A stretch of DNA of 64,000 nt from an uncultured Desulfobacter sp. (GTDB taxonomy: Bacteria > Desulfobacterota > Desulfobacteria > Desulfobacterales > Desulfobacteraceae), in NCBI GenBank assembly GCA_963665095.1, contig OY762069.1, positions 4,864,001 through 4,928,000 on the forward strand. The letters run 5' to 3'. This document shows, in pieces, positions 1 through 64,000 of the stretch (position 1 is its first letter; each line of letters starts with the position of its first letter). Below the pieces are notes generated by a model. The model worked only from the letters and a program-made list of their open reading frames with translations. It was not told where the DNA came from and searched no databases. Made by a program: the position numbers and the translations under genes.

Positions 1-7
1 AAAAGGT

Positions 8-1042
8 GTGGTTTCTCCATTGCGTAATATGATCAACATGCTGAAAGATATAGCATCCGGGGAAGGGGATCTGACCAAACGTATCATCGATAATTCCGGC
101 GACGAGACCCAGGAACTGGCAGATGTATTTAACCTGTTTATTGAAAATATCCAGGGAATGATTTCAGACATAAAAAATGATACCGGCAACCTTGCGGGCT
201 CATCCTCTGAGCTGGCCGGTATTTCCGATGAGTTGAACGCGGCAGCCGAAGAGACGTCGGGCCGCGCCGCCTCCGTGTCCAGTGCCTCTGAAAAGATGAG
301 TGATAATATGGATTCCATGTCAGCCGCCATGGAACAGGCCTCCAGCAATATTAATATGGTGTCTGCAGCATCCGAAGAGATGAGTGCCACTATCTCAGAA
401 ATTGCCCATAATGCTGAAAAGGCCCGAAATATAACAACGGAAGCCGTGAGCCAGGCCGAGCATGCCAGCTCCCAGGTGGAAGATCTCGGTTCGGCTGCCA
501 AAGAGATTTTTACCGTGGTGGAGACCATTACCGATATTTCCTCCCAGGTAAATCTTTTGGCCTTAAATGCCACCATTGAGGCAGCAAGGGCAGGAGAGGC
601 CGGGAAAGGGTTTGCTGTTGTTGCCAATGAAATCAAGGATCTCGCCAACCAGACCGCCAGCGCGTCAAGCCAGATTAAGGAACGTGTTGCAGGCATCCAG
701 CATTCCACTGAAGGGACCACGGCAGAGATCCTGTCCATCACCAAAGTGGTGGGGGATATCAACGATATCGTCTCCACCATTGCAGCGGCGGTGGAAGAAC
801 AGTCCGCCACCACAGGGGAAATTGCCCAGAATATTTCCCAGGCTTCTTTAGGGATTTCAGAGGTGAACGAAAATATAAATGAAGGGTCTGTTATGGCAAA
901 AGGGGTCTCCAGTGATGTAGGGGAGGTGACAACCGCCTCTTCAAAGATAGTGGATTCCTCAAGGCATGTGAAAGAAAAGGCTGCCGGCCTGTCGGCAATG
1001 GCAGAACACCTGTCTACAATGATGTCTAAATTTAAGGTATAA
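8..1042 (+). CDS. Methyl-accepting chemotaxis protein, C-terminal part (5' end lies outside the window)
   Basis: HAMP (GEGDLTKRI...ELADVFN) followed by the MCP signalling hairpin [34 protein letters not shown]. Confidence 0.93.
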
Positions 1043-1054
1043 TCTTATCGATAT

Positions 1055-1088
1055 ATGCCGGCAGTCGAAGTCCCTCTGCTGCCGGCAT
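1055..1088 (+). terminator. Stem-loop after the MCP gene, probable terminator
   Basis: ATGCCGGCAG (1055-1064) and CTGCCGGCAT (1079-1088) form a perfect inverted repeat, followed by AT/T-rich sequence. Confidence 0.55.
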
Positions 1089-1353
1089 TATAATTTTAGC
1101 TTCATCTCCTTTGGTTCGATGTCTCTTTCGTTTATAGTAAATAAATGGAATGAGACATTTTTATATCAAATTCGACGCTCTCTTTAAACTGTTCTAATGC
1201 CCCAATTTTCCTTTTTAAAAATGGCGTTTTTTCTTTTTTTGAGATGGAAGAGAACGTCCTTTTCTTTTTAAAAAGAAATTGTGAGACACTATTGTCTTAA
1301 GGACTGGCATCTGCAAGAGCTTGAAATGGAAGGTTGTATTAAATAGTCTTTTA

Positions 1354-1388
1354 ATTCAAATGGTTATATTTGTGGCATGAAGTTTGAA
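1354..1388 (+). promoter_or_regulatory. Possible sigma-54 promoter with an adjacent IHF-like site upstream of the flavodoxin gene
   Basis: TGGCATGAAGTTTGAA (1373-1388) is GG-N10-GA against the GG-N10-GC consensus; ATTCAAATGGTTA (1354-1366) has one mismatch to WATCAANNNNTTR. Confidence 0.4.
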
Positions 1389-1479
1389 TAGAATACATAG
1401 AAATTGTTAGACAGCATGCAATTCAGCAACAATTTAAGTTTTGAATGGTCGGATTATTATTGTTAACAAGGAGGGCAGC

Positions 1480-1920
1480 ATGAAAAAAGTACTCGTTGCA
1501 TACACAAGCAGGGCAGGCACCACGGAAAAAATGGCACAATATCTGGCTGAAGGGGTTCGAATGGCAGGCGGAGAGGCTGTTCTTGAAAAAATATCCAGAC
1601 TGAAAAATGAAAAAGAGATTGCAGGATATGATGGTTACCTGTTCGGGTGCCCCACCTACCACAAGGATATGACCCAGGGAATGAAACAATTTCTTTTCCT
1701 TGCACAGCAAGCCGAACTTTCCACAAAGGCCGGGGGGGCATTCGGATCTCACACGCACAGTGGTGAATCCGCCCCAATGATTTACGATACCATGGAGCAT
1801 GTCTTTAAAATGAATGTTTCTGAGCTTGGACCTTTGAATCTTACTGAAGCAATGATGGGAACCGATGAGGGGACAAAAGCCTGTCAGCAGTATGGAAAGA
1901 ATCTGACGGAGAAATTATAG
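1480..1920 (+). CDS. Flavodoxin-domain protein (short chain)
   Basis: FMN loop YTSRAGTTEKMA, GCPTY and AFGSHTHSGE; ATG at 1480 follows the RBS AAGGAGG. Confidence 0.85.
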   Translation: MKKVLVAYTSRAGTTEKMAQYLAEGVRMAGGEAVLEKISRLKNEKEIAGYDGYLFGCPTYHKDMTQGMKQFLFLAQQAELSTKAGGAFGSHTHSGESAPMIYDTMEHVFKMNVSELGPLNLTEAMMGTDEGTKACQQYGKNLTEKL

Positions 1921-2084
1921 GTTCTATTAAGCGATCCTTTTGAGCGCCAATAAAGGCTGATTTGAATTTTCAGGCAGTTGCAGGAGGATGCCCGAAATTG
2001 AAATCGGCCTTAACTTGTTTCTTGCGGTGTGAATAGAGTCATCCATTCCGGAACGCTCTAATTTTGTCCGGCAGATTTTGAAAA

Positions 2085-2113
2085 TTGACATCAGAGCCGG
2101 TTTTGACTACAAC
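2085..2113 (+). promoter_or_regulatory. Possible sigma-70 promoter for dapL-moeA
   Basis: TTGACA-17 nt-TACAAC. Confidence 0.4.
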
Positions 2114-2196
2114 TCTATTTTATTAATAAATTATATTCCTGTCAGACTATACGATTCCGGCAGAGCCATTTTGAAATACGAGAAGAGGAAATTACC

Positions 2197-3423
2197 GTGA
2201 TTACAGCCAATGAAAATTATAATAAGCTCAATGCCTCATACCTGTTTGCAGATATTGCCAAACGTGTTCAAATCTACCAGGACGCCAATCCTGACAGAGA
2301 AGTCATCCGCTTAGGGATCGGCGATGTCACTCTGCCGCTTCCTCCGGCCGTGATCCAGGGGTTTAAACAGGGTGTGGAAGAGATGGCTCAAGGGGACTCC
2401 TTTAGAGGATACGGTCCTGAGCAGGGGTATGATTTTTTAAGACAGGCCATTGCAGCCAATGATTTTCAGTCCAGGGGCGCAGATATTGAAGCAGATGAGA
2501 TTTTTGTCTCTGATGGGGCCAAATGCGATACCGGCAACTTTCAGGAGCTGTTTTCCAACGATATCACCATTGCCATCCCAGATCCTGTCTATCCTGTCTA
2601 CCTTGACACCAATGTCATGGCCGGCAGAACCGGGGCTTTTCAGGATGGCCGGTACCAGGGCATTGTATATATGGACTGCCTCAAGGAAAAAGGATTTATG
2701 CCCGAGCTGCCCAAAAAAACAGTGGATCTGATTTATCTTTGTTTTCCCAATAATCCAACAGGGGCCACCGCCACAAAGCAGCAGCTGACCGTCTGGGTGG
2801 ACTATGCCCGGGAACACAAGGCCCTGATTCTGTTTGATGCTGCCTATGAGGCATTTATTCAGGATGAGTCCCTTCCTAAAAGCATCTATGAAATTCCAGG
2901 GGCCAAAGAAGTGGCTGTAGAGTTTAGAAGTTTTTCCAAAACCGCCGGATTTACAGGCACCCGCTGTGGCTTCACCGTGGTTCCCAAAGCGTGCATGGTA
3001 TACGGGACAGACGGATCAAAAATTTCCTTGCATGCCATGTGGAACCGCCGGCAATCTACCAAATTCAACGGAGTTTCCTATCCGGTGCAAAAGGCGGCGC
3101 AAGCGGTGTACAGTTCTGAAGGTCAGGCCCAGATCAAATCAAATATCGATTACTACCTGGCCAATGCCAAACTGGTCCGTCAGACTATGACTCAATTGGG
3201 CTTTGACCATGTGGGCGGAGAGAATTCTCCCTATATCTGGATTAACGGCCAGGGCCGTGATTCCTGGGCGTTTTTTGACCTGCTGCTGAACAAGGCCGGT
3301 GTGGTCTGTACCCCCGGGCAGGGGTTTGGCCGTTGCGGGGCAGAGTATATCCGAATCTCTGCATTCAACAGCCCTGAAAATGTAGCCAAAGCCATGGAGC
3401 GGTTAAAAACCGTTTTAAAATGA
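2197..3423 (+). CDS. dapL: LL-diaminopimelate aminotransferase
   Basis: [40 protein letters not shown] and [13 protein letters not shown] (PLP Lys). Confidence 0.95.
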
Positions 3424-4646
3424 CAAATTTTTTTCAGGTAAAATCACTGGACGAAGTTCTGGGTATGGCCCGTTTTTTTCCCCCAGTGGGCAGTGAGGAT
3501 ATCCAGATACAGGATGCGTTCTCAAGGGTTCTGGCGCAGGAGCTTGTCAGTGCAGAAGACCTGCCCGGATTCAGGCGCTCCTGTATGGATGGATATGCTG
3601 TAATGGCATCGTCCACCTTTGGGGCCTCTGAATCAAATCCGGCCTGGCTGAATATTCGGGGCAGTATTGCCATGGGAGAAATTCCTGATTTTGAACTGGG
3701 TCCCCAGCAGGCCGCCCGGATTTCCACCGGCGGGATGCTGCCAGCGGGCGCTGATGCCGTGGTCATGGTGGAGCACACCGAGGCAGTGGATGATCTGTCC
3801 GTTGAAATTTATAAATCCGTGGCACCTTTGACCCATGTGATTGATGCGTGCGAGGATTTCGGCGCAGGACAGACGGTCATTAACAAAGGCCGGCTGATGC
3901 GGCCCCAGGAGATAGGTCTGGCTGCCGGTTTAGGGATTACCTCCATATCAGCATACAAGATCCCAAGGGTGGGAATCGTTTCTACCGGAGATGAGGTGAT
4001 TCCTGTGGATAAAACACCGGCACCGGGAAGAATACGGGATATTAACTCATACTCCTTGTCCGCACTGGTGTCTCAGGCCGGAGGGGTGCCTGTTAGATAT
4101 GGCATTGTCAAAGATGATCCGGACGTCTTGAATTCCTTCTGCAGGAAAGCGCTATCCCAGACCGACATGGTGCTGATCTCCGGTGGTTCTTCCGTGGGTA
4201 CCAGGGATTATACCGTAGATGTGCTCTCAGGCCTGCCTGATACACAAATTCTGGTTCATGGTATCTCGCTGAGCCCTGGTAAGCCAACAATCCTTGCCCG
4301 ATCAGGCGGTATTCCTGTGTGGGGATTGCCGGGCCAGGTGGTCTCTGCCATGGTGGTCTTTCAAGTTGTGGTGGCACCGTTTCTTCACCAGATCAGGGGG
4401 CTGGCAAAGCCGGTATCTTATATCAGAGCAAAAGCCCGGTTATCCCGCAATATTGCATCGGCCCAGGGCCGCAGGGATTTTGTCCGGGTGGCACTGGATA
4501 AAGATGGTCAGGAACTTGTGGCACGGCCGCTTCTTGGTAAATCCGGGCTTATCCGGACCATGGTGCAGGCTGACGGGCTTCTGGAAATCGGGGAACATGT
4601 TGAAGGCCTGGAAAAAGATAATATTGTGGATATCATTCTTCTATAA
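3420..4646 (+). CDS. moeA: Molybdopterin molybdotransferase MoeA (gephyrin-like)
   Basis: [42 protein letters not shown] and GLPG motifs; 4-bp overlap with dapL. Confidence 0.93.
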
Positions 4647-4738
4647 TAGTTGCGAGTTATCCTTAAGCCTCTTTTTTAGAAGATAACACCCAGGAAGTTT
4701 AGAAATACAGACGCTTTCATAAGAGCAGGGAATTTCCC

Positions 4739-6673
4739 ATGGAAACGAAACGAAATGTTTATTTGAATATGGTAGGTATTCCGGAGGCGCTGGATTGCCT
4801 GTTTGATAATTTTGGTCACCTGGAAACCGGCGTTGAAACCCTGGATGTCGTGGATGCCCGGGGCCGGGTTTTAGCTGAACCGGCTGTGGCTGCTATATCT
4901 TCTCCAAACTTCCATGCGGCTGCCATGGACGGGGTGGCTGTGGACGCCCAATCCACCTTCGGGGCCAGCGATGATGCCCCTAAATCCCTGTACATCGGGA
5001 AGACGGCGTTCTGGGTGAACACCGGTCATGTGCTCCCTTCTGACACCAATGCTGTGATCATGATCGAGAATCTCAACATTCTGGATGAAAATACCATAGA
5101 AATTGAAGCACCGGCCTTTCCCTGGCAGCATGTTCGTAAAATGGGGGAGGATATTGTCGCCACCCAGCTGCTGTTTCCCAGAGACCATCAGATCAATGCC
5201 TATGCCATGGGCGCACTCTTGTCTGGCGGTGTGTTTCAGGTGGTGGTTAGAAAAAGGCCCCGGGTGTTGATCATTCCAACCGGCTCAGAGCTAAAAAACT
5301 GGCAGGAGGTGGCGCCTGAAACCTTAGGCCCGGGTGAAGTGGTCGAGTCCAATTCAACCGTGCTTGCCGCTTTGTGTCGGGATTTGGGTGCTGAGCCAGT
5401 GGTAAATGCCAGGGTCAGGGATGATATGGACGCCATCAGGGAGACGGTATCCCATGGAGTAGACCAGGAATATGACATGATTATGATCATTGGCGGGTCT
5501 TCTGCCGGGTCAAAAGATTATTCAAAGCCGGTTATTGAATGCTTGGGCCGGATTTATGTCCATGGCGTAACCATGATGCCGGGCAAGCCCCTGATGTTTG
5601 GTCAGGTCGGGAGTATTCCGATATTTGGAATCCCGGGCTATCCAGTCTCTGCCATTGTGGCTTTTGAAATGTTTGCAGGGCCGTTACTTTCAGGAATGCA
5701 GCATCTGCCGCAGGTTAAACGTACAGCCGTGCGGGTGTCTCCGGTACGCAAAATGGCCTCCAAGCTTGGTCAGGAAGAATTTATCCGGGTGAAAATCGGT
5801 TCTGTCAATGACCGGCTGATGTCGTCCCAGCTGCCCAGGGGGGCTGGTGCTATTACCACCCTGACCGAAGCAGACGGGATTATTCGTATTCCTGCACATG
5901 TGGAGGGCCTTCCGCCGGAAGAGATGGTTGACGCCCTGCTGCTGAGACCCCTTGAATCCATCGAGAATACCGTTGTTATTACCGGCTCCCATGACAATAC
6001 CCTGGATCTTCTGGCAGATCAGATTCGTCTGGTACACCCGGGCATTGGCATTTCATCAAGCCATGTGGGGAGTATGGGGGGGCTGATGGCCATTAAAAAA
6101 GGGGGGTGCCACATGGCCGGATGTCATCTGCTGGATCCGGATGACGGCTCTTATAATATCTCTTATATCAAAAAATACCTGCCTGATGTGCCGGTGCGCC
6201 TGGTGAACCTTGTCATGCGTGAACAGGGGTTGATTCTACCCAAAGGTAATCCTGACAAAGTGAAGAGTTTAGGCGATATCGCCGATAAAAAGCTTGCTTT
6301 TATCAATCGTCAGCCAGGTTCTGGAACCCGGATCCTTTTGGATTTCAGCTTAAAGGAAAAAAGGATCTCATCAGATCAGATTATAGGATATGAGAATGAA
6401 GAATATACGCATATGTCCGTGGCTGTAGCGGTACTGTCCGGCCGGGCTCGGTCCGGGCTTGGTATCAAAGCAGCTGCCCGGGCTCTGAACTTGGATTTTC
6501 TGTCCGTGGTCACCGAATCCTATGATCTGGTCATACCGGAAGCATATGCAGATTTGCCAAAAGTTCAGGCTCTGCTTGAGACGATCAGAAGTTCAGAATT
6601 TAAAGAACGGGTGACGGCTCTGGGGGGGTATGGGGTGGAAAGAACCGGAGATGAATTGTTCCGGTCTTTTTAA
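4739..6673 (+). CDS. moeA: MoeA fused to a C-terminal PBP-type (LysR substrate-binding-like) domain
   Basis: AAMDGVAV, PTGSE, GGSSAG, PGKP and GIPGYP, then GSHD, VGSMGGL, NRQPGSGTR and THMSVA of the PBP-like domain. Confidence 0.9.
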   Translation: METKRNVYLNMVGIPEALDCLFDNFGHLETGVETLDVVDARGRVLAEPAVAAISSPNFHAAAMDGVAVDAQSTFGASDDAPKSLYIGKTAFWVNTGHVLPSDTNAVIMIENLNILDENTIEIEAPAFPWQHVRKMGEDIVATQLLFPRDHQINAYAMGALLSGGVFQVVVRKRPRVLIIPTGSELKNWQEVAPETLGPGEVVESNSTVLAALCRDLGAEPVVNARVRDDMDAIRETVSHGVDQEYDMIMIIGGSSAGSKDYSKPVIECLGRIYVHGVTMMPGKPLMFGQVGSIPIFGIPGYPVSAIVAFEMFAGPLLSGMQHLPQVKRTAVRVSPVRKMASKLGQEEFIRVKIGSVNDRLMSSQLPRGAGAITTLTEADGIIRIPAHVEGLPPEEMVDALLLRPLESIENTVVITGSHDNTLDLLADQIRLVHPGIGISSSHVGSMGGLMAIKKGGCHMAGCHLLDPDDGSYNISYIKKYLPDVPVRLVNLVMREQGLILPKGNPDKVKSLGDIADKKLAFINRQPGSGTRILLDFSLKEKRISSDQIIGYENEEYTHMSVAVAVLSGRARSGLGIKAAARALNLDFLSVVTESYDLVIPEAYADLPKVQALLETIRSSEFKERVTALGGYGVERTGDELFRSF

Positions 6674-6854
6674 GCACCGTTTTATTCAGAATTTTGATTC
6701 GTATTTGTGGTGTGTTTTATCAGGCCGGTAAAAAGTGATAAAAATCAATATACTAGCGCTCTTCTAATGACTTCATAATATCCTGATAACCATTTCCTGC
6801 TATTTGTATTCTGTATTTTTCCAAAAATATCTATCATGGAGGCAAATACAGGAA

Positions 6855-7283
6855 ATGTCACACCTTTCGCAAATTTCTTCGGAACGGTATATCCCGGCAG
6901 AAAATGAACCCTATATGAGCAAAGCGCAGATCTCCTATTTCAAGGAAAAACTGATGGAGCGAAAAGATCAGATTCGCACCAGAATTTCAGAGTCAATTAA
7001 AAAAATTAAAACGCTGGAGGCTGCCCAGGCAGATATCCTTGACCGGAGTAACTCGTACATTAACCTGGAGCTTGAAGTGAAGTCTTTTGAGCGCCACTCC
7101 TCCCTGATGGATCAGGTGGATCGGGCGCTGCAGCGTATTGCTGACGGCAGTTTCGGGTACTGTGAGTTGACAGGCAGCGAAATCGGACTTCGGCGGCTTG
7201 AGGCCATTCCCTTTGCGGCCATGTCCATCAAGGCCTTAGAGGAGCTTGAAACCGGTCGGAAATCCGATATTTTGTTTTCTTAA
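6855..7283 (+). CDS. dksA: DksA/TraR family RNA polymerase-binding protein, single-Cys type
   Basis: YMSKAQISYFKEKL, coiled-coil tip DILDRS and ALQRIADGSFGYCELTGSEIGLRRLEAIP; ATG at 6855 preceded by AGGA (the ORF track starts at 6804). Confidence 0.8.
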   Translation: MSHLSQISSERYIPAENEPYMSKAQISYFKEKLMERKDQIRTRISESIKKIKTLEAAQADILDRSNSYINLELEVKSFERHSSLMDQVDRALQRIADGSFGYCELTGSEIGLRRLEAIPFAAMSIKALEELETGRKSDILFS

Positions 7284-7352
7284 ACCTATCCAGTTCCCTG
7301 TTCTGTGTGCGCGTGATTTGATTTCGATTTTAATCTGAGTTTGCACGGCATA

Positions 7353-7399
7353 AAAAACCCGTCCCCCTCAAAATATACATTGGAGGGGGACGGGTTTTT
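7353..7399. terminator. Bidirectional intrinsic terminator between dksA and the OmpA-family gene
   Basis: AAAAACCCGTCCCCCTC ... GAGGGGGACGGGTTTTT perfect 17-bp inverted repeat with A/T tails. Confidence 0.85.
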
Positions 7400-7430
7400 A
7401 ATCTATTTATTAACCTTTAGCGGCTAAAAA

Positions 7431-8585
7431 TCAGTAGGGATGGATTTCGACCCTTCTATTCAGAGACCGGCCAAAATCAGTGCCGTTCAGGGCAACCGGT
7501 TTGGTGAAACCAAATCCTGTGGTGGCCATCCGGTTGCGGGCAATGCCCTTGTCAACCAGGTAAAGGGCAACCGCATTGGATCTTCTCATGGACAGATCCA
7601 TGTTGTACTCCTCTGTACCAACGTTATCCGTGTGGCCCTGAAGCTCTACACTCATTGTTGGATTTTTTTCCAGAATGGCGGCAATCGCGTCTAACTGGGG
7701 ATACGCTTCTGATTTGATTACGTCTTTGTCGAAATCGAACAGAACATTGTCAAGAGCCCAGCAGCCAACGGCATTTACCTGTGCGCCTGCAGGCGTTCCA
7801 GGGCACTGGTCTTCATCATCCAGAACGCCGTCCCCATCACTGTCTTTGGGTGTCGGAGCCGCAGGTGCTGCAACAACGGGTTTTGGAGCAACTTTATTCA
7901 GGAAAACGTTTTTAACAAAAGTAGCCATTCCATCACTTCCCAGTATGTCATTGGCATTTACGAGGGAGCTGCAGTCACCAATGCTGGCAATTTTGGACAG
8001 ATAATCAGTACCTTCCGCTGAAGTACCCACCTGGATGGGATAAAAGCATATGGCATCGCCGTATTGCGCTTTAAGGGCTTCTGTATTTGCTGTCTTATTC
8101 TCCATGTTCAGACCGTCGGAAATTATCACTACAGCAGTTTTGCCTGAAAGAGCTTCAAGGTCTGCGCCCATGGCAACCATTGCGTCTTCTACATGGCCGG
8201 CTCCGCCCACTTTGCTCACAAGGTCAAGCTTATCCGCCAAGGCAGAAGTACTGTATGTTTCCATACCGTAGAACAGCTCGGTTTTCTTTTTAGATACAGC
8301 GTCCGCATGGCCGATAGATCTCAGCCCCGCTGTTTGTCCCAGTTCCGGAATGGTCAGATTCATACGTTCGGTAACAGCTTTGGCAATCGCAAATTTGCCA
8401 TCGTGTCCCATGGAACTGGACGCATCAAAAATAATAATAAAGTTGTCTACCTTGGATTGGTATGTTGAATCAAACTGCTGGGCAGAAAATGAGGGAAAAT
8501 CTACTGCCTGTTTGCCGGCACAACCGAACAAAAACAGTACTGCAGTTATGGCCAACATACTCTGGATTAAGCGCTTCTTATTCAT
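7431..8585 (-). CDS. OmpA-family lipoprotein with a VWA domain and a TSP3-like acidic repeat
   Basis: Lipobox-like LFLFGC; MIDAS-like DASSS and IISDG; DSDGDGVLDDEDQCP; OmpA C-terminal domain FDFDK, GHTD...N.DLS.RR and NRRVE. Confidence 0.88.
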   Translation of the reverse strand: MNKKRLIQSMLAITAVLFLFGCAGKQAVDFPSFSAQQFDSTYQSKVDNFIIIFDASSSMGHDGKFAIAKAVTERMNLTIPELGQTAGLRSIGHADAVSKKKTELFYGMETYSTSALADKLDLVSKVGGAGHVEDAMVAMGADLEALSGKTAVVIISDGLNMENKTANTEALKAQYGDAICFYPIQVGTSAEGTDYLSKIASIGDCSSLVNANDILGSDGMATFVKNVFLNKVAPKPVVAAPAAPTPKDSDGDGVLDDEDQCPGTPAGAQVNAVGCWALDNVLFDFDKDVIKSEAYPQLDAIAAILEKNPTMSVELQGHTDNVGTEEYNMDLSMRRSNAVALYLVDKGIARNRMATTGFGFTKPVALNGTDFGRSLNRRVEIHPY

Positions 8586-8812
8586 TTCATCTCCTTTTGC
8601 TTAATTTATTATCAAGCAGTTGTTAAATTAGCTATTCAGCTAAAAAAATACTCGGTTATTTTACCTAATAAAAAGAATGAAATCAACGGTTGTTTTCAAG
8701 ATTTGGTTTAGTAAGTTCTAGGTTAAGATATTGCAATTTTAATGCAACAATTATATACGAATGGCCATAATTATGCTGTCTGTGTTCTTCAACATATAAC
8801 TCAGGAAATAAA

Positions 8813-9616
8813 ATGGAAATATATCAGGGAATTATTCTGGGTGTTATACAGGGCCTGACTGAATTCTTACCTGTAAGCAGTTCAGGGCATCTGGTTCTTG
8901 GCCAGATTTTTTTTAACATTACGGAAGGCGGCCTTGTGTTTGATGTCTCTGTGCATATGGGCACCCTGGCCGCCGTATTGGTCGTTTATTACAAGGACAT
9001 ACGCGGGATTGTGGAAAGCCTGATTTATTATGCCGGCACCCGGGACCGCTCCGGACACGAGGAAAATCTGGCCCTGGCTTTGGGTATTATTGCAGGCTCC
9101 GTCCCTACTGCGTTGATTGGTTTGGGCTTGAAGGCATTTGAGAATATATTGTTTACCTCATCCCTTCTGGTTGGCTTCATGCTTCTGGTAACCGGTCTTG
9201 TTTTGTGGATATCAAGACGCTATTACCGGGTGGACTGCGGCGGCCCGTTGACCCTGAAAAGGTCTGTTATTGTCGGTATTGTCCAGGGCCTGGCAGTAAT
9301 ACCTGGTATCTCCCGGTCCGGTTCCACCATTGCAGCAGGGCTTTTTACCGGTTTAAGCCGGGAGGCGGCCGCGCGGTTTTCTTTTCTTTTATCTGTCCCC
9401 GCTATCTTAGGGGCTCAGGTGATCAGTGTAAAAGATGTATTAGAATCTGGCGGACACATTGACCAGGCCGCCATTTATGGTACAATTATCTCATTCATTG
9501 TCGGGCTGGCAGCATTAAAAGTATTATTAAAATTGGTTAACACAGGAAAATTTCATCTGTTCGCCCCTTATTGCTGGCTGGCCGGAATTCTGGCGCTTTT
9601 ATCAAATCTTTTATAA
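8813..9616 (+). CDS. uppP: Undecaprenyl-diphosphatase (BacA)
   Basis: QGLTEFLPVSSSGHL and PGISRSGSTI signatures. Confidence 0.96.
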   Translation: MEIYQGIILGVIQGLTEFLPVSSSGHLVLGQIFFNITEGGLVFDVSVHMGTLAAVLVVYYKDIRGIVESLIYYAGTRDRSGHEENLALALGIIAGSVPTALIGLGLKAFENILFTSSLLVGFMLLVTGLVLWISRRYYRVDCGGPLTLKRSVIVGIVQGLAVIPGISRSGSTIAAGLFTGLSREAAARFSFLLSVPAILGAQVISVKDVLESGGHIDQAAIYGTIISFIVGLAALKVLLKLVNTGKFHLFAPYCWLAGILALLSNLL

Positions 9617-9626
9617 GGAGGATCCT

Positions 9627-10979
9627 ATGCATCCTGGAATATTCAGGGAGTATGACATCCGCGGGATTGCCGGAGAAGAGATCACCGCACAGGATGCCAA
9701 TGCCGTGGGAAAGGCCTATGGGTCAATGCTTTCCGTCCAGGGACGTAAAAAAGTATCCGTGGGACGGGACTGCCGCAAAACATCTGATGAGTTTTCAAAA
9801 GCATTTGTTGACGGTGTCCTTTCCACGGGGTGTGATGTCACTGATATCGGTGTATGCCCCACACCGGTCTTGTACTTTTCCATTCACCATCTGTCCTTAG
9901 AGGGTGGGGCCATGATTACGGCCAGCCACAACCCGCCGGAATATAACGGATTCAAACTGATGAGCGGGCTTGATTCCATCCACAGCCAGGGGCTGCAGGA
10001 TATCCGGAAGATTATCGAGGACCAGGCTTATGTTACTGGAAGCGGGCAGCTGACCCAGGTGGATGTGATGACACCATATAAAGCCATGATTGTGGATAAT
10101 ATCACATTGAAAAAGCCGCTTCGGGTTGGTATTGATGCCGGAAACGGTACCGGCGGTCTTACCGCGCTTCCGGTTTTGAAACAACTGGGCTGTGAGGTCC
10201 ATGCGCTATACTGTGATCTTGACGGCAGTTTTCCCAACCATGAGGCCGATCCCACCCAGAAAAAGAACATGACCGATCTCATTGCCCTGGTGGAAAAAGA
10301 GAAACTGGACATCGGCATCGGGTATGACGGAGATGCCGACCGCATTGGCGTGGTGGACCGCCATGGCAACCTCATCTACGGGGACCAGCTCATGGTGATC
10401 TATGCCAGAGAGATCCTGTCACGCAATCCCGGCGCCACTTTTATCTCAGAAGTCAAATGCTCCATGGTCATGTATGATGAGATCAATAAAATGGGCGGCA
10501 ACGCCATCATGTGGCGGACCGGCCACTCTTTGATCAAAAAGAAGATGAAAGAGGAAGATGCGGCCTTAGCAGGTGAAATGAGCGGGCATATGTTTTTTAA
10601 GGACCGCTACTATGGGTTTGATGATGCTCTGTACGCCAGCTGCCGGCTTTTAGAGATCATGGATACCACCGGTCTTGGCGTGGATGAGCTGATCAAGGAT
10701 CTGCCCAAAACCTTTACTACGCCTGAGCTTCGTGTGGAGTGCCCGGATGAGGTAAAGTTCAAGGTTGTGGAAAAGATAGTGGCATTGTATAAAGCCCGGC
10801 AGAAAGTGATTGATATTGACGGGATGCGGGCCATTTATGATGACGGGTGGGGCCTTGTACGGGCGTCCAACACCCAGCCGGCCCTGGTGCTGCGCTTTGA
10901 AGCATTAACTGAATCCCGTCTGGAAGAGATCAGAACTGAAATTGAAACGGATTTGAAAAAAATTATTGAGGACTCATAA
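9627..10979 (+). CDS. Phosphomannomutase/phosphoglucomutase
   Basis: IFREYDIRG, TASHNP (phospho-Ser), DGDADR (metal loop), GEMSGH and VRASNTQP. Confidence 0.95.
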   Translation: MHPGIFREYDIRGIAGEEITAQDANAVGKAYGSMLSVQGRKKVSVGRDCRKTSDEFSKAFVDGVLSTGCDVTDIGVCPTPVLYFSIHHLSLEGGAMITASHNPPEYNGFKLMSGLDSIHSQGLQDIRKIIEDQAYVTGSGQLTQVDVMTPYKAMIVDNITLKKPLRVGIDAGNGTGGLTALPVLKQLGCEVHALYCDLDGSFPNHEADPTQKKNMTDLIALVEKEKLDIGIGYDGDADRIGVVDRHGNLIYGDQLMVIYAREILSRNPGATFISEVKCSMVMYDEINKMGGNAIMWRTGHSLIKKKMKEEDAALAGEMSGHMFFKDRYYGFDDALYASCRLLEIMDTTGLGVDELIKDLPKTFTTPELRVECPDEVKFKVVEKIVALYKARQKVIDIDGMRAIYDDGWGLVRASNTQPALVLRFEALTESRLEEIRTEIETDLKKIIEDS

Positions 10980-10988
10980 GCTTTTTTT

Positions 10989-12842
10989 ATGCAACTATCC
11001 CAGCCCCAGCAGGAAGCTGTAAATCATACCGGCTCCCCGGCCCTTGTGGTTGCGGGAGCCGGTTCCGGTAAGACCCGAACCCTTACGGCCAAATTTTCCC
11101 ACCTGATTGCCAATGGTCATGACCCCGCCAGAATTCTGGCCATCACCTTTACCAATAAAGCCGCCCAGGAGATGAAATCCCGGCTTGTGGAGATGACCGG
11201 GTTGCCTCAGTTCCGGTTTGAATGGGTCCGCACCTATCACTCCGCATGCCTGATGATTTTAAAAAAGTATTGTGCGCTTTTAGGCTATACCCCGCCCCTG
11301 CAGGTGTTTACCGTTTACCAGCAGGATAAGCTGATCAAAGAGCTGTGCGTACAGAATAATATTGACAAAAAGTATGCAGGAAGAATTCTGTCTGCCATTT
11401 CCCGGGGCAAGAACGACGGGGACCCTGCAAAGTATTTTGATCGCAACCCAGGGTTTTATAACGTCCGTCTGGCAGATATGTATGCACAGTTTGAAAGACG
11501 TTTGTCTGCAATGAACTGCGTTGATTTCGACAACATTTTGCTCAAAACCCGGGATCTGCTCCGGGATCACACGGAAGTCCGCAAGTTCTATCAGGAATAC
11601 TTTTCCTTTATCCTGGTGGACGAGTACCAGGATACCAACAACCTGCAGGAGGAGTTAACCTCCCTTTTGCTTGGACCCCACCGCAACTTGTTCTGTGTGG
11701 GGGATGACTGGCAGGCGGTTTACGGATTCCGTGGTTCCAATGTGAACCATTTCCTGCGGTTTGCTGAAAAGTATCAGGATGCCAAAATTTTCCGGCTGGA
11801 GGAAAATTACCGGTCTGCCAATGAGATTGTCCAGGCCGCCAATGACCTGATCGATTACAACCCCGACAAGATGGAAAAGCGTTGTTTCTCCCAGAAAAAA
11901 GGCGGGATGGTGGAGGTCTATGATTTTCTGTCCGACGCCCATGAGGCGGAATGGACAGCCAAACGGATTCTGGCGCTCCACCGTCAGGGCATTGCCTTTG
12001 ACAAGATGGCTGTGGTCTACCGGACTAAGTTCTGTTCTCTGCCCTTTGAAAAGATATTCAGAGCGTTCAGGATTCCCTACCGGCTGATGGGGTCTCAAGG
12101 CTTTTTTGAGCGCATGGAGATTCTGGACATCAACTCATACTTAAGTGCCGCGTTTTTCCCCAATGATGATCTCTCCTTTGAGCGCATCGTCAACACCCCG
12201 AAACGGGGGATCGGGCCCTCCATGATCAAAAAACTGGCGGAATTGCGGGACCAGGGCGGCAGTCTGCAGGGGGCGGCAAGGATCATGGTCCGGGACCGGG
12301 TGCTGACCAAAAAAGTCCATGACAACATGTCCGAGGTGCTTGATATCATTGACACCATCCATGACATGGCCCCGGCCATGGCCATGGAGACGGTGATTGA
12401 CCGCACCGGCTACTACGATTATCTGGAGAAGAAAACCAAGACCGATTCGGAATTTATCTCTAAAAAGGAAAATATTGAACAGCTCATCCACACGGCCCGG
12501 TCCAAGGATACCATGCTGGAGTACCTGGAGGAGGCGGCCCTGATCCGTGAAGACACGGAAGAGGACGATCAGGATGATTCCGGCGTCGGCCTTTTGACCA
12601 TTCATTCGGCCAAGGGGCTGGAGTTTGATGTGGTGTTCATTGCCGGATGCGAGGAGGGGCTGTTTCCCCACTGGCGCTCCATTGACGAGGGAGAGGCGGC
12701 TCTGTATGAAGAGCGGCGCCTCATGTATGTGGCCATGACCCGGGCAGAACGGTTTTTATACCTGAGCCATGCCAATTACCGCAAAGGAGATTTTTCCACC
12801 CCCAGCCGGTTTATTGATCAGGTTAAAGAGTGTCTGGCGTGA
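10989..12842 (+). CDS. UvrD/PcrA/Rep family ATP-dependent DNA helicase
   Basis: AGAGSGKT, TFTNKAA, DEYQDTN, VGDDWQ, ENYRS, TIHSAKGLEF and EERRLMYVAMTRA. Confidence 0.93.
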   Translation: MQLSQPQQEAVNHTGSPALVVAGAGSGKTRTLTAKFSHLIANGHDPARILAITFTNKAAQEMKSRLVEMTGLPQFRFEWVRTYHSACLMILKKYCALLGYTPPLQVFTVYQQDKLIKELCVQNNIDKKYAGRILSAISRGKNDGDPAKYFDRNPGFYNVRLADMYAQFERRLSAMNCVDFDNILLKTRDLLRDHTEVRKFYQEYFSFILVDEYQDTNNLQEELTSLLLGPHRNLFCVGDDWQAVYGFRGSNVNHFLRFAEKYQDAKIFRLEENYRSANEIVQAANDLIDYNPDKMEKRCFSQKKGGMVEVYDFLSDAHEAEWTAKRILALHRQGIAFDKMAVVYRTKFCSLPFEKIFRAFRIPYRLMGSQGFFERMEILDINSYLSAAFFPNDDLSFERIVNTPKRGIGPSMIKKLAELRDQGGSLQGAARIMVRDRVLTKKVHDNMSEVLDIIDTIHDMAPAMAMETVIDRTGYYDYLEKKTKTDSEFISKKENIEQLIHTARSKDTMLEYLEEAALIREDTEEDDQDDSGVGLLTIHSAKGLEFDVVFIAGCEEGLFPHWRSIDEGEAALYEERRLMYVAMTRAERFLYLSHANYRKGDFSTPSRFIDQVKECLA

Positions 12843-12877
12843 CCTGTACCCGGCTTTGGTAAAGCACCCTTTCCGAT

Positions 12878-14137
12878 ATGGATTTTTTTTACGCCATATA
12901 TGAACCTGTGTCCCAGGCGGCCGGCCGGATTATGGCCAAAGGGTATCGGGCCATTCCTTCGGACAACAAAAAGGTCTTTATCACCCTTTTTTTTATCATT
13001 TTTATCAATGTCGCCGGCGTCGGTATTGTGGTGCCGCTTCTGCCCATCTATGCCCATAATCTGGGCGCTGCCGGCATTTACGTGGCCATGATTTTCGGGG
13101 CGTTCTCCATTTCAAGGGCCGTGTTTCTGCCCATGTTCGGCAGCATGTCAGACCGTAAGGGGCGAAAACCGTTTATTCTGGGTGGCCTTGTGACCTATCT
13201 TTTGGTGGCCCTGGCATTTGTCTGGTCTTCCCGGGTGGAGACCCTTATCGCGCTGCGGTTTATCCAGGGGGCGGGATCGGCCATGATTATGCCGGTGGTC
13301 CAGGCCTATGTGGGGGAGATTGCCAGTGACGGTACCGAAGGGTATTCCATGGGGCTGTTTAACCTCTCCATGTTTCTAAGTCTTTCGCTTGGTCCTGTTA
13401 TGGGCGGTGTGATTGAACAGGCCTGGTCTTTGAATGCAGCCTTTTATTGTATGGCAGCGTTGTCGTCCATTGGGGCGATTATCTGTCTGATTTTTCTGCC
13501 GCCATTGTCCGAAGAGCGGATACAGAAGAAACACCGGTCTCCGGCATCCCTTTCCATGGTGGTCCGGGACTGGGAACTGGCGGGTCTTGTGGCATTCCGG
13601 TATGCATATACCTCCTGTATCGGCATTATCTGGTGTTTCATGCCGCTGTATGCCAGCCACCGTTTCGGGTTAAACGGGGGTAAAATAGGGCTTCTGGTCA
13701 CCGCCGGGGTGTTTGTCTCCGGGATACTCCAGGTGCCTTTAGGCTATGCCGCTGACCGCTGGAATCGAAAAATTATGGTGGTGTGCGGAGGCGTTCTGTC
13801 AGCTGCAGGAATCCTCTACCCGTTCTGGGCGGCAAGCTTTTCTGACCTTCTGACAGGCGTGAGTCTGTTCGGGGTGGGTGGGGGCATTGCCATGCCCGCG
13901 TTGACGGCGCTTGCCGTGGTCAAGGGCGAAGAAAAACAGGCCATGGGATCCGTGATGTCCATCATGACCTCGGCCCACTCTTTAGGCATGTTCACAGGAT
14001 CGGTCATGGCCGGCCTGTCAATGGATTTTTTCAGTCTCTCCTATGCTTTTCCCTGCGGGGCACTGATCATGGGCCTTGGCGTCCTGGCGTTTCCTGTGCT
14101 GTACTTTCGAAAAGGGCACCACAATGAAGACATTTAA
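12878..14137 (+). CDS. MFS transporter (start codon may lie slightly downstream)
   Basis: GSMSDRKGRK and GYAADRWNRK motif A in both halves; about 12 hydrophobic segments; RFIQGAG. Confidence 0.9.
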   Translation: MDFFYAIYEPVSQAAGRIMAKGYRAIPSDNKKVFITLFFIIFINVAGVGIVVPLLPIYAHNLGAAGIYVAMIFGAFSISRAVFLPMFGSMSDRKGRKPFILGGLVTYLLVALAFVWSSRVETLIALRFIQGAGSAMIMPVVQAYVGEIASDGTEGYSMGLFNLSMFLSLSLGPVMGGVIEQAWSLNAAFYCMAALSSIGAIICLIFLPPLSEERIQKKHRSPASLSMVVRDWELAGLVAFRYAYTSCIGIIWCFMPLYASHRFGLNGGKIGLLVTAGVFVSGILQVPLGYAADRWNRKIMVVCGGVLSAAGILYPFWAASFSDLLTGVSLFGVGGGIAMPALTALAVVKGEEKQAMGSVMSIMTSAHSLGMFTGSVMAGLSMDFFSLSYAFPCGALIMGLGVLAFPVLYFRKGHHNEDI

Positions 14138-14237
14138 TAAAAGGATCAGGCCTTAAATGCTGAAAAGGGGTCAAGTCTGCCGAGGACTCTTAATGCACAC
14201 TTGATTGGGTTGTCTGTGTATGACCGCCATCCGGCAG

Positions 14238-15272
14238 TTAGACAGTGCCCATTGGCCATTGAATCGTCAGCGGGCGCTCAGACGCAATCAGCCAGATTCC
14301 GCAGTTTTCCGTCACAGGGTCATCCGGGGAGGGATTGACTTTTACCTGGCCATCCGCCAGCTGCAGGGCAAAGCTTAAGAATTTATATTTTTCCATCAAA
14401 TAGACGTGAAGCTCCCACCAGGTTATCTGTCTGGGCATGGCAGGGACTTTCACGTAGTACATCTCCTCGCCTTCATCATTTTTCAATAGCTCCTGCAATG
14501 GCAGATGCACCTTGTCCTGCATGGCCTGAACCATCATCTCTGCGGTCATCTGCATAATGGTTTGAAATTCCCCCGGCACGGATGAAAATGTTTCCAGGCT
14601 CTGGGTGGACAGGCATCTTACCGTGATTTCGCAGGTATCACTTTTCATGTTCAGGGTATTGATCAGGGCGAACAAAGAGAGTTCATCACTGCCGGTGTGA
14701 ATGATAATCCGGTCTGCACCGGCTGCCCCGGCCCGGGTCATGGCCTGAATGGTGTCAGGACGGCCTTTGACAAAGTAGGTATGGGGCTTTTCCGGAAACG
14801 GGTGGCGGGGCAGGTCCGCGAGAATAACAATATCTTTGCCCTGGTAGGTCTTATCTGCCCGGATCTGTTCCACCAGGTATTCCGTCTCCTGGGTATGCCC
14901 CACCACAAGGATATGGTCGCGGTCTTTATAGGCGGTTTCCCCGTGCATGTGTTTGTCTCTCCTTTCTATCAGGATGGAAGCGATATGCGTGATAAAGGCA
15001 GCCCCGAGGCCTATGCCCATGAACATGGGAAGCATCACCGCAATGACTTTACCCCAGGGGGATACCGGATAGATGTCCCCGTATCCCACGGTGGTTGAGG
15101 TGACAATGCTCCACCAAAGGGCCTGATCCGGTTGGTTTAATGCGCTGTCTGCCGGTTCCACCATGCAGATCAGCGCGGTGGAGGCTGCCAACAGCATCAT
15201 GTATGCAAAAACAAGGGTGGGCCCCCGGTTGTGGAGGCCCGCACGGATAAGGCGCCGGATTAAATGCAGCAA
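14238..15272 (-). CDS. Two-TM potassium channel with an RCK domain
   Basis: Pore helix and filter WWSIVTSTTVGYGD; HILVVG Rossmann-like RCK start. Confidence 0.9.
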   Translation of the reverse strand: MLHLIRRLIRAGLHNRGPTLVFAYMMLLAASTALICMVEPADSALNQPDQALWWSIVTSTTVGYGDIYPVSPWGKVIAVMLPMFMGIGLGAAFITHIASILIERRDKHMHGETAYKDRDHILVVGHTQETEYLVEQIRADKTYQGKDIVILADLPRHPFPEKPHTYFVKGRPDTIQAMTRAGAAGADRIIIHTGSDELSLFALINTLNMKSDTCEITVRCLSTQSLETFSSVPGEFQTIMQMTAEMMVQAMQDKVHLPLQELLKNDEGEEMYYVKVPAMPRQITWWELHVYLMEKYKFLSFALQLADGQVKVNPSPDDPVTENCGIWLIASERPLTIQWPMGTV

Positions 15273-15300
15273 TGGTCAGTCCTTGAACCCGGTTTCGGGT

Positions 15301-16080
15301 TTATTTCTCCTGCCAGGCAGGTTCGCGTTTTTCAAAAAAGGCAGCCACGCCTTCCTTGGCGTCATGGGTATCGCACAACCGTGCAAAGGCCTCATTCATG
15401 TATGAAAACTGGGCCTCATAGGGCATATCCTGGGAAGCATAAAAGGCTGATTTGGCGATTTTTACCGCAATGGGGCTTTTTTTCGCCAGATCACGAGCCC
15501 AGGCCAGTGCCAGGTCTTCCAGCTCCTCTTTGGGTACCACACGGTTGATCAGGCCTAAAGCCAGGGCCTGATCCGCCTTGATCAAATCTCCATAGAGCAG
15601 CAGTTCCAGGGCTTTCTTGCGCCCCACACACCGGGCCACTGGAATCACCGGCCCCACACAGTTTAAACCCACATTGATGGCAGTCAGCCCCATTTTAACA
15701 TTGTCGGCTGCAATGGCCAGATCCGATGCGGCCACAACGCCCATGCCGTTGGCCGCGGCGGCTCCGTGAACCTGGGTAATCACCGGGGTGTTCATTTTGC
15801 TCATCAGCACCAGCGGCGCTTCCATCTTTTCAATCCATTCCCGGTACTGGTTGGTGGTTTTGCCTTCAAGTTCCTTCACATCAATACCTGCGCAAAATGC
15901 CCTGCCGGCACCCCGGATGAGAATGGCCCGGACACCGGGGTCAGTGTCAAAACTTTTAAGCGCATCAAACAGCTCTTCGGCCATCTGACTGGAAAAGGTG
16001 TTCATCTGGGCCGCACGGTTCAACGTCAATCTGCCTACATGTCCCTCCAAAATCTCTGCGATGATTGTTTCGTATGCCAT
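15301..16080 (-). CDS. Enoyl-CoA hydratase/isomerase family protein
   Basis: LTLNR, AFCAGID, PVITQVHGAAAANG, GLINRVVP and EGVAAFFEKR. Confidence 0.92.
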   Translation of the reverse strand: MAYETIIAEILEGHVGRLTLNRAAQMNTFSSQMAEELFDALKSFDTDPGVRAILIRGAGRAFCAGIDVKELEGKTTNQYREWIEKMEAPLVLMSKMNTPVITQVHGAAAANGMGVVAASDLAIAADNVKMGLTAINVGLNCVGPVIPVARCVGRKKALELLLYGDLIKADQALALGLINRVVPKEELEDLALAWARDLAKKSPIAVKIAKSAFYASQDMPYEAQFSYMNEAFARLCDTHDAKEGVAAFFEKREPAWQEK

Positions 16081-16182
16081 TTGAGATCACTCCTTTAAAA
16101 GTGTTGATGAAGACCTGACTGGTAATTGATGTAACCTAACAGCCGGCGAAAATAAAGAAAAGTTTTTTTCCTTTCATGGTTT

Positions 16183-17118
16183 TCAGCAAAGCAGATGGAT
16201 GATGGATAGTGCCAGCAACACAATAAAAGTATGCTTCTGATATTTTTTAAACCATGTGATGCGGATCAGGCGGGTGCCGATCTGACCACCCACGATAACG
16301 CCACTGCAGGTGGCAAACAGCAGATAGGTGCCGTGGGGCCAGGATGCCGCTCCCAGCAAGACACTGATGCAGACCAGAAAAAGATAAAAAAGGATGGTGA
16401 CAAACATGATGAACAGACTGGTGGCCACAGCCAGGGAGGTCGGCATCTTCATTTTAATGGTCATGTGAGGGATCAGCCAGTCTGTGTTACCGATGCTTAA
16501 AAGCCCTGTGAAAAATGAGGAAAGAAGTACCACCGGGTAGCTTCTGGTGTAAATATTAGGGGGAATGACGGTCTTGTTCTCTTCAACAACAGGGGGTTGC
16601 GTCTTAAGGGACTGGATGGTTCTAAATAAAAGATAGGCCGCAATGACAATAAAGATGTGAAGAAGAAGCTCTTCGTAACCCCTGGACATGTAGAAGCTGG
16701 AGAAAAAGCCAAGGGTTACCCCTGCCAGAGCCATGGGGATAAAGGCTGCGGCCATTTTTACATCCACCATGCCGTTACAAAGATAGGTTAAAGACCCGGT
16801 TCCCTTGCCGGCAATCTGGGTGAATATGGATATGGCAACCGCTTCAGAAGGTCTGATCTCCAGAAATGTTAGCACCGGTATCCACAGAACACCCGCCCCA
16901 AGCCCTGTGAACATCACCATGGACCCCACACCAATGGCCAGGAAATGGACAAAAATAAATCTGGAAAAGCTCAATGGAATTTCGGTGTCCAGGAAAAAGG
17001 ACAGAAAAAAAACATATGCAGCGTCCACCAGTATCCAGAAGCCCAGGTATTTAGGCATTTTGAACAGCAGGGACCAAATTTTCATCAGCAGATCATCCTT
17101 ATAACGGCCAAAAGCCAT
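16183..17118 (-). CDS. Sulfite exporter TauE/SafE (TSUP) family membrane protein
   Basis: TGLGAGVLWIPVL...AVAIS and FFTGLLSIG...IP...AVATSL duplicated TSUP motifs; GGQIG; multi-TM. Alternative start at 17085 with an AAGGA RBS. Confidence 0.82.
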   Translation of the reverse strand: MAFGRYKDDLLMKIWSLLFKMPKYLGFWILVDAAYVFFLSFFLDTEIPLSFSRFIFVHFLAIGVGSMVMFTGLGAGVLWIPVLTFLEIRPSEAVAISIFTQIAGKGTGSLTYLCNGMVDVKMAAAFIPMALAGVTLGFFSSFYMSRGYEELLLHIFIVIAAYLLFRTIQSLKTQPPVVEENKTVIPPNIYTRSYPVVLLSSFFTGLLSIGNTDWLIPHMTIKMKMPTSLAVATSLFIMFVTILFYLFLVCISVLLGAASWPHGTYLLFATCSGVIVGGQIGTRLIRITWFKKYQKHTFIVLLALSIIHLLC

Positions 17119-17358
17119 TTGTCACGTTCCATTCTTAACTACTTTTCCGCATTCTATACAAGAAGTTCGGTCTGGACAAGTTTCTCTTTCATATAGTTCA
17201 TTTTTTCCTGCCAGTTTTCAGGTTTTGGCTGTTTTTGATCCAACAGGTGGCGGTGAAACTTACAAAAGAAGTACTTGACATGCCGCCGGGCAAAGACTAA
17301 TCATTTGCTATACGTTTGTATACGAATTCTTATCTTTCTTCAGCAAAGGATAGATTGC

Positions 17359-18699
17359 GTGGACTTCAAAGAGAAGCTCTTGGCATTCATTTTCGTCTCA
17401 GGTTTCATTCTTGCGATGAGCAACCCGGCTGCTTTATGTGAGGACGCCGCGAGCAAGTGTGTCCAATGTCATACCAATTTAAAAAAACTGATTCGCCTGT
17501 GCTGGGAGGTGGAGAAGCTCAAACCAAAGCCCGGGGCCAGTGCCGAAACCAGCGGTGAAGGGTGAGGCGGTCCGCTGGCTCCGTTGGAGCTATACCAGAG
17601 AATTTATGTTGCCTCCTCTTTTCTGGAGACTGAACACGGGCAGATTGCGTGCGAACAATGTCATGGTGGCCGGCCGGATGACGATAACTGGCAGACCGCC
17701 CATGAGGGACTGGTGACCGATCCAACATTGCTGGATGCAGACCGGGTGTGCGGTGCGTGTCACGGCGATATTGTTGGAACCGCAAAGAACAGCCTGCACT
17801 ATACCCTGGCGCCCATGTATCAGGCTGTATTTAACCGGGCAGGAGGGGCGTGCTGTGCGCCAAAGACTAAAACAATTTTAAAAGAATCCATGGACAGGCA
17901 CTGTGGTGCCTGTCACAGCAGCTGCGGGCAGTGCCATGTATCGCGGCCGGATTACGTAAAAGGCGGTTTTTTGGCCAAGCACCATTTTAAAGGGACCCCG
18001 CCCATGGATACCACCTGCGCCTCCTGCCACGGGGGCCGGGTTCACGGCGAATTCACCGGGACCAATGAGGATTTCAGCCCGGATGTCCATTTTGAAGATG
18101 AGGAGATGACCTGCCTGAACTGTCATGGTGCACAGGAGATGCATGCCGATGCCCAAAAGGTTTCAAGCCGGTATACACTACCTGAAAAACCAACGTGTAT
18201 TCAGTGTCATGAAGAGGTCCTGCAGCCTGATGGCAAAAATCTTTATCATACCAGCCATGGCAGTAAGCTGGCCTGCCAGGTCTGCCATTCCCAGGCGTCA
18301 AAAAGCTGTTTCTCCTGCCATGTGGGCACCGATAAAAAAGGGCTTCCCTGGTTTAAATGCAAAAAAACAGATGTCATGTTTAAAATTGGGTTGAATCCGG
18401 ACAAGAGAGACCAGGCACCGTTTGAATATGTCGTTGTCCGGCACACACCGGTTGTTCCTGACACGTTTAAATTTTATATCCCGTCCGGACTGGAGCAGTT
18501 TTCAAAAGCGTCCACCTGGAAGCGGGCTACCCCTCATAATATTATCCGGAAAACCAGTCAGACTCAGACCTGTAACAGTTGCCACGGCAAGCCAGATCTG
18601 TTTTTACAAAAAAAGGATTTAACCCCAGAGGGGATTGACGCCAATCAGAATGTCATTGTGCCTGATGACAGGATTCCTGGAAAAATCCTGGAAAAATAA
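17359..18699 (+). CDS. Exported multiheme cytochrome c (11 CxxCH), probable selenoprotein with Sec at in-frame TGA 17563-17565 (residue 69 of 446)
   Basis: GTG 17359 after an AAAGGA RBS; signal peptide MDFKEKLLAFIFVSGFILAMSNPAALC; CVQCH; then ...SAETSGEG-TGA-GGPLAPLELYQ continuing in frame into the 17584-18699 ORF, which has 10 more CxxCH; SECIS-like hairpin just 3' of the TGA. Confidence 0.85.
17576..17592 (+). promoter_or_regulatory. Bacterial SECIS-like hairpin
   Basis: TGGCTCC-GTT-GGAGCTA: 7-bp stem (one G-U) starting 10 nt after the TGA; the apical loop starts with G, 17 nt after the TGA. Confidence 0.7.
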
Positions 18700-18781
18700 C
18701 CGGAGACGACTTTTTGCCGCCGCCGGAAAATTGAAACCCGGACAGACATTGTTTTTGTCTGCCATAGAAAGGAGACAGGTT

Positions 18782-19354
18782 ATGAAAAGAATTTTTTGTT
18801 TTCTCACAACGGCATTGTTTTTCACTTCGCTGGCTTTTGCCGGAGGGTATGAGTACAAATCGAACGCAGATCATCTTGGCGGCGACCTGACACCGGAGAA
18901 TGCATTCAAAATGCTGGAAAAGGACCCGGAGCATACCTTCCTGGTAGATTGCCGTACCCGGGCAGAGTATCAGTTTGTGGGCCACCCTGAGAATGCATAT
19001 AATGTCCCCTTGCGGTTTTTAACCACTAAAGCGGGGAAAAAGGGATATACTGAAGCCATGAATGATAATTTCGGCAAAGACCTGCTCAGCCGGTTTAATC
19101 CAAAGACAGACACCCTGATCATCCTGTGCCGCTCCGGCAACAGAAGCTGTAAAGCCTGCAATGAAGCCATTAAGGCTGGATTTGACGAGGCAAAGGTGTT
19201 TAACCTCATGGGCGGTTTTGAAGGCGGGAAAAATAAAAACAAAGGCAGTGTGTATTACGGCAAAAGGTGGGCTGGCGGATGGAAGCTTGAAGGACTGCCC
19301 TGGACATACAATATGGATAAAAAATTGATGTATCAGCCCGATATCCAGGGATAG
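18782..19354 (+). CDS. Periplasmic rhodanese-like sulfurtransferase
   Basis: ATG 18782 after AAAGGAG; signal peptide MKRIFCFLTTALFFTSLAFA; LVDCRTRAEY..VGHP, active-site loop CRSGNRS, NLMGGFEG and GWKLEGLPW. Confidence 0.9.
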   Translation: MKRIFCFLTTALFFTSLAFAGGYEYKSNADHLGGDLTPENAFKMLEKDPEHTFLVDCRTRAEYQFVGHPENAYNVPLRFLTTKAGKKGYTEAMNDNFGKDLLSRFNPKTDTLIILCRSGNRSCKACNEAIKAGFDEAKVFNLMGGFEGGKNKNKGSVYYGKRWAGGWKLEGLPWTYNMDKKLMYQPDIQG

Positions 19355-19499
19355 AGATGTGCCCTGCATAACATGTAAGAGCAAATCGTATTGTGAAATA
19401 CGGGCACAGACCAGCGTTTGCTCCCTGGCCTTCTGCCTGAAAAGTGCATGACTGATGTTAACCACGCATCGTCATATCGAAGTTAATAAATTCAACAAT

Positions 19500-19597
19500 G
19501 ATGCACTCGTAAAAAGTCCGATTTTAGCAAATTTTTTAATATAAGCTACTGAATTTATATATAGTTGGTTTGCCTTTTCGACTTTTTACGGGCCATC
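19500..19597. mobile_element. 98-bp MITE-like non-autonomous element
   Basis: Terminal inverted repeats GATGCACTCGTAAAAAGTC / GACTTTTTACGGGCCATC (11-bp perfect core plus GATG/CATC ends), flanked by the direct repeat AACAAT (19494-19499 and 19598-19603); AT-rich non-coding interior. Confidence 0.75.
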
Positions 19598-19663
19598 AAC
19601 AATTAATGGCCGCAGATGAAATCAAAAGAGCAGATATTGCGGTCCAGAGCATGGTGGTCAGTT

Positions 19664-20548
19664 ATGAAACGCATTTTCGCAGTTTGGTTTTTTACTGTGG
19701 CACTGTCCTGCGTGCCGGACCTGTCATGTGCAATGGATGTCCGTTATCCCAAGCCTGAGTCAGAAGGTGACACACGCTATACCTATCACATTGCACTGCT
19801 CAGGCAGGCATGTGAAAAAACAGCTGACAAATATGGAAAAGTCAATATCATACCGGCTGACAAAACAATGAATGAGCTTCGCATGGTTAAACTGCTCATG
19901 GAGGGGAGTTTCGACATTGATGTGGTTTTCAAGCCCACGTCAAAGGATCTCGAATCCCGGCTTAATCCGGTACGGATACCTCTTGATAAGGGGCTTCTTG
20001 GGTGGCGGATATTTTTAATTAAAAAGGAAAATCAGCCTAAATTTTCAAGTGTCAGGACCATTGACCAGTTTAAAAAATTGAGCGTGGGGCAGGCCCGGGG
20101 CTGGGGCGACATCGCTATTTATGAGCATAACGGGATTAAGGTCGCCAAAGGGCCGGATTTCGAAAGTATGTTCAGCATGTTGCTCAGCGACCGGTTTGAT
20201 TATTTCGCCAGGGGGGTGGAGGAGGCCCCCCGCGAATTGGAGGACCGCCGGGAAAAGATGCCGGAACTGCATATTGAAGAGAGCATTGTTCTTCACTATC
20301 CTTTTGTCCGCTACATGTGGGTGGCCAACAGCCCTAAAGGAGACATGCTGAGGGCGCGTATCACCAAAGGGCTGGAGATCATGATCCGGGACGGCAGCTT
20401 TGAAAAGGCCTTTATACGATTTAAAGAGGATATTCTCAAAAAGGTTAATATGACCGGCCGCAGGGTGTTTGAACTGGAAAACCCTTTCCTGCCGGATACA
20501 GTGGATCTGAACCGGACCGAATTATGGTATAAGCCTTTATACCCTTAG
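19664..20548 (+). CDS. Periplasmic solute-binding protein (family 3-like)
   Basis: Signal peptide MKRIFAVWFF...; VRIPLDKGLLGWRIFLI, GQARGWGD and RFDYFARG are typical of this binding-protein group; start chosen at ATG 19664. Confidence 0.7.
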   Translation: MKRIFAVWFFTVALSCVPDLSCAMDVRYPKPESEGDTRYTYHIALLRQACEKTADKYGKVNIIPADKTMNELRMVKLLMEGSFDIDVVFKPTSKDLESRLNPVRIPLDKGLLGWRIFLIKKENQPKFSSVRTIDQFKKLSVGQARGWGDIAIYEHNGIKVAKGPDFESMFSMLLSDRFDYFARGVEEAPRELEDRREKMPELHIEESIVLHYPFVRYMWVANSPKGDMLRARITKGLEIMIRDGSFEKAFIRFKEDILKKVNMTGRRVFELENPFLPDTVDLNRTELWYKPLYP

Positions 20549-20653
20549 GGTGTTCCTTGGTTGATGGGCATAGGTCCGGTTTTCGTTCAGGCACTATGTG
20601 TGAAACATAAAATATCAGTCCTTCAGGATATCTGTTTTAACGGATGACAATAA

Positions 20654-22078
20654 ATGCTTTCTCAGGTTAGAAAAAAAGTTGCAGTTAAGCTGGCGTTCAT
20701 CCTTGTTTTAGCAGGTGTGATAATCAGTTCCCTTGCTATAATAATTATGACCGACGACAGTAAAAAAACATTGACGGGGTATTTGAACAGTTCTTTGTCA
20801 AATGCCGTAAATTTTTCTGAGTTTGTTTATTCTCAGCCACTGTGGGACCTTCACCATAAAGAGGTGACCCGCATGAATAAAATAATTTTACAAAATGAAA
20901 TGATCGTTGCAGTGAATATCTTTGACTCAAATCACTTTTTCAGCGGTCTGAAAAAAGTGACACCTGAAAAAAGAGCAGAAAAAGCCCTCGCCACGATCCA
21001 GCCCCTGGAGGAACCTTTCACCATTAACCCCGACAATACGGGTGATATAGAAAAAATTTCAGGAGAGATCCTCCATGAGAACGACCCTATCGGAAAATTT
21101 GAACTGTTTTACACAAAAGAATTTATTAATGATGCGGTTGCTTCTTTTAACATAAAGCTTTTGACCGCATTCCTTGTAAACGGTTTGCTGTTTATTGTTA
21201 TTATTTTTATTGCCGTAACCATAATAAATAAGCCCATTGTTGAGCTGGCGAGAGTTGCCCAGGGATTTATCCGGGAAAAGAATTTTCTATTTTCCATTAA
21301 GAAAAAAAAACGGAATGACGAAATCGGCCTGCTTTATAATGCGTTTGCCGATATGATCGCTCATGTCAAGGAGAAGGAAAAAGAGAGCATATATCTTCAG
21401 GCTCAAATGGAAAAAAACGTTCATCGTTTCAAAGATCTTTTTGATACACTGCAGGATGCCATTGATCATGAGCAGTACGCAAAAAGACTTATCCCTTCCT
21501 CGGATCAGGATGAGCTGTGCATGTCGTTAAATACCATGCTCAAAAAGCTCGAACTGGCAGATAATACCATGAAAAACTATGGGTGGCTGAAAAACGGCCT
21601 GGCTGAATTGAGTCGGACTATCAGCGGCGAACAGGATATTACGGGGCTTTCAGTCCAGGCTGTAACATTTATCGCCAATTATATTCAGGCCCGGGTCGGG
21701 GCGCTGTTTGTTCTTGATGACACCAGTCAGACCTATTGCCTGACAGCCGGCTTTGCCTTGAATGCCAGGGAGATAAAAAATTCAGAAGTCAGGGCGGGAG
21801 AAGGGTTGGCAGGACAGGTTGTTTTACAGAAAAAAATAGTGATTTTGGATACTGTCCCTCAGGGTTATTTCCACATTAAATCTTCTTTGATAGATGACCC
21901 CCCTAAAGCCATTGCCATTGTTCCTCTCGTATACGAAGAAAGAGTTAGCGGGATTCTTGAACTTGGGACCGCCACACCTTTTTCGGAAGCACAGATCGAA
22001 TTTCTCGAATCAGCCGGAGAATCTTTGGCTGTTGCATTTAATTCTTTAAGAGCCAGGAAAGAACCTTTTAAAGCCTGA
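20654..22078 (+). CDS. Membrane sensor-like protein: TM-periplasmic-TM-HAMP-GAF, no recognisable output domain
   Basis: Two TM segments; HAMP (KPIVELA...NDEIGLLYNAFADM); GAF (GEGLAGQV...VPLVYEERVSGILELG); stop about 10 codons after the GAF. Confidence 0.7.
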   Translation: MLSQVRKKVAVKLAFILVLAGVIISSLAIIIMTDDSKKTLTGYLNSSLSNAVNFSEFVYSQPLWDLHHKEVTRMNKIILQNEMIVAVNIFDSNHFFSGLKKVTPEKRAEKALATIQPLEEPFTINPDNTGDIEKISGEILHENDPIGKFELFYTKEFINDAVASFNIKLLTAFLVNGLLFIVIIFIAVTIINKPIVELARVAQGFIREKNFLFSIKKKKRNDEIGLLYNAFADMIAHVKEKEKESIYLQAQMEKNVHRFKDLFDTLQDAIDHEQYAKRLIPSSDQDELCMSLNTMLKKLELADNTMKNYGWLKNGLAELSRTISGEQDITGLSVQAVTFIANYIQARVGALFVLDDTSQTYCLTAGFALNAREIKNSEVRAGEGLAGQVVLQKKIVILDTVPQGYFHIKSSLIDDPPKAIAIVPLVYEERVSGILELGTATPFSEAQIEFLESAGESLAVAFNSLRARKEPFKA

Positions 22079-22129
22079 CCAACCCGGCGGTGTACAGAAT
22101 TGCTTTGGGCATACAGTGCGGGACCGGCT

Positions 22130-22909
22130 TTATTTCGATAGCGGATTATAAATATTGTCATCCATAATTTGTTTGATGACATTGGACTTATGTAATCGTG
22201 TCAGGGCCAGATCAGTCTGGGTTCTGACAAATTGCGGGACGTTTCTGTTATAAGCGATATGAAACCGGGAAACGCTGAAGGGTGTTTGCGCACAGTCAAT
22301 TTTATCGGCAAGTCCAAGCCCCTTGATAACAGTTCCCGTTCTGATAATATTGTCAACAATGGCGTCAATCCTGCCCAATAAAAGCAGTTTCACATTGGTT
22401 TCATCATCAGATGCCGGTTCCACTCTAATTCCTGGAATACTGGTATCCTTCAGGTATGGATATCCCAGAACGACGCCGACCTTTTTACCTTTAAATGATT
22501 CAGGTCCCTGATAGTCAAATATATTGTTCCGGTTCATCCAGACAACTGCAGGGATACTGTATATTTCCTTTTTACTGAAAATCAGTCCCATCTCTTCTCT
22601 ATCTTTTGAATAGATCAGGCCGAAATATGCATCGTATTTGTTGTTAAGTATATCGTTGATGCATCTTTTAATGGGAATTTCTCCAAATTCAGTGAGTTTG
22701 TACCTGAATTTTATCTTATCGTCTTCCAGCTCACGGTTCAGCGCTTCTAAAACCTTGAGCCTGAACCCCTGAAGGTTGCCGTTTTTATCAAGCCAGAACT
22801 GACCGGCTGATTTGTATACCGGCAGTTTAATAATTGTAGTCTGTGCCATAACACTGCCTGCAGTAATAATCAGGAACAGAACTAACGTGATGGAAACGGC
22901 TTGTTTCAT
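22130..22909 (-). CDS. Periplasmic transporter substrate-binding domain protein (family 3)
   Basis: Signal peptide; GKKVGVVLGYPY and LLLLGRIDAIV. Confidence 0.75.
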   Translation of the reverse strand: MKQAVSITLVLFLIITAGSVMAQTTIIKLPVYKSAGQFWLDKNGNLQGFRLKVLEALNRELEDDKIKFRYKLTEFGEIPIKRCINDILNNKYDAYFGLIYSKDREEMGLIFSKKEIYSIPAVVWMNRNNIFDYQGPESFKGKKVGVVLGYPYLKDTSIPGIRVEPASDDETNVKLLLLGRIDAIVDNIIRTGTVIKGLGLADKIDCAQTPFSVSRFHIAYNRNVPQFVRTQTDLALTRLHKSNVIKQIMDDNIYNPLSK

Positions 22910-23146
22910 TCTTTTTCCCCCTTTAAAGTAAAGGCAACGTTCAGGTCTGAATTTAAGCAGGGCTTAAGAAACAGCTTGATACCGAAAACCCTCCCTTTCC
23001 TGCGGCAGTTTGCAATGGAGGCGAATAAGAAAAATCAGGAACAGTAAAAAAGAGAGCTTCCCATACAAATTTTTAAGAATACATAGATATTAACGCGAAA
23101 TCGGCCATGATACAAATAAAATATTTGTCTGTATTTCTAATTAAGA

Positions 23147-23647
23147 CTATTCGGATGATCCTCTGGGGTGAAATGATCCGCCAAGGCGAGAAACCTCTTT
23201 CAGGACATTCTGAACAAGGTCATCAATCCGACCCTCAATCTCCGGCGTCAGGTGTTCGCTTAAACTTTCGAGATTCTTGGGCTCAATACCGATGATGGTG
23301 GTGTCAGGTACATGATCCAGGGCGTTGCAGAGGGTGAGCGCCTCAATGAGATCCACCTGGTGCAGGGAATTTTTGGCCAGAATTCTGTTGGGGATCTGAT
23401 CATGTTCCAGGCGGTGAAGGTCTCCCGGGTTTCCGTGGTTGAGTACGGTGTCCACCACAATAAGCCGGCCGGCATTTGAGATGACGCCTAATAAATTGAC
23501 ACCAAGTACCCCGCCGTCCACAATATCCACGTTATCGGAAAATTCATACTCTCGTTCTAGTTTTTCAACGACCCGGATACCTACGCCATCATCACTGTAA
23601 AGAATATTGCCAACGCCTAAGACCGTTATATTATTGATGTCCACCAT
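23147..23647 (-). CDS. Hydrogenase maturation endopeptidase (HyaD/HybD family)
   Basis: VLGVGNILYSDDGVG, DGG, IVVD and SLHQ. Confidence 0.93.
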   Translation of the reverse strand: MVDINNITVLGVGNILYSDDGVGIRVVEKLEREYEFSDNVDIVDGGVLGVNLLGVISNAGRLIVVDTVLNHGNPGDLHRLEHDQIPNRILAKNSLHQVDLIEALTLCNALDHVPDTTIIGIEPKNLESLSEHLTPEIEGRIDDLVQNVLKEVSRLGGSFHPRGSSE

Positions 23648-23670
23648 ATTATGTCCTGCTTAAAAAGTTT

Positions 23671-23700
23671 AGGGTTCCGGCATTATAGTGCCGGAACCCT
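23671..23700 (-). terminator. Stem-loop between the hydrogenase large subunit and the protease gene
   Basis: AGGGTTCCGGCA / TGCCGGAACCCT perfect 12-bp inverted repeat, followed on the - strand by AAACTTTTT. Confidence 0.6.
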
Positions 23701-23726
23701 GATTATTCAACCATCTGCCTGACAGA

Positions 23727-25364
23727 CTACACCACTTTTACCTCATAGGTCTGGTTGGTATGAGGATCAATCACATGAATGGCGCATGCAATGCACGGGT
23801 CATAGGAGTGAACGGTCCGCAGTACTTCCAGGGGCTGTGACGGATCAGCAATGGGGGTGCCGATCAGGGATTTTTCCACAGGACCTTTCTGGTTGTTGGC
23901 ATCGCTGGGGCCAAGGTTCCAGGTGGAGGGGACCACATACTGGTAATTTTTGATTTTACCGCCATCAATATCGATCCAGTGGCCCAACGCCCCGCGGGGA
24001 ACATCATTAAGGCCATATCCACGGCCTTTGTCCGGCATGGTCCAGGGCTGGTAGGTCTTTTTGTTGCCTGCGGCAATATTGGATTTAAGGGTTTCAATCC
24101 AGCCTTCCATGGCATCTGAGATAACCACGGTTTCCAGGCCGCGGGCTGCGGTTCTGCCCAGGGTGGAGAACAGAGCTTCTTTGCCGACGCCAAGGGTTTT
24201 CAGCGTGTAATTAACCAGTTTTTTTACATGATCCTGGCCCTGGGCATAGGCAACCAGAACCCGGGACAGCGGTCCGACTTCCGCAGACTTGCCTGCGTAT
24301 CTCGGGGCCTTGATCCAGGAGTACTTATCATCGGTGTTATAGGTGACTTCGCCCTGGATCGGTTTGGTCTCTCCATCAAACGGGTGTTTTGCCTCGCCTT
24401 TTTCATACCAGGCCCTGGTGACATCTTCGGTAATCTGGTTGGTGTCAACGGTGGCGTAGGAAAGGGCATCATCAACGATGCCGCTGGGCAGCAGGAGATC
24501 GTCATCCACATTTTTCTGGGGGAAGTCCCCGTATGCCAGATAGGTGTCGTTGTTACCGCCGATGGCACCCCAGTCCTTATAGAAAGAGGCCACTGCCAGC
24601 AGATCCGGAATGTAGACTTCATCAACAAAGGCCTTGGTCTCTTTCCAGATGGCCGTGTATTCGTCAATTCTTTCCGGGTTCAGGTCCTTAACACTGGTGA
24701 TACCGCCGACAACCAGAGACTGGGGATGGGGGTTTTTGCCGCCGAATATGGCGTGCATGCGGGCGGCTTTGGCCTGCAGCTTAAGCGCTTCCAGATAATG
24801 GGAGGCTGCCATGAGGTTGGCTTCTGCCGGCAGGTTATAGGCCGGATGGCCCCAGTATGCATTGTTAAAGGGACCGAGCTGACCGCTGTTGACAAAGGTT
24901 TTCAGCTTGGTCTGGACTTCTTTGAAGTAATCGGAATTCTGGGGTCTGCCGGAAACGTTCTCGGACAGTTTGGCGGTTTTGGCAGGATCTGCGGACAGGG
25001 CACTGACAATGTCCACCCAGTCCAGGGCATGCAGATGATAAAAGTGAACAATATGGTCATGCTGGAACTGGCTGCCGTGAAGCAGGTTCCGAATGATCCG
25101 TGCGTTTTCCGGGATCTCTATGTTGCAGGCCATTTCAACGGCCCGTACAGAGGCCAGTGCATGCACATAGGTGCACACCCCGCAGGAGCGCTGTACAAAA
25201 TGGTGGGCATCTCTGGGATCGCGGCCCTGGAGCATCATCTCAATACCCCTGAACATCTGGCCCGAACTCCAGGCATCGACGACCTTGCCGTTTTCAACTT
25301 CCACCTCAATTCTGAGATGGCCCTCAATTCTGGTAATGGGATCAACAATAATTCTTTTACCCAT
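23727..25364 (-). CDS. Periplasmic group 1 [NiFe] hydrogenase large subunit
   Basis: DPITRIEGH, L1 motif RSCGVC and L2 motif DPCIACAIH (Cys, not Sec), plus a cleavable C-terminal extension. Confidence 0.96.
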   Translation of the reverse strand: MGKRIIVDPITRIEGHLRIEVEVENGKVVDAWSSGQMFRGIEMMLQGRDPRDAHHFVQRSCGVCTYVHALASVRAVEMACNIEIPENARIIRNLLHGSQFQHDHIVHFYHLHALDWVDIVSALSADPAKTAKLSENVSGRPQNSDYFKEVQTKLKTFVNSGQLGPFNNAYWGHPAYNLPAEANLMAASHYLEALKLQAKAARMHAIFGGKNPHPQSLVVGGITSVKDLNPERIDEYTAIWKETKAFVDEVYIPDLLAVASFYKDWGAIGGNNDTYLAYGDFPQKNVDDDLLLPSGIVDDALSYATVDTNQITEDVTRAWYEKGEAKHPFDGETKPIQGEVTYNTDDKYSWIKAPRYAGKSAEVGPLSRVLVAYAQGQDHVKKLVNYTLKTLGVGKEALFSTLGRTAARGLETVVISDAMEGWIETLKSNIAAGNKKTYQPWTMPDKGRGYGLNDVPRGALGHWIDIDGGKIKNYQYVVPSTWNLGPSDANNQKGPVEKSLIGTPIADPSQPLEVLRTVHSYDPCIACAIHVIDPHTNQTYEVKVV

Positions 25365-25428
25365 AATAATATCCTTTCACATCAAACATGTTGAATTTTA
25401 GATTCTAAATGATGGTCCGCGTGTGTTT

Positions 25429-26370
25429 CTACATCTCTTCATAGAACGGTGTCATGTTGTCCCAGAAGTCCGGTTCACTGCAGCCAATGCAGGGGTGACC
25501 GGCCTGGATGGGAAAACTTGTGCCGTCGTTGAACTTCGCGGTGGGGCAATTATTATAGGTTTCAGGACCCTTACAGCCCATTTTGTAAAGACAGTATCCA
25601 AGCTCCGCTTCTTTGGAGCCGAATTCTTCCACAAATTTGCCTTCTTCATAGAAGTCCAGGCGCGGGCAGTTGTCATGAACGGTTTCGCCGTATGCGAACA
25701 TGGGTCTGCCGTAATCGTCAAGTTCTATCTCTTCATTATTCAGATACTTGACGATGGTACCAAGCAGGTTTAATGGGTTGAAAGGACAGCCGGGCAGGTT
25801 GATGGTGTCAATGCCGATGGCGTCTTTTACACCTTTATATCCGCCGGGATTCGGGGCGGCTGCAGACACACCACCATAGGCTGAACAGGTGCCTACACAG
25901 ATGGTGGCAGCTGCTTTGGGGATCACTTCCTTGGCAATGTCAAGGAATGTTTTTCCGGCCACTTTACCGTAAGCGCCGTTGTAACTGGTTGCGATGGCAC
26001 CTTCCACAACGCAGACAAATTTGCCGTTGTATTTCTCAACCGCTTCGTGCAAATTTTTTTCAGCCTGGTGACCGGCCGCAGCCATGATGGTTTCATGGTA
26101 TTCCACGGAAATGGTCTCCAGGATAATGCCGCCGACATCCGGCGTTCTTAAGAAAGCCTCTGAACAGCCGGTGCATTCAGAGAAGTGAAGCCATACCACC
26201 GGGGGACGTATTGCAGCCGCTTTCTCAATCTGCTCGGCTACCTGTCCCACACAGGAGTACGACAAGCCCATGGTTGCAGTCAGGGCCGTGCAGTACTTGA
26301 GAAAATCTCTTCTTGAGACCCCTTTTGATTCCAATACTTCATAAAACTTCTTGCTGGGATTTGTTTCCAT
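25429..26370 (-). CDS. [NiFe] hydrogenase small subunit, Tat-exported, no C-terminal membrane anchor
   Basis: Tat motif SRRDFLK; ECTGCSE, GTC, PGCP, HDNCPR, CLYKMGCKGP and HPCIGC; ATG 26370 follows GGAGG. Confidence 0.95.
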   Translation of the reverse strand: METNPSKKFYEVLESKGVSRRDFLKYCTALTATMGLSYSCVGQVAEQIEKAAAIRPPVVWLHFSECTGCSEAFLRTPDVGGIILETISVEYHETIMAAAGHQAEKNLHEAVEKYNGKFVCVVEGAIATSYNGAYGKVAGKTFLDIAKEVIPKAAATICVGTCSAYGGVSAAAPNPGGYKGVKDAIGIDTINLPGCPFNPLNLLGTIVKYLNNEEIELDDYGRPMFAYGETVHDNCPRLDFYEEGKFVEEFGSKEAELGYCLYKMGCKGPETYNNCPTAKFNDGTSFPIQAGHPCIGCSEPDFWDNMTPFYEEM

Positions 26371-26804
26371 AGCACCTCCATTGGTCGCTGTTATGATTTC
26401 AATCATAAATTGGGTTTATTATTCTAGGTTAGGTTCATTCGCTATAGCAAATTGATTGTTTAAATCTATATGATGAAAATAGATTGAATATCTCTATTTC
26501 TAAAATTTATAAAAACTGGCAGATCTCTTTTTGTGGGGGCAATATGGGATAGGTGTCAAATATTGACTTTTAACAGGCGCATTTTTGCTTGACTTCACAC
26601 TGTTTTATATATAGTAAAGTTACCTTATAAAGATATGCATAGCAAACAAATATATATAATATAATAAAATAGTTCGTTTGATATATTTGAAAGGGCATAT
26701 TAACTTAAGGTTGGCCTTTGAACTATGGCTGCAGAAAATCTGTTTGTGACCATCAGGGCGACATAGAAACAAGATGTAACTTTTTATTTATAAATGGGTT
26801 TTCC

Positions 26805-29480
26805 ATGCTTAAAGTAAAGACCAAGTTCCGGCTCCTCTCCTCACTGCACATGCTGATCCCGGTATTTATTATTGCTTTTTTTTCCAGAAATGCCACCTTT
26901 TTTTATGAATCTGAATTCCAGATCGGCCTGACCATCTGCCTGGGCCTGATCCTTTTCAACATCATGTTCAGTCCCCTCCTTCTTGGGCTTCAATGGCTGT
27001 TTTTCAAACAAATTCAGCAGATCGTTTCCCTATGTTCAGATATAAAGCACGGACGGTACCGGTATTTTGATATCCCCAATGAACCGGTGGAAGCCGGAGA
27101 TGAAAATGAACTGATTTTTTTGATGCGCAACATGAACTGGATGGTCCATCAGATTGAGCGGCGGGAAGAGCTTTTGGAAAGGCAGGTGGCAAGGCGGACC
27201 CGTGAGCTTGAAACTGCCAACGCCGAACTTGTGACGGCCCGGGATGCAGCCAAGGCATCGTCCAATGCGAAAAGCCGGTTTCTGGCTACCATGAGCCATG
27301 AGATCCGCACCCCCATGAATGCCATTATCGGTATGAGCGACCTCATGCTCAAAGCAGGTCTTTCGCCTCAGATGCAGGAGTATGCCGCCATCATTAACAC
27401 CTCATCCAAGGATCTGTTAAAGATCATCAATGACATCCTTGATTTTTCAAAGATAGATGCTGGAAAGCTGGATCTCGAAGTGGTTTCGGTAAATGTCCGC
27501 AATCTCATGGAAGAGGTGGCGGATGTGTTTAAACACGCCCTTGCCCAGAAGTCGGTTGAACTGATCACAGATATCCATGAAAACGTGCCGCGCCTGATCA
27601 AAACGGATCCCCTTCGTTTAAAACAGGTGATGACCAACCTGGTGTCCAATGCCGTAAAGTTCACCCATAAAGGAGATGTACTGATCCGGGTAACAGCCGA
27701 AAGCAAGGTTGATCCAGATGCCTTGTGCCTGAAGTTTTCAATTCAAGACACCGGCATCGGTATGGATCAGCAGGCCATGGATCATCTTTTTAGCGCATTT
27801 ACCCAGGCAGATGAGTCAACCTCCAGAAAATTCGGGGGAACGGGATTGGGGCTTGCCATATCAAAAAATCTGGTGGCGCTGATGGGCGGGCAGATTTCTG
27901 TTACCAGTACAAAGGGAAAAGGGTCGTGTTTTTCCTTTACTGTTCATGCCCAAAGTGTAGCGGAAAGTGATGCACTGCCGGTCTGCCGGAGCTCAGAATT
28001 ATCCGGCCGGCCCGTACTTCTGGCCGTAAAAAATGCCACCACCGGCAGGGTGCTTGACGGCTTTTTATCCTCTTTTGGATTTGACGTCACGTCAGCGTTC
28101 GGCCCGTTGAAAAATGGTGATTTCCCGTCTTCCGGTCGTATGCCGGAAAAATTTGATCTGATGGTACTGGATCTGGACCTGTTTGAGGAATCTGACCTGC
28201 CTGATATATTTACCCGGGCAAGTGCAGATGCATTGCCACCGGTAATTGCCATCGGTGCCATTGGCAGTGGATCGGCCTTGAGCAGGTCTCCATTTATTAG
28301 AACCTTTATTTCAAAGCCTGTGAGGCAGTCCGCTTTGTTTGATTCTGTCATGGAGTTATTCTGTACGGATAAAAAGGCCTCCCGGCCAGATCCTGTCATG
28401 TCCTGTGACAGGTATGCGCTTGAGAATACAAACGTCCTTCTGGTGGAGGATAACCGGATCAACCAGACACTGGCCGTTGAAATCTTAAAGGACCAGGGAG
28501 TTGATACGGTTGTGGTGGGCACCGGTGCCCAGGCGCTTGAACTGCTGCAGGGGCAAACCTTTGACGCCGTGCTCATGGATGTGGGCCTGCCGGATATGGA
28601 CGGATATGAGGCTACAAGGCGTATCCGTCAGCTGGAAACAGCTAAAAGTATTCCAGTGATCGCCATGACTGCCAATGCCCTTGCCCGGGATCGATCCCTT
28701 GGGCTTGAGGCTGGCATGAATGAATATATAACCAAGCCAGTGGATGCCGGCATTCTTTTCAGGGTGTTGTCCGATGTCCTTGATAAACCGGTGATAACTG
28801 ACATCCGGGCTTCAGAAAGCGCAGGTGTTGAAAACAAGGCTGACACCATGGGGGAGTTGCCCGGAATCGATATAAAGGATGCGGTAAAACGACTCAATGG
28901 AAACCAGGCCCTTTTATTTCAGACAGTGGTTGATTATGCCCGGGAAAATCAGAACACCATCCCTGAAATAAAAAAACGGATGCAGAATGGAAACATCACA
29001 GACCTGCTGGCAGCTGTTCACCGGTTCAAAGGGGTCAGCATGAATATATCTGCCGCGTGTCTCGGCCGCCTTCTGGCAGAGTTTGAAAAAAAGATCAAGG
29101 CGGAAAAGGAGACAGATGAACCAGATCTCATGGTGTTTGAAGCGGATTTAATGGATATTACGGTTCAGTTTGAACTGATCTGCCGCACAGCTGAACGTCT
29201 CAGGGAAAAAACAGACACCGTGCCTGAGGTCGCCGTACCTGATTCGGGAGTTGAGGTTGCAGGCCTGGTGACTCCCATGGTTGAAAAAATGGGGCAGCTG
29301 ATTAAGAAAAACAGCCTGGATGCCAAGGCCCATGCCGCTGCGCTTTCAAAAGAGCTGGAAAACACCCCGTTTGCAAAAGATGCCAGTACCCTGGCTCTTC
29401 AGATCAGGCGTTTTGACTTCCCCAACGCCCGTAAAACCTTTGAGCGCCTGGAGGCGGCACTTTTGAAACAACCGGCATAA
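26805..29480 (+). CDS. Hybrid sensor histidine kinase (TM-HAMP-HisKA-HATPase-REC-REC-Hpt)
   Basis: H-box FLATMSHEIRTPMNAIIG; NLVSNAVKFT, DTGIG and GGTGLGL; receiver LLVEDN...LMDVGLP; Hpt VHRFKG; start ATG 26805 (ORF track 26718). Confidence 0.92.
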   Translation: MLKVKTKFRLLSSLHMLIPVFIIAFFSRNATFFYESEFQIGLTICLGLILFNIMFSPLLLGLQWLFFKQIQQIVSLCSDIKHGRYRYFDIPNEPVEAGDENELIFLMRNMNWMVHQIERREELLERQVARRTRELETANAELVTARDAAKASSNAKSRFLATMSHEIRTPMNAIIGMSDLMLKAGLSPQMQEYAAIINTSSKDLLKIINDILDFSKIDAGKLDLEVVSVNVRNLMEEVADVFKHALAQKSVELITDIHENVPRLIKTDPLRLKQVMTNLVSNAVKFTHKGDVLIRVTAESKVDPDALCLKFSIQDTGIGMDQQAMDHLFSAFTQADESTSRKFGGTGLGLAISKNLVALMGGQISVTSTKGKGSCFSFTVHAQSVAESDALPVCRSSELSGRPVLLAVKNATTGRVLDGFLSSFGFDVTSAFGPLKNGDFPSSGRMPEKFDLMVLDLDLFEESDLPDIFTRASADALPPVIAIGAIGSGSALSRSPFIRTFISKPVRQSALFDSVMELFCTDKKASRPDPVMSCDRYALENTNVLLVEDNRINQTLAVEILKDQGVDTVVVGTGAQALELLQGQTFDAVLMDVGLPDMDGYEATRRIRQLETAKSIPVIAMTANALARDRSLGLEAGMNEYITKPVDAGILFRVLSDVLDKPVITDIRASESAGVENKADTMGELPGIDIKDAVKRLNGNQALLFQTVVDYARENQNTIPEIKKRMQNGNITDLLAAVHRFKGVSMNISAACLGRLLAEFEKKIKAEKETDEPDLMVFEADLMDITVQFELICRTAERLREKTDTVPEVAVPDSGVEVAGLVTPMVEKMGQLIKKNSLDAKAHAAALSKELENTPFAKDASTLALQIRRFDFPNARKTFERLEAALLKQPA

Positions 29481-29521
29481 GTAGATGACAACGAAATGAT
29501 GTTGAAAAAGGATATAAACAC

Positions 29522-31732
29522 GTGACCGCTTCTGTTGACAGTGTAAAAGAAAAAATCCTTATCGTGGATGACACGCCTGCCAATATTGATGTGCTGGGGG
29601 GCATTCTTGCCCAAGAGTATGACATCAGTGTGGCCATCAGCGGCCATATGGCACTGGATATTGTTTACTCCGGAGACGCACCGGATCTGATCCTGCTGGA
29701 CATCATGATGCCGGAAATGGACGGCTACGAGGTGGCAAGGCTTCTGAAATCCAACCAGGCCACCAGCCACATCCCCATTATTTTTGTCACGGCAAAAATC
29801 GATGATGCAGATGAGGCCGTGGGGTTTGAGGCAGGCGCCGTGGATTATATCAGGAAGCCGGTAAATGCCCCTATCACCCTTGCACGAATCAAATCCCAGC
29901 TTGAGTTGAAACGCTATCGTGACCGGCTCACCCATATGGTGGAAAAGAAAACAGACCAGGTAAAACACTCGGAAAAAGCCCTGGCAGAAGAACAGCAGAA
30001 ACTGACCCAGGTGCAGGGGGATCTTAGGGACAAGTCCGAGCAGGCCCATAAAAATCAGGTCTATTTCAGAGAGCTGTTCATGAATTCTCCCTACGGTATT
30101 GTTTTGATCGGCCTGGACAAAAAGGTGCTTAACAGCAACAGAAGCTTTTTTGACCTGTTTGGATATTCCCGTTCAGACCTTGTTTATAATGAATTCCCGG
30201 CAAGCATGCTTGATGCCCGGTCCCAGGAAAAAATCAAAACTCTGGTGCAGCAGGCGCTGGAGGGGCGAACCGGAAAAACAGAGACCGGGTGCCGCCACAA
30301 GAACGGGTATGACATCCAGGTGTCTGCCCTTGCCTATCCGGTGAAAATTGACGGGGCTGTTCAGGGGGTGTTTGTCTTTTACGAAGACATTACCCAGCGC
30401 AAACTGTTTGAACAGAAACTGCATCACCAGGCCTATCACGATGCCCTCACCGGCATTGCCAACCGGCGCTATTTTACCGAACAGCTTGACACCCTTCTGG
30501 ATATGCAGAAAAAAAGACCTGGGTTCAGGTTTTCCGTTCTTCTTATTGATCTGGACCGGTTTAAGAATGTCAACGACTCCCTGGGGCACCAGGCCGGCGA
30601 CCAGCTTTTGAAACTGGTGGCTGAAAAAATTAAATATTGCCTGCGGATCAACGATATTCTGGCACGGCTGGGCGGGGACGAGTTTGCCATTTTGCTGTCT
30701 GATATGGAGTCCCATGAGCAGATTGCAGTCATTGCCGAACGGATTACCAGGGCTGCTGCCTCCCCGTTTATGATCAGCGGTCAGGAGGTGCGGATCTCCG
30801 CAAGCATCGGAGTGGTCACCCAGACACAGGCGTATGATACAGCTGATAATCTGATCCGGGATGCCGATCTTGCCATGTACCATGCCAAGGATTCAGGCAA
30901 GGCCCAGTTCCAGTTTTTTTCCAGCCGGATGCACGAAACTGCGTTAACTTCACTTGCCATTGAGACCGAGCTGAGAAAGGCCATTGAACACCGGGAGCTG
31001 GTTTTATATTTTCAGCCCATCATCAATATCGCAGCCGATACCCTGGAAGGGTTTGAGGCCCTCATCCGCTGGCACCATCCTGTCCGGGGAGTGGTGCCTC
31101 CGGATCAGTTCATCCCCATTGCAGAGGAGACCGGCCTGATTCTGCCCATGGGGGACTGGATCATTCAGGAGGGGTGCCGGAAACTGGCCCTGTTGAAAAA
31201 AAAGACCGGACAAAAGTTATCCATGAATCTGAATGTCTCCGTAAAACAGTTTTTGCAGAATGATTTTGTTGACAAGCTGAAATGTGAACTCTTAAAAGCA
31301 AAACTTTGTCCTGGAGACATCAAGCTTGAGTTCACGGAATCCCTTTTAATGGAGCATACGGAGGAGGCCGTAAAAAAGCTCTTCGCCCTGCGCGATCTCG
31401 GTATCAAGCTGGCCATTGATGATTTCGGCACAGGCTATTCATCCCTGTCCTATCTGCAGCAGTTCCCCATTGACCAGATCAAGATCGACCGCTCCTTTAT
31501 CAATGCTATGGACCAGAAAGAGGAGAGCCGGGAAATCGTCAGATCCATCCTGACCCTGGCCAACTCCCTGGAGATGTCCACTGTGGCCGAAGGCGTGGAA
31601 ACCCAGTCCCAGCTGGATGGCCTCTCACATCTTTCCTGCGCTAGCGGCCAGGGCTATTTCATTGCCAGACCCATGCCCTGGGAGGATCTGGATGATTTTA
31701 TTGCCCGGTACCCAAATAACCCCCAGGCGTAG
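29522..31732 (+). CDS. Response regulator diguanylate cyclase/phosphodiesterase (REC-PAS-GGDEF-EAL)
   Basis: ILIVDD...LLDIMMP; PAS; HDALTG and RLGGDEF; FEALIRW, IDDFGTGYSSL and AEGVET. Confidence 0.95.
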   Translation: MTASVDSVKEKILIVDDTPANIDVLGGILAQEYDISVAISGHMALDIVYSGDAPDLILLDIMMPEMDGYEVARLLKSNQATSHIPIIFVTAKIDDADEAVGFEAGAVDYIRKPVNAPITLARIKSQLELKRYRDRLTHMVEKKTDQVKHSEKALAEEQQKLTQVQGDLRDKSEQAHKNQVYFRELFMNSPYGIVLIGLDKKVLNSNRSFFDLFGYSRSDLVYNEFPASMLDARSQEKIKTLVQQALEGRTGKTETGCRHKNGYDIQVSALAYPVKIDGAVQGVFVFYEDITQRKLFEQKLHHQAYHDALTGIANRRYFTEQLDTLLDMQKKRPGFRFSVLLIDLDRFKNVNDSLGHQAGDQLLKLVAEKIKYCLRINDILARLGGDEFAILLSDMESHEQIAVIAERITRAAASPFMISGQEVRISASIGVVTQTQAYDTADNLIRDADLAMYHAKDSGKAQFQFFSSRMHETALTSLAIETELRKAIEHRELVLYFQPIINIAADTLEGFEALIRWHHPVRGVVPPDQFIPIAEETGLILPMGDWIIQEGCRKLALLKKKTGQKLSMNLNVSVKQFLQNDFVDKLKCELLKAKLCPGDIKLEFTESLLMEHTEEAVKKLFALRDLGIKLAIDDFGTGYSSLSYLQQFPIDQIKIDRSFINAMDQKEESREIVRSILTLANSLEMSTVAEGVETQSQLDGLSHLSCASGQGYFIARPMPWEDLDDFIARYPNNPQA

Positions 31733-32381
31733 AATGGGTGACCCCATATTTGAAAAGGTAGTACTTGTGCATGAGCCAGGCTTCGTATCCGTTCAGGCTT
31801 TTGGCGCCGCCGATGAGCTGGCCTTCAATATAGGTTTTACAGGCTTTTTCAAGGACCAGGGCAGCGATGATGGCCTCTTCCATGGTGCGGCCCAGGGTGA
31901 CGGCGCCGTGGTTTGCCATGAAGGCGGCAAAACGGCCTTTCAGGGCTTTGGTGGTGGCTTTAACAATTTTTTTGGTGTTGGGCAGGCCATAGTCGGCGCA
32001 CCTGACATTCGGCCCTAGAATCTGGGCCTGGTCGTCCAGGATCGGGGGCAGATCCCTGTGGGCTGCTGCAAGGGTGGAGGCATAGGGCTGGTGGGTGTGG
32101 ACCACGGCGTTGATTTTTTTGCGGGTGCGGTATATTTCTGCGTGCAGCCCTTTTTCGCTTGAGGGTTTGATATTACCCTCCACTTTCATGTTTTTGTAAT
32201 TCATGATGACGATGTCGTCTTCGGTCATATCTTCGTAGGGACGGCCGGAAGGGGTGATGGCCATCAGTTCGTTGTCAATGCGCAGGCTGCAGTTACCCCA
32301 GGTGCCTTCCACAAGGCCGCGTTCCAGAAGTTGTTTCCCGGCATTACAGACAATCTGCCGTTCGGTTTTGAATTCTTCCAT
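31698..32381 (-). CDS. Class II aldolase/adducin family protein (fuculose-1-P aldolase-like)
   Basis: GTWGNCS, ITPSG, KPSSE, VVHTH and ANHG metal-binding motifs. Confidence 0.9.
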   Translation of the reverse strand: MEEFKTERQIVCNAGKQLLERGLVEGTWGNCSLRIDNELMAITPSGRPYEDMTEDDIVIMNYKNMKVEGNIKPSSEKGLHAEIYRTRKKINAVVHTHQPYASTLAAAHRDLPPILDDQAQILGPNVRCADYGLPNTKKIVKATTKALKGRFAAFMANHGAVTLGRTMEEAIIAALVLEKACKTYIEGQLIGGAKSLNGYEAWLMHKYYLFKYGVTHSTPGGYLGTGQ

Positions 32382-33859
32382 TATACCCCCTCAATATTTT
32401 TAAACACCCGGTCGAATCGTTCCAGGGCGTTGTCAATGATGTCGTCGGTGTCTGCGGCAGATGTATAAAGCCTTGAGCCTGCCAGAGTGACAATGCCTTC
32501 TGCCATGTAGGCGGCACCCATCTCTTCCATGACCTGCTTTCTTTCATGGATTTTTTTGATGGTGGCAGGAATTTTCCAGGGCCGCTCCCAGGGAACGTGG
32601 AACAGCATGGTGCCCACGGTCTCCAGGTGGCAGATGGAACCCTGGTTAAAGGCCACAAAGGGCAGATGGTATTTTTGGATCAGCCGGTCAAGCCCTTGGG
32701 TGAGCCGGTCCCCGGCTCTTCCGGCCACTACCGGGGCGTTGGTCCGTTCAAGTTCGCACAGGGTAAAGTAGCCGGCGGCCGCGCTCAACGGATTGGCTGC
32801 CATAGTGCCGCCCACCAGCGCCTTTTTTTTGCCGGCTTCAAGCCCTGCGGCCAGATAGGCCATATACTCGGCCTTCCCGCCTAATCCCCCGGCAGAGGGG
32901 TAGCCGCCGGCAATGATTTTGCCGAATACCGTGAGATCCGGAGTGACGTTGAAATAGCCCTGGGCACCGCCCATGCCCAGGCGGAAGGCGGTGACCACCT
33001 CGTCAAAGATCAAAAGCGCCCCGTACTGGTCGCAAAGTTCCCGGACCTTTGCGTTGAAATCCTTGTCCAGGGGCCGGGTCCCGGATTCAGGGCCGATGGG
33101 CTCCATGATCACGGCTGCGGTGCCTCCCCTGAATTTATTGCGCCATAAAAGTTTCTCAAGATCCCTGATGCGGTTTGGAAAGAATTCCTGGGTGTATTTA
33201 AAGCAGTTTTTCGGCACGCCATGGGCTTCCATGTGCTTGATGCCGGGAAGTCGAATGCCGTAGGCCAGCTGGTCGCTCCAGCCGTGGTAGGCCCCGCCCA
33301 TTTTAATGATGTATTTCTTTTTGGTGGCAAGGCGGGCAATGCGGATGGCACCCATATCCGCCTCCGTGCCCGAGCCCAGCATACGGAACATATCTACCCC
33401 CTGCATATGCTCGGCCACCTTTTGGGCAAGTTTAAGTTCATATTCATGGAACAGCCCTGTGACCGGACCGCAGGTGTTGAGAAGTTCGATGACCTGCTCC
33501 CGGATGGTGTCCGGGTTGGAGCCTAACAGCGTGGGGCCGCCGGCCTGGAGAAAATCAATGTAGTGGTTGCCGTCCAGGTCCTTGAGACAGGCGCCCCGGG
33601 CCTGGGTGAACACCAGGGGAAAGGGGTAGTTAAAGGCCAGGTTGTGCTGGACCCCGCCCGGGATGAATTTTCTGGCCTCCGTGATCCTGGCTTTGGACTT
33701 GGGGCACTTGGTGTCAAACCAGGAAAGGTAAGAGGCCAGGGCCTCTTTTTTAAGCCGGCGGATGGGCTGGCTGATCAGGGCGTTTAAGCGCTGCATCACA
33801 GCCTGGGTGTCGTGGTAAGTTTCAATGGCGTAACCGCTATGGGTTTTATCCGTATTCAT
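32381..33859 (-). CDS. Class III PLP aminotransferase (glutamate-1-semialdehyde aminomutase-like paralogue)
   Basis: FIPGGV, SGTEA, YHGWSD, LIFDEVVTAFR, VFGKIIAGG and GGTMAANP; 1-bp overlap with the aldolase gene. Confidence 0.88.
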   Translation of the reverse strand: MNTDKTHSGYAIETYHDTQAVMQRLNALISQPIRRLKKEALASYLSWFDTKCPKSKARITEARKFIPGGVQHNLAFNYPFPLVFTQARGACLKDLDGNHYIDFLQAGGPTLLGSNPDTIREQVIELLNTCGPVTGLFHEYELKLAQKVAEHMQGVDMFRMLGSGTEADMGAIRIARLATKKKYIIKMGGAYHGWSDQLAYGIRLPGIKHMEAHGVPKNCFKYTQEFFPNRIRDLEKLLWRNKFRGGTAAVIMEPIGPESGTRPLDKDFNAKVRELCDQYGALLIFDEVVTAFRLGMGGAQGYFNVTPDLTVFGKIIAGGYPSAGGLGGKAEYMAYLAAGLEAGKKKALVGGTMAANPLSAAAGYFTLCELERTNAPVVAGRAGDRLTQGLDRLIQKYHLPFVAFNQGSICHLETVGTMLFHVPWERPWKIPATIKKIHERKQVMEEMGAAYMAEGIVTLAGSRLYTSAADTDDIIDNALERFDRVFKNIEGV

Positions 33860-33910
33860 GGGCCCCTTTTTTATTTTATGTTGATGAATTTTTGTTTTTA
33901 TTTTATTTAT

Positions 33911-33924
33911 ACTGACCAGTCAGT
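33911..33924. promoter_or_regulatory. TetR-type operator palindrome between the divergent aminotransferase and kinase genes
   Basis: ACTGAC-CA-GTCAGT embedded in AT-rich intergenic DNA. Confidence 0.6.
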
Positions 33925-34032
33925 TTTATAAAATCAAGTCTTTTTTTAGAGTGTTGCATTTTTATATGCGTAAAAAGATTGACCGGGATGGCTGATCCGG
34001 CTTAGCATCAGTTTAAATTAAAGGAGTTTTCC

Positions 34033-35628
34033 ATGGTCCATGTCATTTTATCTTACGATATCGGCACCACCGGCGCCAAGACCTGTCTTTTTAAGCTGGA
34101 TAAAGAGTTGTGCCTGCTGGATGCCGAAGTAAGAGGATATCCTCTGATCAGTACGGCCGACGGCGGTTCGGAGCAGGACCCGGATGACTGGTGGCAGGCC
34201 ATGTGCGAGGGCACCCGGACCGTGCTGGACAGGACCGGGTACCGGAAAGACCAGATCTGCGCCATCTCATTCTGCTGCCAGATGCAGGCCCTGGTCCTGG
34301 TGGATAACAAGGGCAAGGCGATCCGAAATGCCATGGGCTATATGGACGGCCGGGCCATAGAACCATTCCGGAAAAATATGGCGGCAGGGTTTCCCAAAAT
34401 CGAGTCCATGAATGCCTTTAAGCTGCTGACCTCCCTTTATATCACGGGCGGTGCCGCAGCCACGGCCAAGGACCCTTTATGGAAATATCACTGGGTCAGG
34501 GAAAACGAACCGGGCAATTTTGCCCGGGTATACAAGTGGCTGGATGTCCGGGATTATCTAAGCCTGCGCTGTACCGGTAATTTTGCCATGTCCCGGGATT
34601 CTGCCCATGTGACGTTCCTGTATGATACCCGGCCAAAAAAACTTGCCTGGTCCAGGACACTTTGCCGGATTTTTGACGTGGACACGGCCCACCTGCCTGA
34701 AGTGCACTCTTCCACAGACCCGGCCGGCCTGCTTCTGGACAAAGCCGCATCGGATCTCGGTCTTGCGCCTGGTACTCCCGTCTATTTCGGGGGGGGCGAC
34801 ATCACCCTGATCCCCCTTGGCAGCGGGTGTACGGATCTTCATGACATGCACGCCTATGTGGGGACATCGGGCTGGGTGGTGGCCAATACCGACAAGCGCA
34901 TGGTGGATGTGAAAAATTTCGTGGCCTCCATCTCAGGTGCCTTTCCCGGCTATTACAACTATGCCGCAGAGCAGGAAACTTCAGGCCTTTGCCTGCAGTG
35001 GGTCCGGGATCACCTGGCCCTGGATGCTTTAGGCGTCTATCTGGACCACCCGGAGCAGGAAACCGATGCCCTGCAAAGCGACCGACTTTACGACATCATG
35101 AACAGGGCTGTGGGAGAGATTGAACCCGGATCCGGCGGAGTGATTTTCACCCCATGGCTGCACGGCAACCGGTCGCCCCGGGAAGACCCCCATGCCCGGG
35201 GCATGTTTTTCAATATCGGGCTGAACACCGGCAAGCGCGCCATGATCCGGGCGGTTCTCGAAGGCATGGCCTATCATATCCGATGGATGCTGGAGGCAGT
35301 TGAAAAGCGGATACCAAAGCAAACGCACCTTCGCCTGGTGGGTGGGGGCGCCAAATCCGAAATACTTTGCCAGATCATGGCCGATGTGACCGGCCGCTGC
35401 ATCCAGGTACCCGAAGACCCTCAGAATGTCGGCGCTGCCGGCGCTGCCATCATCTGTGCCCTGGGCCTGAACCTGATTGAATCGACATCCAGCGCCAAAC
35501 AGTTCATCCGCATCAAAAAAGAATACCAGCCCGACGCACACGCCCAAAAGGTCTATAACCGGATCTTCCCGGTATTTGAAAAACTATACGAAAAAAACAA
35601 AAAGCTGTTCTGGCAGCTGAATAAATAA
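34033..35628 (+). CDS. FGGY-family carbohydrate kinase (xylulokinase-like)
   Basis: YDIGTTGAK, EQDPDDWW, GGGD, GTSGW, PWLHGNRSP, RAVLEG and VGGGAKS. Confidence 0.92.
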   Translation: MVHVILSYDIGTTGAKTCLFKLDKELCLLDAEVRGYPLISTADGGSEQDPDDWWQAMCEGTRTVLDRTGYRKDQICAISFCCQMQALVLVDNKGKAIRNAMGYMDGRAIEPFRKNMAAGFPKIESMNAFKLLTSLYITGGAAATAKDPLWKYHWVRENEPGNFARVYKWLDVRDYLSLRCTGNFAMSRDSAHVTFLYDTRPKKLAWSRTLCRIFDVDTAHLPEVHSSTDPAGLLLDKAASDLGLAPGTPVYFGGGDITLIPLGSGCTDLHDMHAYVGTSGWVVANTDKRMVDVKNFVASISGAFPGYYNYAAEQETSGLCLQWVRDHLALDALGVYLDHPEQETDALQSDRLYDIMNRAVGEIEPGSGGVIFTPWLHGNRSPREDPHARGMFFNIGLNTGKRAMIRAVLEGMAYHIRWMLEAVEKRIPKQTHLRLVGGGAKSEILCQIMADVTGRCIQVPEDPQNVGAAGAAIICALGLNLIESTSSAKQFIRIKKEYQPDAHAQKVYNRIFPVFEKLYEKNKKLFWQLNK

Positions 35629-35693
35629 TTGGGGTCAGAGTAAAATTAAATCTGCTTGCAGATTTAATTTTACTCTGACCCCAATTATTTATT
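35620..35693. repeat. 74-bp palindrome (36-bp perfect arms, 2-nt spacer), REP-like; probably also a bidirectional terminator
   Basis: AATAAATAATTGGGGTCAGAGTAAAATTAAATCTGC-TT-GCAGATTTAATTTTACTCTGACCCCAATTATTTATT. Confidence 0.9.
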
Positions 35694-36257
35694 GATCAGG
35701 CCGGTGGAGAGGATATCGAAGACTGTGCGGGTGATCTCTTCTAAGTCGTCACTGTCGGGCTGTTCAAGGAAATGGCTGCACACCGCATCAATGATGCCTA
35801 TGATCACCATGGCGGTCAGCCGGCAGGAGATTGGTTTGATATATCCTTTCTTCTGGCCGATGCTCAGCTGATTTTCAATAAAGGCGTTAAATTTTTTTCT
35901 TACTTCTTTGATTTCATTGAGCACCTCAGTGTCTATGCCGCTGGACATCTCGTTGGCAAAGATGCGGGTAATCTCTCTTTTTTCAATGAAGAGGCGGACC
36001 ATGGTGGTCACGATCTGGGGGAAATGGTCTGGAAAGGGAAGATCTGATGCCATCTCCTTTTCCATTTCAACCATGATCTGGTTGAGTCCATGGATGACCG
36101 TGGCCCCGAACATTTTGGATTTGCTGGCGTAATTATAATACAGGGTTCCCTTGGCCACCTTTGCCTGTTCGGCAATTTCATCCATGGTGGCCTGGTGGAA
36201 CCCTTTTTGTGCAAAAATAACGCTTGCGGTCTGAAGTATTTGTTCTTTTCTATCCAT
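35685..36257 (-). CDS. TetR/AcrR family transcriptional regulator
   Basis: ILQTASVIFAQKGFHQATMDEIAEQAKVAKGTLYYNYASK HTH; ATG 36257 overlaps the upstream stop (ATGGATAG). Confidence 0.92.
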   Translation of the reverse strand: MDRKEQILQTASVIFAQKGFHQATMDEIAEQAKVAKGTLYYNYASKSKMFGATVIHGLNQIMVEMEKEMASDLPFPDHFPQIVTTMVRLFIEKREITRIFANEMSSGIDTEVLNEIKEVRKKFNAFIENQLSIGQKKGYIKPISCRLTAMVIIGIIDAVCSHFLEQPDSDDLEEITRTVFDILSTGLINK

Positions 36258-37599
36258 TAATGATTTTAAAATCGGATCCTTTTGGATGGTCTGCGGCAAA
36301 TTTTTTCAGCCGTTCCTCCAATGTGGGAAACTGGTCTTTGCCGGTCAGGGAGACGCAGGCGCGAAGTCCTTCATGGCGGTCGCTTCCCGTGGTGGAAAGG
36401 GAGATGGCTGAAATGCCATAATAAAGCAGTTCTTCCACAAGCTCAACCCCGGTGAACCCGTCATAGGCAATGGTGAAATAAAACCCGTCACCAACGGCTT
36501 TGTCTCCGTCCCTGTCATAGACAATATGGAACCCGTTGTCCGTAAAAGATTGCTTCATGAATTCTGCCCGGTCACCGTACTCCTTAACCGATGCCACAAA
36601 ATTATATTCCCCGTTGTTCACTGATTTGAGAAGGGCTGAAAGCCCGTACTGGCTGGAGTGGCACACGCCTGAGCTTAAAGCGTACATGGCGCCGAAAATA
36701 TATGCTTTTCCAAAGTTATCCGTATTGAACCATTTTGCCAGATTGTCCCCTTTGGAATTAAAGAGTCCCTCGGGGATGGCCGTAAACCCTAACCGCTGAC
36801 CTGCCATGGAAAAAGATTTGGACGCGGAGATCAGCAGGATATAGTTGTCTGTGTATTTTGCCACCGTGGGGACAAACGGGGCCTTGCCGGGTGCGGAAAA
36901 ATCCTGCCTGAAATCCATGCCAAAGTAGGCTAAATCCTCAAGAACGATGCAGTCATATTTATTGGCCAGGGTGCCAATGGTTTCAAGCTCTTCTTCGGTA
37001 AAGCAGATCCAGGAGGGGTTGTTGGGGTTGGAGTACATGAGTGCGGCAATGTCACCCTGTTTAAGATAGGATTCCAGTTTGGGGCCAAGCTTGTCTCCTC
37101 TGAATTCATATACATCAAAATGTTCGCAGGGTACGCCCAAGACTCGGGCCTGGAGTTTATTCACCGGAAATCCAGGGTCAATAAACAACAGCTTGTCTTT
37201 CCCTTTAGTGCGTCGGGAGGTGCACATCATGGCCATATAGCAGCCCTGCATGGATCCCACCGTGGGAAAGCAGGAGACCGGAGGAATATATATATTTAAA
37301 AAATTTTTTATAAAAAAGGATATTTCCTGTTTAAGCTCCGGAATCCCGTCAAAAGGCGGATATTTGGCCCCCACCCCTTTTCTTAGTGCCTCGACCTCCG
37401 CCTCAATGGCAATCTTTGGCGGTTCCAGTCCGGGCACCCCCATCTCCATGCGGATAAAGGGTTTCCCTGACGCCGCTTCTATATTTAAAACGATCCGGTT
37501 CAGTTCCCGGATGGAAGCCATACCCACCGAGGGCAGGCCCATGGCTTTGATTTCCTGTTTTACAATGGCGGGATCCATTGGGGTTTCCGGCAGTGCCAT
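36250..37599 (-). CDS. Class I/II PLP-dependent aminotransferase
   Basis: YSNPNNP, LEDLAY and SASKSFSMAGQRLG (PLP Lys). Confidence 0.9.
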   Translation of the reverse strand: MALPETPMDPAIVKQEIKAMGLPSVGMASIRELNRIVLNIEAASGKPFIRMEMGVPGLEPPKIAIEAEVEALRKGVGAKYPPFDGIPELKQEISFFIKNFLNIYIPPVSCFPTVGSMQGCYMAMMCTSRRTKGKDKLLFIDPGFPVNKLQARVLGVPCEHFDVYEFRGDKLGPKLESYLKQGDIAALMYSNPNNPSWICFTEEELETIGTLANKYDCIVLEDLAYFGMDFRQDFSAPGKAPFVPTVAKYTDNYILLISASKSFSMAGQRLGFTAIPEGLFNSKGDNLAKWFNTDNFGKAYIFGAMYALSSGVCHSSQYGLSALLKSVNNGEYNFVASVKEYGDRAEFMKQSFTDNGFHIVYDRDGDKAVGDGFYFTIAYDGFTGVELVEELLYYGISAISLSTTGSDRHEGLRACVSLTGKDQFPTLEERLKKFAADHPKGSDFKIING

Positions 37600-37668
37600 G
37601 AATGTGTTCTCCTTAAAAAGTGTTGCGCTCTCTGGCAGCGGACAGGCACGGCCCTGGTCGCTGCCATA

Positions 37669-37698
37669 ATAATCTGATTAATTATTTAATCAGATTAT
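37669..37698. promoter_or_regulatory. 30-bp palindrome upstream of the aminotransferase-tetR operon, candidate operator
   Basis: ATAATCTGATTAA-TTAT-TTAATCAGATTAT with perfect 13-bp arms. Confidence 0.55.
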
Positions 37699-37728
37699 AG
37701 TAAGAGCATCCCCTGGATTTATCAACAA

Positions 37729-40700
37729 CTATTTAGTGTCTGGATCGGAATCATTGTCACTTTCCGGCGGCGCAGGCTCCTGTGTCTTTTCTTCAGGTTT
37801 CTGTTGCCAGGAAAATGTCTGCTGTTTCCGTACAGGGCGCCTCAGCTGGACCCTGGCCCACAGATCCGGCGTGCTGAACCGTTGCCATCCCCACTTAAGG
37901 ATATTGATCAGCCAGAAAGAGACCCATAGGGCCCAGGCCAGCATGGCCACGCGATAGGTCCATATGGGGATGGATACTATCCATGCCTTTGGCAGGACCT
38001 GTCCGGATACGTCATGGTACCAGCGCAGCAATCCTGCCCGGGAGCCGTTACCCTGAATGGACATATCAGGATGTCCCAAAAGGCCGTTGGAGATGCCAAA
38101 TATCAGGCAGGCCCCAGCGCCGAGGGTCAGGGCCAGAATGCCTGTCTGCAACAGGTTGAACTTCATGCCGGTAAGATGATCCGCCTTTGGCCGGGCCTCC
38201 AGGGCAACCAGCCAGGTTGCCGTGATAATGGCGGTTCCCGGATGGCTCATGGACATACCAAGGAAGAGCAGGCACCACTGAAAAAAATTCAAGGGGGTCC
38301 ATCCAGTTTTGGACAGGGCAAAGGCAATGATCAGAATCACGATCAGTTCGGACCAGAACAGAACGGCCGGGCCCACGGCCTGTTCCCCACCAAGGAACAG
38401 GGGCCAGCGGTTTGCGCCAAGTTTGACATCCAGGCAGGTGTTGGCGCTGTCAATGCCCAGGTCCACCACAGGTGTCTGGTAAAAGGGCCGGATGCCTGTG
38501 CTGTCCATCCACTGCAGTGTTATTTTCTGCTCCCCCGGAACAATGGGCAAGGTAACCTTGCTGTTTTCCTGTCGGATGGGGCGTATCCGGCCCTGGATGC
38601 TTACTTCCTGGAGTCGGGCTGTATCCGGCAGGGTGATGGTGTGACGTCCACCCTGGCTGCTTTTAATGAACAGTGTCAGTTTGGCTGTGGTGGCGGCCCT
38701 GCCCGGCGCCAGCTCCAGAAGGCTTTTTTCAATGGTCAGTGTCTGGCCGTCAATGCCCCTGGGGCGGGTGACGGAAAGGGTCAGGGTTTCACCGGGCCAA
38801 GGGTGCCAGGTGGGATACCAGCGGTCTCCGGTTTTATGGAATATAACAGGGGTGCCGTTATATTCCATATGAAAGATGGGACTGACATCCACTTTCCATA
38901 TTTCGGTCCAGTCCCGGGTGTCTGCATGTGTGAGCCGAATCTGGCCGGCAGGTGCCAGAAAAGAGTCCCAGGCAAGACTTTTCTGGTCAGCATGAAAATT
39001 GATCTTGGCGGTATTGTTCTCCACACGGATGCCTTCTGTGGTGATGGATTCACCGGGCAGCAGCGGGATATTTAAGACCATACCCGAGTTTGCGTCCCCC
39101 TGGCGGGTCACCCGGGTCTCAAGTTTCCATACAAGACCAAGCAGAAGGGTCCGTTCAACTTTGGCAAAAACGGGCAAAACACCTGTTTCAAGTTCCTGTT
39201 GCTTGGTCTCCTGTGTCCGGCCCATCGGCTTAAACTGAAGCTGGGCATCAAAGCTGCCGTCCGAGTGTCTGCCCTCAACGGACCAGCCTTCCACGATCAT
39301 GTCCAGGTGGCGGGGTTTGAGGGGAAATACCAGCTGAAAGCCGTTCTGACGGCGTATGGGGCCTTGAAATTCAATTTCATGGATACCGCCGGGAACCATA
39401 ACCCATAGCTTGTCCTCTTTTTTGAAAAGGCCAGCATCGGCTTGTCCGTCCACCCGGATACTGGTGGGCAGCCACTGGGAATCATCTCCGGGCAAGGGAA
39501 TGGCGGTATCAATGGCGGCATGCACCTGAACGTGCAGAAGCAGCCGGTCCGCATTCAGATCAATGGCTGCCAGGGGCAGGTCAGCACAGTGGCTGAAACA
39601 TTTGTCAGCCTTAATCAGTCTGCTTTCCAGCTCCTCGAGCATGGCTGGGGAGGGAAAATCAGCGGCCCGGGACATGGCCGGCATCAGGCACAGAAGGATT
39701 ACCGCCAGGACTGGCAGCATCTGTCGGATGCCGGGTACCGAGCTGTTTTTGATGTTGCCAAGGCCAAGCATCCCTGCAGCCAGAAATACCACCAGCGCAA
39801 CCCGCACCAAGGCCAGGATCAGGTTCACCCGTGGCCCGATGAGAAACAGGGACATTGACTGGCCCCGGTTTACAGGTCCGGACCAGGAAAAGTCAATGGT
39901 TTTAAAGGCCGGCCACAGAGGCATGCCCGGGCCTGTCTGGGTGCGGGCCTTGGGATCGTACTGCATGACCTGGGGGGTGCTTTCATAACGCTCCGGCACA
40001 GGCGGGGCCGCAAGAGATATGGCCTTACTGCTTTTTTTCATGAGCGCATTGGTTGCCGAGCCTATCATCGGACTTGCGCTACGTTCCAGTCTTGCCTCAT
40101 CCTTCATGGCCCGGCTGGTGACGGCCCGGGGCTGATCTTTACCACTGATTACAGTTCTGGATATATTCATCCAGGGACGGGCCAGTTCAGGGTAAATCCC
40201 GATGCGAAGGGTATGGATGGCCCAGGGGATAACAATCACGACAAAAAAGACCAGTACAATGGCCTGACACAGGCGGATAAGGGTACGCATCCGCCCCGGG
40301 GGCAGGTATTTCAGCAGGGTAAATCCGATCAGAAGCGCCAGCCATATATATTTGGGGGCGTTAAATTCATGGAAGGTTAAGGTCAGGGTGATGAACGCCA
40401 CCAGCGCCAGGGGCTTTGAGTAGACCCGGGACAGGGCAATGGTGAAAATCAGGACCACAAAGAAATCCAGCAGGGTCCAGCGGGAAACCCAGGTGCCCGG
40501 GATACGGTCCACGCCTCCCGCCCTGATCAGAGTCCATCCCGGAGGCAGGTTCAGCCGGCCTTTAACGGATTTGAAATCATGGTCCCATCCTGTTGCCGGT
40601 ATCCGTGAGATCCCTTTCCCAAAGGTAGAATCGGCAAGGATATCCACTTTGCCGTTTCTCAGTTCAATACCGGGCCTGGTACTGTCTTGTCTAATGGTGA

Positions 40701-41919
40701 TCAATTGCTCCCTGCCGTCAACAATCACCTGTCCCGGCAGGATATCAGGGGTCAGTTCCAGGCGCCAGTTGGTGTTTTTTTTGCCTGCGATCCGGTCCTG
40801 GATGAAATAGCCGGATCCGTCAAAACGCAGCCAGAGCGTCCGGTCCAGGGACAGTTGGTCTGGAGCGGGAGAGGGATCCCCCCGCTTGACCTGTTTAAAG
40901 GTCAGTGTGGTGGCAGGGGTCATGAGGTATGAGGGAAAGGACTGCCAGTGCGACGGAATGGTGGTCTGTTTGGGATCCACTGGAACGGCCCCTGAAATTT
41001 CAACCCGTCGTAAGTCTGTTCGGGCACTGAACGACCAGATCTCCTTCTGGGGCCAGAACTCCTGGTCCGGGCGTATGAATTGAGCGGTTTTCAGAGGACC
41101 TGCATGCCGGAGGTTAAGGCTGAGCTGGAAACGGCCGGGTCTGACCTGAATGGTGATCCTGCCGTCGGATTCCAGCCGGGCCGGCAGGGGGCTTTTAAAT
41201 GAGACAGGGATGAACCGGTCTTCCCGATATACCGGTCCCATGGTCATCTGCCGTGCCTGGCCAGACACCTCCAGGGTCAGTTCAATGGACATCCGGGCCG
41301 GGATATCATCCTCAATCAGCCGGGAACACTCCACCTTGAGCCGGTCCTCAGATCGCTTCTCAACCGTTTTATGTCTCAGCCAGAGCCGGCCTTGCTGGTC
41401 CAGTTCGGGAAACGTGACAGTGGTGTTGTTCATAACAAGGGTCACAAGACCTGTTGAGGCCGGTATGTTCAGGTGTTCGGGCAAAGATTGCCAGGAAAAC
41501 CGGCCGGTGACCATATGGGTGCCTTCCGGAACCATCAGGCCGGGGTGGTCGTCATCTGCCAGCACCACAGCCGGGCTGCTGTCCATGGAAACATCCATGG
41601 GCCAGTGGCTGCTGCTGCCTGGGATAGCGATCCTGGTCCGGGTATAAATTTGCCATGACTGTTCAAATGTGCCGCCTTTGTCATTTAAATTCAGTGTCAG
41701 CCGCCCCGGCCAGGCGCAAATAAGCTCCCCTGCCTTGTCATACATGGGAATGCAGGCGAGCTGTTTCTCTTTGCCGTGCAGCACCCACGCTTTCCATGGT
41801 GCCAGTTGGTCCGGTATATAAACGGATGGCCGGGCATGGCCCTCTATTATCAGGCCGCACAGAATACCTGCGGCCGACAGCCAGATTAAAAACTGCTTTA
41901 AAATTCGTTGAAGGGTCAT
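37729..41919 (-). CDS. Large hypothetical membrane protein (1396 aa) with an internal duplication
   Basis: Long uninterrupted ORF; N-terminal signal peptide; two similar extracytoplasmic regions, each followed by a TM cluster. Confidence 0.8.
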   Translation of the reverse strand: MTLQRILKQFLIWLSAAGILCGLIIEGHARPSVYIPDQLAPWKAWVLHGKEKQLACIPMYDKAGELICAWPGRLTLNLNDKGGTFEQSWQIYTRTRIAIPGSSSHWPMDVSMDSSPAVVLADDDHPGLMVPEGTHMVTGRFSWQSLPEHLNIPASTGLVTLVMNNTTVTFPELDQQGRLWLRHKTVEKRSEDRLKVECSRLIEDDIPARMSIELTLEVSGQARQMTMGPVYREDRFIPVSFKSPLPARLESDGRITIQVRPGRFQLSLNLRHAGPLKTAQFIRPDQEFWPQKEIWSFSARTDLRRVEISGAVPVDPKQTTIPSHWQSFPSYLMTPATTLTFKQVKRGDPSPAPDQLSLDRTLWLRFDGSGYFIQDRIAGKKNTNWRLELTPDILPGQVIVDGREQLITIRQDSTRPGIELRNGKVDILADSTFGKGISRIPATGWDHDFKSVKGRLNLPPGWTLIRAGGVDRIPGTWVSRWTLLDFFVVLIFTIALSRVYSKPLALVAFITLTLTFHEFNAPKYIWLALLIGFTLLKYLPPGRMRTLIRLCQAIVLVFFVVIVIPWAIHTLRIGIYPELARPWMNISRTVISGKDQPRAVTSRAMKDEARLERSASPMIGSATNALMKKSSKAISLAAPPVPERYESTPQVMQYDPKARTQTGPGMPLWPAFKTIDFSWSGPVNRGQSMSLFLIGPRVNLILALVRVALVVFLAAGMLGLGNIKNSSVPGIRQMLPVLAVILLCLMPAMSRAADFPSPAMLEELESRLIKADKCFSHCADLPLAAIDLNADRLLLHVQVHAAIDTAIPLPGDDSQWLPTSIRVDGQADAGLFKKEDKLWVMVPGGIHEIEFQGPIRRQNGFQLVFPLKPRHLDMIVEGWSVEGRHSDGSFDAQLQFKPMGRTQETKQQELETGVLPVFAKVERTLLLGLVWKLETRVTRQGDANSGMVLNIPLLPGESITTEGIRVENNTAKINFHADQKSLAWDSFLAPAGQIRLTHADTRDWTEIWKVDVSPIFHMEYNGTPVIFHKTGDRWYPTWHPWPGETLTLSVTRPRGIDGQTLTIEKSLLELAPGRAATTAKLTLFIKSSQGGRHTITLPDTARLQEVSIQGRIRPIRQENSKVTLPIVPGEQKITLQWMDSTGIRPFYQTPVVDLGIDSANTCLDVKLGANRWPLFLGGEQAVGPAVLFWSELIVILIIAFALSKTGWTPLNFFQWCLLFLGMSMSHPGTAIITATWLVALEARPKADHLTGMKFNLLQTGILALTLGAGACLIFGISNGLLGHPDMSIQGNGSRAGLLRWYHDVSGQVLPKAWIVSIPIWTYRVAMLAWALWVSFWLINILKWGWQRFSTPDLWARVQLRRPVRKQQTFSWQQKPEEKTQEPAPPESDNDSDPDTK

Positions 41920-42136
41920 GGAGATATCCTTTGGGGACGAATGAATGGAGCGTTAATGTCTGAATCCTGACTAAGGCATAATAAAAAAAAGGATAAAAAG
42001 CAATATAATCAAATATTGTCAGTCGCTACTTTTTCAAATCATGGACGAAATTCACCGAAGATGATAAAAGGCACGACAATGACATGCTGACACATCGGTG
42101 TCGGCAATGACTTTTAACCGGTATTGAGGCAGAATC

Positions 42137-43450
42137 ATGGAACGAATTCTGGTGATTATTGCATCCGGTGCTGCAGGCACCGTATTTTTCTTCTGGTTTT
42201 CAAGGATGGTGAAGAAACAGGCATCTGTGAGGCAGTTCATTGAATCACATCTGTGGCTGATGTCTCCCAATGCCATCTGCTACTGGCGTACAGCGCTTGC
42301 TTTCCTGGGATTTATTCTTTATTTCTTTTCGTCCTGGCAGTCGCTGTCCATTTTTATATTTACCTTTGCCGCAGTCCTTGACGGGATTGACGGTGTTGTG
42401 GCCCGGGGGTGTAATATGGTGTCCCGGTGGGGGGAATGGCTGGACCCCATGTGCGACAAGCTGACATATCTGCCGCCCCTGGTTGGATTTGCCCATGTCG
42501 GCATTCTGTCACCTAAGCTGATCTGGACTCTTGTGGTCGTGGAACTGGTTGGCCAGTTTTTTGCCCGCAAGATATTGTCATGGCTCAAGGTGTCCGGTGC
42601 TGCCAATAATTTCGGAAAAATCAAGGCCATCATCTGTTTTGCCCTGGTGATCCTGTGCGCCCTGATTGATGCCAATCCCGGGATGCTCAATATCGGTGAC
42701 GGCGTCCTTCTGGCCTGTGTTATTCTTTCTGCCGCATCCATGATTTTTAAATTTGTTCCCAACCGGCTGTATGCAGATATTTTGTCTATGCTTAATTTCC
42801 TTTGCGGAGTGGCAAGTCTCATACTGACCTATCATCATTTTTATGCCTGGGCCATCTGTGTTATTGTCATGGGCCAGTTGTTTGACCTGTTTGACGGACG
42901 CATGGCGCTCAAGCACGGTGGTACCAAATATGGCCCATGGCTTGACGATATTGCCGATTTTGTCAGTTTCGGCCTGGCACCGGCCTACATGGTGGCCATG
43001 CGGGGCGGTTCCTTTGCGCTTTTTTTTGCCGTGATTTATGTGGTGGGGGTTGCCTTCCGGCTGGTACGGTTTGTTACAAAAGACAAGGGCCGCACGGATC
43101 TGCCCGCGGGCATTTTTAACGGATTCCCAAGCCCTGCAGGGGCATTGATTGTTTTAGGCGCGTCCCTTGTGTCAGGCCCGGCCATGCTCTGTTTTTTTAC
43201 GGCTGTTTCCACAGGACTTATGGTCAGCCATATCCGGTTTGCCCATTTTGGCCGGGTGATTCTTAAAGAGATTCCCAAACCAATCTTTTTTCTTATATCG
43301 GCTGCTACCATCGTGGTGATTGCATATATTCTGAAAACAAAAAGCGCTCAGATGTTCGGCTATCTGATTCTGGCATCCGTTATTTTATATATGGTTATCG
43401 GCAGGATCTGGGCACAAAAAAGAGTTGCCCAGAATACGCCCGGGAACTGA
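42137..43450 (+). CDS. CDP-alcohol phosphatidyltransferase with two tandem catalytic domains (PgsA-like plus PssA-like)
   Basis: DGIDGVVAR...GEWLDPMCD and DLFDGRMAL...GPWLDDIAD; the second half has PssA-type VSFGLAPA, RLVRF, FNGFPSPAGA and LMVS. Confidence 0.85.
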   Translation: MERILVIIASGAAGTVFFFWFSRMVKKQASVRQFIESHLWLMSPNAICYWRTALAFLGFILYFFSSWQSLSIFIFTFAAVLDGIDGVVARGCNMVSRWGEWLDPMCDKLTYLPPLVGFAHVGILSPKLIWTLVVVELVGQFFARKILSWLKVSGAANNFGKIKAIICFALVILCALIDANPGMLNIGDGVLLACVILSAASMIFKFVPNRLYADILSMLNFLCGVASLILTYHHFYAWAICVIVMGQLFDLFDGRMALKHGGTKYGPWLDDIADFVSFGLAPAYMVAMRGGSFALFFAVIYVVGVAFRLVRFVTKDKGRTDLPAGIFNGFPSPAGALIVLGASLVSGPAMLCFFTAVSTGLMVSHIRFAHFGRVILKEIPKPIFFLISAATIVVIAYILKTKSAQMFGYLILASVILYMVIGRIWAQKRVAQNTPGN

Positions 43451-43500
43451 AGTTCGGATTTGAGCATAACGAGAAGCAGCACAGCTGAGGGACCGGGTTT

Positions 43501-44328
43501 ATGCGTTATGTAAAAACATATAACTTTGGGCCGGGTATTAAAGGGTATTGTATGGGGTGGTCTCCGGCCGGGGCTCCCATGATGACGGCGTTTTTTTATG
43601 CCTTTGATGATATTCTAATTGATACAGGCCTGGCCCATATGGGAAAAGAGGCGCTCCTGGCTGCCCAGAAGCAGAAATCCTCCAGAATATTTTTAACCCA
43701 TCACCATGAGGACCACTCCGGAAATGCTGCCCGGATTCGAGAGCAGACCGGGGCAAGGGTCTACGGTCATAGTCAGGCTGCAGAAAAACTGAAAACTGCT
43801 TATCCGATCTTTTTTTATCAGAAATATATATGGGGCCAGACAACGCCTGTGACTGTTTTGCCCTTACCCCGGCACATAGATAGCCGGCTGGGTTCCATGG
43901 TTCCCGTATCCATGCCCGGGCACAGCAGGGACCATATGGTCTATTTCCTGCCGGATCAGGGCGTGGTGTTTTCAGGTGACTTATATCTGGGTGACCGGAT
44001 TCGGTATTTCAGGAAGGATGAGGATGTGGGTTCTCAAATCAATTCCCTTAAAAAACTGCTGGAATATGATTTTGATATTCTGTTATGCGGACATCATCCC
44101 AAAAAGTCCAGGGGACGGGATCATATAAAGACAAAACTTCAGTTTCTGGAAGATCTTTACGGCGGGGTTACAGCGCTGTATGACAAGGGATGGCGTGGAA
44201 AAGAGATTTTCAGGCGTCTGGGTCTTAAGGAAGATTATTTTATCAAGGCGTTCTGCTGCGCCAATGTGAGCATGTTTAACGGTGTGCTATCCTGCATTCG
44301 CCATTACCGGTCGGAAAAGGCATCCTGA
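43501..44328 (+). CDS. MBL-fold metallo-hydrolase
   Basis: LIDTG, THHHEDH, PGHSRDH, FSGD and CGH. Confidence 0.9.
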   Translation: MRYVKTYNFGPGIKGYCMGWSPAGAPMMTAFFYAFDDILIDTGLAHMGKEALLAAQKQKSSRIFLTHHHEDHSGNAARIREQTGARVYGHSQAAEKLKTAYPIFFYQKYIWGQTTPVTVLPLPRHIDSRLGSMVPVSMPGHSRDHMVYFLPDQGVVFSGDLYLGDRIRYFRKDEDVGSQINSLKKLLEYDFDILLCGHHPKKSRGRDHIKTKLQFLEDLYGGVTALYDKGWRGKEIFRRLGLKEDYFIKAFCCANVSMFNGVLSCIRHYRSEKAS

Positions 44329-45083
44329 GGTCCCCCGGTGGTCATCTTTTTATTAAAGCGGCCCACATGGTCCATGATCAGGTCGGCGGCGCGCCTGCCG
44401 TCACCGGCTTTCAGGGCCGCAATGATTTTTTGAAAGTCTTCAAGATTCTCCAGGGTGCTTTCCTGGTTCATGGGCAGGTAGTATCCGTAATATTCATGGA
44501 TGTTGGTGTGGATGCTCTGTTGCAGCAGCTGGAAGACCGGGTTGCCGGACATGGTGCCGATGTAGGCATGCATGGCTTCATCGGTTTTCAGGAAAAGATC
44601 CCAGTCTCCTGCCTCATAATGTCTGCGGCCCTGGTCATACAGGTCTTCCATGACTTCAATGTCTTTGGCTGTGGCTCTCTGGGCCGCCAGTTCAACAATG
44701 GCGCCTTCTATTTTGATCCGGAATTCAGCCAGATGGTCCGGGGAAACTTTGCCTGAACGGATGAGCAGTGCCAGAGACTGCATGACCGGCTCAGCATCAA
44801 TCTGTTTGACATAGGCCCCACCGGCCACGCCCAGCTTGATTCGGATCAGTCCTTTTTGTTCCAGAACCCTTAAGGCTTCTCTCAGGGTTCCCCGGCTGGT
44901 GTTGAACATCTCTTTGAGGTCCCGCTCGGCAGGCAGGCGGGTCCCGGGTTCAAGCAGGCCGCTTAAAATGGCGTCCTCAATCTGCTCCACAACATCCTGA
45001 AACACCCGGCTTTGTTTTGCCTTTTTAAAAATGGGTGATACCTTTTTTTTCGGCGCTCTGGCTATGGTGGTCTTTTTTCGCAT
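44304..45083 (-). CDS. GntR family (FadR subfamily) transcriptional regulator
   Basis: PGTRLPAERDL...SRGTLREALRVLEQKGLI wHTH followed by an FCD-like domain. Confidence 0.92.
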   Translation of the reverse strand: MRKKTTIARAPKKKVSPIFKKAKQSRVFQDVVEQIEDAILSGLLEPGTRLPAERDLKEMFNTSRGTLREALRVLEQKGLIRIKLGVAGGAYVKQIDAEPVMQSLALLIRSGKVSPDHLAEFRIKIEGAIVELAAQRATAKDIEVMEDLYDQGRRHYEAGDWDLFLKTDEAMHAYIGTMSGNPVFQLLQQSIHTNIHEYYGYYLPMNQESTLENLEDFQKIIAALKAGDGRRAADLIMDHVGRFNKKMTTGGPQDAFSDR

Positions 45084-45219
45084 ATGCGTGTTAAAGCATC
45101 TTGCCTCTGCCGTGTCAATTCATAAGTGCGTAGGCCTCCCGGTCACGAAGAGCGTTGCTCGGGCTTTAAATTGTCTGAATTCCGGTATGATGCTGTCCGG
45201 GCACGTCAGCCCCTGGGTT

Positions 45220-47058
45220 TTATTTTTTGTATTTGCCCCTCTGTGTCCGGGTTTTACGGGGTCTGCCTTGCCGGGAATTATTGCCCGGGGTTTTCTGCGT
45301 GATGATCTGCTTTTGTCCCTCCTTTTTAGCCGGGTCTTTCTCCACGAACAGAGGTGTCATGGTAAAGGGGTCCTTGCCGGTGCAGTACATGAGGGTGGAA
45401 AAAGTGGAAGGTGTTGGCGTGAAAATCTGGACCTGTTCAGGTGCAATTTTAAGCATGTCCCGGGAAAAGGTTTTCAGCGCGTCCATATCTTTGGCTGTGC
45501 ATCCGGGATGGGCTGCAATCAGGTAATAGGTCAGATACTGGTTTTTGTTCAGCGCCTTGCAGATACGGTCAAACCGGTGTTTGAATTCAACAAGGCTGTC
45601 AATGTCCGGTTTTCCCATGAGGGCCAGGACTTTGGGTTCGCAATGCTCCGGGGCCAGTTTCATCTGGCCTGACACATGGCTGGCTGCCACCTGCTTTAAA
45701 TAGGCCTGGCCCTTTTTTTTGTCCATGAGAATTAAATCGTGGCGGATGCCGGAGTTGAGAAATACTTTTTTTACGCCGGACAGGCGGCTGATTGCGTTCA
45801 GCAAATCCATCTGGGGACCGTGGTCGGGTGCCAGTGACGGACAGGGTGTGGGAAACAGGCAGCGCCGGTGGGTACAGGCACCTTTTTCCAGCTTTTTTTT
45901 GCATTCAAATCCGTACATGTTGGCAGTGGGCCCGCCCAGATCAAATATATATCCTTTGAAATCCCTGTCCCGGGTCATTTTTTCGGCTTCTGAAAGAATG
46001 GACGCCTTGCTTCGCCATCTTACGGTCCGGCCCTGGTGAACAGTGATGGCACAGAAATTACACTCCCCGTAGCAGCCGAAATGGGTGGGGATGGAAAACC
46101 GGATGGTCTCCATGGCCCTGACAGGTCCCATGGCCCTGTAATAAGGATGAACCTCCCGTTGAAAATCCAGATCATGAATGGCGTCCATTTCCGGGGTGGT
46201 GCTGAAGGGTGCCGGCTGGTTCAGGACAAGGAACCGGTCGCCGTGGGCCTGGCTTAACGGCGATGCAAGGATGGGGTCAGTATTGTCATAAAAGGTTTTA
46301 AAACTTTGAATGTAAAGGTCCCTGTCTTTGGTTACCTGTTCATAGGATGGCATCTCAATGCCTTTAGGTGTTTTGGCGATGTATGCAAGCCCCGGGATCT
46401 GCGTGACCGGATGGCAGGCCTTATTATCCGAAAGATGGACGTCTGTGTCTGCTGCATCGGCCGGCCCGGTTTTCATTTGGCTGTCCAGGGCCCGGGCAAA
46501 ATCCAGGATACTGGCATGGGCCATACCGAAGAGCAGGTAGTCTGCTTTCGCATCAAACAGAATAGACCGGCGGATCTTATTGGACCAGAAATCATAATGG
46601 GCAATGCGCCGCAGGCTGGCTTCAATTCCGCCTAAAACAATGGGTACCGTTGGTTTAAAATATCGGCGGACCAGGTTGGTATAAACAATTACAGCCCGGT
46701 CAGGACGATTGTTGTTAACGCCTCCTGGGGTGTAGTCATCCTGTTTGCGTCGTTTCTTTGATGCCGTGTAATTGGCTACCATGGAGTCTACGGCACCGCC
46801 TGTGATACCCCAGAAAAGCCTGGGTTCCCCCAGGCGGGTGATGTCTTTGTCCGAGTCTGTGTCCGGCTGGGCAATGATGCCCACGGAAAAACCCTGTGAT
46901 GCCAGGACCCGGCCGATCAGACTGGCCCCCATGAACGGGGAGTCAATATACGTATCGCCGGTAACAAGGATCACATCAAGCTTATCTATGCCCTGGTCTT
47001 CCAGCTCTTTTTTCGTGGTCGGTAAAAACATGTCTGTTTTTGCATGCTTTGTTTTCAA
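45220..47058 (-). CDS. ygiQ: YgiQ family radical SAM protein
   Basis: ILVTGDTYID, GIIAQP, GGIEASLRR, GCYGECNFC (CxxxCxxC), DLGGPTANMY and AAHPG. Confidence 0.92.
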   Translation of the reverse strand: MKTKHAKTDMFLPTTKKELEDQGIDKLDVILVTGDTYIDSPFMGASLIGRVLASQGFSVGIIAQPDTDSDKDITRLGEPRLFWGITGGAVDSMVANYTASKKRRKQDDYTPGGVNNNRPDRAVIVYTNLVRRYFKPTVPIVLGGIEASLRRIAHYDFWSNKIRRSILFDAKADYLLFGMAHASILDFARALDSQMKTGPADAADTDVHLSDNKACHPVTQIPGLAYIAKTPKGIEMPSYEQVTKDRDLYIQSFKTFYDNTDPILASPLSQAHGDRFLVLNQPAPFSTTPEMDAIHDLDFQREVHPYYRAMGPVRAMETIRFSIPTHFGCYGECNFCAITVHQGRTVRWRSKASILSEAEKMTRDRDFKGYIFDLGGPTANMYGFECKKKLEKGACTHRRCLFPTPCPSLAPDHGPQMDLLNAISRLSGVKKVFLNSGIRHDLILMDKKKGQAYLKQVAASHVSGQMKLAPEHCEPKVLALMGKPDIDSLVEFKHRFDRICKALNKNQYLTYYLIAAHPGCTAKDMDALKTFSRDMLKIAPEQVQIFTPTPSTFSTLMYCTGKDPFTMTPLFVEKDPAKKEGQKQIITQKTPGNNSRQGRPRKTRTQRGKYKK

Positions 47059-47085
47059 AATAGTTAACTGAGCATGGCAGGTAGT

Positions 47086-48474
47086 TTATTTTTGATTTTC
47101 CACCCGGGCCATGGAGAAGATTATTCCCACAAGGCTGAGCACCGCAAAGACTGCAAATGCCGTGTGCATGGTGGACAGAAACCCCGGCGCTGTAGCAGGG
47201 CTGACCTCGGCATCCCCCATGAACATGCTTAAGAGCAGGGTGGTGATGGTCATGGCGGTGAGCATGCCGATACTGCGCATGGTGGCCACAAGGCTGGAGG
47301 CAATCCCGTAATGTTTGGGTCCGACAGATCCCATCACCGTTGTCATATTCGGTGTGGAAAAAGCGGCAAAACCCAGGCCCATGACAACTAAAACCACCAG
47401 CACCTGCCATATGTGTGTATCCTGCCCGAGAAACGCAGCAAAGCCAAGTCCTCCTGCACAGATGGCCATACCGGCCGTGGATATTTTGGAGGGGGACATT
47501 CTATCGGACAGCATACCTGACAAAGGAGAAAGTGACGCCTGAATCACAGGCTGGGCGATGAGCACAAATCCAGTGGTCTGGGCAGACATCCCCTTGACAA
47601 CTTGCAGATACAGGGAAAAGAAAAAAGTCAGCCCAAAGGAGGCTGCGTAGTTGATCCATGTGGCAATATTGCTGAAGGCCAGGACCCGGTTCCCCATCAG
47701 CAGGCGGATATCCAGAATGGGTGAGGGATGTTTGAATTCAAAGAGAACAAAAGCGGCCATGCCTGCCAGTCCGGCAGCCATCAGGCCCGGGGCCCAGGAA
47801 GCGCTTTCAAGATGGGCGACGCCAATAATAAGGCAGGAAAGTGCTGCCATGTACATGAGACTGCCCACCCGGTCAAAGGATTCCCCTTCCGCGCCTTTCC
47901 ATTCCCCTTTGAGCTGTGTGACAGTTAGGGTCAGGGCAGCCAGGGCAATAGGGACAGCGGCGAAAAAGATCCATTGCCAGCCCATCCAGGCGATCATAAG
48001 CCCGGCCAGGGTGGGGCCGGCCGAAAGTCCAAGGTAAACACAGGCCACAATAATGCCCATGGCTTTTCCCCGTTTTTCTTTGGGAACCACAGAAGAGAGA
48101 ATGGCCACTGAAGTTGATACAGTACATGACACGCCGATGCCCTGCAAAAACCGGATGGCGATAAATATGCCGATGGACGGGGAAAAAGGCAGCAGAATCG
48201 TGGCAATGGTAAACAAAGCAACCCCTGATATAAAAACCCTTTTTCTTCCGGTAATGTCTGCAAACCGGCCAACTGGCAGAAGAAACAGGGTGACTGCCAG
48301 CATGTAAACCATTTCCACCAGGGCCAGGGAAACGGCACTGGCACCGTAGAATCGCCCGATGGTGGGCAGGGCCACCCCAACGGCGGACATCATGAAGGGT
48401 GCCAGAAACTGGACCGATGAAACAATAAATATGGTTGAGCCGGAGGCCTGGGCATTGTTGCTATTGCCGCTCAT
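47086..48474 (-). CDS. MFS efflux transporter (DHA2-like)
   Basis: VALPTI, GRFADITGRK, RFLQG and GPTLAG; about 14 hydrophobic segments. Confidence 0.9.
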   Translation of the reverse strand: MSGNSNNAQASGSTIFIVSSVQFLAPFMMSAVGVALPTIGRFYGASAVSLALVEMVYMLAVTLFLLPVGRFADITGRKRVFISGVALFTIATILLPFSPSIGIFIAIRFLQGIGVSCTVSTSVAILSSVVPKEKRGKAMGIIVACVYLGLSAGPTLAGLMIAWMGWQWIFFAAVPIALAALTLTVTQLKGEWKGAEGESFDRVGSLMYMAALSCLIIGVAHLESASWAPGLMAAGLAGMAAFVLFEFKHPSPILDIRLLMGNRVLAFSNIATWINYAASFGLTFFFSLYLQVVKGMSAQTTGFVLIAQPVIQASLSPLSGMLSDRMSPSKISTAGMAICAGGLGFAAFLGQDTHIWQVLVVLVVMGLGFAAFSTPNMTTVMGSVGPKHYGIASSLVATMRSIGMLTAMTITTLLLSMFMGDAEVSPATAPGFLSTMHTAFAVFAVLSLVGIIFSMARVENQK

Positions 48475-48910
48475 TTTTTCTCCTTCTGGCGCTGGCGATC
48501 ATCTGATCCATGATATTTAAAGTGTCCTGGTGTTCCTGGTCTGTTATTCCTGTTTTGAAATTATCTTCCACAAGTCTGAGGATGTCAAAGAATCCTTTTT
48601 CCAGTTCCCTTGCCTTGGTAGTGGCTGACACCAGTTTCTGTCTCCGGTTTTCGGGATTTATCTGGCGGCTGGCCAGTCCCTTTTTTATCAGAATATCCAC
48701 GGTCCGGGCCGTGGCCGCCGGATCGACCGCCAGGCTGGACGAGATCTCTTCCTGAGTCATAGGGGCATTGCTGTGAAGCAGTTCCGCCAGGCACGGCACC
48801 TGACCGGCACTGAGTCCTAAAGGCTTAAGCTGTTCGTTTAAGAAAAACAGGTTCAGGCGGGCAAGCATGCCGAACCGGTATCCAAGGGATGTATCTTTAT
48901 TTGGTGCCAT
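48461..48910 (-). CDS. MarR family transcriptional regulator
   Basis: TQEEIS...VDPAATARTVDILIKKGL...ENRRQKLV winged helix; overlaps the MFS start. Confidence 0.9.
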   Translation of the reverse strand: MAPNKDTSLGYRFGMLARLNLFFLNEQLKPLGLSAGQVPCLAELLHSNAPMTQEEISSSLAVDPAATARTVDILIKKGLASRQINPENRRQKLVSATTKARELEKGFFDILRLVEDNFKTGITDQEHQDTLNIMDQMIASARRRKNERQ

Positions 48911-49065
48911 TTTATTTTTGTTTTTATTTGATTCTTTCCAGGATAAAGCGCGCTTGGGCTTTGGTGTATGCCGGTTAATTCAATATTCAACAGGTGTGTA
49001 TTAAGGCTTTAGGTCTGTACGGACGCGCCCGGGTTATTATCCGGTATTCCTTGGAAGCAACATTG

Positions 49066-49092
49066 TTGATATGTCAATTATTGACGTATCAA
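49066..49092. promoter_or_regulatory. Tandem palindromic operator upstream of marR-MFS
   Basis: TTGATATGTCAA-TTA-TTGACGTATCAA: two TTGA-N4-TCAA sites that together form a larger inverted repeat. Confidence 0.6.
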
Positions 49093-49250
49093 TATATTCC
49101 CCGCCTTTGAAAAGTCAAGGGCAGGTATGGAAAACATGAAAGGAAAATGGCTGGAGTGACTTCAGATATCGAAAAGCGGCAGGGGTATGAATCAGATGGT
49201 GCTGCCTAAGGGCAGGCAATGTCAGAGATCTCAGATTCTGTCATTGCAAT

Positions 49251-50000
49251 CTATGGATGCATTTCTTTTTTGACCAGGGAAATTTCCACGCGTCGGTTTG
49301 CTTCCCTGCCCAGAAAATAATTGTTGTCTCCAATGGGCCGGTATTCACCGTATCCCTCGATATTGATCCGTTCCGGTGATACCTGACATTCGATAAAAAA
49401 TGTTGCCACACTAAGCGCCCTTGCTGCTGATAGTTCCCAGTTGGATGGGAACTTGTCCGTGTGGATGGGCGTATTGTCAGTATGACCGGCCACAATGATC
49501 CTGTAGTCCGGCGCTGTGTTGAAAAAGACCGCCATATCCTTCAGGGCCGGTTTGATATAATTCAGAAGGGTGGCCCGGCCGGATGGAAAACTGATGTCCT
49601 CTCCCAGGGTCAGGACGAGTCTGTTTTTTTCAATTTTAACTGAATAGTCTGAGAGATGGGATTTATCCATGACCTGGTGCAGCTGGTCTTCCATTAAAAG
49701 GAGATCCATGACCGGGTCATGGGTCTTTTTTGCCGGTTCTACAGGCGTCAGAACCTTGTTATCAGCGGTTTCCTGATGTACCTCAACCGTATTGGATCTA
49801 ATGTGAATTTTTTTAGCGATTTGAACCTGGTTGCTGTACAGCATAATAAAGAAAGCCAGGATCAGTGTCATAACGTCCAGCATGATCCAAAGTCCGGGAT
49901 CATCCGGTTCGCAGCCTTCTAAAAGGCTCTGGCGCTTCATGCGCAGCCTTTTTAGTTCAGAGACCTCAAGCTCATTTATCAGATTTTTGACATCTGCCAT
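49251..50000 (-). CDS. motB: MotB/PomB-like stator subunit
   Basis: TM WIMLDVMTLILAFFIMLYS with the conserved Asp; OmpA-like domain GHTDN, NWELSAARA and NRRVEI. Confidence 0.82.
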   Translation of the reverse strand: MADVKNLINELEVSELKRLRMKRQSLLEGCEPDDPGLWIMLDVMTLILAFFIMLYSNQVQIAKKIHIRSNTVEVHQETADNKVLTPVEPAKKTHDPVMDLLLMEDQLHQVMDKSHLSDYSVKIEKNRLVLTLGEDISFPSGRATLLNYIKPALKDMAVFFNTAPDYRIIVAGHTDNTPIHTDKFPSNWELSAARALSVATFFIECQVSPERINIEGYGEYRPIGDNNYFLGREANRRVEISLVKKEMHP

Positions 50001-50005
50001 GGGTA

Positions 50006-50863
50006 TTAACTTGCCATACGGGTTTTCTCAGGTTGGGGCTGCAGCCTTGCCACTCTTAGGGGCTGGGGCTTGCTGCCGGAGTCGCCTTTGCTCACTGTCC
50101 AGTCATCCTGGAAATAGTCACCAACGCAATATCTGAGACGGTAACCAATGGCTTTTGCATTTTTTTGATCTGCAATGTCCAGGACCCCTTCAATGATCAG
50201 GGCCAGTTCCATGGAGTCATGCCTCGTTTTTTCCGCCAGTTTTTTGGCAATGGGCAGAAAAATAATGTTGGCATAGAGAAGACCGTAAAAAGTTGTTAAA
50301 AGGGCGGTTGCCACACCTTTCCCGATCATTTCCGGGGAGCCCATATTGCTGAGTACATTGATCAGGCCGATGATGGTGCCAACAAAACCAAATACCGGCA
50401 TCAGTCTGATAAAGGTGTTGATCAGGTCAGCCTGGGAGCGTCGGGCCTGTAGAAAATTGTCATAGCGGCGTTCAAGGGTTTTGAAAATGGCATACCTGCT
50501 GAATCCGTCAGCAACCATTTCAATTCCCATTTTTAAAAATTTATTGTCAATGGCCCGGGACTTCTCATCCAGCACCAGCTTTCCTTCCCGTCGCCGGATT
50601 ACTGCCAGGGCTTCAATCTGTTTTATCAGCTGGTCCAGATTCGTTTTTTGATTGGAAAAGGCCTTTCGGATATTGACAAAAAGGTCTGAAAAGAGGCGGA
50701 AGGGATAGGAAACCAGGCAGCAGATGCCCGCACCGGTAAGAATGATCAGGTTGCTTTTAATATTCAGAACAATGGATGAAAGTTCAGATACGATACCCGA
50801 CAGTAATATAAAGACAATGATTCCAGCAGCCGGGAGTAGTTTTTTTAGCATGTTTCTCTCCAA
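50006..50863 (-). CDS. motA: MotA/PomA-like stator subunit
   Basis: FLKMGIEMVADG, PVFGFVGTIIGLI and ALLTTFYGLLYAN. Confidence 0.82.
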   Translation of the reverse strand: MERNMLKKLLPAAGIIVFILLSGIVSELSSIVLNIKSNLIILTGAGICCLVSYPFRLFSDLFVNIRKAFSNQKTNLDQLIKQIEALAVIRRREGKLVLDEKSRAIDNKFLKMGIEMVADGFSRYAIFKTLERRYDNFLQARRSQADLINTFIRLMPVFGFVGTIIGLINVLSNMGSPEMIGKGVATALLTTFYGLLYANIIFLPIAKKLAEKTRHDSMELALIIEGVLDIADQKNAKAIGYRLRYCVGDYFQDDWTVSKGDSGSKPQPLRVARLQPQPEKTRMAS

Positions 50864-51178
50864 TGTTTAATTTTATCAATATGACCAGTACGCCGTTATC
50901 TTTCTTGTATCAGGCGGGCATACCTGGATAATGTCCAGGAAGAGCCCTTGGCCGTTCACATAAGAACCAACCAGTATTTGTTTTTTATAAAATTATGCAT
51001 AAATCATGCTAAAAAAATTTTTGTTTATTTTCAAGTGGTTGCTTGGGTGTGGGGGCTGGGGCGGGAAAATATTGCCTAACGAATGGGAATGGTAAAAGCC
51101 GGAATCTTCCAATGACGGAATGAATAACGGCATTTGGGGATGATTTTTAAATATTGAGGTGCGTATTTCTATAATTTT

Positions 51179-52276
51179 TTAATTTGTCTGTCTGGGCGGC
51201 CTTTTTGTCTCTTTGCCTTTTTTTATCAGATGAACAGTTTCGGGGCTGAAAGAAAAAATCACTTCACTGCCATGGACAAGACAAAAATCACGTAAATACC
51301 GCCGGGGCCAGGCTGCTTCAAAGGTCAGTCCGCTGGATTGGATATGGACTTCGATAAATATTCCGTGGCAGGCAATATGGGTAATGATACCGTGGAATCT
51401 GTTTTTAATATCCCGGTTCTTGTTGCCAGGGTAACTTTCCCGGTCAAAAACAATATCTTCAGGCCGGATACCCATGTATCCCTCCTGAAGGGTATGCCCC
51501 CCTGAGGACTCAATGGGAGTTTCCAATCCCTGGACCTGCACGCGTCCACTATTTATTGTCGCCGGCATAATATTTTTCATGCCCACAAACCGGGCCGTGA
51601 ACAAAGAATCCGGCTTTTCGAACAGGGTGGTAATATCTCCTGTCTGGCGAATCTGGCCCTGGTGGATAACAGCTCCCCGGTTGGCCAGATACATTACATC
51701 GCCAAAATTGTGGGAAACCATGACAATGGTCATGTCCATATCCTGGTGGATTTTTTTGAGAAGATTTTTTGCTTCTGCATGGAATTCCGGGTCCAGGGCA
51801 GACAGGGGTTCGTCCAGGAGCAGAACCGCCGGATTGAGAATCAAAGCCCGGGCCAGGGCTACGCGTTGTTTCTCTCCGCCGCTTAAGTTATGGGGTTTGC
51901 GATCAAGAATTCGTTGCAACCCCAAAGTGTCTGCCAGATGGTTGAGGCGCCGGAGTCCCTCATCCTTATCGATCTGGTGATATTTTATCCCGTAAGTAAT
52001 GTTTTGAGCCACGTTGAGGTGAGGAAACAGGGAAAAATCCTGGTAGACAAGGGCCAGGTGTCTTTTTTCAACAGGCATCCGGCTGATATCCCTTTCCTTG
52101 AACAGCAACCTCCCTGAAGAGAAGGGGATAAGTCCCATGATGATTTCCAGCAGCAAAGATTTTCCTGAACCTGTGGGGCCGATCAGAGCAAAGAAATCTT
52201 TATTATGGATGGTCAGATTAATGTTTTCAAGGGCAAAACCGGGAAAGGTCAGATTAATATTATCAAGGCAAATCAT
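51179..52276 (-). CDS. wtpC: Tungstate/molybdate ABC transporter ATP-binding subunit
   Basis: GPTGSGKS, LSGGEKQRVALAR and LLLDEP; C-terminal TOBE-like region; operon context. Confidence 0.85.
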   Translation of the reverse strand: MICLDNINLTFPGFALENINLTIHNKDFFALIGPTGSGKSLLLEIIMGLIPFSSGRLLFKERDISRMPVEKRHLALVYQDFSLFPHLNVAQNITYGIKYHQIDKDEGLRRLNHLADTLGLQRILDRKPHNLSGGEKQRVALARALILNPAVLLLDEPLSALDPEFHAEAKNLLKKIHQDMDMTIVMVSHNFGDVMYLANRGAVIHQGQIRQTGDITTLFEKPDSLFTARFVGMKNIMPATINSGRVQVQGLETPIESSGGHTLQEGYMGIRPEDIVFDRESYPGNKNRDIKNRFHGIITHIACHGIFIEVHIQSSGLTFEAAWPRRYLRDFCLVHGSEVIFSFSPETVHLIKKGKETKRPPRQTN

Positions 52277-52279
52277 GGG

Positions 52280-53068
52280 CTACCTGTGATATTGGATTGC
52301 AGATCTGGACATCATGCGCAATGCTATGAAAAGGGCGAGAGATAACAGGATCAGCCAGACTGCCACGGGCTGGGAATATTTCAGACCATAGGCGGTAAAC
52401 CGTTCGTAAATCATGACAGGCGCGGTCATGGGGTGGTAGGCCACAATCACAACGGCTCCGAATTCGGAAATGGCCCGGGCCGTACACATGATAATGCCTA
52501 GGACCATGTGTCGCCATGTCAGGGGCAGGGTAAGCCGTCGGAAGGTTTCAAACATCCCTGCTCCAAGGGTTCTGGAGGCGTATTCAAGACGCACTGGCAC
52601 ACTTTCAAATCCGGCTTTCACCGTATTGACATAAAAAGGGATTCCCACAAACACCAGCACCGTAACAATCCCTGTCTGAGTGCCCATAATCTCAATGCCT
52701 ATGTTGGAAAGAAACCGGCCAAAAGGGTTGGTCCGCCCGGCAAGACTTAGAATGGCAATGCCCACCACCGGATGGGGGATCATCACAGGAAGATCAATAA
52801 TGCCTTCAATGATCTTTTTGCCCCGGAACTCTTTTCTGGCAAGCAGATAGCTCAAAGGGGTACCAAGGGCAAATGCAATAACACCTGCCGTAAGTGAAAG
52901 ACTAAGGGAGCGGACAATGGCCAGAAGCACGTCTTTGTCCATGATGGTTTCCCAAAGCATGGCAGGGGAAGCCCCTGTGGTCATTTTAAGCAGGGGGGCC
53001 GTTAACAGCAAAATCACGGGCAGGCTGAACACAATGAGCAGCCTGCCCATGCCATTGGCTTTAACCAT
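52280..53068 (-). CDS. wtpB: Tungstate/molybdate ABC transporter permease
   Basis: IDLPVMIPHPVVG, EAA-like loop EYASRTLGA and ARAISEFGA. Confidence 0.85.
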   Translation of the reverse strand: MVKANGMGRLLIVFSLPVILLLTAPLLKMTTGASPAMLWETIMDKDVLLAIVRSLSLSLTAGVIAFALGTPLSYLLARKEFRGKKIIEGIIDLPVMIPHPVVGIAILSLAGRTNPFGRFLSNIGIEIMGTQTGIVTVLVFVGIPFYVNTVKAGFESVPVRLEYASRTLGAGMFETFRRLTLPLTWRHMVLGIIMCTARAISEFGAVVIVAYHPMTAPVMIYERFTAYGLKYSQPVAVWLILLSLALFIALRMMSRSAIQYHR

Positions 53069-53072
53069 TAAA

Positions 53073-54047
53073 TCAATCTTTTACTTCCACCAGTCCGGAA
53101 ATGGCAGACGGTAGTTTTTTTGCCATCTCTTCTGCGGGTACCCGGGCCGGAATAAAGGGCGGTTGACCCATGTCCTTCAGGGTCTTTAACCCGCTGTCGG
53201 GTGAGAGCAGAAACGCCAGAAATGCTTCTGCTGCTTCGGGGTTAGGGGCATTTTTTATCATGGTGATGCCGTAAGTGCAGGACTTGCCGGTTTTGGTGGT
53301 AAATGTTCCTGGTTTTTTTCCGGTTACTTCCACCTTTGCCTGTTTGTAGAACGCGTCGTATTTGTAGTTGCCCAGGTTGATGTGGTCATTCAACGTGATG
53401 TACTTGAGGTCATGCTGGATAGCCACGGAGAGATATTCCCAGGCATAATCCATGTGTCCGGTTTTTAAGAGATTTACAAGTTCCACGGATTTTGGCCGGA
53501 CATTCTTATCCGGTCGGTTGGCAATCATTTTGTCACTGAGGCCGGGTTTGTTATAAAATTTTTCTGCCAGCTGCAGAACCATGAGGCTGCGATAGCCGCA
53601 TGGGTCCAGGTTTGGATCGGAATGTCCCCATTCAACGCCTTTTTTTAAAAGAATTTCGTACCAGTTGTCGCTGGTGATTTCACTGGCAAACCGGCTGTTG
53701 TCTGTATAGCACAGGACCAGCTGGTTGCTGGCAAACCGGACATTCCATGTGGCGAAATTGGGGATAAGGTTGTTGTCAATGACCTTGTAATCGGCAGATG
53801 CCATGATGTCGGCCTGTTTGCCTACCTCTGAGATCAGTCTGGCCATTTTTGTGGAGCCCCCTGCTTCCCGCAGCACGTCCACTTCCGGGTATTTTGCTTC
53901 AAACGCCTTTTCAATGGCAGCAAAGGGTACTGTGAGGCTGCCGGCATGAAAAATAGTCAGTTTTCCTGATGGCCCGGCCATGCAGAGCCCGGGCAGAATC
54001 AGTGCAGATATAAGGATGGGAATAAGATACCACAAAAGACCTTTCAT
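53073..54047 (-). CDS. wtpA: WtpA-type tungstate/molybdate-binding periplasmic protein
   Basis: [22 protein letters not shown] and [12 protein letters not shown], characteristic of WtpA-type proteins. Confidence 0.85.
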
Positions 54048-54101
54048 TGTCGTCCTCCTTAGGGTGGGTTGAATTGAGTTTTCAATTATAAAATATGGGT
54101 C

Positions 54102-54130
54102 ATTCTATCGGCCGGAAGGTAAAATTGCAA
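54102..54130 (-). promoter_or_regulatory. Sigma-70 promoter for wtpABC
   Basis: On the - strand, TTGCAA-17 nt-TAGAAT. Confidence 0.55.
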
Positions 54131-54365
54131 CCGTTATGACAGCTATGACAAAAGGCGGGCCTGAAGCTAAAACAATGGCGTTACCCGGTTGAATCAATTA
54201 TCTTATTCATAATCGCGTTGTGCTTGAACTGCAAAAAAGGTTGTGGTGTTAGACCGGTTAATTTTTTTTGCGCCAGGAGCATGACAATCGAGTCAGTTTG
54301 TGCCACACTGCTTATTTGTATAACAATCCGGATGCCGGCCAGGCCGGAACAAAATCTGAAAGGAT

Positions 54366-54809
54366 ATGACAGTGGATAATCTGGACGCATTTCTGGACAA
54401 GCTCCAGGAGGATATATTTGATGAGGCAAAACAGGCTTTGGGGGAAAGAGGTTTTGATCGGTGGAGAAATCCGAAATTTAACGGCAGGATGGAAAACCCG
54501 GACGGAATGGGGCGAGTGACCGGGGAGTGTGGGGATACCATGGAAATATACCTGAAATTCAAGGACAACCGGGTGTCTGATGCCTCTTATTTTACAGACG
54601 GGTGCGCCTCTTCCATGGTCAGTGGTTCCTTTGCTTCAGAACTGACCCTTGGGAAAACCCCTGAGGAGTTGACGGATATTACTGCAGACCATGTGCTTAA
54701 TGCCATCGGAAAGCTGCCCGAGGAGGATATGCACTGCACCACGCTGGCAGCCCGTACCATTCAGGCGGCCCTTGATAGCTATATGAGTTCTGTGGTCCGA
54801 AAAGACTGA
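54366..54809 (+). CDS. NifU/IscU-like Fe-S cluster scaffold domain protein
   Basis: GECGDTM, DGCASS and DMHC, giving three conserved Cys. Confidence 0.85.
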   Translation: MTVDNLDAFLDKLQEDIFDEAKQALGERGFDRWRNPKFNGRMENPDGMGRVTGECGDTMEIYLKFKDNRVSDASYFTDGCASSMVSGSFASELTLGKTPEELTDITADHVLNAIGKLPEEDMHCTTLAARTIQAALDSYMSSVVRKD

Positions 54810-54815
54810 ACGGCT

Positions 54816-55157
54816 ATGGAAATACGCCTTGATCTAAGCCGCCACTGCATTGAAACAGCGGCACGTCTGAAGCTTGAGCGCCTGATCCGGCAGTGTCTGA
54901 AAACTCCGGATCAGGACACTGAAACAATGATTGAGGCCTTGACCTGTTTTCTGTCCCACAATGATTTTGGCTATCTTAGACGTCGCATTGACGCAGAACA
55001 TAAAAATTGGGACAGCGAATCTCTTCAACAGGCGGGGGGGGCTGATTTCCATGTCTCTATTCTACTACCCCAAGGTGCACCAGTACCATTTTTAAAATTC
55101 AATCTCGGTCGTTGTTTCTGTATTTTAAGTCTGCCGCCGGATGTCTCTTTTCCCTGA
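54816..55157 (+). CDS. Hypothetical protein
   Basis: ATG 6 nt after the scaffold gene stop, suggesting an operon; no recognisable motif. Confidence 0.5.
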   Translation: MEIRLDLSRHCIETAARLKLERLIRQCLKTPDQDTETMIEALTCFLSHNDFGYLRRRIDAEHKNWDSESLQQAGGADFHVSILLPQGAPVPFLKFNLGRCFCILSLPPDVSFP

Positions 55158-55259
55158 TTCTTTCTGAATACCGGCGGTAAAAGAATTCTTCGCAGGAAAA
55201 ATATCGGGACCCATGGCTTGGGCGGTTTTTTGGCTGAGAATTCCATGTGTTGGAATATC

Positions 55260-55288
55260 TTGACACCTTTATGAAGACAGGGTATCTT
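55260..55288 (+). promoter_or_regulatory. Sigma-70 promoter for tig-clpP-clpX-lon
   Basis: TTGACA-17 nt-TATCTT. Confidence 0.55.
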
Positions 55289-55407
55289 AATAAACTTTGT
55301 GTAAAATGTTTGTGCCATATAATGAAATAGTTATGGCATATTTTTTTTTATTTTTTGAAGATGCGTATAAATGAACGCTAATTAACAGGATATAACAGGA
55401 CAAAATC

Positions 55408-56760
55408 ATGCAGGTAAAAATCGAAGATCAGAGCAGTGTCAAAAAAGTGCTTTCTTTTGAAATTCCCAAGGAGACAATTGCCAAGGAACTGAACAAGGCC
55501 TATGCTGACTTGAAAAAGAAGGCGGACATTAAGGGGTTCAGAAAAGGAAAGATTCCGAGAAAAGTACTTGAAAACCGGTTTGCCGCAGATGTTCATGCTG
55601 AAGTTGCCCCGCGCCTGATCCAGGACGCTTTTATTGAAGCTGTTGAAAATCATAAGCTCAATGTCGTTGGTGGCCCCAAACTGGACCCTCCTGAACTGAA
55701 TCCGGAAAATGACTATATTTTTGACATTACGGTTGAGGTGGCTCCTGAACTGGATGATATCGATTTTAAAGGCCTTGAGATAAAAAAGACCATGTATGAA
55801 GTCTCTGATGCTGAAATTGACAGCCAGATATATATGCTTCAGAAAACTATGGCAACCAAAGAAAAGGTGGAAGAAGAGCGTCCGGTAACAGATACCGATT
55901 TTGTTCTGATTGATTATGAAGGGTTTTTAAACGGCGAAACCTTTGAACATACCCCCAAGGTCGAAAATTATGTAATGGGTATTAATCAGGGCGCCCTGCC
56001 CAATGAATTCAGCGAAAAACTTATCGGTGCAATCCCGGTTCAGGATATGGACATTGAAGTCACATATGCAGATGATTTCCATGATGAAAACCTGAAAGGA
56101 AAAACCATCACATACAAGGTGACGCTCAAGGAAATTCAGGAAGAGATTCTGCCGGAGGCCAATGATGAGCTTGTCAAGGGGCTTGGCAAGTTTGAAACCC
56201 TTGATGAGGTTAAGGCCACCATACGTGACAACCTTGAAAAAGGGATTGCTCAGCGTGTAAAACATGAGATGAGCGAGCAGGTTTTTCAGGCCCTGCTTGA
56301 GAAAATGGATTTTCAGGTCCCCGAGGCACTTATTGAAGGCGAACTTAATGGCATTATTTCTGAAACAGAGCAGGCCTATGCCCAGAACAACACTACGCTT
56401 GAAGACGCCGGTTTGAGCAAAGAAATCATGGCAGAAAAGTACAGGGACGTGGCTGAAAAACAGGCTCGCCGCCATCTGATTCTGGACAAAATGATTACAC
56501 AGGAGAATATTGAACTCACTGAGGAGGAACTGGAGGCCAGTTTTGAAGAGATGGCCCAGTCAATCAGCGCAACAAAGGACGCCATTAAAAATTATTTCAA
56601 TATGGATCCGCGTCAGCTTGAATATTATAAGCACACCCAGCTTGAAAAAAAGGCCATTGATCTTATAATAGAGAACAGTACTGTGGAAGAAGTTGCGCCT
56701 GAAACGATTGAGGACACTGACGGTGAAACTGAAGAAGCAGCAGCTGGAGACCAGCAGTAA
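55408..56760 (+). CDS. tig: Trigger factor
   Basis: Ribosome-binding motif GFRKGK, FKBP-like middle domain and tig-clpP-clpX-lon synteny. Confidence 0.95.
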   Translation: MQVKIEDQSSVKKVLSFEIPKETIAKELNKAYADLKKKADIKGFRKGKIPRKVLENRFAADVHAEVAPRLIQDAFIEAVENHKLNVVGGPKLDPPELNPENDYIFDITVEVAPELDDIDFKGLEIKKTMYEVSDAEIDSQIYMLQKTMATKEKVEEERPVTDTDFVLIDYEGFLNGETFEHTPKVENYVMGINQGALPNEFSEKLIGAIPVQDMDIEVTYADDFHDENLKGKTITYKVTLKEIQEEILPEANDELVKGLGKFETLDEVKATIRDNLEKGIAQRVKHEMSEQVFQALLEKMDFQVPEALIEGELNGIISETEQAYAQNNTTLEDAGLSKEIMAEKYRDVAEKQARRHLILDKMITQENIELTEEELEASFEEMAQSISATKDAIKNYFNMDPRQLEYYKHTQLEKKAIDLIIENSTVEEVAPETIEDTDGETEEAAAGDQQ

Positions 56761-56840
56761 ATAGTGTTTTTTAGCACCGGGCAGCCGGGTAAAAAACAAA
56801 AAGTGATAGAACATGATAAATTATGACAAGGAGTTGAATC

Positions 56841-57467
56841 GTGCCTCTTATTCCAATGGTTGTTGAGCAAAGCAACAGGGGAGAACGTGCCTATGATATC
56901 TATTCACGGCTTTTAAAGGACAGGATTATATTCCTGGGGTCAGCCATTGACAATGAGATTGCCAATCTCATTGTTGCCCAGTTGCTGTTCCTGGAATCAG
57001 AAGATCCTGAAAAAGATATCAATTTTTATATTAATTCCCCCGGCGGTGTTGTGACAGCAGGAATGGCCATTTATGATACCATTCAGTACATCAGGCCGGA
57101 CGTGGCAACTGTATGTATTGGCCAGGCTGCCAGCATGGGGGCGTTGCTTCTTGCCAGCGGAACCGCCGGAAAACGGTTTGCCCTGCCCAATGCCAGGATA
57201 ATGATTCATCAGCCGTTAGGAGGCGCCCAGGGGCAGGCCACTGATATTAAGATTCAGGCCAATGAAATTCTGAGAATGAAGGATTCTTTGAACGAGATTC
57301 TGTCAAAGCATACGGGACAGCCCATAGAAAAGGTAGCCGAGGATACGGACCGTGATTATTTTATGTCCGGAGCACAGGCTCAGGAGTATGGTATTGTGGA
57401 CCGGGTGGTAAGCGATAGAAGCCAACTGGAAGAAACCTCTGAGGAGGAGGCGTCAAAGGAGTCGTAA
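56841..57467 (+). CDS. clpP: ATP-dependent Clp protease proteolytic subunit
   Basis: [28 protein letters not shown] and IMIHQP. Confidence 0.98.
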
Positions 57468-57470
57468 GAT

Positions 57471-58730
57471 ATGGCCAAAAAAGATGATACAAACGATCAG
57501 TTTTTCTGTTCATTCTGTGGTAAGAACCAGAAAGAAGTAAAAAAATTGATAGCCGGCCCCAGTGTCTACATCTGCAATGAATGCATCAAGCTTTGTGGTG
57601 AAATTATTGAAGATGAAGAAAAGGAACATGCTGTTGAGCCCGAAGGCGCCAAAGACTTTATGGTGCCCAAACAGATTAAAGAGCAACTGGATTCCTATGT
57701 TATCGAACAGGATCGGGCGAAAAAGGTTCTATCTGTTGCGGTTTACAACCATTATAAGCGTCTGGCCTCTCATCTGGAAAAGTCCGATGAGAATGTTGAA
57801 ATTCAGAAAAGCAATATTCTTATCATCGGTCCAACCGGATGCGGAAAAACGCTTCTTGCACAGACGCTGGCCAGATTCCTGGATGTCCCTTTTGCCATTG
57901 CCGATGCCACCGCTCTGACCGAGGCAGGGTACGTGGGAGAGGATGTGGAAAATATCATTCTTTCTCTTGTCCAGAATGCTGATTACGACATAGAAAAGGC
58001 CCAGAAGGGCATTATCTATATTGATGAAATCGACAAAATATCCCAGCGTGGGGACAATCCGTCCATTACCCGGGATGTGTCGGGGGAAGGCGTTCAGCAG
58101 GCACTTTTAAAAATAATTGAAGGCACAGTTGCTTCGGTTCCCCCCAAAGGGGGCAGAAAACATCCTCAGCAGGATTATGTGAAGGTGGATACCTCTAATA
58201 TACTGTTTATTTGTGGGGGTACCTTTACTGGCCTTGAAAAAGTGGTACAGCGTCGTTTGACGCATAAAACCATGGGGTTTGGTGCTAAAATTGCTGATAA
58301 GAAAGAGGCAAATGTCGGGGAAATGCTGGAACTGGTCAAACCCGAGGATCTGATCAAGTTCGGGTTGATTCCTGAATTCCTGGGTCGTCTGCCTATTATT
58401 ACTTCGATTGGCGAACTGAATGAGAAGTCTCTGGTTAAAATTTTGACAGAACCCAAAAATGCCCTGGTAAAACAGTATCAGGAGCTTTTCCGCATTGAAG
58501 GGGTCCGGCTGCAGTTTACAGATGAGGCCCTTGAGGCCATGGCCAAGGAAGCCGTGTCAAGAAAATCAGGGGCCAGGGGATTGCGCGCTATCATGGAAGA
58601 GACTATGATGGACATTATGTATGAACTGCCCTCAAAAGAGGGGGTTGTTGAATGCGTGGTCGGCGAAGAGGTCGTCGCGAACAATGAGGAACCCATCCTG
58701 CTGTATGAACAGCCCAAGAAACAGGCCTGA
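57471..58730 (+). CDS. clpX: ATP-dependent Clp protease ATP-binding subunit
   Basis: Zn finger CSFC...[20 protein letters not shown] and [14 protein letters not shown]. Confidence 0.98.
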
Positions 58731-58747
58731 CAGGAAAATTTGCATCC

Positions 58748-61102
58748 ATGATCAGCATATCCAGGTTTTTTAATCCAGAGGAAGGGCCTGAAAAGGAGAA
58801 AAAAAACCTTCCTCTGGTACCGCTCAGGGATATTGTTCTTTTTCCACACGTTACAACGTCTATTTTCGTGGGAAGGGATAAATCCATACGCGCGTTGTCC
58901 CAGGCAATGGCCGGGGATAAAAAAATATTCCTTACTACCCAGAAAGATCCTGAAGTTTTAAAGCCAACCATTCAAGATATTTTTCAGGTCGGTACTGAAT
59001 CTCAGATCACCCAGTTGCTGCGGTTACCGGACGGTACAGTCAAGGCACTTGTAGAAGGGGTTGAGCGGGGGCGTATCATAAAGATGACAGACCAGGATGG
59101 CTATCAGGTTGTAGACTTTCTTGGTGTTTTGGAAACGCCTTTGTCCGACGCCACTGCTGATGCCGCCATTCGAACAGTGCGCGAGGCGTTTCAACGTTAC
59201 GCCAGTTTGTCCGGGGTGGTTTCCAAAAGCTTTTTCAAAGGTCTGGATACCCTGGAGCAATACCCGTCAAGATATGTGGATACCATTGCAGCTCAGCTTC
59301 CCTTCAAGGTTCATGACAAGCAGAACCTTTTGGAGTGTGGAGATATTGAGGAACGCTTTTTTCAGCTTTTAAAACTGATCCAGAAAGAAACAGAGGTTTT
59401 TTCCATGTCCCAGAAGATCAAGGGGCGGGTTAAAGAACAGATGGAAAAGCTTCAGAAGCGTCACTATCTAAACGAGCAGATGCGGGCCATCCAGAAAGAG
59501 ATGGGCGATGATGGCGAGGGTGGCGAGTTTTCAGATCTTGAGAAAAAGATCCGGGCCAAGCGGATGCCCAAAGAGGCTGCCGGAGTTGTCCGCAGGGAAC
59601 TTGAGAAGCTCAAGATGATGTCTGCAACATCGTCTGAGGCCACAGTTGTTAGAAACTACATCGACTGGCTGGTGGGTCTTCCCTGGTACCGTAAAAAACG
59701 GGTGAAACATGAGCTTATAAAAGCGGAACAGATTCTGGATCATGATCATTATGGCTTGAGAAAGCCTAAGGAAAGGATACTTGAGTATCTGGCGGTTCAG
59801 GCTTTGGTAAAGAAAATAAAAGGCCCGATTTTATGTCTGGTGGGGCCTCCTGGGGTCGGAAAAACATCACTTGCAAGATCCGTTGCCACGGCCACTGGAC
59901 GCGCATTTGCCAGAATTTCCCTTGGCGGGGTCCGAGATGAGGCTGAAATCCGGGGGCATAGAAGAACCTATGTGGGCGCCATGCCCGGAAAGATTCTTCA
60001 GACCCTTAAAAAGGTGGGTTACAATAATCCGGTCTTTTGCCTGGATGAGATCGATAAGATGACAAGTGACTTCAGAGGCGATCCCTCATCTGCACTTCTG
60101 GAAGCTCTTGATCCTGAACAAAATAAAAATTTTAACGATCATTATCTGGAAGTGGATTATGACCTGTCCGAAATTTTGTTCATTACCACAGCCAATACCT
60201 TGCATGAGATTCCGGCCCCTTTGCGGGACAGAATGGAAGTAATTCAAATTCCTGGATACACAGAATTTGAAAAATATAATATTGCCGTGGGGTATCTCAT
60301 TCCCAAACAGATGCGTGAGAATGGACTTGATGAATCGGATGTCTCTTTTTCTAAAAATGCTGTTCATACCATTATTAAGCTGTATACCAAAGAGGCTGGG
60401 GTAAGGAATCTGGAACGTGAACTCTCCTCTGTTTTAAGAAAAATTGCCACCAACATTGTGCGCACGAACACCAGAAAAAAGCACATCGTTACAGCCGGTA
60501 CGGTTTCTAAATATCTGGGCCAGTCCAAGTTCAGGAATTCTATTCTGGAACTGGAAGATAAAACCGGTATCGTCACAGGGCTCGCCTGGACTCAGGCCGG
60601 CGGGGAGCTGTTGACCATTGAGGCGGTAACCATGCCTGGTAAAGGTAAGGTGATGGTGACTGGGAAGCTTGGGGATGTGATGAAAGAAAGTTCCCAGGCC
60701 GCTATGTCCTATGTCCGGTCAAGAAGCACGGATCTGAAAATTCGGGAAGACTTTTACAAGGATACTGATATTCATATTCATGTGCCCGAAGGTGCCATAC
60801 CAAAAGACGGTCCTTCTGCAGGTATTGCCATGTGTACCGCACTGGTTTCCATACTTACCGGTCGGCCGGTGAGCCGGAAAGTGGCCATGACCGGTGAGAT
60901 TACATTGCGTGGCAGGGTGTTGCCCATTGGCGGCCTTAAGGAAAAACTTCTGGCAGCCCATGCCAACGGGATAACAAAGGTTATCGTGTGTGAAGAAAAT
61001 CGAAAAGATATTAGAGAAGTCCCTAAAGCCGTGCAAAAACAGCTGGACATAGTTTATGTGGAAAATATGGCTGAGGTCTTGACACATGCCCTGGTTGCAT
61101 GA
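58748..61102 (+). CDS. lon: Lon protease
   Basis: GPPGVGKTS, RRTYVGAMPG, LDEIDK, PKDGPSAG and IGGLKEK. Confidence 0.98.
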   Translation: MISISRFFNPEEGPEKEKKNLPLVPLRDIVLFPHVTTSIFVGRDKSIRALSQAMAGDKKIFLTTQKDPEVLKPTIQDIFQVGTESQITQLLRLPDGTVKALVEGVERGRIIKMTDQDGYQVVDFLGVLETPLSDATADAAIRTVREAFQRYASLSGVVSKSFFKGLDTLEQYPSRYVDTIAAQLPFKVHDKQNLLECGDIEERFFQLLKLIQKETEVFSMSQKIKGRVKEQMEKLQKRHYLNEQMRAIQKEMGDDGEGGEFSDLEKKIRAKRMPKEAAGVVRRELEKLKMMSATSSEATVVRNYIDWLVGLPWYRKKRVKHELIKAEQILDHDHYGLRKPKERILEYLAVQALVKKIKGPILCLVGPPGVGKTSLARSVATATGRAFARISLGGVRDEAEIRGHRRTYVGAMPGKILQTLKKVGYNNPVFCLDEIDKMTSDFRGDPSSALLEALDPEQNKNFNDHYLEVDYDLSEILFITTANTLHEIPAPLRDRMEVIQIPGYTEFEKYNIAVGYLIPKQMRENGLDESDVSFSKNAVHTIIKLYTKEAGVRNLERELSSVLRKIATNIVRTNTRKKHIVTAGTVSKYLGQSKFRNSILELEDKTGIVTGLAWTQAGGELLTIEAVTMPGKGKVMVTGKLGDVMKESSQAAMSYVRSRSTDLKIREDFYKDTDIHIHVPEGAIPKDGPSAGIAMCTALVSILTGRPVSRKVAMTGEITLRGRVLPIGGLKEKLLAAHANGITKVIVCEENRKDIREVPKAVQKQLDIVYVENMAEVLTHALVA

Positions 61103-61126
61103 CAACCTCTTTGTATATAAAATATT

Positions 61127-61166
61127 AAACCGCTGCTTTGAAAAATGTCAGAGCAGCGGTTTTTTT
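61127..61166 (+). terminator. Intrinsic terminator after lon (may be bidirectional with rho)
   Basis: AAACCGCTGCTTTGA ... TCAGAGCAGCGGTTT followed by a T run. Confidence 0.8.
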
Positions 61167-61193
61167 GTCACATAAAGGCTTCAAAAGAGGTCT

Positions 61194-62273
61194 TTATAAT
61201 TGAAAATCTTCGATCATAGACAGAAATTCAGACATGGCTGTAACCTCGTCCTTTGTGGCAATATTGCGACGAATGTTAACTATGGTTTCGTACTCTTCCG
61301 GATCCATTAGCAGATCTTCTTTCCGTGTGCCTGATTTATTGATGTTGATGGCAGGCCATATCCGTTGCTCTGCGCACTCTCTGGAGAGAAAAAGGTCCAT
61401 GTTACCGGTACCTTTGAATTCCTGGAAAATTACATCATCCATACGGCTGCCGGTGTCCACTAAAATTGTAGCAATGATTGTCAATGATCCACCGTTTTCA
61501 AGCTTGCGGGCAGCCCCAAAAATTTTCCTTGGAAACTCCATAGCATTGGCGCCAAGGCCACCGGTCATTGTTTTTCCATAGGAATCAGTGTCAATATTAA
61601 ACGCCCGGGTCATCCGGGTTAGGGAATCAATAAAAACCACTGCATCCTGGCCTATCTCTGCGCACCGAATAGCCGTATGCAGTGCAAGTCGGGTCATTCT
61701 CATATGCTGTCCGATCTGCTGGTCAGCTGAAGAGTATAGTACATGGGCTTCAGTTAAACCCCGCTGAAAGTCTGTGACCTCTTCAGGGCGTTCATCCACA
61801 AGCAGCACAAATACCTTCGCATCCGGATGGTTTGCCACCACTGAATTGGCCATATGTCTCAATATAGTTGTTTTCCCGGATTTGGGCGGGGAAATGATGA
61901 GCCCCCGCTGTCCCATGCCAATCGGGACGATCAGGTCCAGGGCTCTGCCGGTTATATCTTCAGGGCTCTGGGCAAGATGATATCTTTCGTAAGGATTAAT
62001 GCTGACCTGTTCCTGAAGCATTGGCGTTCTTATGAACTCGTCAAAGGGGAGCTGATTAATGGTCTCAATGCGTATAAGCGCCAGGTTGACATTCTGTGGG
62101 CTCTTTTTTTCGCCGTAGCCCTGGATGAAGCTGCCTTCCCTGAGATTGAGCTTACGTATCAGACTGTTGGGTACATAGGGATTTTCAGGCCTGGGCTGAA
62201 AGTTATCCTCAATATTTCGAAGAAAACCAAACCCTTTGTCCATGATTTCCAGATATCCCTGAACTGGTTCCAT
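61194..62273 (-). CDS. rho: Transcription termination factor Rho, short form lacking the N-terminal helical domain
   Basis: KGFGFLR RNA-binding motif at residue ~13; PIGMGQRGLI, PPKSGKT, VDERPEEVTD, DSLTR and EFKGTGNM; GGAG RBS upstream of the ATG. Confidence 0.92.
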   Translation of the reverse strand: MEPVQGYLEIMDKGFGFLRNIEDNFQPRPENPYVPNSLIRKLNLREGSFIQGYGEKKSPQNVNLALIRIETINQLPFDEFIRTPMLQEQVSINPYERYHLAQSPEDITGRALDLIVPIGMGQRGLIISPPKSGKTTILRHMANSVVANHPDAKVFVLLVDERPEEVTDFQRGLTEAHVLYSSADQQIGQHMRMTRLALHTAIRCAEIGQDAVVFIDSLTRMTRAFNIDTDSYGKTMTGGLGANAMEFPRKIFGAARKLENGGSLTIIATILVDTGSRMDDVIFQEFKGTGNMDLFLSRECAEQRIWPAININKSGTRKEDLLMDPEEYETIVNIRRNIATKDEVTAMSEFLSMIEDFQL

Positions 62274-62524
62274 AGCCGACTCCTAACTATGCAGTGTTGG
62301 TGAATTGATAAGCAAGGCCGTATTTGGGTATTTCCTGTTTATGACTATTTAAAGGAAAAGATAATGATAAGATCTTGCATTAAATTAGTTTAAATACCTA
62401 TAGTTCTGTTGGAGGAATATACCAATGCAAACTCGTTTTTGCAAGGATTTGGTTAAAGATTTATACATAAGTAGGTATAATTTGCCGTAAAAAGTTTCTT
62501 TTGAAATAAAAAACACAAATATAC

Positions 62525-62553
62525 TTGACACGTCATTGGGCAATTGATATAAC
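62525..62553 (+). promoter_or_regulatory. Sigma-70 promoter of the tRNA pair
   Basis: TTGACA-17 nt-TATAAC ending 12 nt before tRNA-Val. Confidence 0.75.
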
Positions 62554-62565
62554 CCCTCTGTTTTT

Positions 62566-62641
62566 GGGCGATTAACTCAGCTGGGAGAGTGCAAGCCTTA
62601 CAAGCTTGAAGTCGCAGGTTCGATCCCTGCATCGCCCACCA
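62566..62641 (+). tRNA. tRNA-Val (anticodon TAC)
   Basis: GGGCGAT/ATCGCCC acceptor stem, CAAGC-CTTACAA-GCTTG anticodon arm, GGTTCGATCC T loop and encoded CCA; 76 nt. Confidence 0.97.
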
Positions 62642-62656
62642 AAAACAGCGGATTAC

Positions 62657-62733
62657 GGGGGTGTAGTTCAGTTGGTTAGAACGCTAGCCTGTCACGCTAG
62701 AGGCCGCGAGTTCGAGTCTCGTCACTCCCGCCA
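62657..62733 (+). tRNA. tRNA-Asp (anticodon GTC)
   Basis: GGGGGTG/CACTCCC acceptor stem, CTAGC-CTGTCAC-GCTAG anticodon arm, GTTCGAGTC and encoded CCA; 77 nt. Confidence 0.97.
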
Positions 62734-62742
62734 CAATATAAT

Positions 62743-62778
62743 AAAAGACTTTTAGAATTTTCTGAAAGTCTTTTTTTT
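62743..62778 (+). terminator. Intrinsic terminator after the tRNA pair
   Basis: AAAAGACTTTTAGA-ATTT-TCTGAAAGTC followed by a run of 8 T. Confidence 0.7.
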
Positions 62779-62929
62779 CTCGATAGAACAGCAGTCCGCT
62801 TTTTATGAATTCAAAGAAAAAGACTGTTAAAGAAAAATTATATACAGAATCCCGGTGCAGGTCTTACTGTCACCGGGATTTTTATTTGATCTCTGCAGGA
62901 AATGCCTTGTTTGGCCAATAAGTTTAAAA

Positions 62930-64000
<1,071 letters not shown>

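Follow-up and report, generated by a model that had tools for sequence, protein, structure and literature searches.

A predicted selenocysteine-containing 11-heme cytochrome and its rhodanese partner form a candidate periplasmic reductase of sulfane sulfur in an uncultured Desulfobacter

In the window, a stretch of 64,000 nucleotides from the genome of an uncultured Desulfobacter sp., an 11-heme c-type cytochrome that almost certainly contains selenocysteine is encoded upstream of a likely secreted rhodanese. Judged from gene order and sequence conservation, the two form a real two-gene module. We consider it somewhat probable that this module works in the periplasm without molybdenum and reduces the sulfane sulfur of thiosulfate or polysulfide. 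A sulfur-redox role had been suggested in the initial annotation, and it is the most likely function in view of a core resembling octaheme tetrathionate reductase (OTR) and of the thiosulfate induction of the family member from Dethiobacter. The described gene layout, with tauE transcribed divergently from the cytochrome gene and the rhodanese gene with its CRSGNRS loop following after 82 nt, is correct for all three genes. The features are:

16183..17085, minus strand: TauE/SafE-family transporter, resident of an ech-tauE-hydrogenase locus, placed outside the module
17207..23157, no strand: block that relatives do not have at this locus, from DNA comparison with L179, L184, L186 and L189
17275..17304, plus strand: match to a sigma70-like promoter ahead of the cytochrome gene, by consensus only, such matches being no commoner here than in shuffled sequences
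17359..18699, plus strand: 11-heme c-type cytochrome, GTG start, TAA stop, precursor of 446 aa, 11 CxxCH motifs
17563..17565, plus strand: in-frame TGA, inferred selenocysteine codon, motif GEG-U-GG
17576..17592, plus strand: SECIS-type hairpin with 7-bp stem and GUU loop
18782..19354, plus strand: single-domain rhodanese, predicted to be secreted, loop CRSGNRS (Cys116), conserved partner of the cytochrome
23147..26406, minus strand: small subunit, large subunit and maturation protease of a [NiFe] hydrogenase, a neighbour through the insertion site and no conserved partner

The cytochrome frame is continuous solely when the TGA is read through, which places residue 69 between heme 1 and heme 2 and downstream of a signal-peptide-like N-terminus. 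Among 143 homologous loci, TGA was found in 137 and Cys in one, while five are cut by contig ends; TAA or TAG occurs in none. The reading frame across the TGA is kept at every locus, and the same TGA is present in contigs from four runs of three studies, one run being perhaps the source sample. The hairpin lies 3′ of the UGA and has a G in its loop, as required of a SECIS element. In its stem 93% of the cells are paired with 13 double-sided changes, compared with 30–47% in slid controls, and the hairpin is present in 105 of 126 distinct sequences compared with 2.9% in the control. The compensatory stem changes swap the encoded residues (APLE vs EPLA), and the Pro-Leu of the loop is encoded by CCG-TTG in 105/105 such loci, the backgrounds being 29% and 14%. 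Together, the conserved TGA and the covarying hairpin indicate that the codon almost certainly encodes selenocysteine, which bears out the selenocytochrome of the initial annotation.

It is extremely improbable that the TGA is a true stop that separates a one-heme peptide from a 10-heme protein. Databases do annotate the cytochrome as split, with all top matches beginning after the TGA, and the hairpin region of the window on its own folds no better than shuffled sequences (z −0.6 to −1.5). However, the codon is always TGA, the frame is kept and Cys homologues are continuous. Moreover, a hydrophobic signal-like stretch is found ahead of heme 1 in 131 of 136 sequences and downstream of the TGA in 0/136, an in-frame ATG lies within 24 codons of the TGA at only 11 of 137 loci, and the hairpin is missing from the Cys homologue L019. 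Because gene callers cut the gene at the UGA, the family has been hidden: homologues are almost always mis-annotated as truncated, signal-less cytochromes and are often misnamed “thiosulfate sulfurtransferase”.

The source genome encodes tRNA-Sec, selA and selB. Although selA is present in 57 of 60 other carriers, this co-occurrence is not discriminating since 379 of the 401 genomes in our sample of the phylum have selA anyway. The GUxG-motif model NF049953 gave no match in the source genome, nor did it match the controls. A 2026 table of 119 selenoprotein families does not list this family, and our literature search, which covered mainly papers outside subscription journals, found no description of it as a selenoprotein. 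Intact homologues with Cys at the Sec site exist (14 of 29 full-length intact rows), and one intact homologue has His there. The loop has neither Sec nor Cys in 22 of 34 correctly anchored rows of one alignment and in 15 of 29 of another; as about half of the full-length intact representatives are without either residue, it seems to be dispensable in part of the family.

The rhodanese starts with ATG, has 190 aa and a hydrophobic N-terminus, and matches PF00581 (E 1.5e-14) with Cys as the first residue of its six-residue loop CRSGNR, so that it is predicted to be catalytically competent. The 82-nt gap before it holds a hairpin without U-tail and, in agreement with the initial reading, no terminator-like site was found in it on the plus strand. 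The proposed pairing with the cytochrome stands. In 112 of 124 loci having flanking sequence, and in 58 of the 63 genome-derived ones, a rhodanese is adjacent to or fused with the cytochrome; five loci are without one and seven have only a more distant one, L092 among these being a boundary artefact. A contig scan with the single protein alone yielded only two loci. On different branches the partner slot is occupied by at least four dissimilar rhodanese types and by C- and N-terminal fusions, while the rhodaneses of L008 and L022 are of the window type. A complex prediction for one pair, the Cys-type cytochrome of L019 with its own rhodanese, scored 0.00 and speaks neither for nor against binding.

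The co-occurrence expected among homologues was thus found for the rhodanese and not for TauE. The transporter is a clear family member (PF01925, E 4e-27, 95.7 bits vs a cut-off of 32.6), and orthologues suggest that it starts at ATG 17085 (300 aa) and not at 17118. From its distribution, however, tauE is a chance neighbour outside the module, and its proposed membership has to be given up. Among 25 genomes of the genus, 18 have a TauE orthologue and five the cytochrome; neither cytochrome nor rhodanese was found at the 13 other TauE loci (0/13), no other of the 143 cytochrome loci has a match to the window TauE, and among 102 neighbour representatives the only TauE is the window's own protein. 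DNA similarity to L179, L184, L186 and L189 ends at about 17190-17206 and resumes at about 23158-23171 in L179, L184 and L186. On this comparison, the intervening block, which contains the cytochrome, the rhodanese, a 310 aa ORF with no Pfam match, a HAMP-GAF protein and a solute-binding protein, is an insertion into a genus-wide locus, with tauE on one side of it and the hydrogenase maturation gene on the other. The periplasmic hydrogenase noticed nearby is indeed there as a [NiFe] hydrogenase operon, yet its proximity is due to this insertion and reflects no conserved partnership. A three-gene version, in which TauE is the dedicated carrier of substrate or product and the neighbouring hydrogenase the electron donor, is therefore very improbable and, as a conserved unit, largely refuted. 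The divergent arrangement in the source genome speaks for it, and since at least 55 of 61 carriers have some TauE-family gene among the matches listed, an unlinked TauE could serve.

No NCBIfam model matched the cytochrome family at its cut-off, and a PDB search gave a match with the family profile and none with the single sequence. An AlphaFold2 model from a 146-row alignment (pLDDT 94.6, pTM 0.90; pLDDT 37.8 with a 13-sequence input) had OTR of Shewanella (SO4144, PDB 1SP3, TIGR04315) as its best structural match in Foldseek (E 2e-3, probability 0.99) and in VIA (Z 8.5 over 263 residues, next match 4.1). Profile-profile comparison with OTR gave 98.6% and E 5e-16. On these grounds the cytochrome is, as modelled, a remote relative of OTR with 17-18% identity. 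Hemes 3-9 align in register with OTR hemes I-VII, both the spacing of the hemes and the fold being those of the OTR core, and heme 4 retains the motif of its counterpart, the catalytic heme II. Membership of TIGR04315 itself was rejected: the window protein had no match, and two relatives reached 21 and 30 bits vs a cut-off of 375. Unlike OTR, the window protein has three additional hemes, two of them N-terminal and one internal, a Sec on an N-terminal loop and a rhodanese partner. The Lys56 ligand and Cys64 (NN(F/Y)C motif) of OTR are not conserved in the family, Arg160 lying within one residue of the Lys. A Sec-bearing OTR with Sec at the Cys64 position exists as well, also in the source genome.

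The register of hemes 3-9 and the conserved Arg and Glu residues on segments that surround the motif of the catalytic heme would also suit an OTR-like enzyme whose direct substrate at heme 4 is a small anion (tetrathionate, nitrite, hydroxylamine or sulfite), the rhodanese serving only to protect, repair or activate the Sec site; promiscuity is described for OTR and its relatives (PMC13510729; PMC3769277). We regard this as unlikely because Arg replaces the OTR Lys ligand, because the OTR family model also has matches in 25 of 61 carriers, among them the source genome, and because the rhodanese link survives partner replacement and fusion.

For 11 hemes the family has only nine near-invariant spare His residues and one at 74%; like the OTR-like fold and Arg227 (below), this is a catalyst-like feature, and it leaves room for Sec as a ligand. 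Apart from the Sec site and the heme motifs, no conserved Cys was found in the family alignment. An electron-transfer cytochrome without catalysis, with Sec or Cys as no more than an axial heme ligand or a redox sensor, would fit these numbers and the many intact homologues with another residue, in one case His, at the site. There is a precedent in MmcA of Methanosarcina, described as a distinct OTR-related clade with seven hemes, encoded in an Rnf operon, that is without the catalytic heme motif and Lys and acts as an electron conduit (PMC11024163). Such a role is nevertheless improbable, since the counterpart of the OTR heme II motif is retained and since it leaves unexplained both the rhodanese partner and the coupling of Arg227 to Sec or Cys. 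Arg227 is present in 87/87 Sec-type rows, 11/14 Cys rows and 6/15 rows with neither, although its covariation with Sec69 is weak (z 4.4, 358 rows).

A physiological link to sulfur metabolism comes from Dethiobacter alkaliphilus. DealDRAFT_1917 (OMD50_RS07060) is a family member with 36% identity over most of the protein and 407 bits to the profile; its record has 10 hemes compared with 11 in the window protein, is without a signal peptide and starts just after the Sec position. It lies beside the rhodanese DealDRAFT_1918, was reported to be significantly up on thiosulfate compared with ferrihydrite, and was put forward as a SirA/Otr-like factor that determines the reduction of sulfur compounds; the organism has neither DsrAB nor molybdopterin reductases (PMC10376724). 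The string “selen” occurs nowhere in the main text of that paper.

The same two proteins could instead work oxidatively or reversibly, in the oxidation of sulfide or rhodanese-bound sulfur (the TsdA/SoxAX-like direction) or as one branch of sulfur disproportionation, which we judge unlikely. His/Cys heme enzymes run in that direction, and a relation of the selenoenzyme MccSep to the reverse of their reaction has been described (PMC13510729). Strain AHT1 of D. alkaliphilus disproportionates S0 and thiosulfate, the orthologue of strain Z-1002 rose under Fe(II) oxidation (PMC10376724), and dsrA was found in only 32 of 61 carriers. In contrast, the nearest fold is a reductase, the induction in D. 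alkaliphilus occurred during thiosulfate reduction, and formate-dehydrogenase-like molybdopterin genes near the cytochrome in 15 loci and cytochrome b in 10 fit electron supply.

MccSep/ExtKL of Geobacter sulfurreducens (GSU2937-2936, NF040886, PDB 9WT8), published in 2026, is the only characterised multiheme selenoenzyme that we found in the literature searched. Its Sec and heme are able to reduce polysulfide, with selenite as second substrate (PMC13510729). Like the window cytochrome it is a periplasmic multiheme cytochrome c with one Sec, its annotation is split at the UGA, a conserved Arg is proposed near the site and a rhodanese gene (extH) lies in the cluster. The parallel to the ext cluster drawn initially is valid in that the pairing of ExtKL with the rhodanese-like ExtH is real (PMC5877670), but it is an analogy and no homology. 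MccSep has five hemes, with Sec325 in an Ig-like domain at the C-terminus, whereas the window cytochrome has 11 and its Sec69 lies in a loop near the N-terminus; the heme-ligating C239 of MccSep has no conserved counterpart in the window family. The cytochrome was accordingly rejected as an MccSep/ExtKL homologue: NF040886 matched neither the window protein nor the source genome, although this model found matches in 44 of the 401 genomes of the phylum sample. The family profile aligns with 9WT8 in heme motifs only (E 0.055), and MccSep was not among the fold-search matches, its membership of those libraries being uncertain.

Selenium handling, whether by reducing selenite or selenosulfide or by delivering selenium, with the rhodanese as selenium carrier, is quite improbable as the role of the module. 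It would agree with selenite as an MccSep substrate, with the tie of the ext cluster to selenite (PMC5877670), and with selA near the cytochrome gene in two congeneric genomes (L137, L141). Against it stand the thiosulfate induction in D. alkaliphilus and the finding that the other cytochrome loci examined have no selenium genes nearby.

For the preferred reading, reduction of sulfane sulfur, we propose the following sequence. SelB would read the hairpin and insert Sec69, a step that is strongly supported and that would keep the signal peptide and heme 1 on one polypeptide with the remaining ten hemes. Rhodaneses transfer sulfane sulfur via their active-site Cys. The partner would load sulfane sulfur onto Cys116, with release of sulfite if thiosulfate is the donor, and may deliver the persulfide to the Sec site. 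Sec69 could then attack the persulfide near heme 4, aided by Arg160, Arg227 and Glu231, and by analogy to MccSep the heme chain would reduce the Se-S adduct and release HS−. The electron donor probably varies by lineage, and the neighbourhood does not fix it. In Wolinella, the periplasmic reductase PsrABC is likewise given sulfane sulfur by a rhodanese-type carrier, Sud; PsrABC is a molybdopterin enzyme unrelated to multiheme cytochromes, whereas the window module is predicted to be molybdenum-free.

Some anaerobes reduce thiosulfate or sulfur without a known reductase. We tentatively suggest that the family may be a second, independently evolved heme-selenocysteine sulfur reductase, with an OTR-derived scaffold minus the Lys/Cys site, Sec on an N-terminal loop and a rhodanese persulfide as source. 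Anaerobes such as Dethiobacter might then have in it their missing thiosulfate/sulfur reductase, free of molybdenum, which in the phylum would equal MccSep in frequency and replace it genome by genome. If true, sulfur respiration would gain a further marker gene, and the active-site architecture, built from heme and selenium, would be new. Named relatives of the cytochrome also occur in Bacillota, Chloroflexota, Spirochaetes and Campylobacterota, and cultured carriers are D. alkaliphilus, Desulfitibacter alkalitolerans and Gudongella oleilytica. In the 401 genomes of the phylum sample the family was found in 45 (about 11%), MccSep at a similar frequency in 44, and both in none; five MccSep genomes with weak matches to the family profile (≤102 bits, core only, no TGA) were left out of the members. 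The naive probability of this exclusion is 0.004, with kin not being independent, and the overlap at the family level is as expected (5 vs 4.5).

The initial annotation joined a TauE/SafE transporter, a selenocytochrome and a rhodanese into one module and named a nearby hydrogenase as possible electron source. Its positions for the three module genes are correct:

16183-17085, minus strand, tauE, the TauE/SafE transporter gene
17359-18699, plus strand, multiheme cytochrome gene, in-frame TGA at 17563-17565
18782-19354, plus strand, rhodanese gene
23147-26406, minus strand, [NiFe] hydrogenase operon

The measured spacing between cytochrome and rhodanese is likewise the 82 nt reported before. 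Translation table 11 splits the cytochrome into a 68-codon piece (GTG at 17359 to TGA at 17563) and a 10-heme piece. Read-through of the TGA is predicted to give a single 446-amino-acid cytochrome with a signal-like N-terminus, 11 CxxCH motifs and Sec69 (precursor numbering is used throughout; numbers in our alignment A3 are 25 lower). The host genome, one 6.9-Mb contig, encodes tRNA-Sec, selA, selB and dsrA. It also carries tRNA-Pyl as well as tRNA-Sec (G000:C1:900717-900790 and 5485637-5485734), a dual code expansion of the kind described for marine deltaproteobacteria (PMC8318568).

We gathered 146 cytochrome loci: an initial contig scan gave 2, a search of the family gave 17 (in 17 of 151 genomes), a search of the phylum gave 47 (in 45 of 401 genomes), and metagenomes supplied 80, the best of 545 matches. 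Removal of 3 duplicates left 143 loci; many metagenome loci are close kin, and counts are not independent. Comparison of these sequences strongly favors the proposed selenocytochrome. The TGA stands at the same site in 137 of the 143 loci, one locus has Cys, and five end with the contig before this site or before heme 1; neither TAA nor TAG occurs at the Sec site in any of the 143. Among 15 aligned sequences, a hairpin 3' of the TGA has 93% of cells paired, with 13 cells altered on both sides, which points to covariation; in the same alignment, none of 500 shuffles scored as high and slid controls paired at 30-47%. Under a fixed rule, a mismatch-free stem of 5 bp or more follows the TGA in 105 of 126 distinct sequences versus 2.9% of other in-frame positions, and is not found in the Cys homologue. 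Where the hairpin loop codes for Pro-Leu, the codons are CCG-TTG in all 105 of 105 loci, the backgrounds being 29% and 14%. Of 136 loci, 131 have a hydrophobic stretch ahead of heme 1 and none has one after the TGA; therefore, the downstream part alone could not be exported and matured. Two results count against Sec: on its own, the window's hairpin region folds no more stably than shuffled sequences, and selA occurs almost throughout the phylum (379 of 401 genomes).

Representative homologues numbered 206 at E<1e-30 from 1.84 billion proteins. Intact full-length ones among the best 150 of these 206 carry Cys at the Sec site in 14 of 29 aligned rows and neither Sec nor Cys in 15. One Tissierellia cluster holds the cytochrome both as 80- plus 350-amino-acid records and as 442-amino-acid records that show W at this position, as would be expected of a TGA codon. 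The sole Cys-type locus, L019 (G145:C257), lies on a 4-kb contig with lipoprotein-like signals and groups apart from the other cytochromes of its family of genomes; this contig was possibly transferred or mis-binned. In loci L137 and L141, from two genomes of one genus, the cytochrome has selA about 1.3 kb upstream.

The cytochrome-rhodanese pair is real and widespread. The rhodanese was detected with profiles made from the neighbours themselves, and 13 representatives were confirmed as PF00581. In raw counts over the 143 loci, it lies directly downstream in 104, is fused C-terminally in 3, lies upstream in 5 (including L139) or elsewhere in the locus in 7, and is absent in 5; 19 have insufficient flank. 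Among the 63 genome-derived loci it is adjacent or fused in 58, absent in 2 and untestable in 3. An N-terminal hydrophobic stretch is present in 102 of 104 rhodaneses. The type varies by cytochrome branch: the window's single-domain type comprises 14 genes of 61-100% identity, and other partners are a second single-domain rhodanese (about 25-30% to the window type), tandem SseA-like proteins and tandem CYxGQT proteins. That the linkage survives replacement of the partner argues for function over inertia. Natural fusions to tandem rhodaneses (C-terminal in loci L016, L017 and L039 and proteins P0127 and P0132, N-terminal in L139) are handy single-polypeptide assay targets.

The neighbourhood comparison upheld the rhodanese linkage and not that of TauE, which has no match in any other of the 143 loci, 108 of them with at least 1.2 kb upstream; of 123 neighbour representatives listed, 102 were scanned, and the window's own protein was the sole TauE among them. 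Of 25 genomes in the genus, 18 have a TauE orthologue (73-83% identity) and 5 have the cytochrome. None of 13 further TauE loci, 11 from the genus and 2 from genome G066, has the cytochrome or the rhodanese within about 1.5 kb; tauE there adjoins an enoyl-CoA hydratase gene in 7 and a hydrogenase maturation gene in 4 (protein) plus 1 (DNA). The relatives' DNA similarity to the window ends near 17200 and restarts near 23160. From this flanking similarity and the tauE neighbours elsewhere, the 6-kb block carrying the cytochrome and rhodanese was most likely inserted into an ech-tauE-hydrogenase locus that was already in place. Hydrogenase genes were found neither in the 143 loci, where flank reaches 3.5 kb in only 36-38, nor in two 19-20 kb regions around close cytochrome homologues. 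The proximity in the window most likely reflects the insertion site. TauE and hydrogenase are bystanders of the pair.

Further block ORFs at 19616-22909 encode a 310-amino-acid protein without Pfam hit, a HAMP-GAF protein without kinase domain and a family-3 solute-binding protein. Their G+C is 43% versus 51-52% in the flanks, and the three were not found beside other cytochrome copies. Downstream of the rhodanese and ahead of the next ORF, the block contains an AT-rich element of about 95 nt (19499-19592), where assembly graphs branch; five further partial copies (85-93% identity) occur in the genome.

The cytochrome was not catalogued as a selenoprotein in the literature and databases searched, and neither the whole protein nor either of its pieces nor any of six relatives reached the cut-off of an NCBIfam model. 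The heme c entries in Table 1 of PMC13188914 (119 selenoprotein families) are ExtKL, GSU2204 and Sec-bearing octaheme tetrathionate reductase (OTR); the window type is not among them. The structure model is confident (pLDDT 94.6), with OTR as best structural match, and profile-profile alignment places hemes 3-9 in register with OTR hemes I-VII (98.6%). OTR heme II, the counterpart of heme 4 (C182/C185/H186), is catalytic and Lys56-ligated (PMC3769277, PMC11024163). At about the position of Lys56 the cytochrome has Arg160 (93%). Of Cys64, Asp150 and Lys153, which we take to line the OTR catalytic pocket, Cys64 has no counterpart and Asp150 aligns with Glu231. Sec-bearing OTRs, one of them in the window's genome, have Sec exactly at the Cys64 position, whereas in the cytochrome an N-terminal loop would carry Sec69 to the heme 4 pocket. 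Arg227 is present in 87 of 87 Sec rows, 11 of 14 Cys rows and 6 of 15 rows with neither, and covaries weakly with position 69. Nine near-invariant spare His and a tenth at 74% accompany the 11 hemes.

The host's true OTR-family protein (TIGR04315 above cut-off; G000:C1:2254179-2255408; L147:1264-3291, minus strand) has a cytochrome c3-like N-terminal part and carries an in-frame TGA where OTR has Cys64 (NNY-U). A TGA occurs in 19 of 38 listed OTR matches from the 61 genomes with the cytochrome family, and most of the TGA-bearing ones that were read continue with a conserved hairpin sequence of the GAGGCTCGTTG type; PMC13188914 lists Sec-bearing OTR only as GenBank-annotated. A 385-codon frame of the host (G000:C1, about 890700-891900, minus strand), with several CxxCH motifs and no TGA, weakly resembles the cytochrome core (E 8e-9), and similar weak OTR-like matches occur in MccSep genomes.

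MccSep (ExtKL), a five-heme polysulfide reductase that uses Sec325 and the heme-ligating Cys239 and does not act on thiosulfate (PMC13510729), is an analogue of the cytochrome, not a homologue. Of the 401 phylum genomes, 44 have MccSep and 45 the cytochrome family, with an overlap of 0 versus 4.9 expected; no MccSep was found in the 61 cytochrome carriers, where nearly all candidates were scored. Five families have both, in different genomes. Mutual exclusion is no more than suggested by these counts. Of the 61 carriers, 32 had a dsrA match; therefore, the cytochrome-rhodanese module is not tied to sulfate reduction. As best mechanism we lean slightly towards rhodanese-fed reduction of sulfane sulfur, in which we infer every catalytic step.

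A substrate lead comes from Dethiobacter alkaliphilus, reported to lack DsrAB and molybdopterin reductases. Its DealDRAFT_1917, with 10 hemes and no signal peptide, adjoins the rhodanese DealDRAFT_1918 and was significantly up on thiosulfate versus ferrihydrite, other cytochromes being more strongly induced (PMC10376724). The 98%-identical orthologue in that supplement, MCW3489883.1, belongs to the cluster of P0401, a 354-amino-acid protein of strain AHT1 with 36% identity to residues 80-436 of the window cytochrome and 407 bits to the family profile; its record begins just past the Sec position. Strain Z-1002, which has the gene, reduces thiosulfate and not S0 (PMC10376724), which tilts the likely substrate to thiosulfate; in this strain the orthologue was more abundant during Fe(II) oxidation (PMC10376724).

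Other recurrent neighbours are a sigma54/response-regulator cluster (31 loci), molybdopterin genes resembling formate dehydrogenase (15), cytochrome b (10) and cytochrome c maturation genes (8). A 13-heme membrane-anchored variant (L084, L094, L110, L115-L117, L119, L122 and L129) is preceded by ResB/CcsA and followed by cytochrome b and formate-dehydrogenase-like genes, with the rhodanese upstream and divergent; these loci possibly encode a complete formate-to-sulfur chain.

Follow-up and report, generated by a model that had tools for sequence, protein, structure and literature searches.

A widespread, apparently undescribed family of eleven-heme cytochromes c with a predicted selenocysteine and a rhodanese partner

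The 64,000-nt stretch of an uncultured Desulfobacter genome analysed here (the window) carries a gene for an exported eleven-heme cytochrome c, split by an in-frame UGA that, judging from comparative sequence evidence, almost certainly encodes selenocysteine (Sec). Its relatives form a real, widespread and apparently undescribed selenoprotein family, nearly always encoded next to a rhodanese. Only one multiheme selenoenzyme, MccSep (2026), has been characterised so far.

The gene and its reading frame

With TGA translated as selenocysteine, positions 17359-18699 give a protein of 446 aa with a single internal TGA (17563-65, U69, in GEG-U-GG) and a terminal TAA. Eleven CxxCH motifs begin at residues 34, 98, 131, 182, 189, 220, 252, 280, 306, 317 and 405: one on the N-terminal side of the UGA and ten on the C-terminal side. 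The features of the locus are as follows.

17346..17350, + strand: ribosome-binding site AAGGA, read from the sequence, 8 nt upstream of GTG 17359
17359..18699, + strand: gene for the predicted Sec-containing 11-heme c cytochrome, 446 aa (frame; Cys-type homologues L044-L047; AlphaFold)
17359..17439, + strand: predicted Sec-pathway signal peptide, about 27 aa (hydrophobicity; similar N-termini in relatives)
17458..17472, + strand: heme 1 motif CVQCH, 5' of the UGA, invariant in 83/83 Sec-type and 33/33 full-length non-Sec relatives
17563..17565, + strand: in-frame UGA, almost certainly Sec69, in the context G-x-G-U-[GA] (column conservation; Cys in 18/33 non-UGA relatives)
17576..17592, + strand: SECIS-type hairpin with a 7-bp stem and a 3-nt loop starting with G, the loop G lying 17 nt after the UGA (folding, covariation)
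17902..17916, + strand: heme 4 motif C182-H186, candidate active-site heme (profile alignments to 1SP3 and the genome's own OTR)
18782..19354, + strand: exported single-domain rhodanese, 190 aa, active-site loop CRSGNRS (PF00581, E 1.5e-14; PDB rhodanese matches)

A prior sequence-only reading of this DNA had joined two annotated frames into one exported protein of this length, heme number and Sec position, and the frame, the motif count and the hydrophobic leader bear it out. The best 11-residue Kyte-Doolittle mean is 2.71 at the cytochrome N-terminus versus 0.59 in the downstream ORF, whose TTG start (17584) lies within the hairpin and has its closest GAGG 16 nt upstream; this agrees with the earlier view that the downstream ORF has neither a signal peptide nor a properly spaced ribosome-binding site. 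Two relatives (L001, L002) have an ATG start at the position equivalent to GTG 17359. Assuming cleavage after residue 27, a site placed by eye, the predicted mature mass is ~46 kDa for the apoprotein and ~53 kDa with 11 hemes. All 11 heme sites are invariant across the family: in many members counted as having ten CxxCH motifs the heme-8 motif is widened and the heme is not lost. A promoter scan yields one sigma-70-like site (10/12, 17275-17304), which is at chance level (3 found versus 3.3 expected), and the sequencing runs listed as containing the locus include no RNA run. Sequencing error, which the sequence-only reading had named as a way to be wrong, does not account for the TGA: contigs of three public runs from three studies (X3, X6 and X9, of which X6 may be the source DNA) span it with no difference listed, and the codon is conserved far beyond chance.

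The UGA column, the hairpin and the selenocysteine machinery

Matches occur in 42 of 301 genomes of the class (46 rows, ~1 in 7) and in 44 of 401 genomes of the phylum (47 rows, ~1 in 9), and metagenomes add hundreds of copies beyond these. All 41 class-level rows with E<1e-100 carry exactly one TGA. Four full-length class-level sequences at 33-39% identity have none and read AEG-C-GG (L044-L047), and one further row is internally deleted; at the phylum level 46 of 47 rows have the TGA, and the remaining row is a C-terminal contig fragment. With duplicates (L003-L005, L097-L100), the deleted copy L048 and the fragment L072 left out, U falls in one single column in 83/83 Sec-type sequences, down to 29% identity. 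A metagenome scan that took in a more distant clade gave 579 confirmed stretches, and all 80 metagenome loci kept show a stop between G[ED]G and [GA]G or between GAG and GG. Throughout the genome and metagenome loci this stop is always UGA, never TAA or TAG.

The sequence-only reading had asked for UGA or Cys in this column with homology on both sides, and this pattern is found: UGA in every one of the 83 and 80 sequences above, and Cys at or beside the column in 18 of 33 full-length non-UGA relatives (the four loci and 29 picked among 150 library matches listed). It had also counted ordinary residues in the column as a sign of a nonsense mutation; these are absent from all 83 Sec-type sequences and do appear in the other 15 of the 33 non-UGA relatives (W, Y, R, H, M and others). 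As these 15 lack both Cys and Sec at the site, a chalcogen is not needed for the scaffold to exist. In a quick tree built with the Sec region left out, Sec forms occupy several deep clades with Cys forms interleaved, on deep branches that are weakly supported.

The bacterial SECIS consensus is a hairpin 3' of the UGA with a G in its apical loop. Single-sequence folding finds the region no more stable than shuffled sequences (z -0.63 to +0.34), and it is the comparative test that bears out the SECIS-type hairpin. Across 39 distinct sequences 94.5% of cells pair, versus at most 48% in slid controls, and two stem pairs vary on both sides in 31 cells, a level reached in 0/500 shuffles, although kinship among the sequences inflates these covariation counts. 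RNAalifold recovers the identical stem. In total, 135 of the 162 sites, one of which was mis-picked, are followed by a stem of at least five pairs with a G-starting loop, and 120 have it at the identical 17-nt spacing; for the genome's 1272 ordinary TGA stops the number is 116. The swap of stem sides alters the encoded amino acids (APLE versus EPLA), as expected under selection on RNA shape.

The host genome has two uncultured Desulfospira as its nearest named relatives (75% identity) and carries the full set of genes for which a check had been proposed: selA, selB, selD (itself containing a TGA) and tRNA-Sec. Presence of selA in 75/77 UGA-type genomes is uninformative, because 371/401 genomes of the phylum have it; the four Cys-type genomes also carry selB. 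Taken together, the conserved UGA/Cys column, the covarying hairpin and the selA, selB, selD and tRNA-Sec genes make selenocysteine the almost certain reading of UGA 17563-65. It is very improbable that the locus instead represents two real genes (one for a monoheme peptide, the other for a decaheme protein lacking a signal), a nonsense mutation or a sequencing error, for although databases annotate both parts separately and the hairpin alone is not unusually stable, no homologue ends in TAA or TAG here, uninterrupted Cys homologues exist, the hairpin covaries, the downstream ORF lacks a signal peptide and a spaced ribosome-binding site, and independent contigs keep the TGA.

A tRNA-Pyl also lies in this genome (G000:C1:896260-900790), adjoining ORFs that by eye resemble pylS/B/C/D, so that the host appears, by sequence, to use both selenocysteine and pyrrolysine.

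Kinship, conserved residues and novelty

AlphaFold gives one confident model of the cytochrome (pLDDT 94, pTM 0.89); a single-sequence model of the N-terminal 137 residues is unusable (pLDDT 49.7). The top VIA-align match is OTR 1SP3 (Z 8.6, rmsd 4.6, 251 aligned; next 4.2), a score at that rmsd just above the typical background Z of 7-8, and MccSep is absent from the listing. Foldseek against the PDB finds no match at E<=0.001, and phmmer against the PDB finds none. In the family profile, hemes 3-9 are colinear with OTR hemes I-VII and heme 11 weakly matches heme VIII, while HHalign to an OTR-family protein, the genome's own OTR, gives 97.5% with colinear heme motifs. By these alignments the core of the eleven-heme protein (hemes 3-9 and 11) is distantly homologous to OTR. 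This kinship, like the near-universal rhodanese partner, goes beyond the sequence-only reading.

OTR of Shewanella oneidensis (SO4144, 1SP3; TIGR04315) has the ligand motifs SLH/SHW, DVH and HxxH in common with the eleven-heme protein, in which the eight-heme core is kept in OTR order; three additional hemes (1, 2 and 10) set the latter apart. TIGR04315 itself, with a cut-off of 375 bits, leaves the window protein unmatched at E 0.01 and matches 21 of 107 family members weakly, at best with E 5.9e-10 and far under the cut-off; the true OTR of the host is encoded at another locus. The counterpart of heme 4 (C182-H186) in OTR is heme II, which we take to be the catalytic one, and E231 aligns with OTR D150, which presumably lines the heme II pocket. 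At the sequence level no equivalent of OTR Lys56 or Cys64 is conserved, the aligned stretch 148-181 having only R160 conserved; Lys56 is the ligand of OTR heme II in the available part of PMC3769277. In the Sec-type OTR of the host genome, Sec stands in place of the NNFC cysteine immediately ahead of heme II, whereas in the eleven-heme protein it lies ~110 residues earlier, in the added N-terminal loop.

A genome scan for TGA-split multiheme frames returns only the eleven-heme cytochrome gene and a second seleno-cytochrome, L123 (G000:C1:2253945-2255969, minus strand). In the latter, an OTR domain (TIGR04315, 490 bits) is fused behind four N-terminal hemes; a TGA in frame takes the position of the NNFC cysteine ahead of heme II and is followed by a hairpin. 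The genes upstream of L123 encode what look, by their sequences, like a Tat-signal Fe-S protein and a HybB/NrfD-like membrane protein. Another exported cytochrome of the genome, with eight CxxCH motifs (G000:C1:890759-891856, minus strand), is weakly similar to hemes 4-10 of the eleven-heme protein (E 8e-9) and also has a tight double heme motif.

Outside the heme motifs, nine His are universal or nearly so (93, 115, 147, 208, 244, 262, 297, 300 and 393) for eleven hemes. H297 seems to be lost in 24/75 metagenome sequences, but this results from a shift in the alignment, as 75/75 have HxxH or HxxxH. H181 and H362 are common, yet both are missing from 17 Sec-type members, leaving two hemes that have no universal sixth His; present here and in most relatives, these two residues could fill the open sites. 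With nine conserved His for eleven hemes, Sec may lie on or beside a heme. R160, R227, E231, D242 and R361 are invariant or nearly so. The sequence-only reading had offered free cysteines (in LCW and a vicinal CC) as Sec partners, and here it fails: they are present in the sequence but not conserved, and no free Cys is conserved across the family. C48 is Cys in 9/83 Sec-type and 0/75 metagenome relatives, and the vicinal pair C165/C166 is rare and nearly private to this lineage. Non-conservation rules out C48, C165, C166 and C334 as partners.

The earlier view that the family is distinct from ExtKL finds support. MccSep, which is ExtKL (GSU2937-2936 of Geobacter sulfurreducens; NF040886; PDB 9wt8), is likewise described, in the available part of PMC13510729, as a periplasmic multiheme protein split by a Sec UGA, with a SECIS-like hairpin. 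Both have Cys-type homologues, a rhodanese in the cluster (ExtH in the case of MccSep/ExtKL; PMC5877670) and Desulfobacterota hosts. In MccSep there are five hemes, one of the heme ligands is the invariant Cys239, and Sec325 belongs to a C-terminal Ig-like domain (same part of PMC13510729), whereas the family here has eleven hemes, lacks a conserved free Cys and carries Sec69 between hemes 1 and 2. The family profile reaches MccSep at E 0.16, NF040886 matches 0/107 members and not the window protein, and it has no match in the 97% complete host genome. Judged by profile and motif, the eleven-heme family is no member of MccSep/ExtKL.

Among NCBIfam and Pfam models, the window protein and 107 members match nothing beyond generic cytochrome models. 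In the available part of a 2026 inventory of 119 prokaryotic selenoprotein families (PMC13188914), the cytochrome-type entries are ExtKL, GSU2204 and the TIGR04315 octaheme protein, and the eleven-heme family matches none of these three. The Sec form of OTR, such as the one encoded elsewhere in the host genome, is annotated in GenBank and stands in Table 1 of the same inventory. PMC1914089, in its accessible part, reports only ExtKL. The words 'cytochrome' and 'heme' are absent from the main texts of BSepDB (PMC13326102), deep-Sep (PMC12013277) and SelCysML (PMC13745706), whose supplements or databases could list members. No description of an eleven-heme Sec family was found in the literature, subscription papers being outside the search.

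Relatives in public databases are truncated at the UGA, as the sequence-only reading had suspected of a generally mis-annotated family. Many library matches start at query residues 73-79, directly past the UGA; an example is WP_126378598.1, a 382-aa 'hypothetical protein' of Desulfovibrio ferrophilus, and from its truncation point we infer a UGA upstream of its locus, DFE_1749. Signal-less fragments of this kind are common in public records, so heme count, location and active-site residue are wrong there. Three supplementary tables of PMC8322314 list DFE_1749 with low spectral counts (0-5); the PMC13638558 supplements and the PMC11434368 text yielded no mention of it. By locus numbering, a YeeE/YedE gene (DFE_1752) and a PAS-sigma54 regulator (DFE_1747) are near it. 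As a member seen in published proteomes of a cultured, genetically tractable organism, DFE_1749 makes the mechanism proposed below testable.

The rhodanese partner and a proposed mechanism

The rhodanese gene of the window is co-oriented with the cytochrome gene and begins 82 nt downstream. Across 87 genome loci a rhodanese is co-oriented within 800 nt downstream or fused in 79, upstream in 2 and absent in 3, with no room in another 3; it is thus adjacent or fused in 81/84 loci with room. Five loci are in-frame fusions of the cytochrome to tandem rhodaneses (L039-L043). The 80 metagenome loci include 53 with a rhodanese, 25 short contigs on which none was found and 2 loci with room where none was found, one of these having a divergent rhodanese-like ORF. 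Partner rhodaneses fall into at least four size classes of differing architecture, so the pairing recurs with different rhodaneses; those inspected have a signal or lipoprotein leader and an active-site Cys. Other neighbours are sporadic: YeeE (4 loci), an Se/S carrier (2), selA (2), PAS-sigma54 activators and other multiheme cytochromes. No conserved electron donor stands beside the cytochrome gene among the 87 loci. Complex prediction for the Cys-type cytochrome L047 and its rhodanese scores 0.00, which is no answer either way.

We lean, with slightly better than even confidence, towards a periplasmic reductase of rhodanese-delivered sulfane sulfur as the best mechanism. SelB would bind the hairpin and insert Sec69, and the cytochrome would be exported and loaded with its 11 hemes. 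The rhodanese would take sulfur from polysulfide or thiosulfate as a Cys-persulfide, which Sec69, on its flexible Gly-rich loop, would attack at a heme with no sixth His—probably heme 4, the equivalent of the OTR catalytic heme, close to which the OTR alignment places the invariant R227 and E231. Two electrons would then pass along the heme chain to reduce the Se-S bond, and sulfide would be released. All steps beyond the sequence anatomy are ones we infer. What speaks most strongly against a catalytic Sec is that 15 relatives have other residues in its place. If true, the mechanism would make the family a candidate for the turnover of intermediate sulfur species in anoxic sediments.

In Wolinella, the periplasmic rhodanese Sud feeds polysulfide sulfur to the reductase Psr. 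Psr is a molybdoenzyme, whereas the reductase proposed here would be a Mo-free seleno-cytochrome; in the comparison with Sud, one partner rhodanese of the family (L113) matches PDB 1qxn at E 3.4e-9 and the window rhodanese is unmatched at E 0.001. The proposed working would resemble that of MccSep, which reduces polysulfide at a Sec-heme site according to the available part of PMC13510729, but the Sec site here is unrelated and a second Cys is lacking. More tentatively, Sec itself may be the axial ligand of a heme c and take sulfane sulfur directly from its dedicated rhodanese, in a widespread Mo-free periplasmic sulfur respiration; we consider this extension possible but doubtful. If true, a heme c active site with His/Sec ligation would exist in nature, and Sec would have been placed on the OTR scaffold a second time, independently. 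A natural Sec-ligated P450 is a precedent for Sec-heme ligation (PMC11703216, in the part available), and the literature yielded none for Sec ligating heme c.

TsdA and SoxAX are di- or triheme thiosulfate enzymes with a His/Cys-ligated heme c, and SoxAX acts on a carrier-bound sulfur substrate. They would share with the eleven-heme protein a chalcogen-ligated catalytic heme working on sulfane sulfur; phmmer, Foldseek and VIA-align find no sequence or fold match between them. That the same sulfur chemistry runs oxidatively or reversibly in their manner, with sulfide, polysulfide or thiosulfate giving electrons to a His/Sec heme, as might happen in sulfur disproportionation, seems to us rather unlikely. 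The neighbourhood does not fix the direction, and with no second Cys conserved, Sec or Cys could itself ligate the heme, as Cys does in TsdA; the Discussion of PMC13510729 relates His/Cys hemes to the reverse reaction, but OTR, the closest fold, and MccSep, the closest functional analogue (PMC13510729), are both described as reductases.

A still less likely reading denies catalysis: the protein would be an electron carrier in which Sec only tunes the potential of one heme as axial ligand, the rhodanese link being regulatory or incidental. Two observations fit such a carrier: conserved His are fewer than hemes, and in some relatives the Sec position holds His, Met or Tyr, residues that could ligate heme. 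Other relatives, however, have Trp or Arg there, which cannot act as ligands, and both the invariant charged residues R160, R227, E231 and R361 and the repeated fusion or pairing with different catalytic rhodaneses point to chemistry.

Rhodaneses also carry selenium and serve other sulfur traffic. The protein might accordingly reduce Se or Te oxyanions or acquire selenium, Sec69 attacking selenite and the rhodanese carrying selenide, which we regard as improbable. YeeE and the Se/S carrier near some loci, and selA near two, would suit this role, but such neighbours occur in few of the 87 loci, selA is as uninformative here as above, and an eleven-heme wire suggests respiratory flux over trace-element uptake. 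MccSep reduces selenite too (PMC13510729, available part).

Several arrangements around the family deserve mention beside the reductase reading. In the window, a TauE/SafE sulfite-exporter family gene (16183-17118, minus strand) diverges from the cytochrome gene; it does not cluster with the neighbours of other loci and is therefore probably local. About 4 kb downstream lie genes that by eye encode the small and large subunits and the maturation protease of a [NiFe] hydrogenase (23147-26406, minus strand), which have no linkage to the cytochrome in other loci. In the rhodanese-fused copy L048 (G223:C13) an internal deletion has brought heme 2 up against the heme 9-10 region; this copy is probably a broken gene or an assembly collapse. 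In one clade (L087, L093, L094, L095 and L096), the cytochrome with its tandem rhodanese is followed by a multiheme protein of 610-760 aa and often by a second rhodanese pair, an arrangement that may represent a larger sulfur module.
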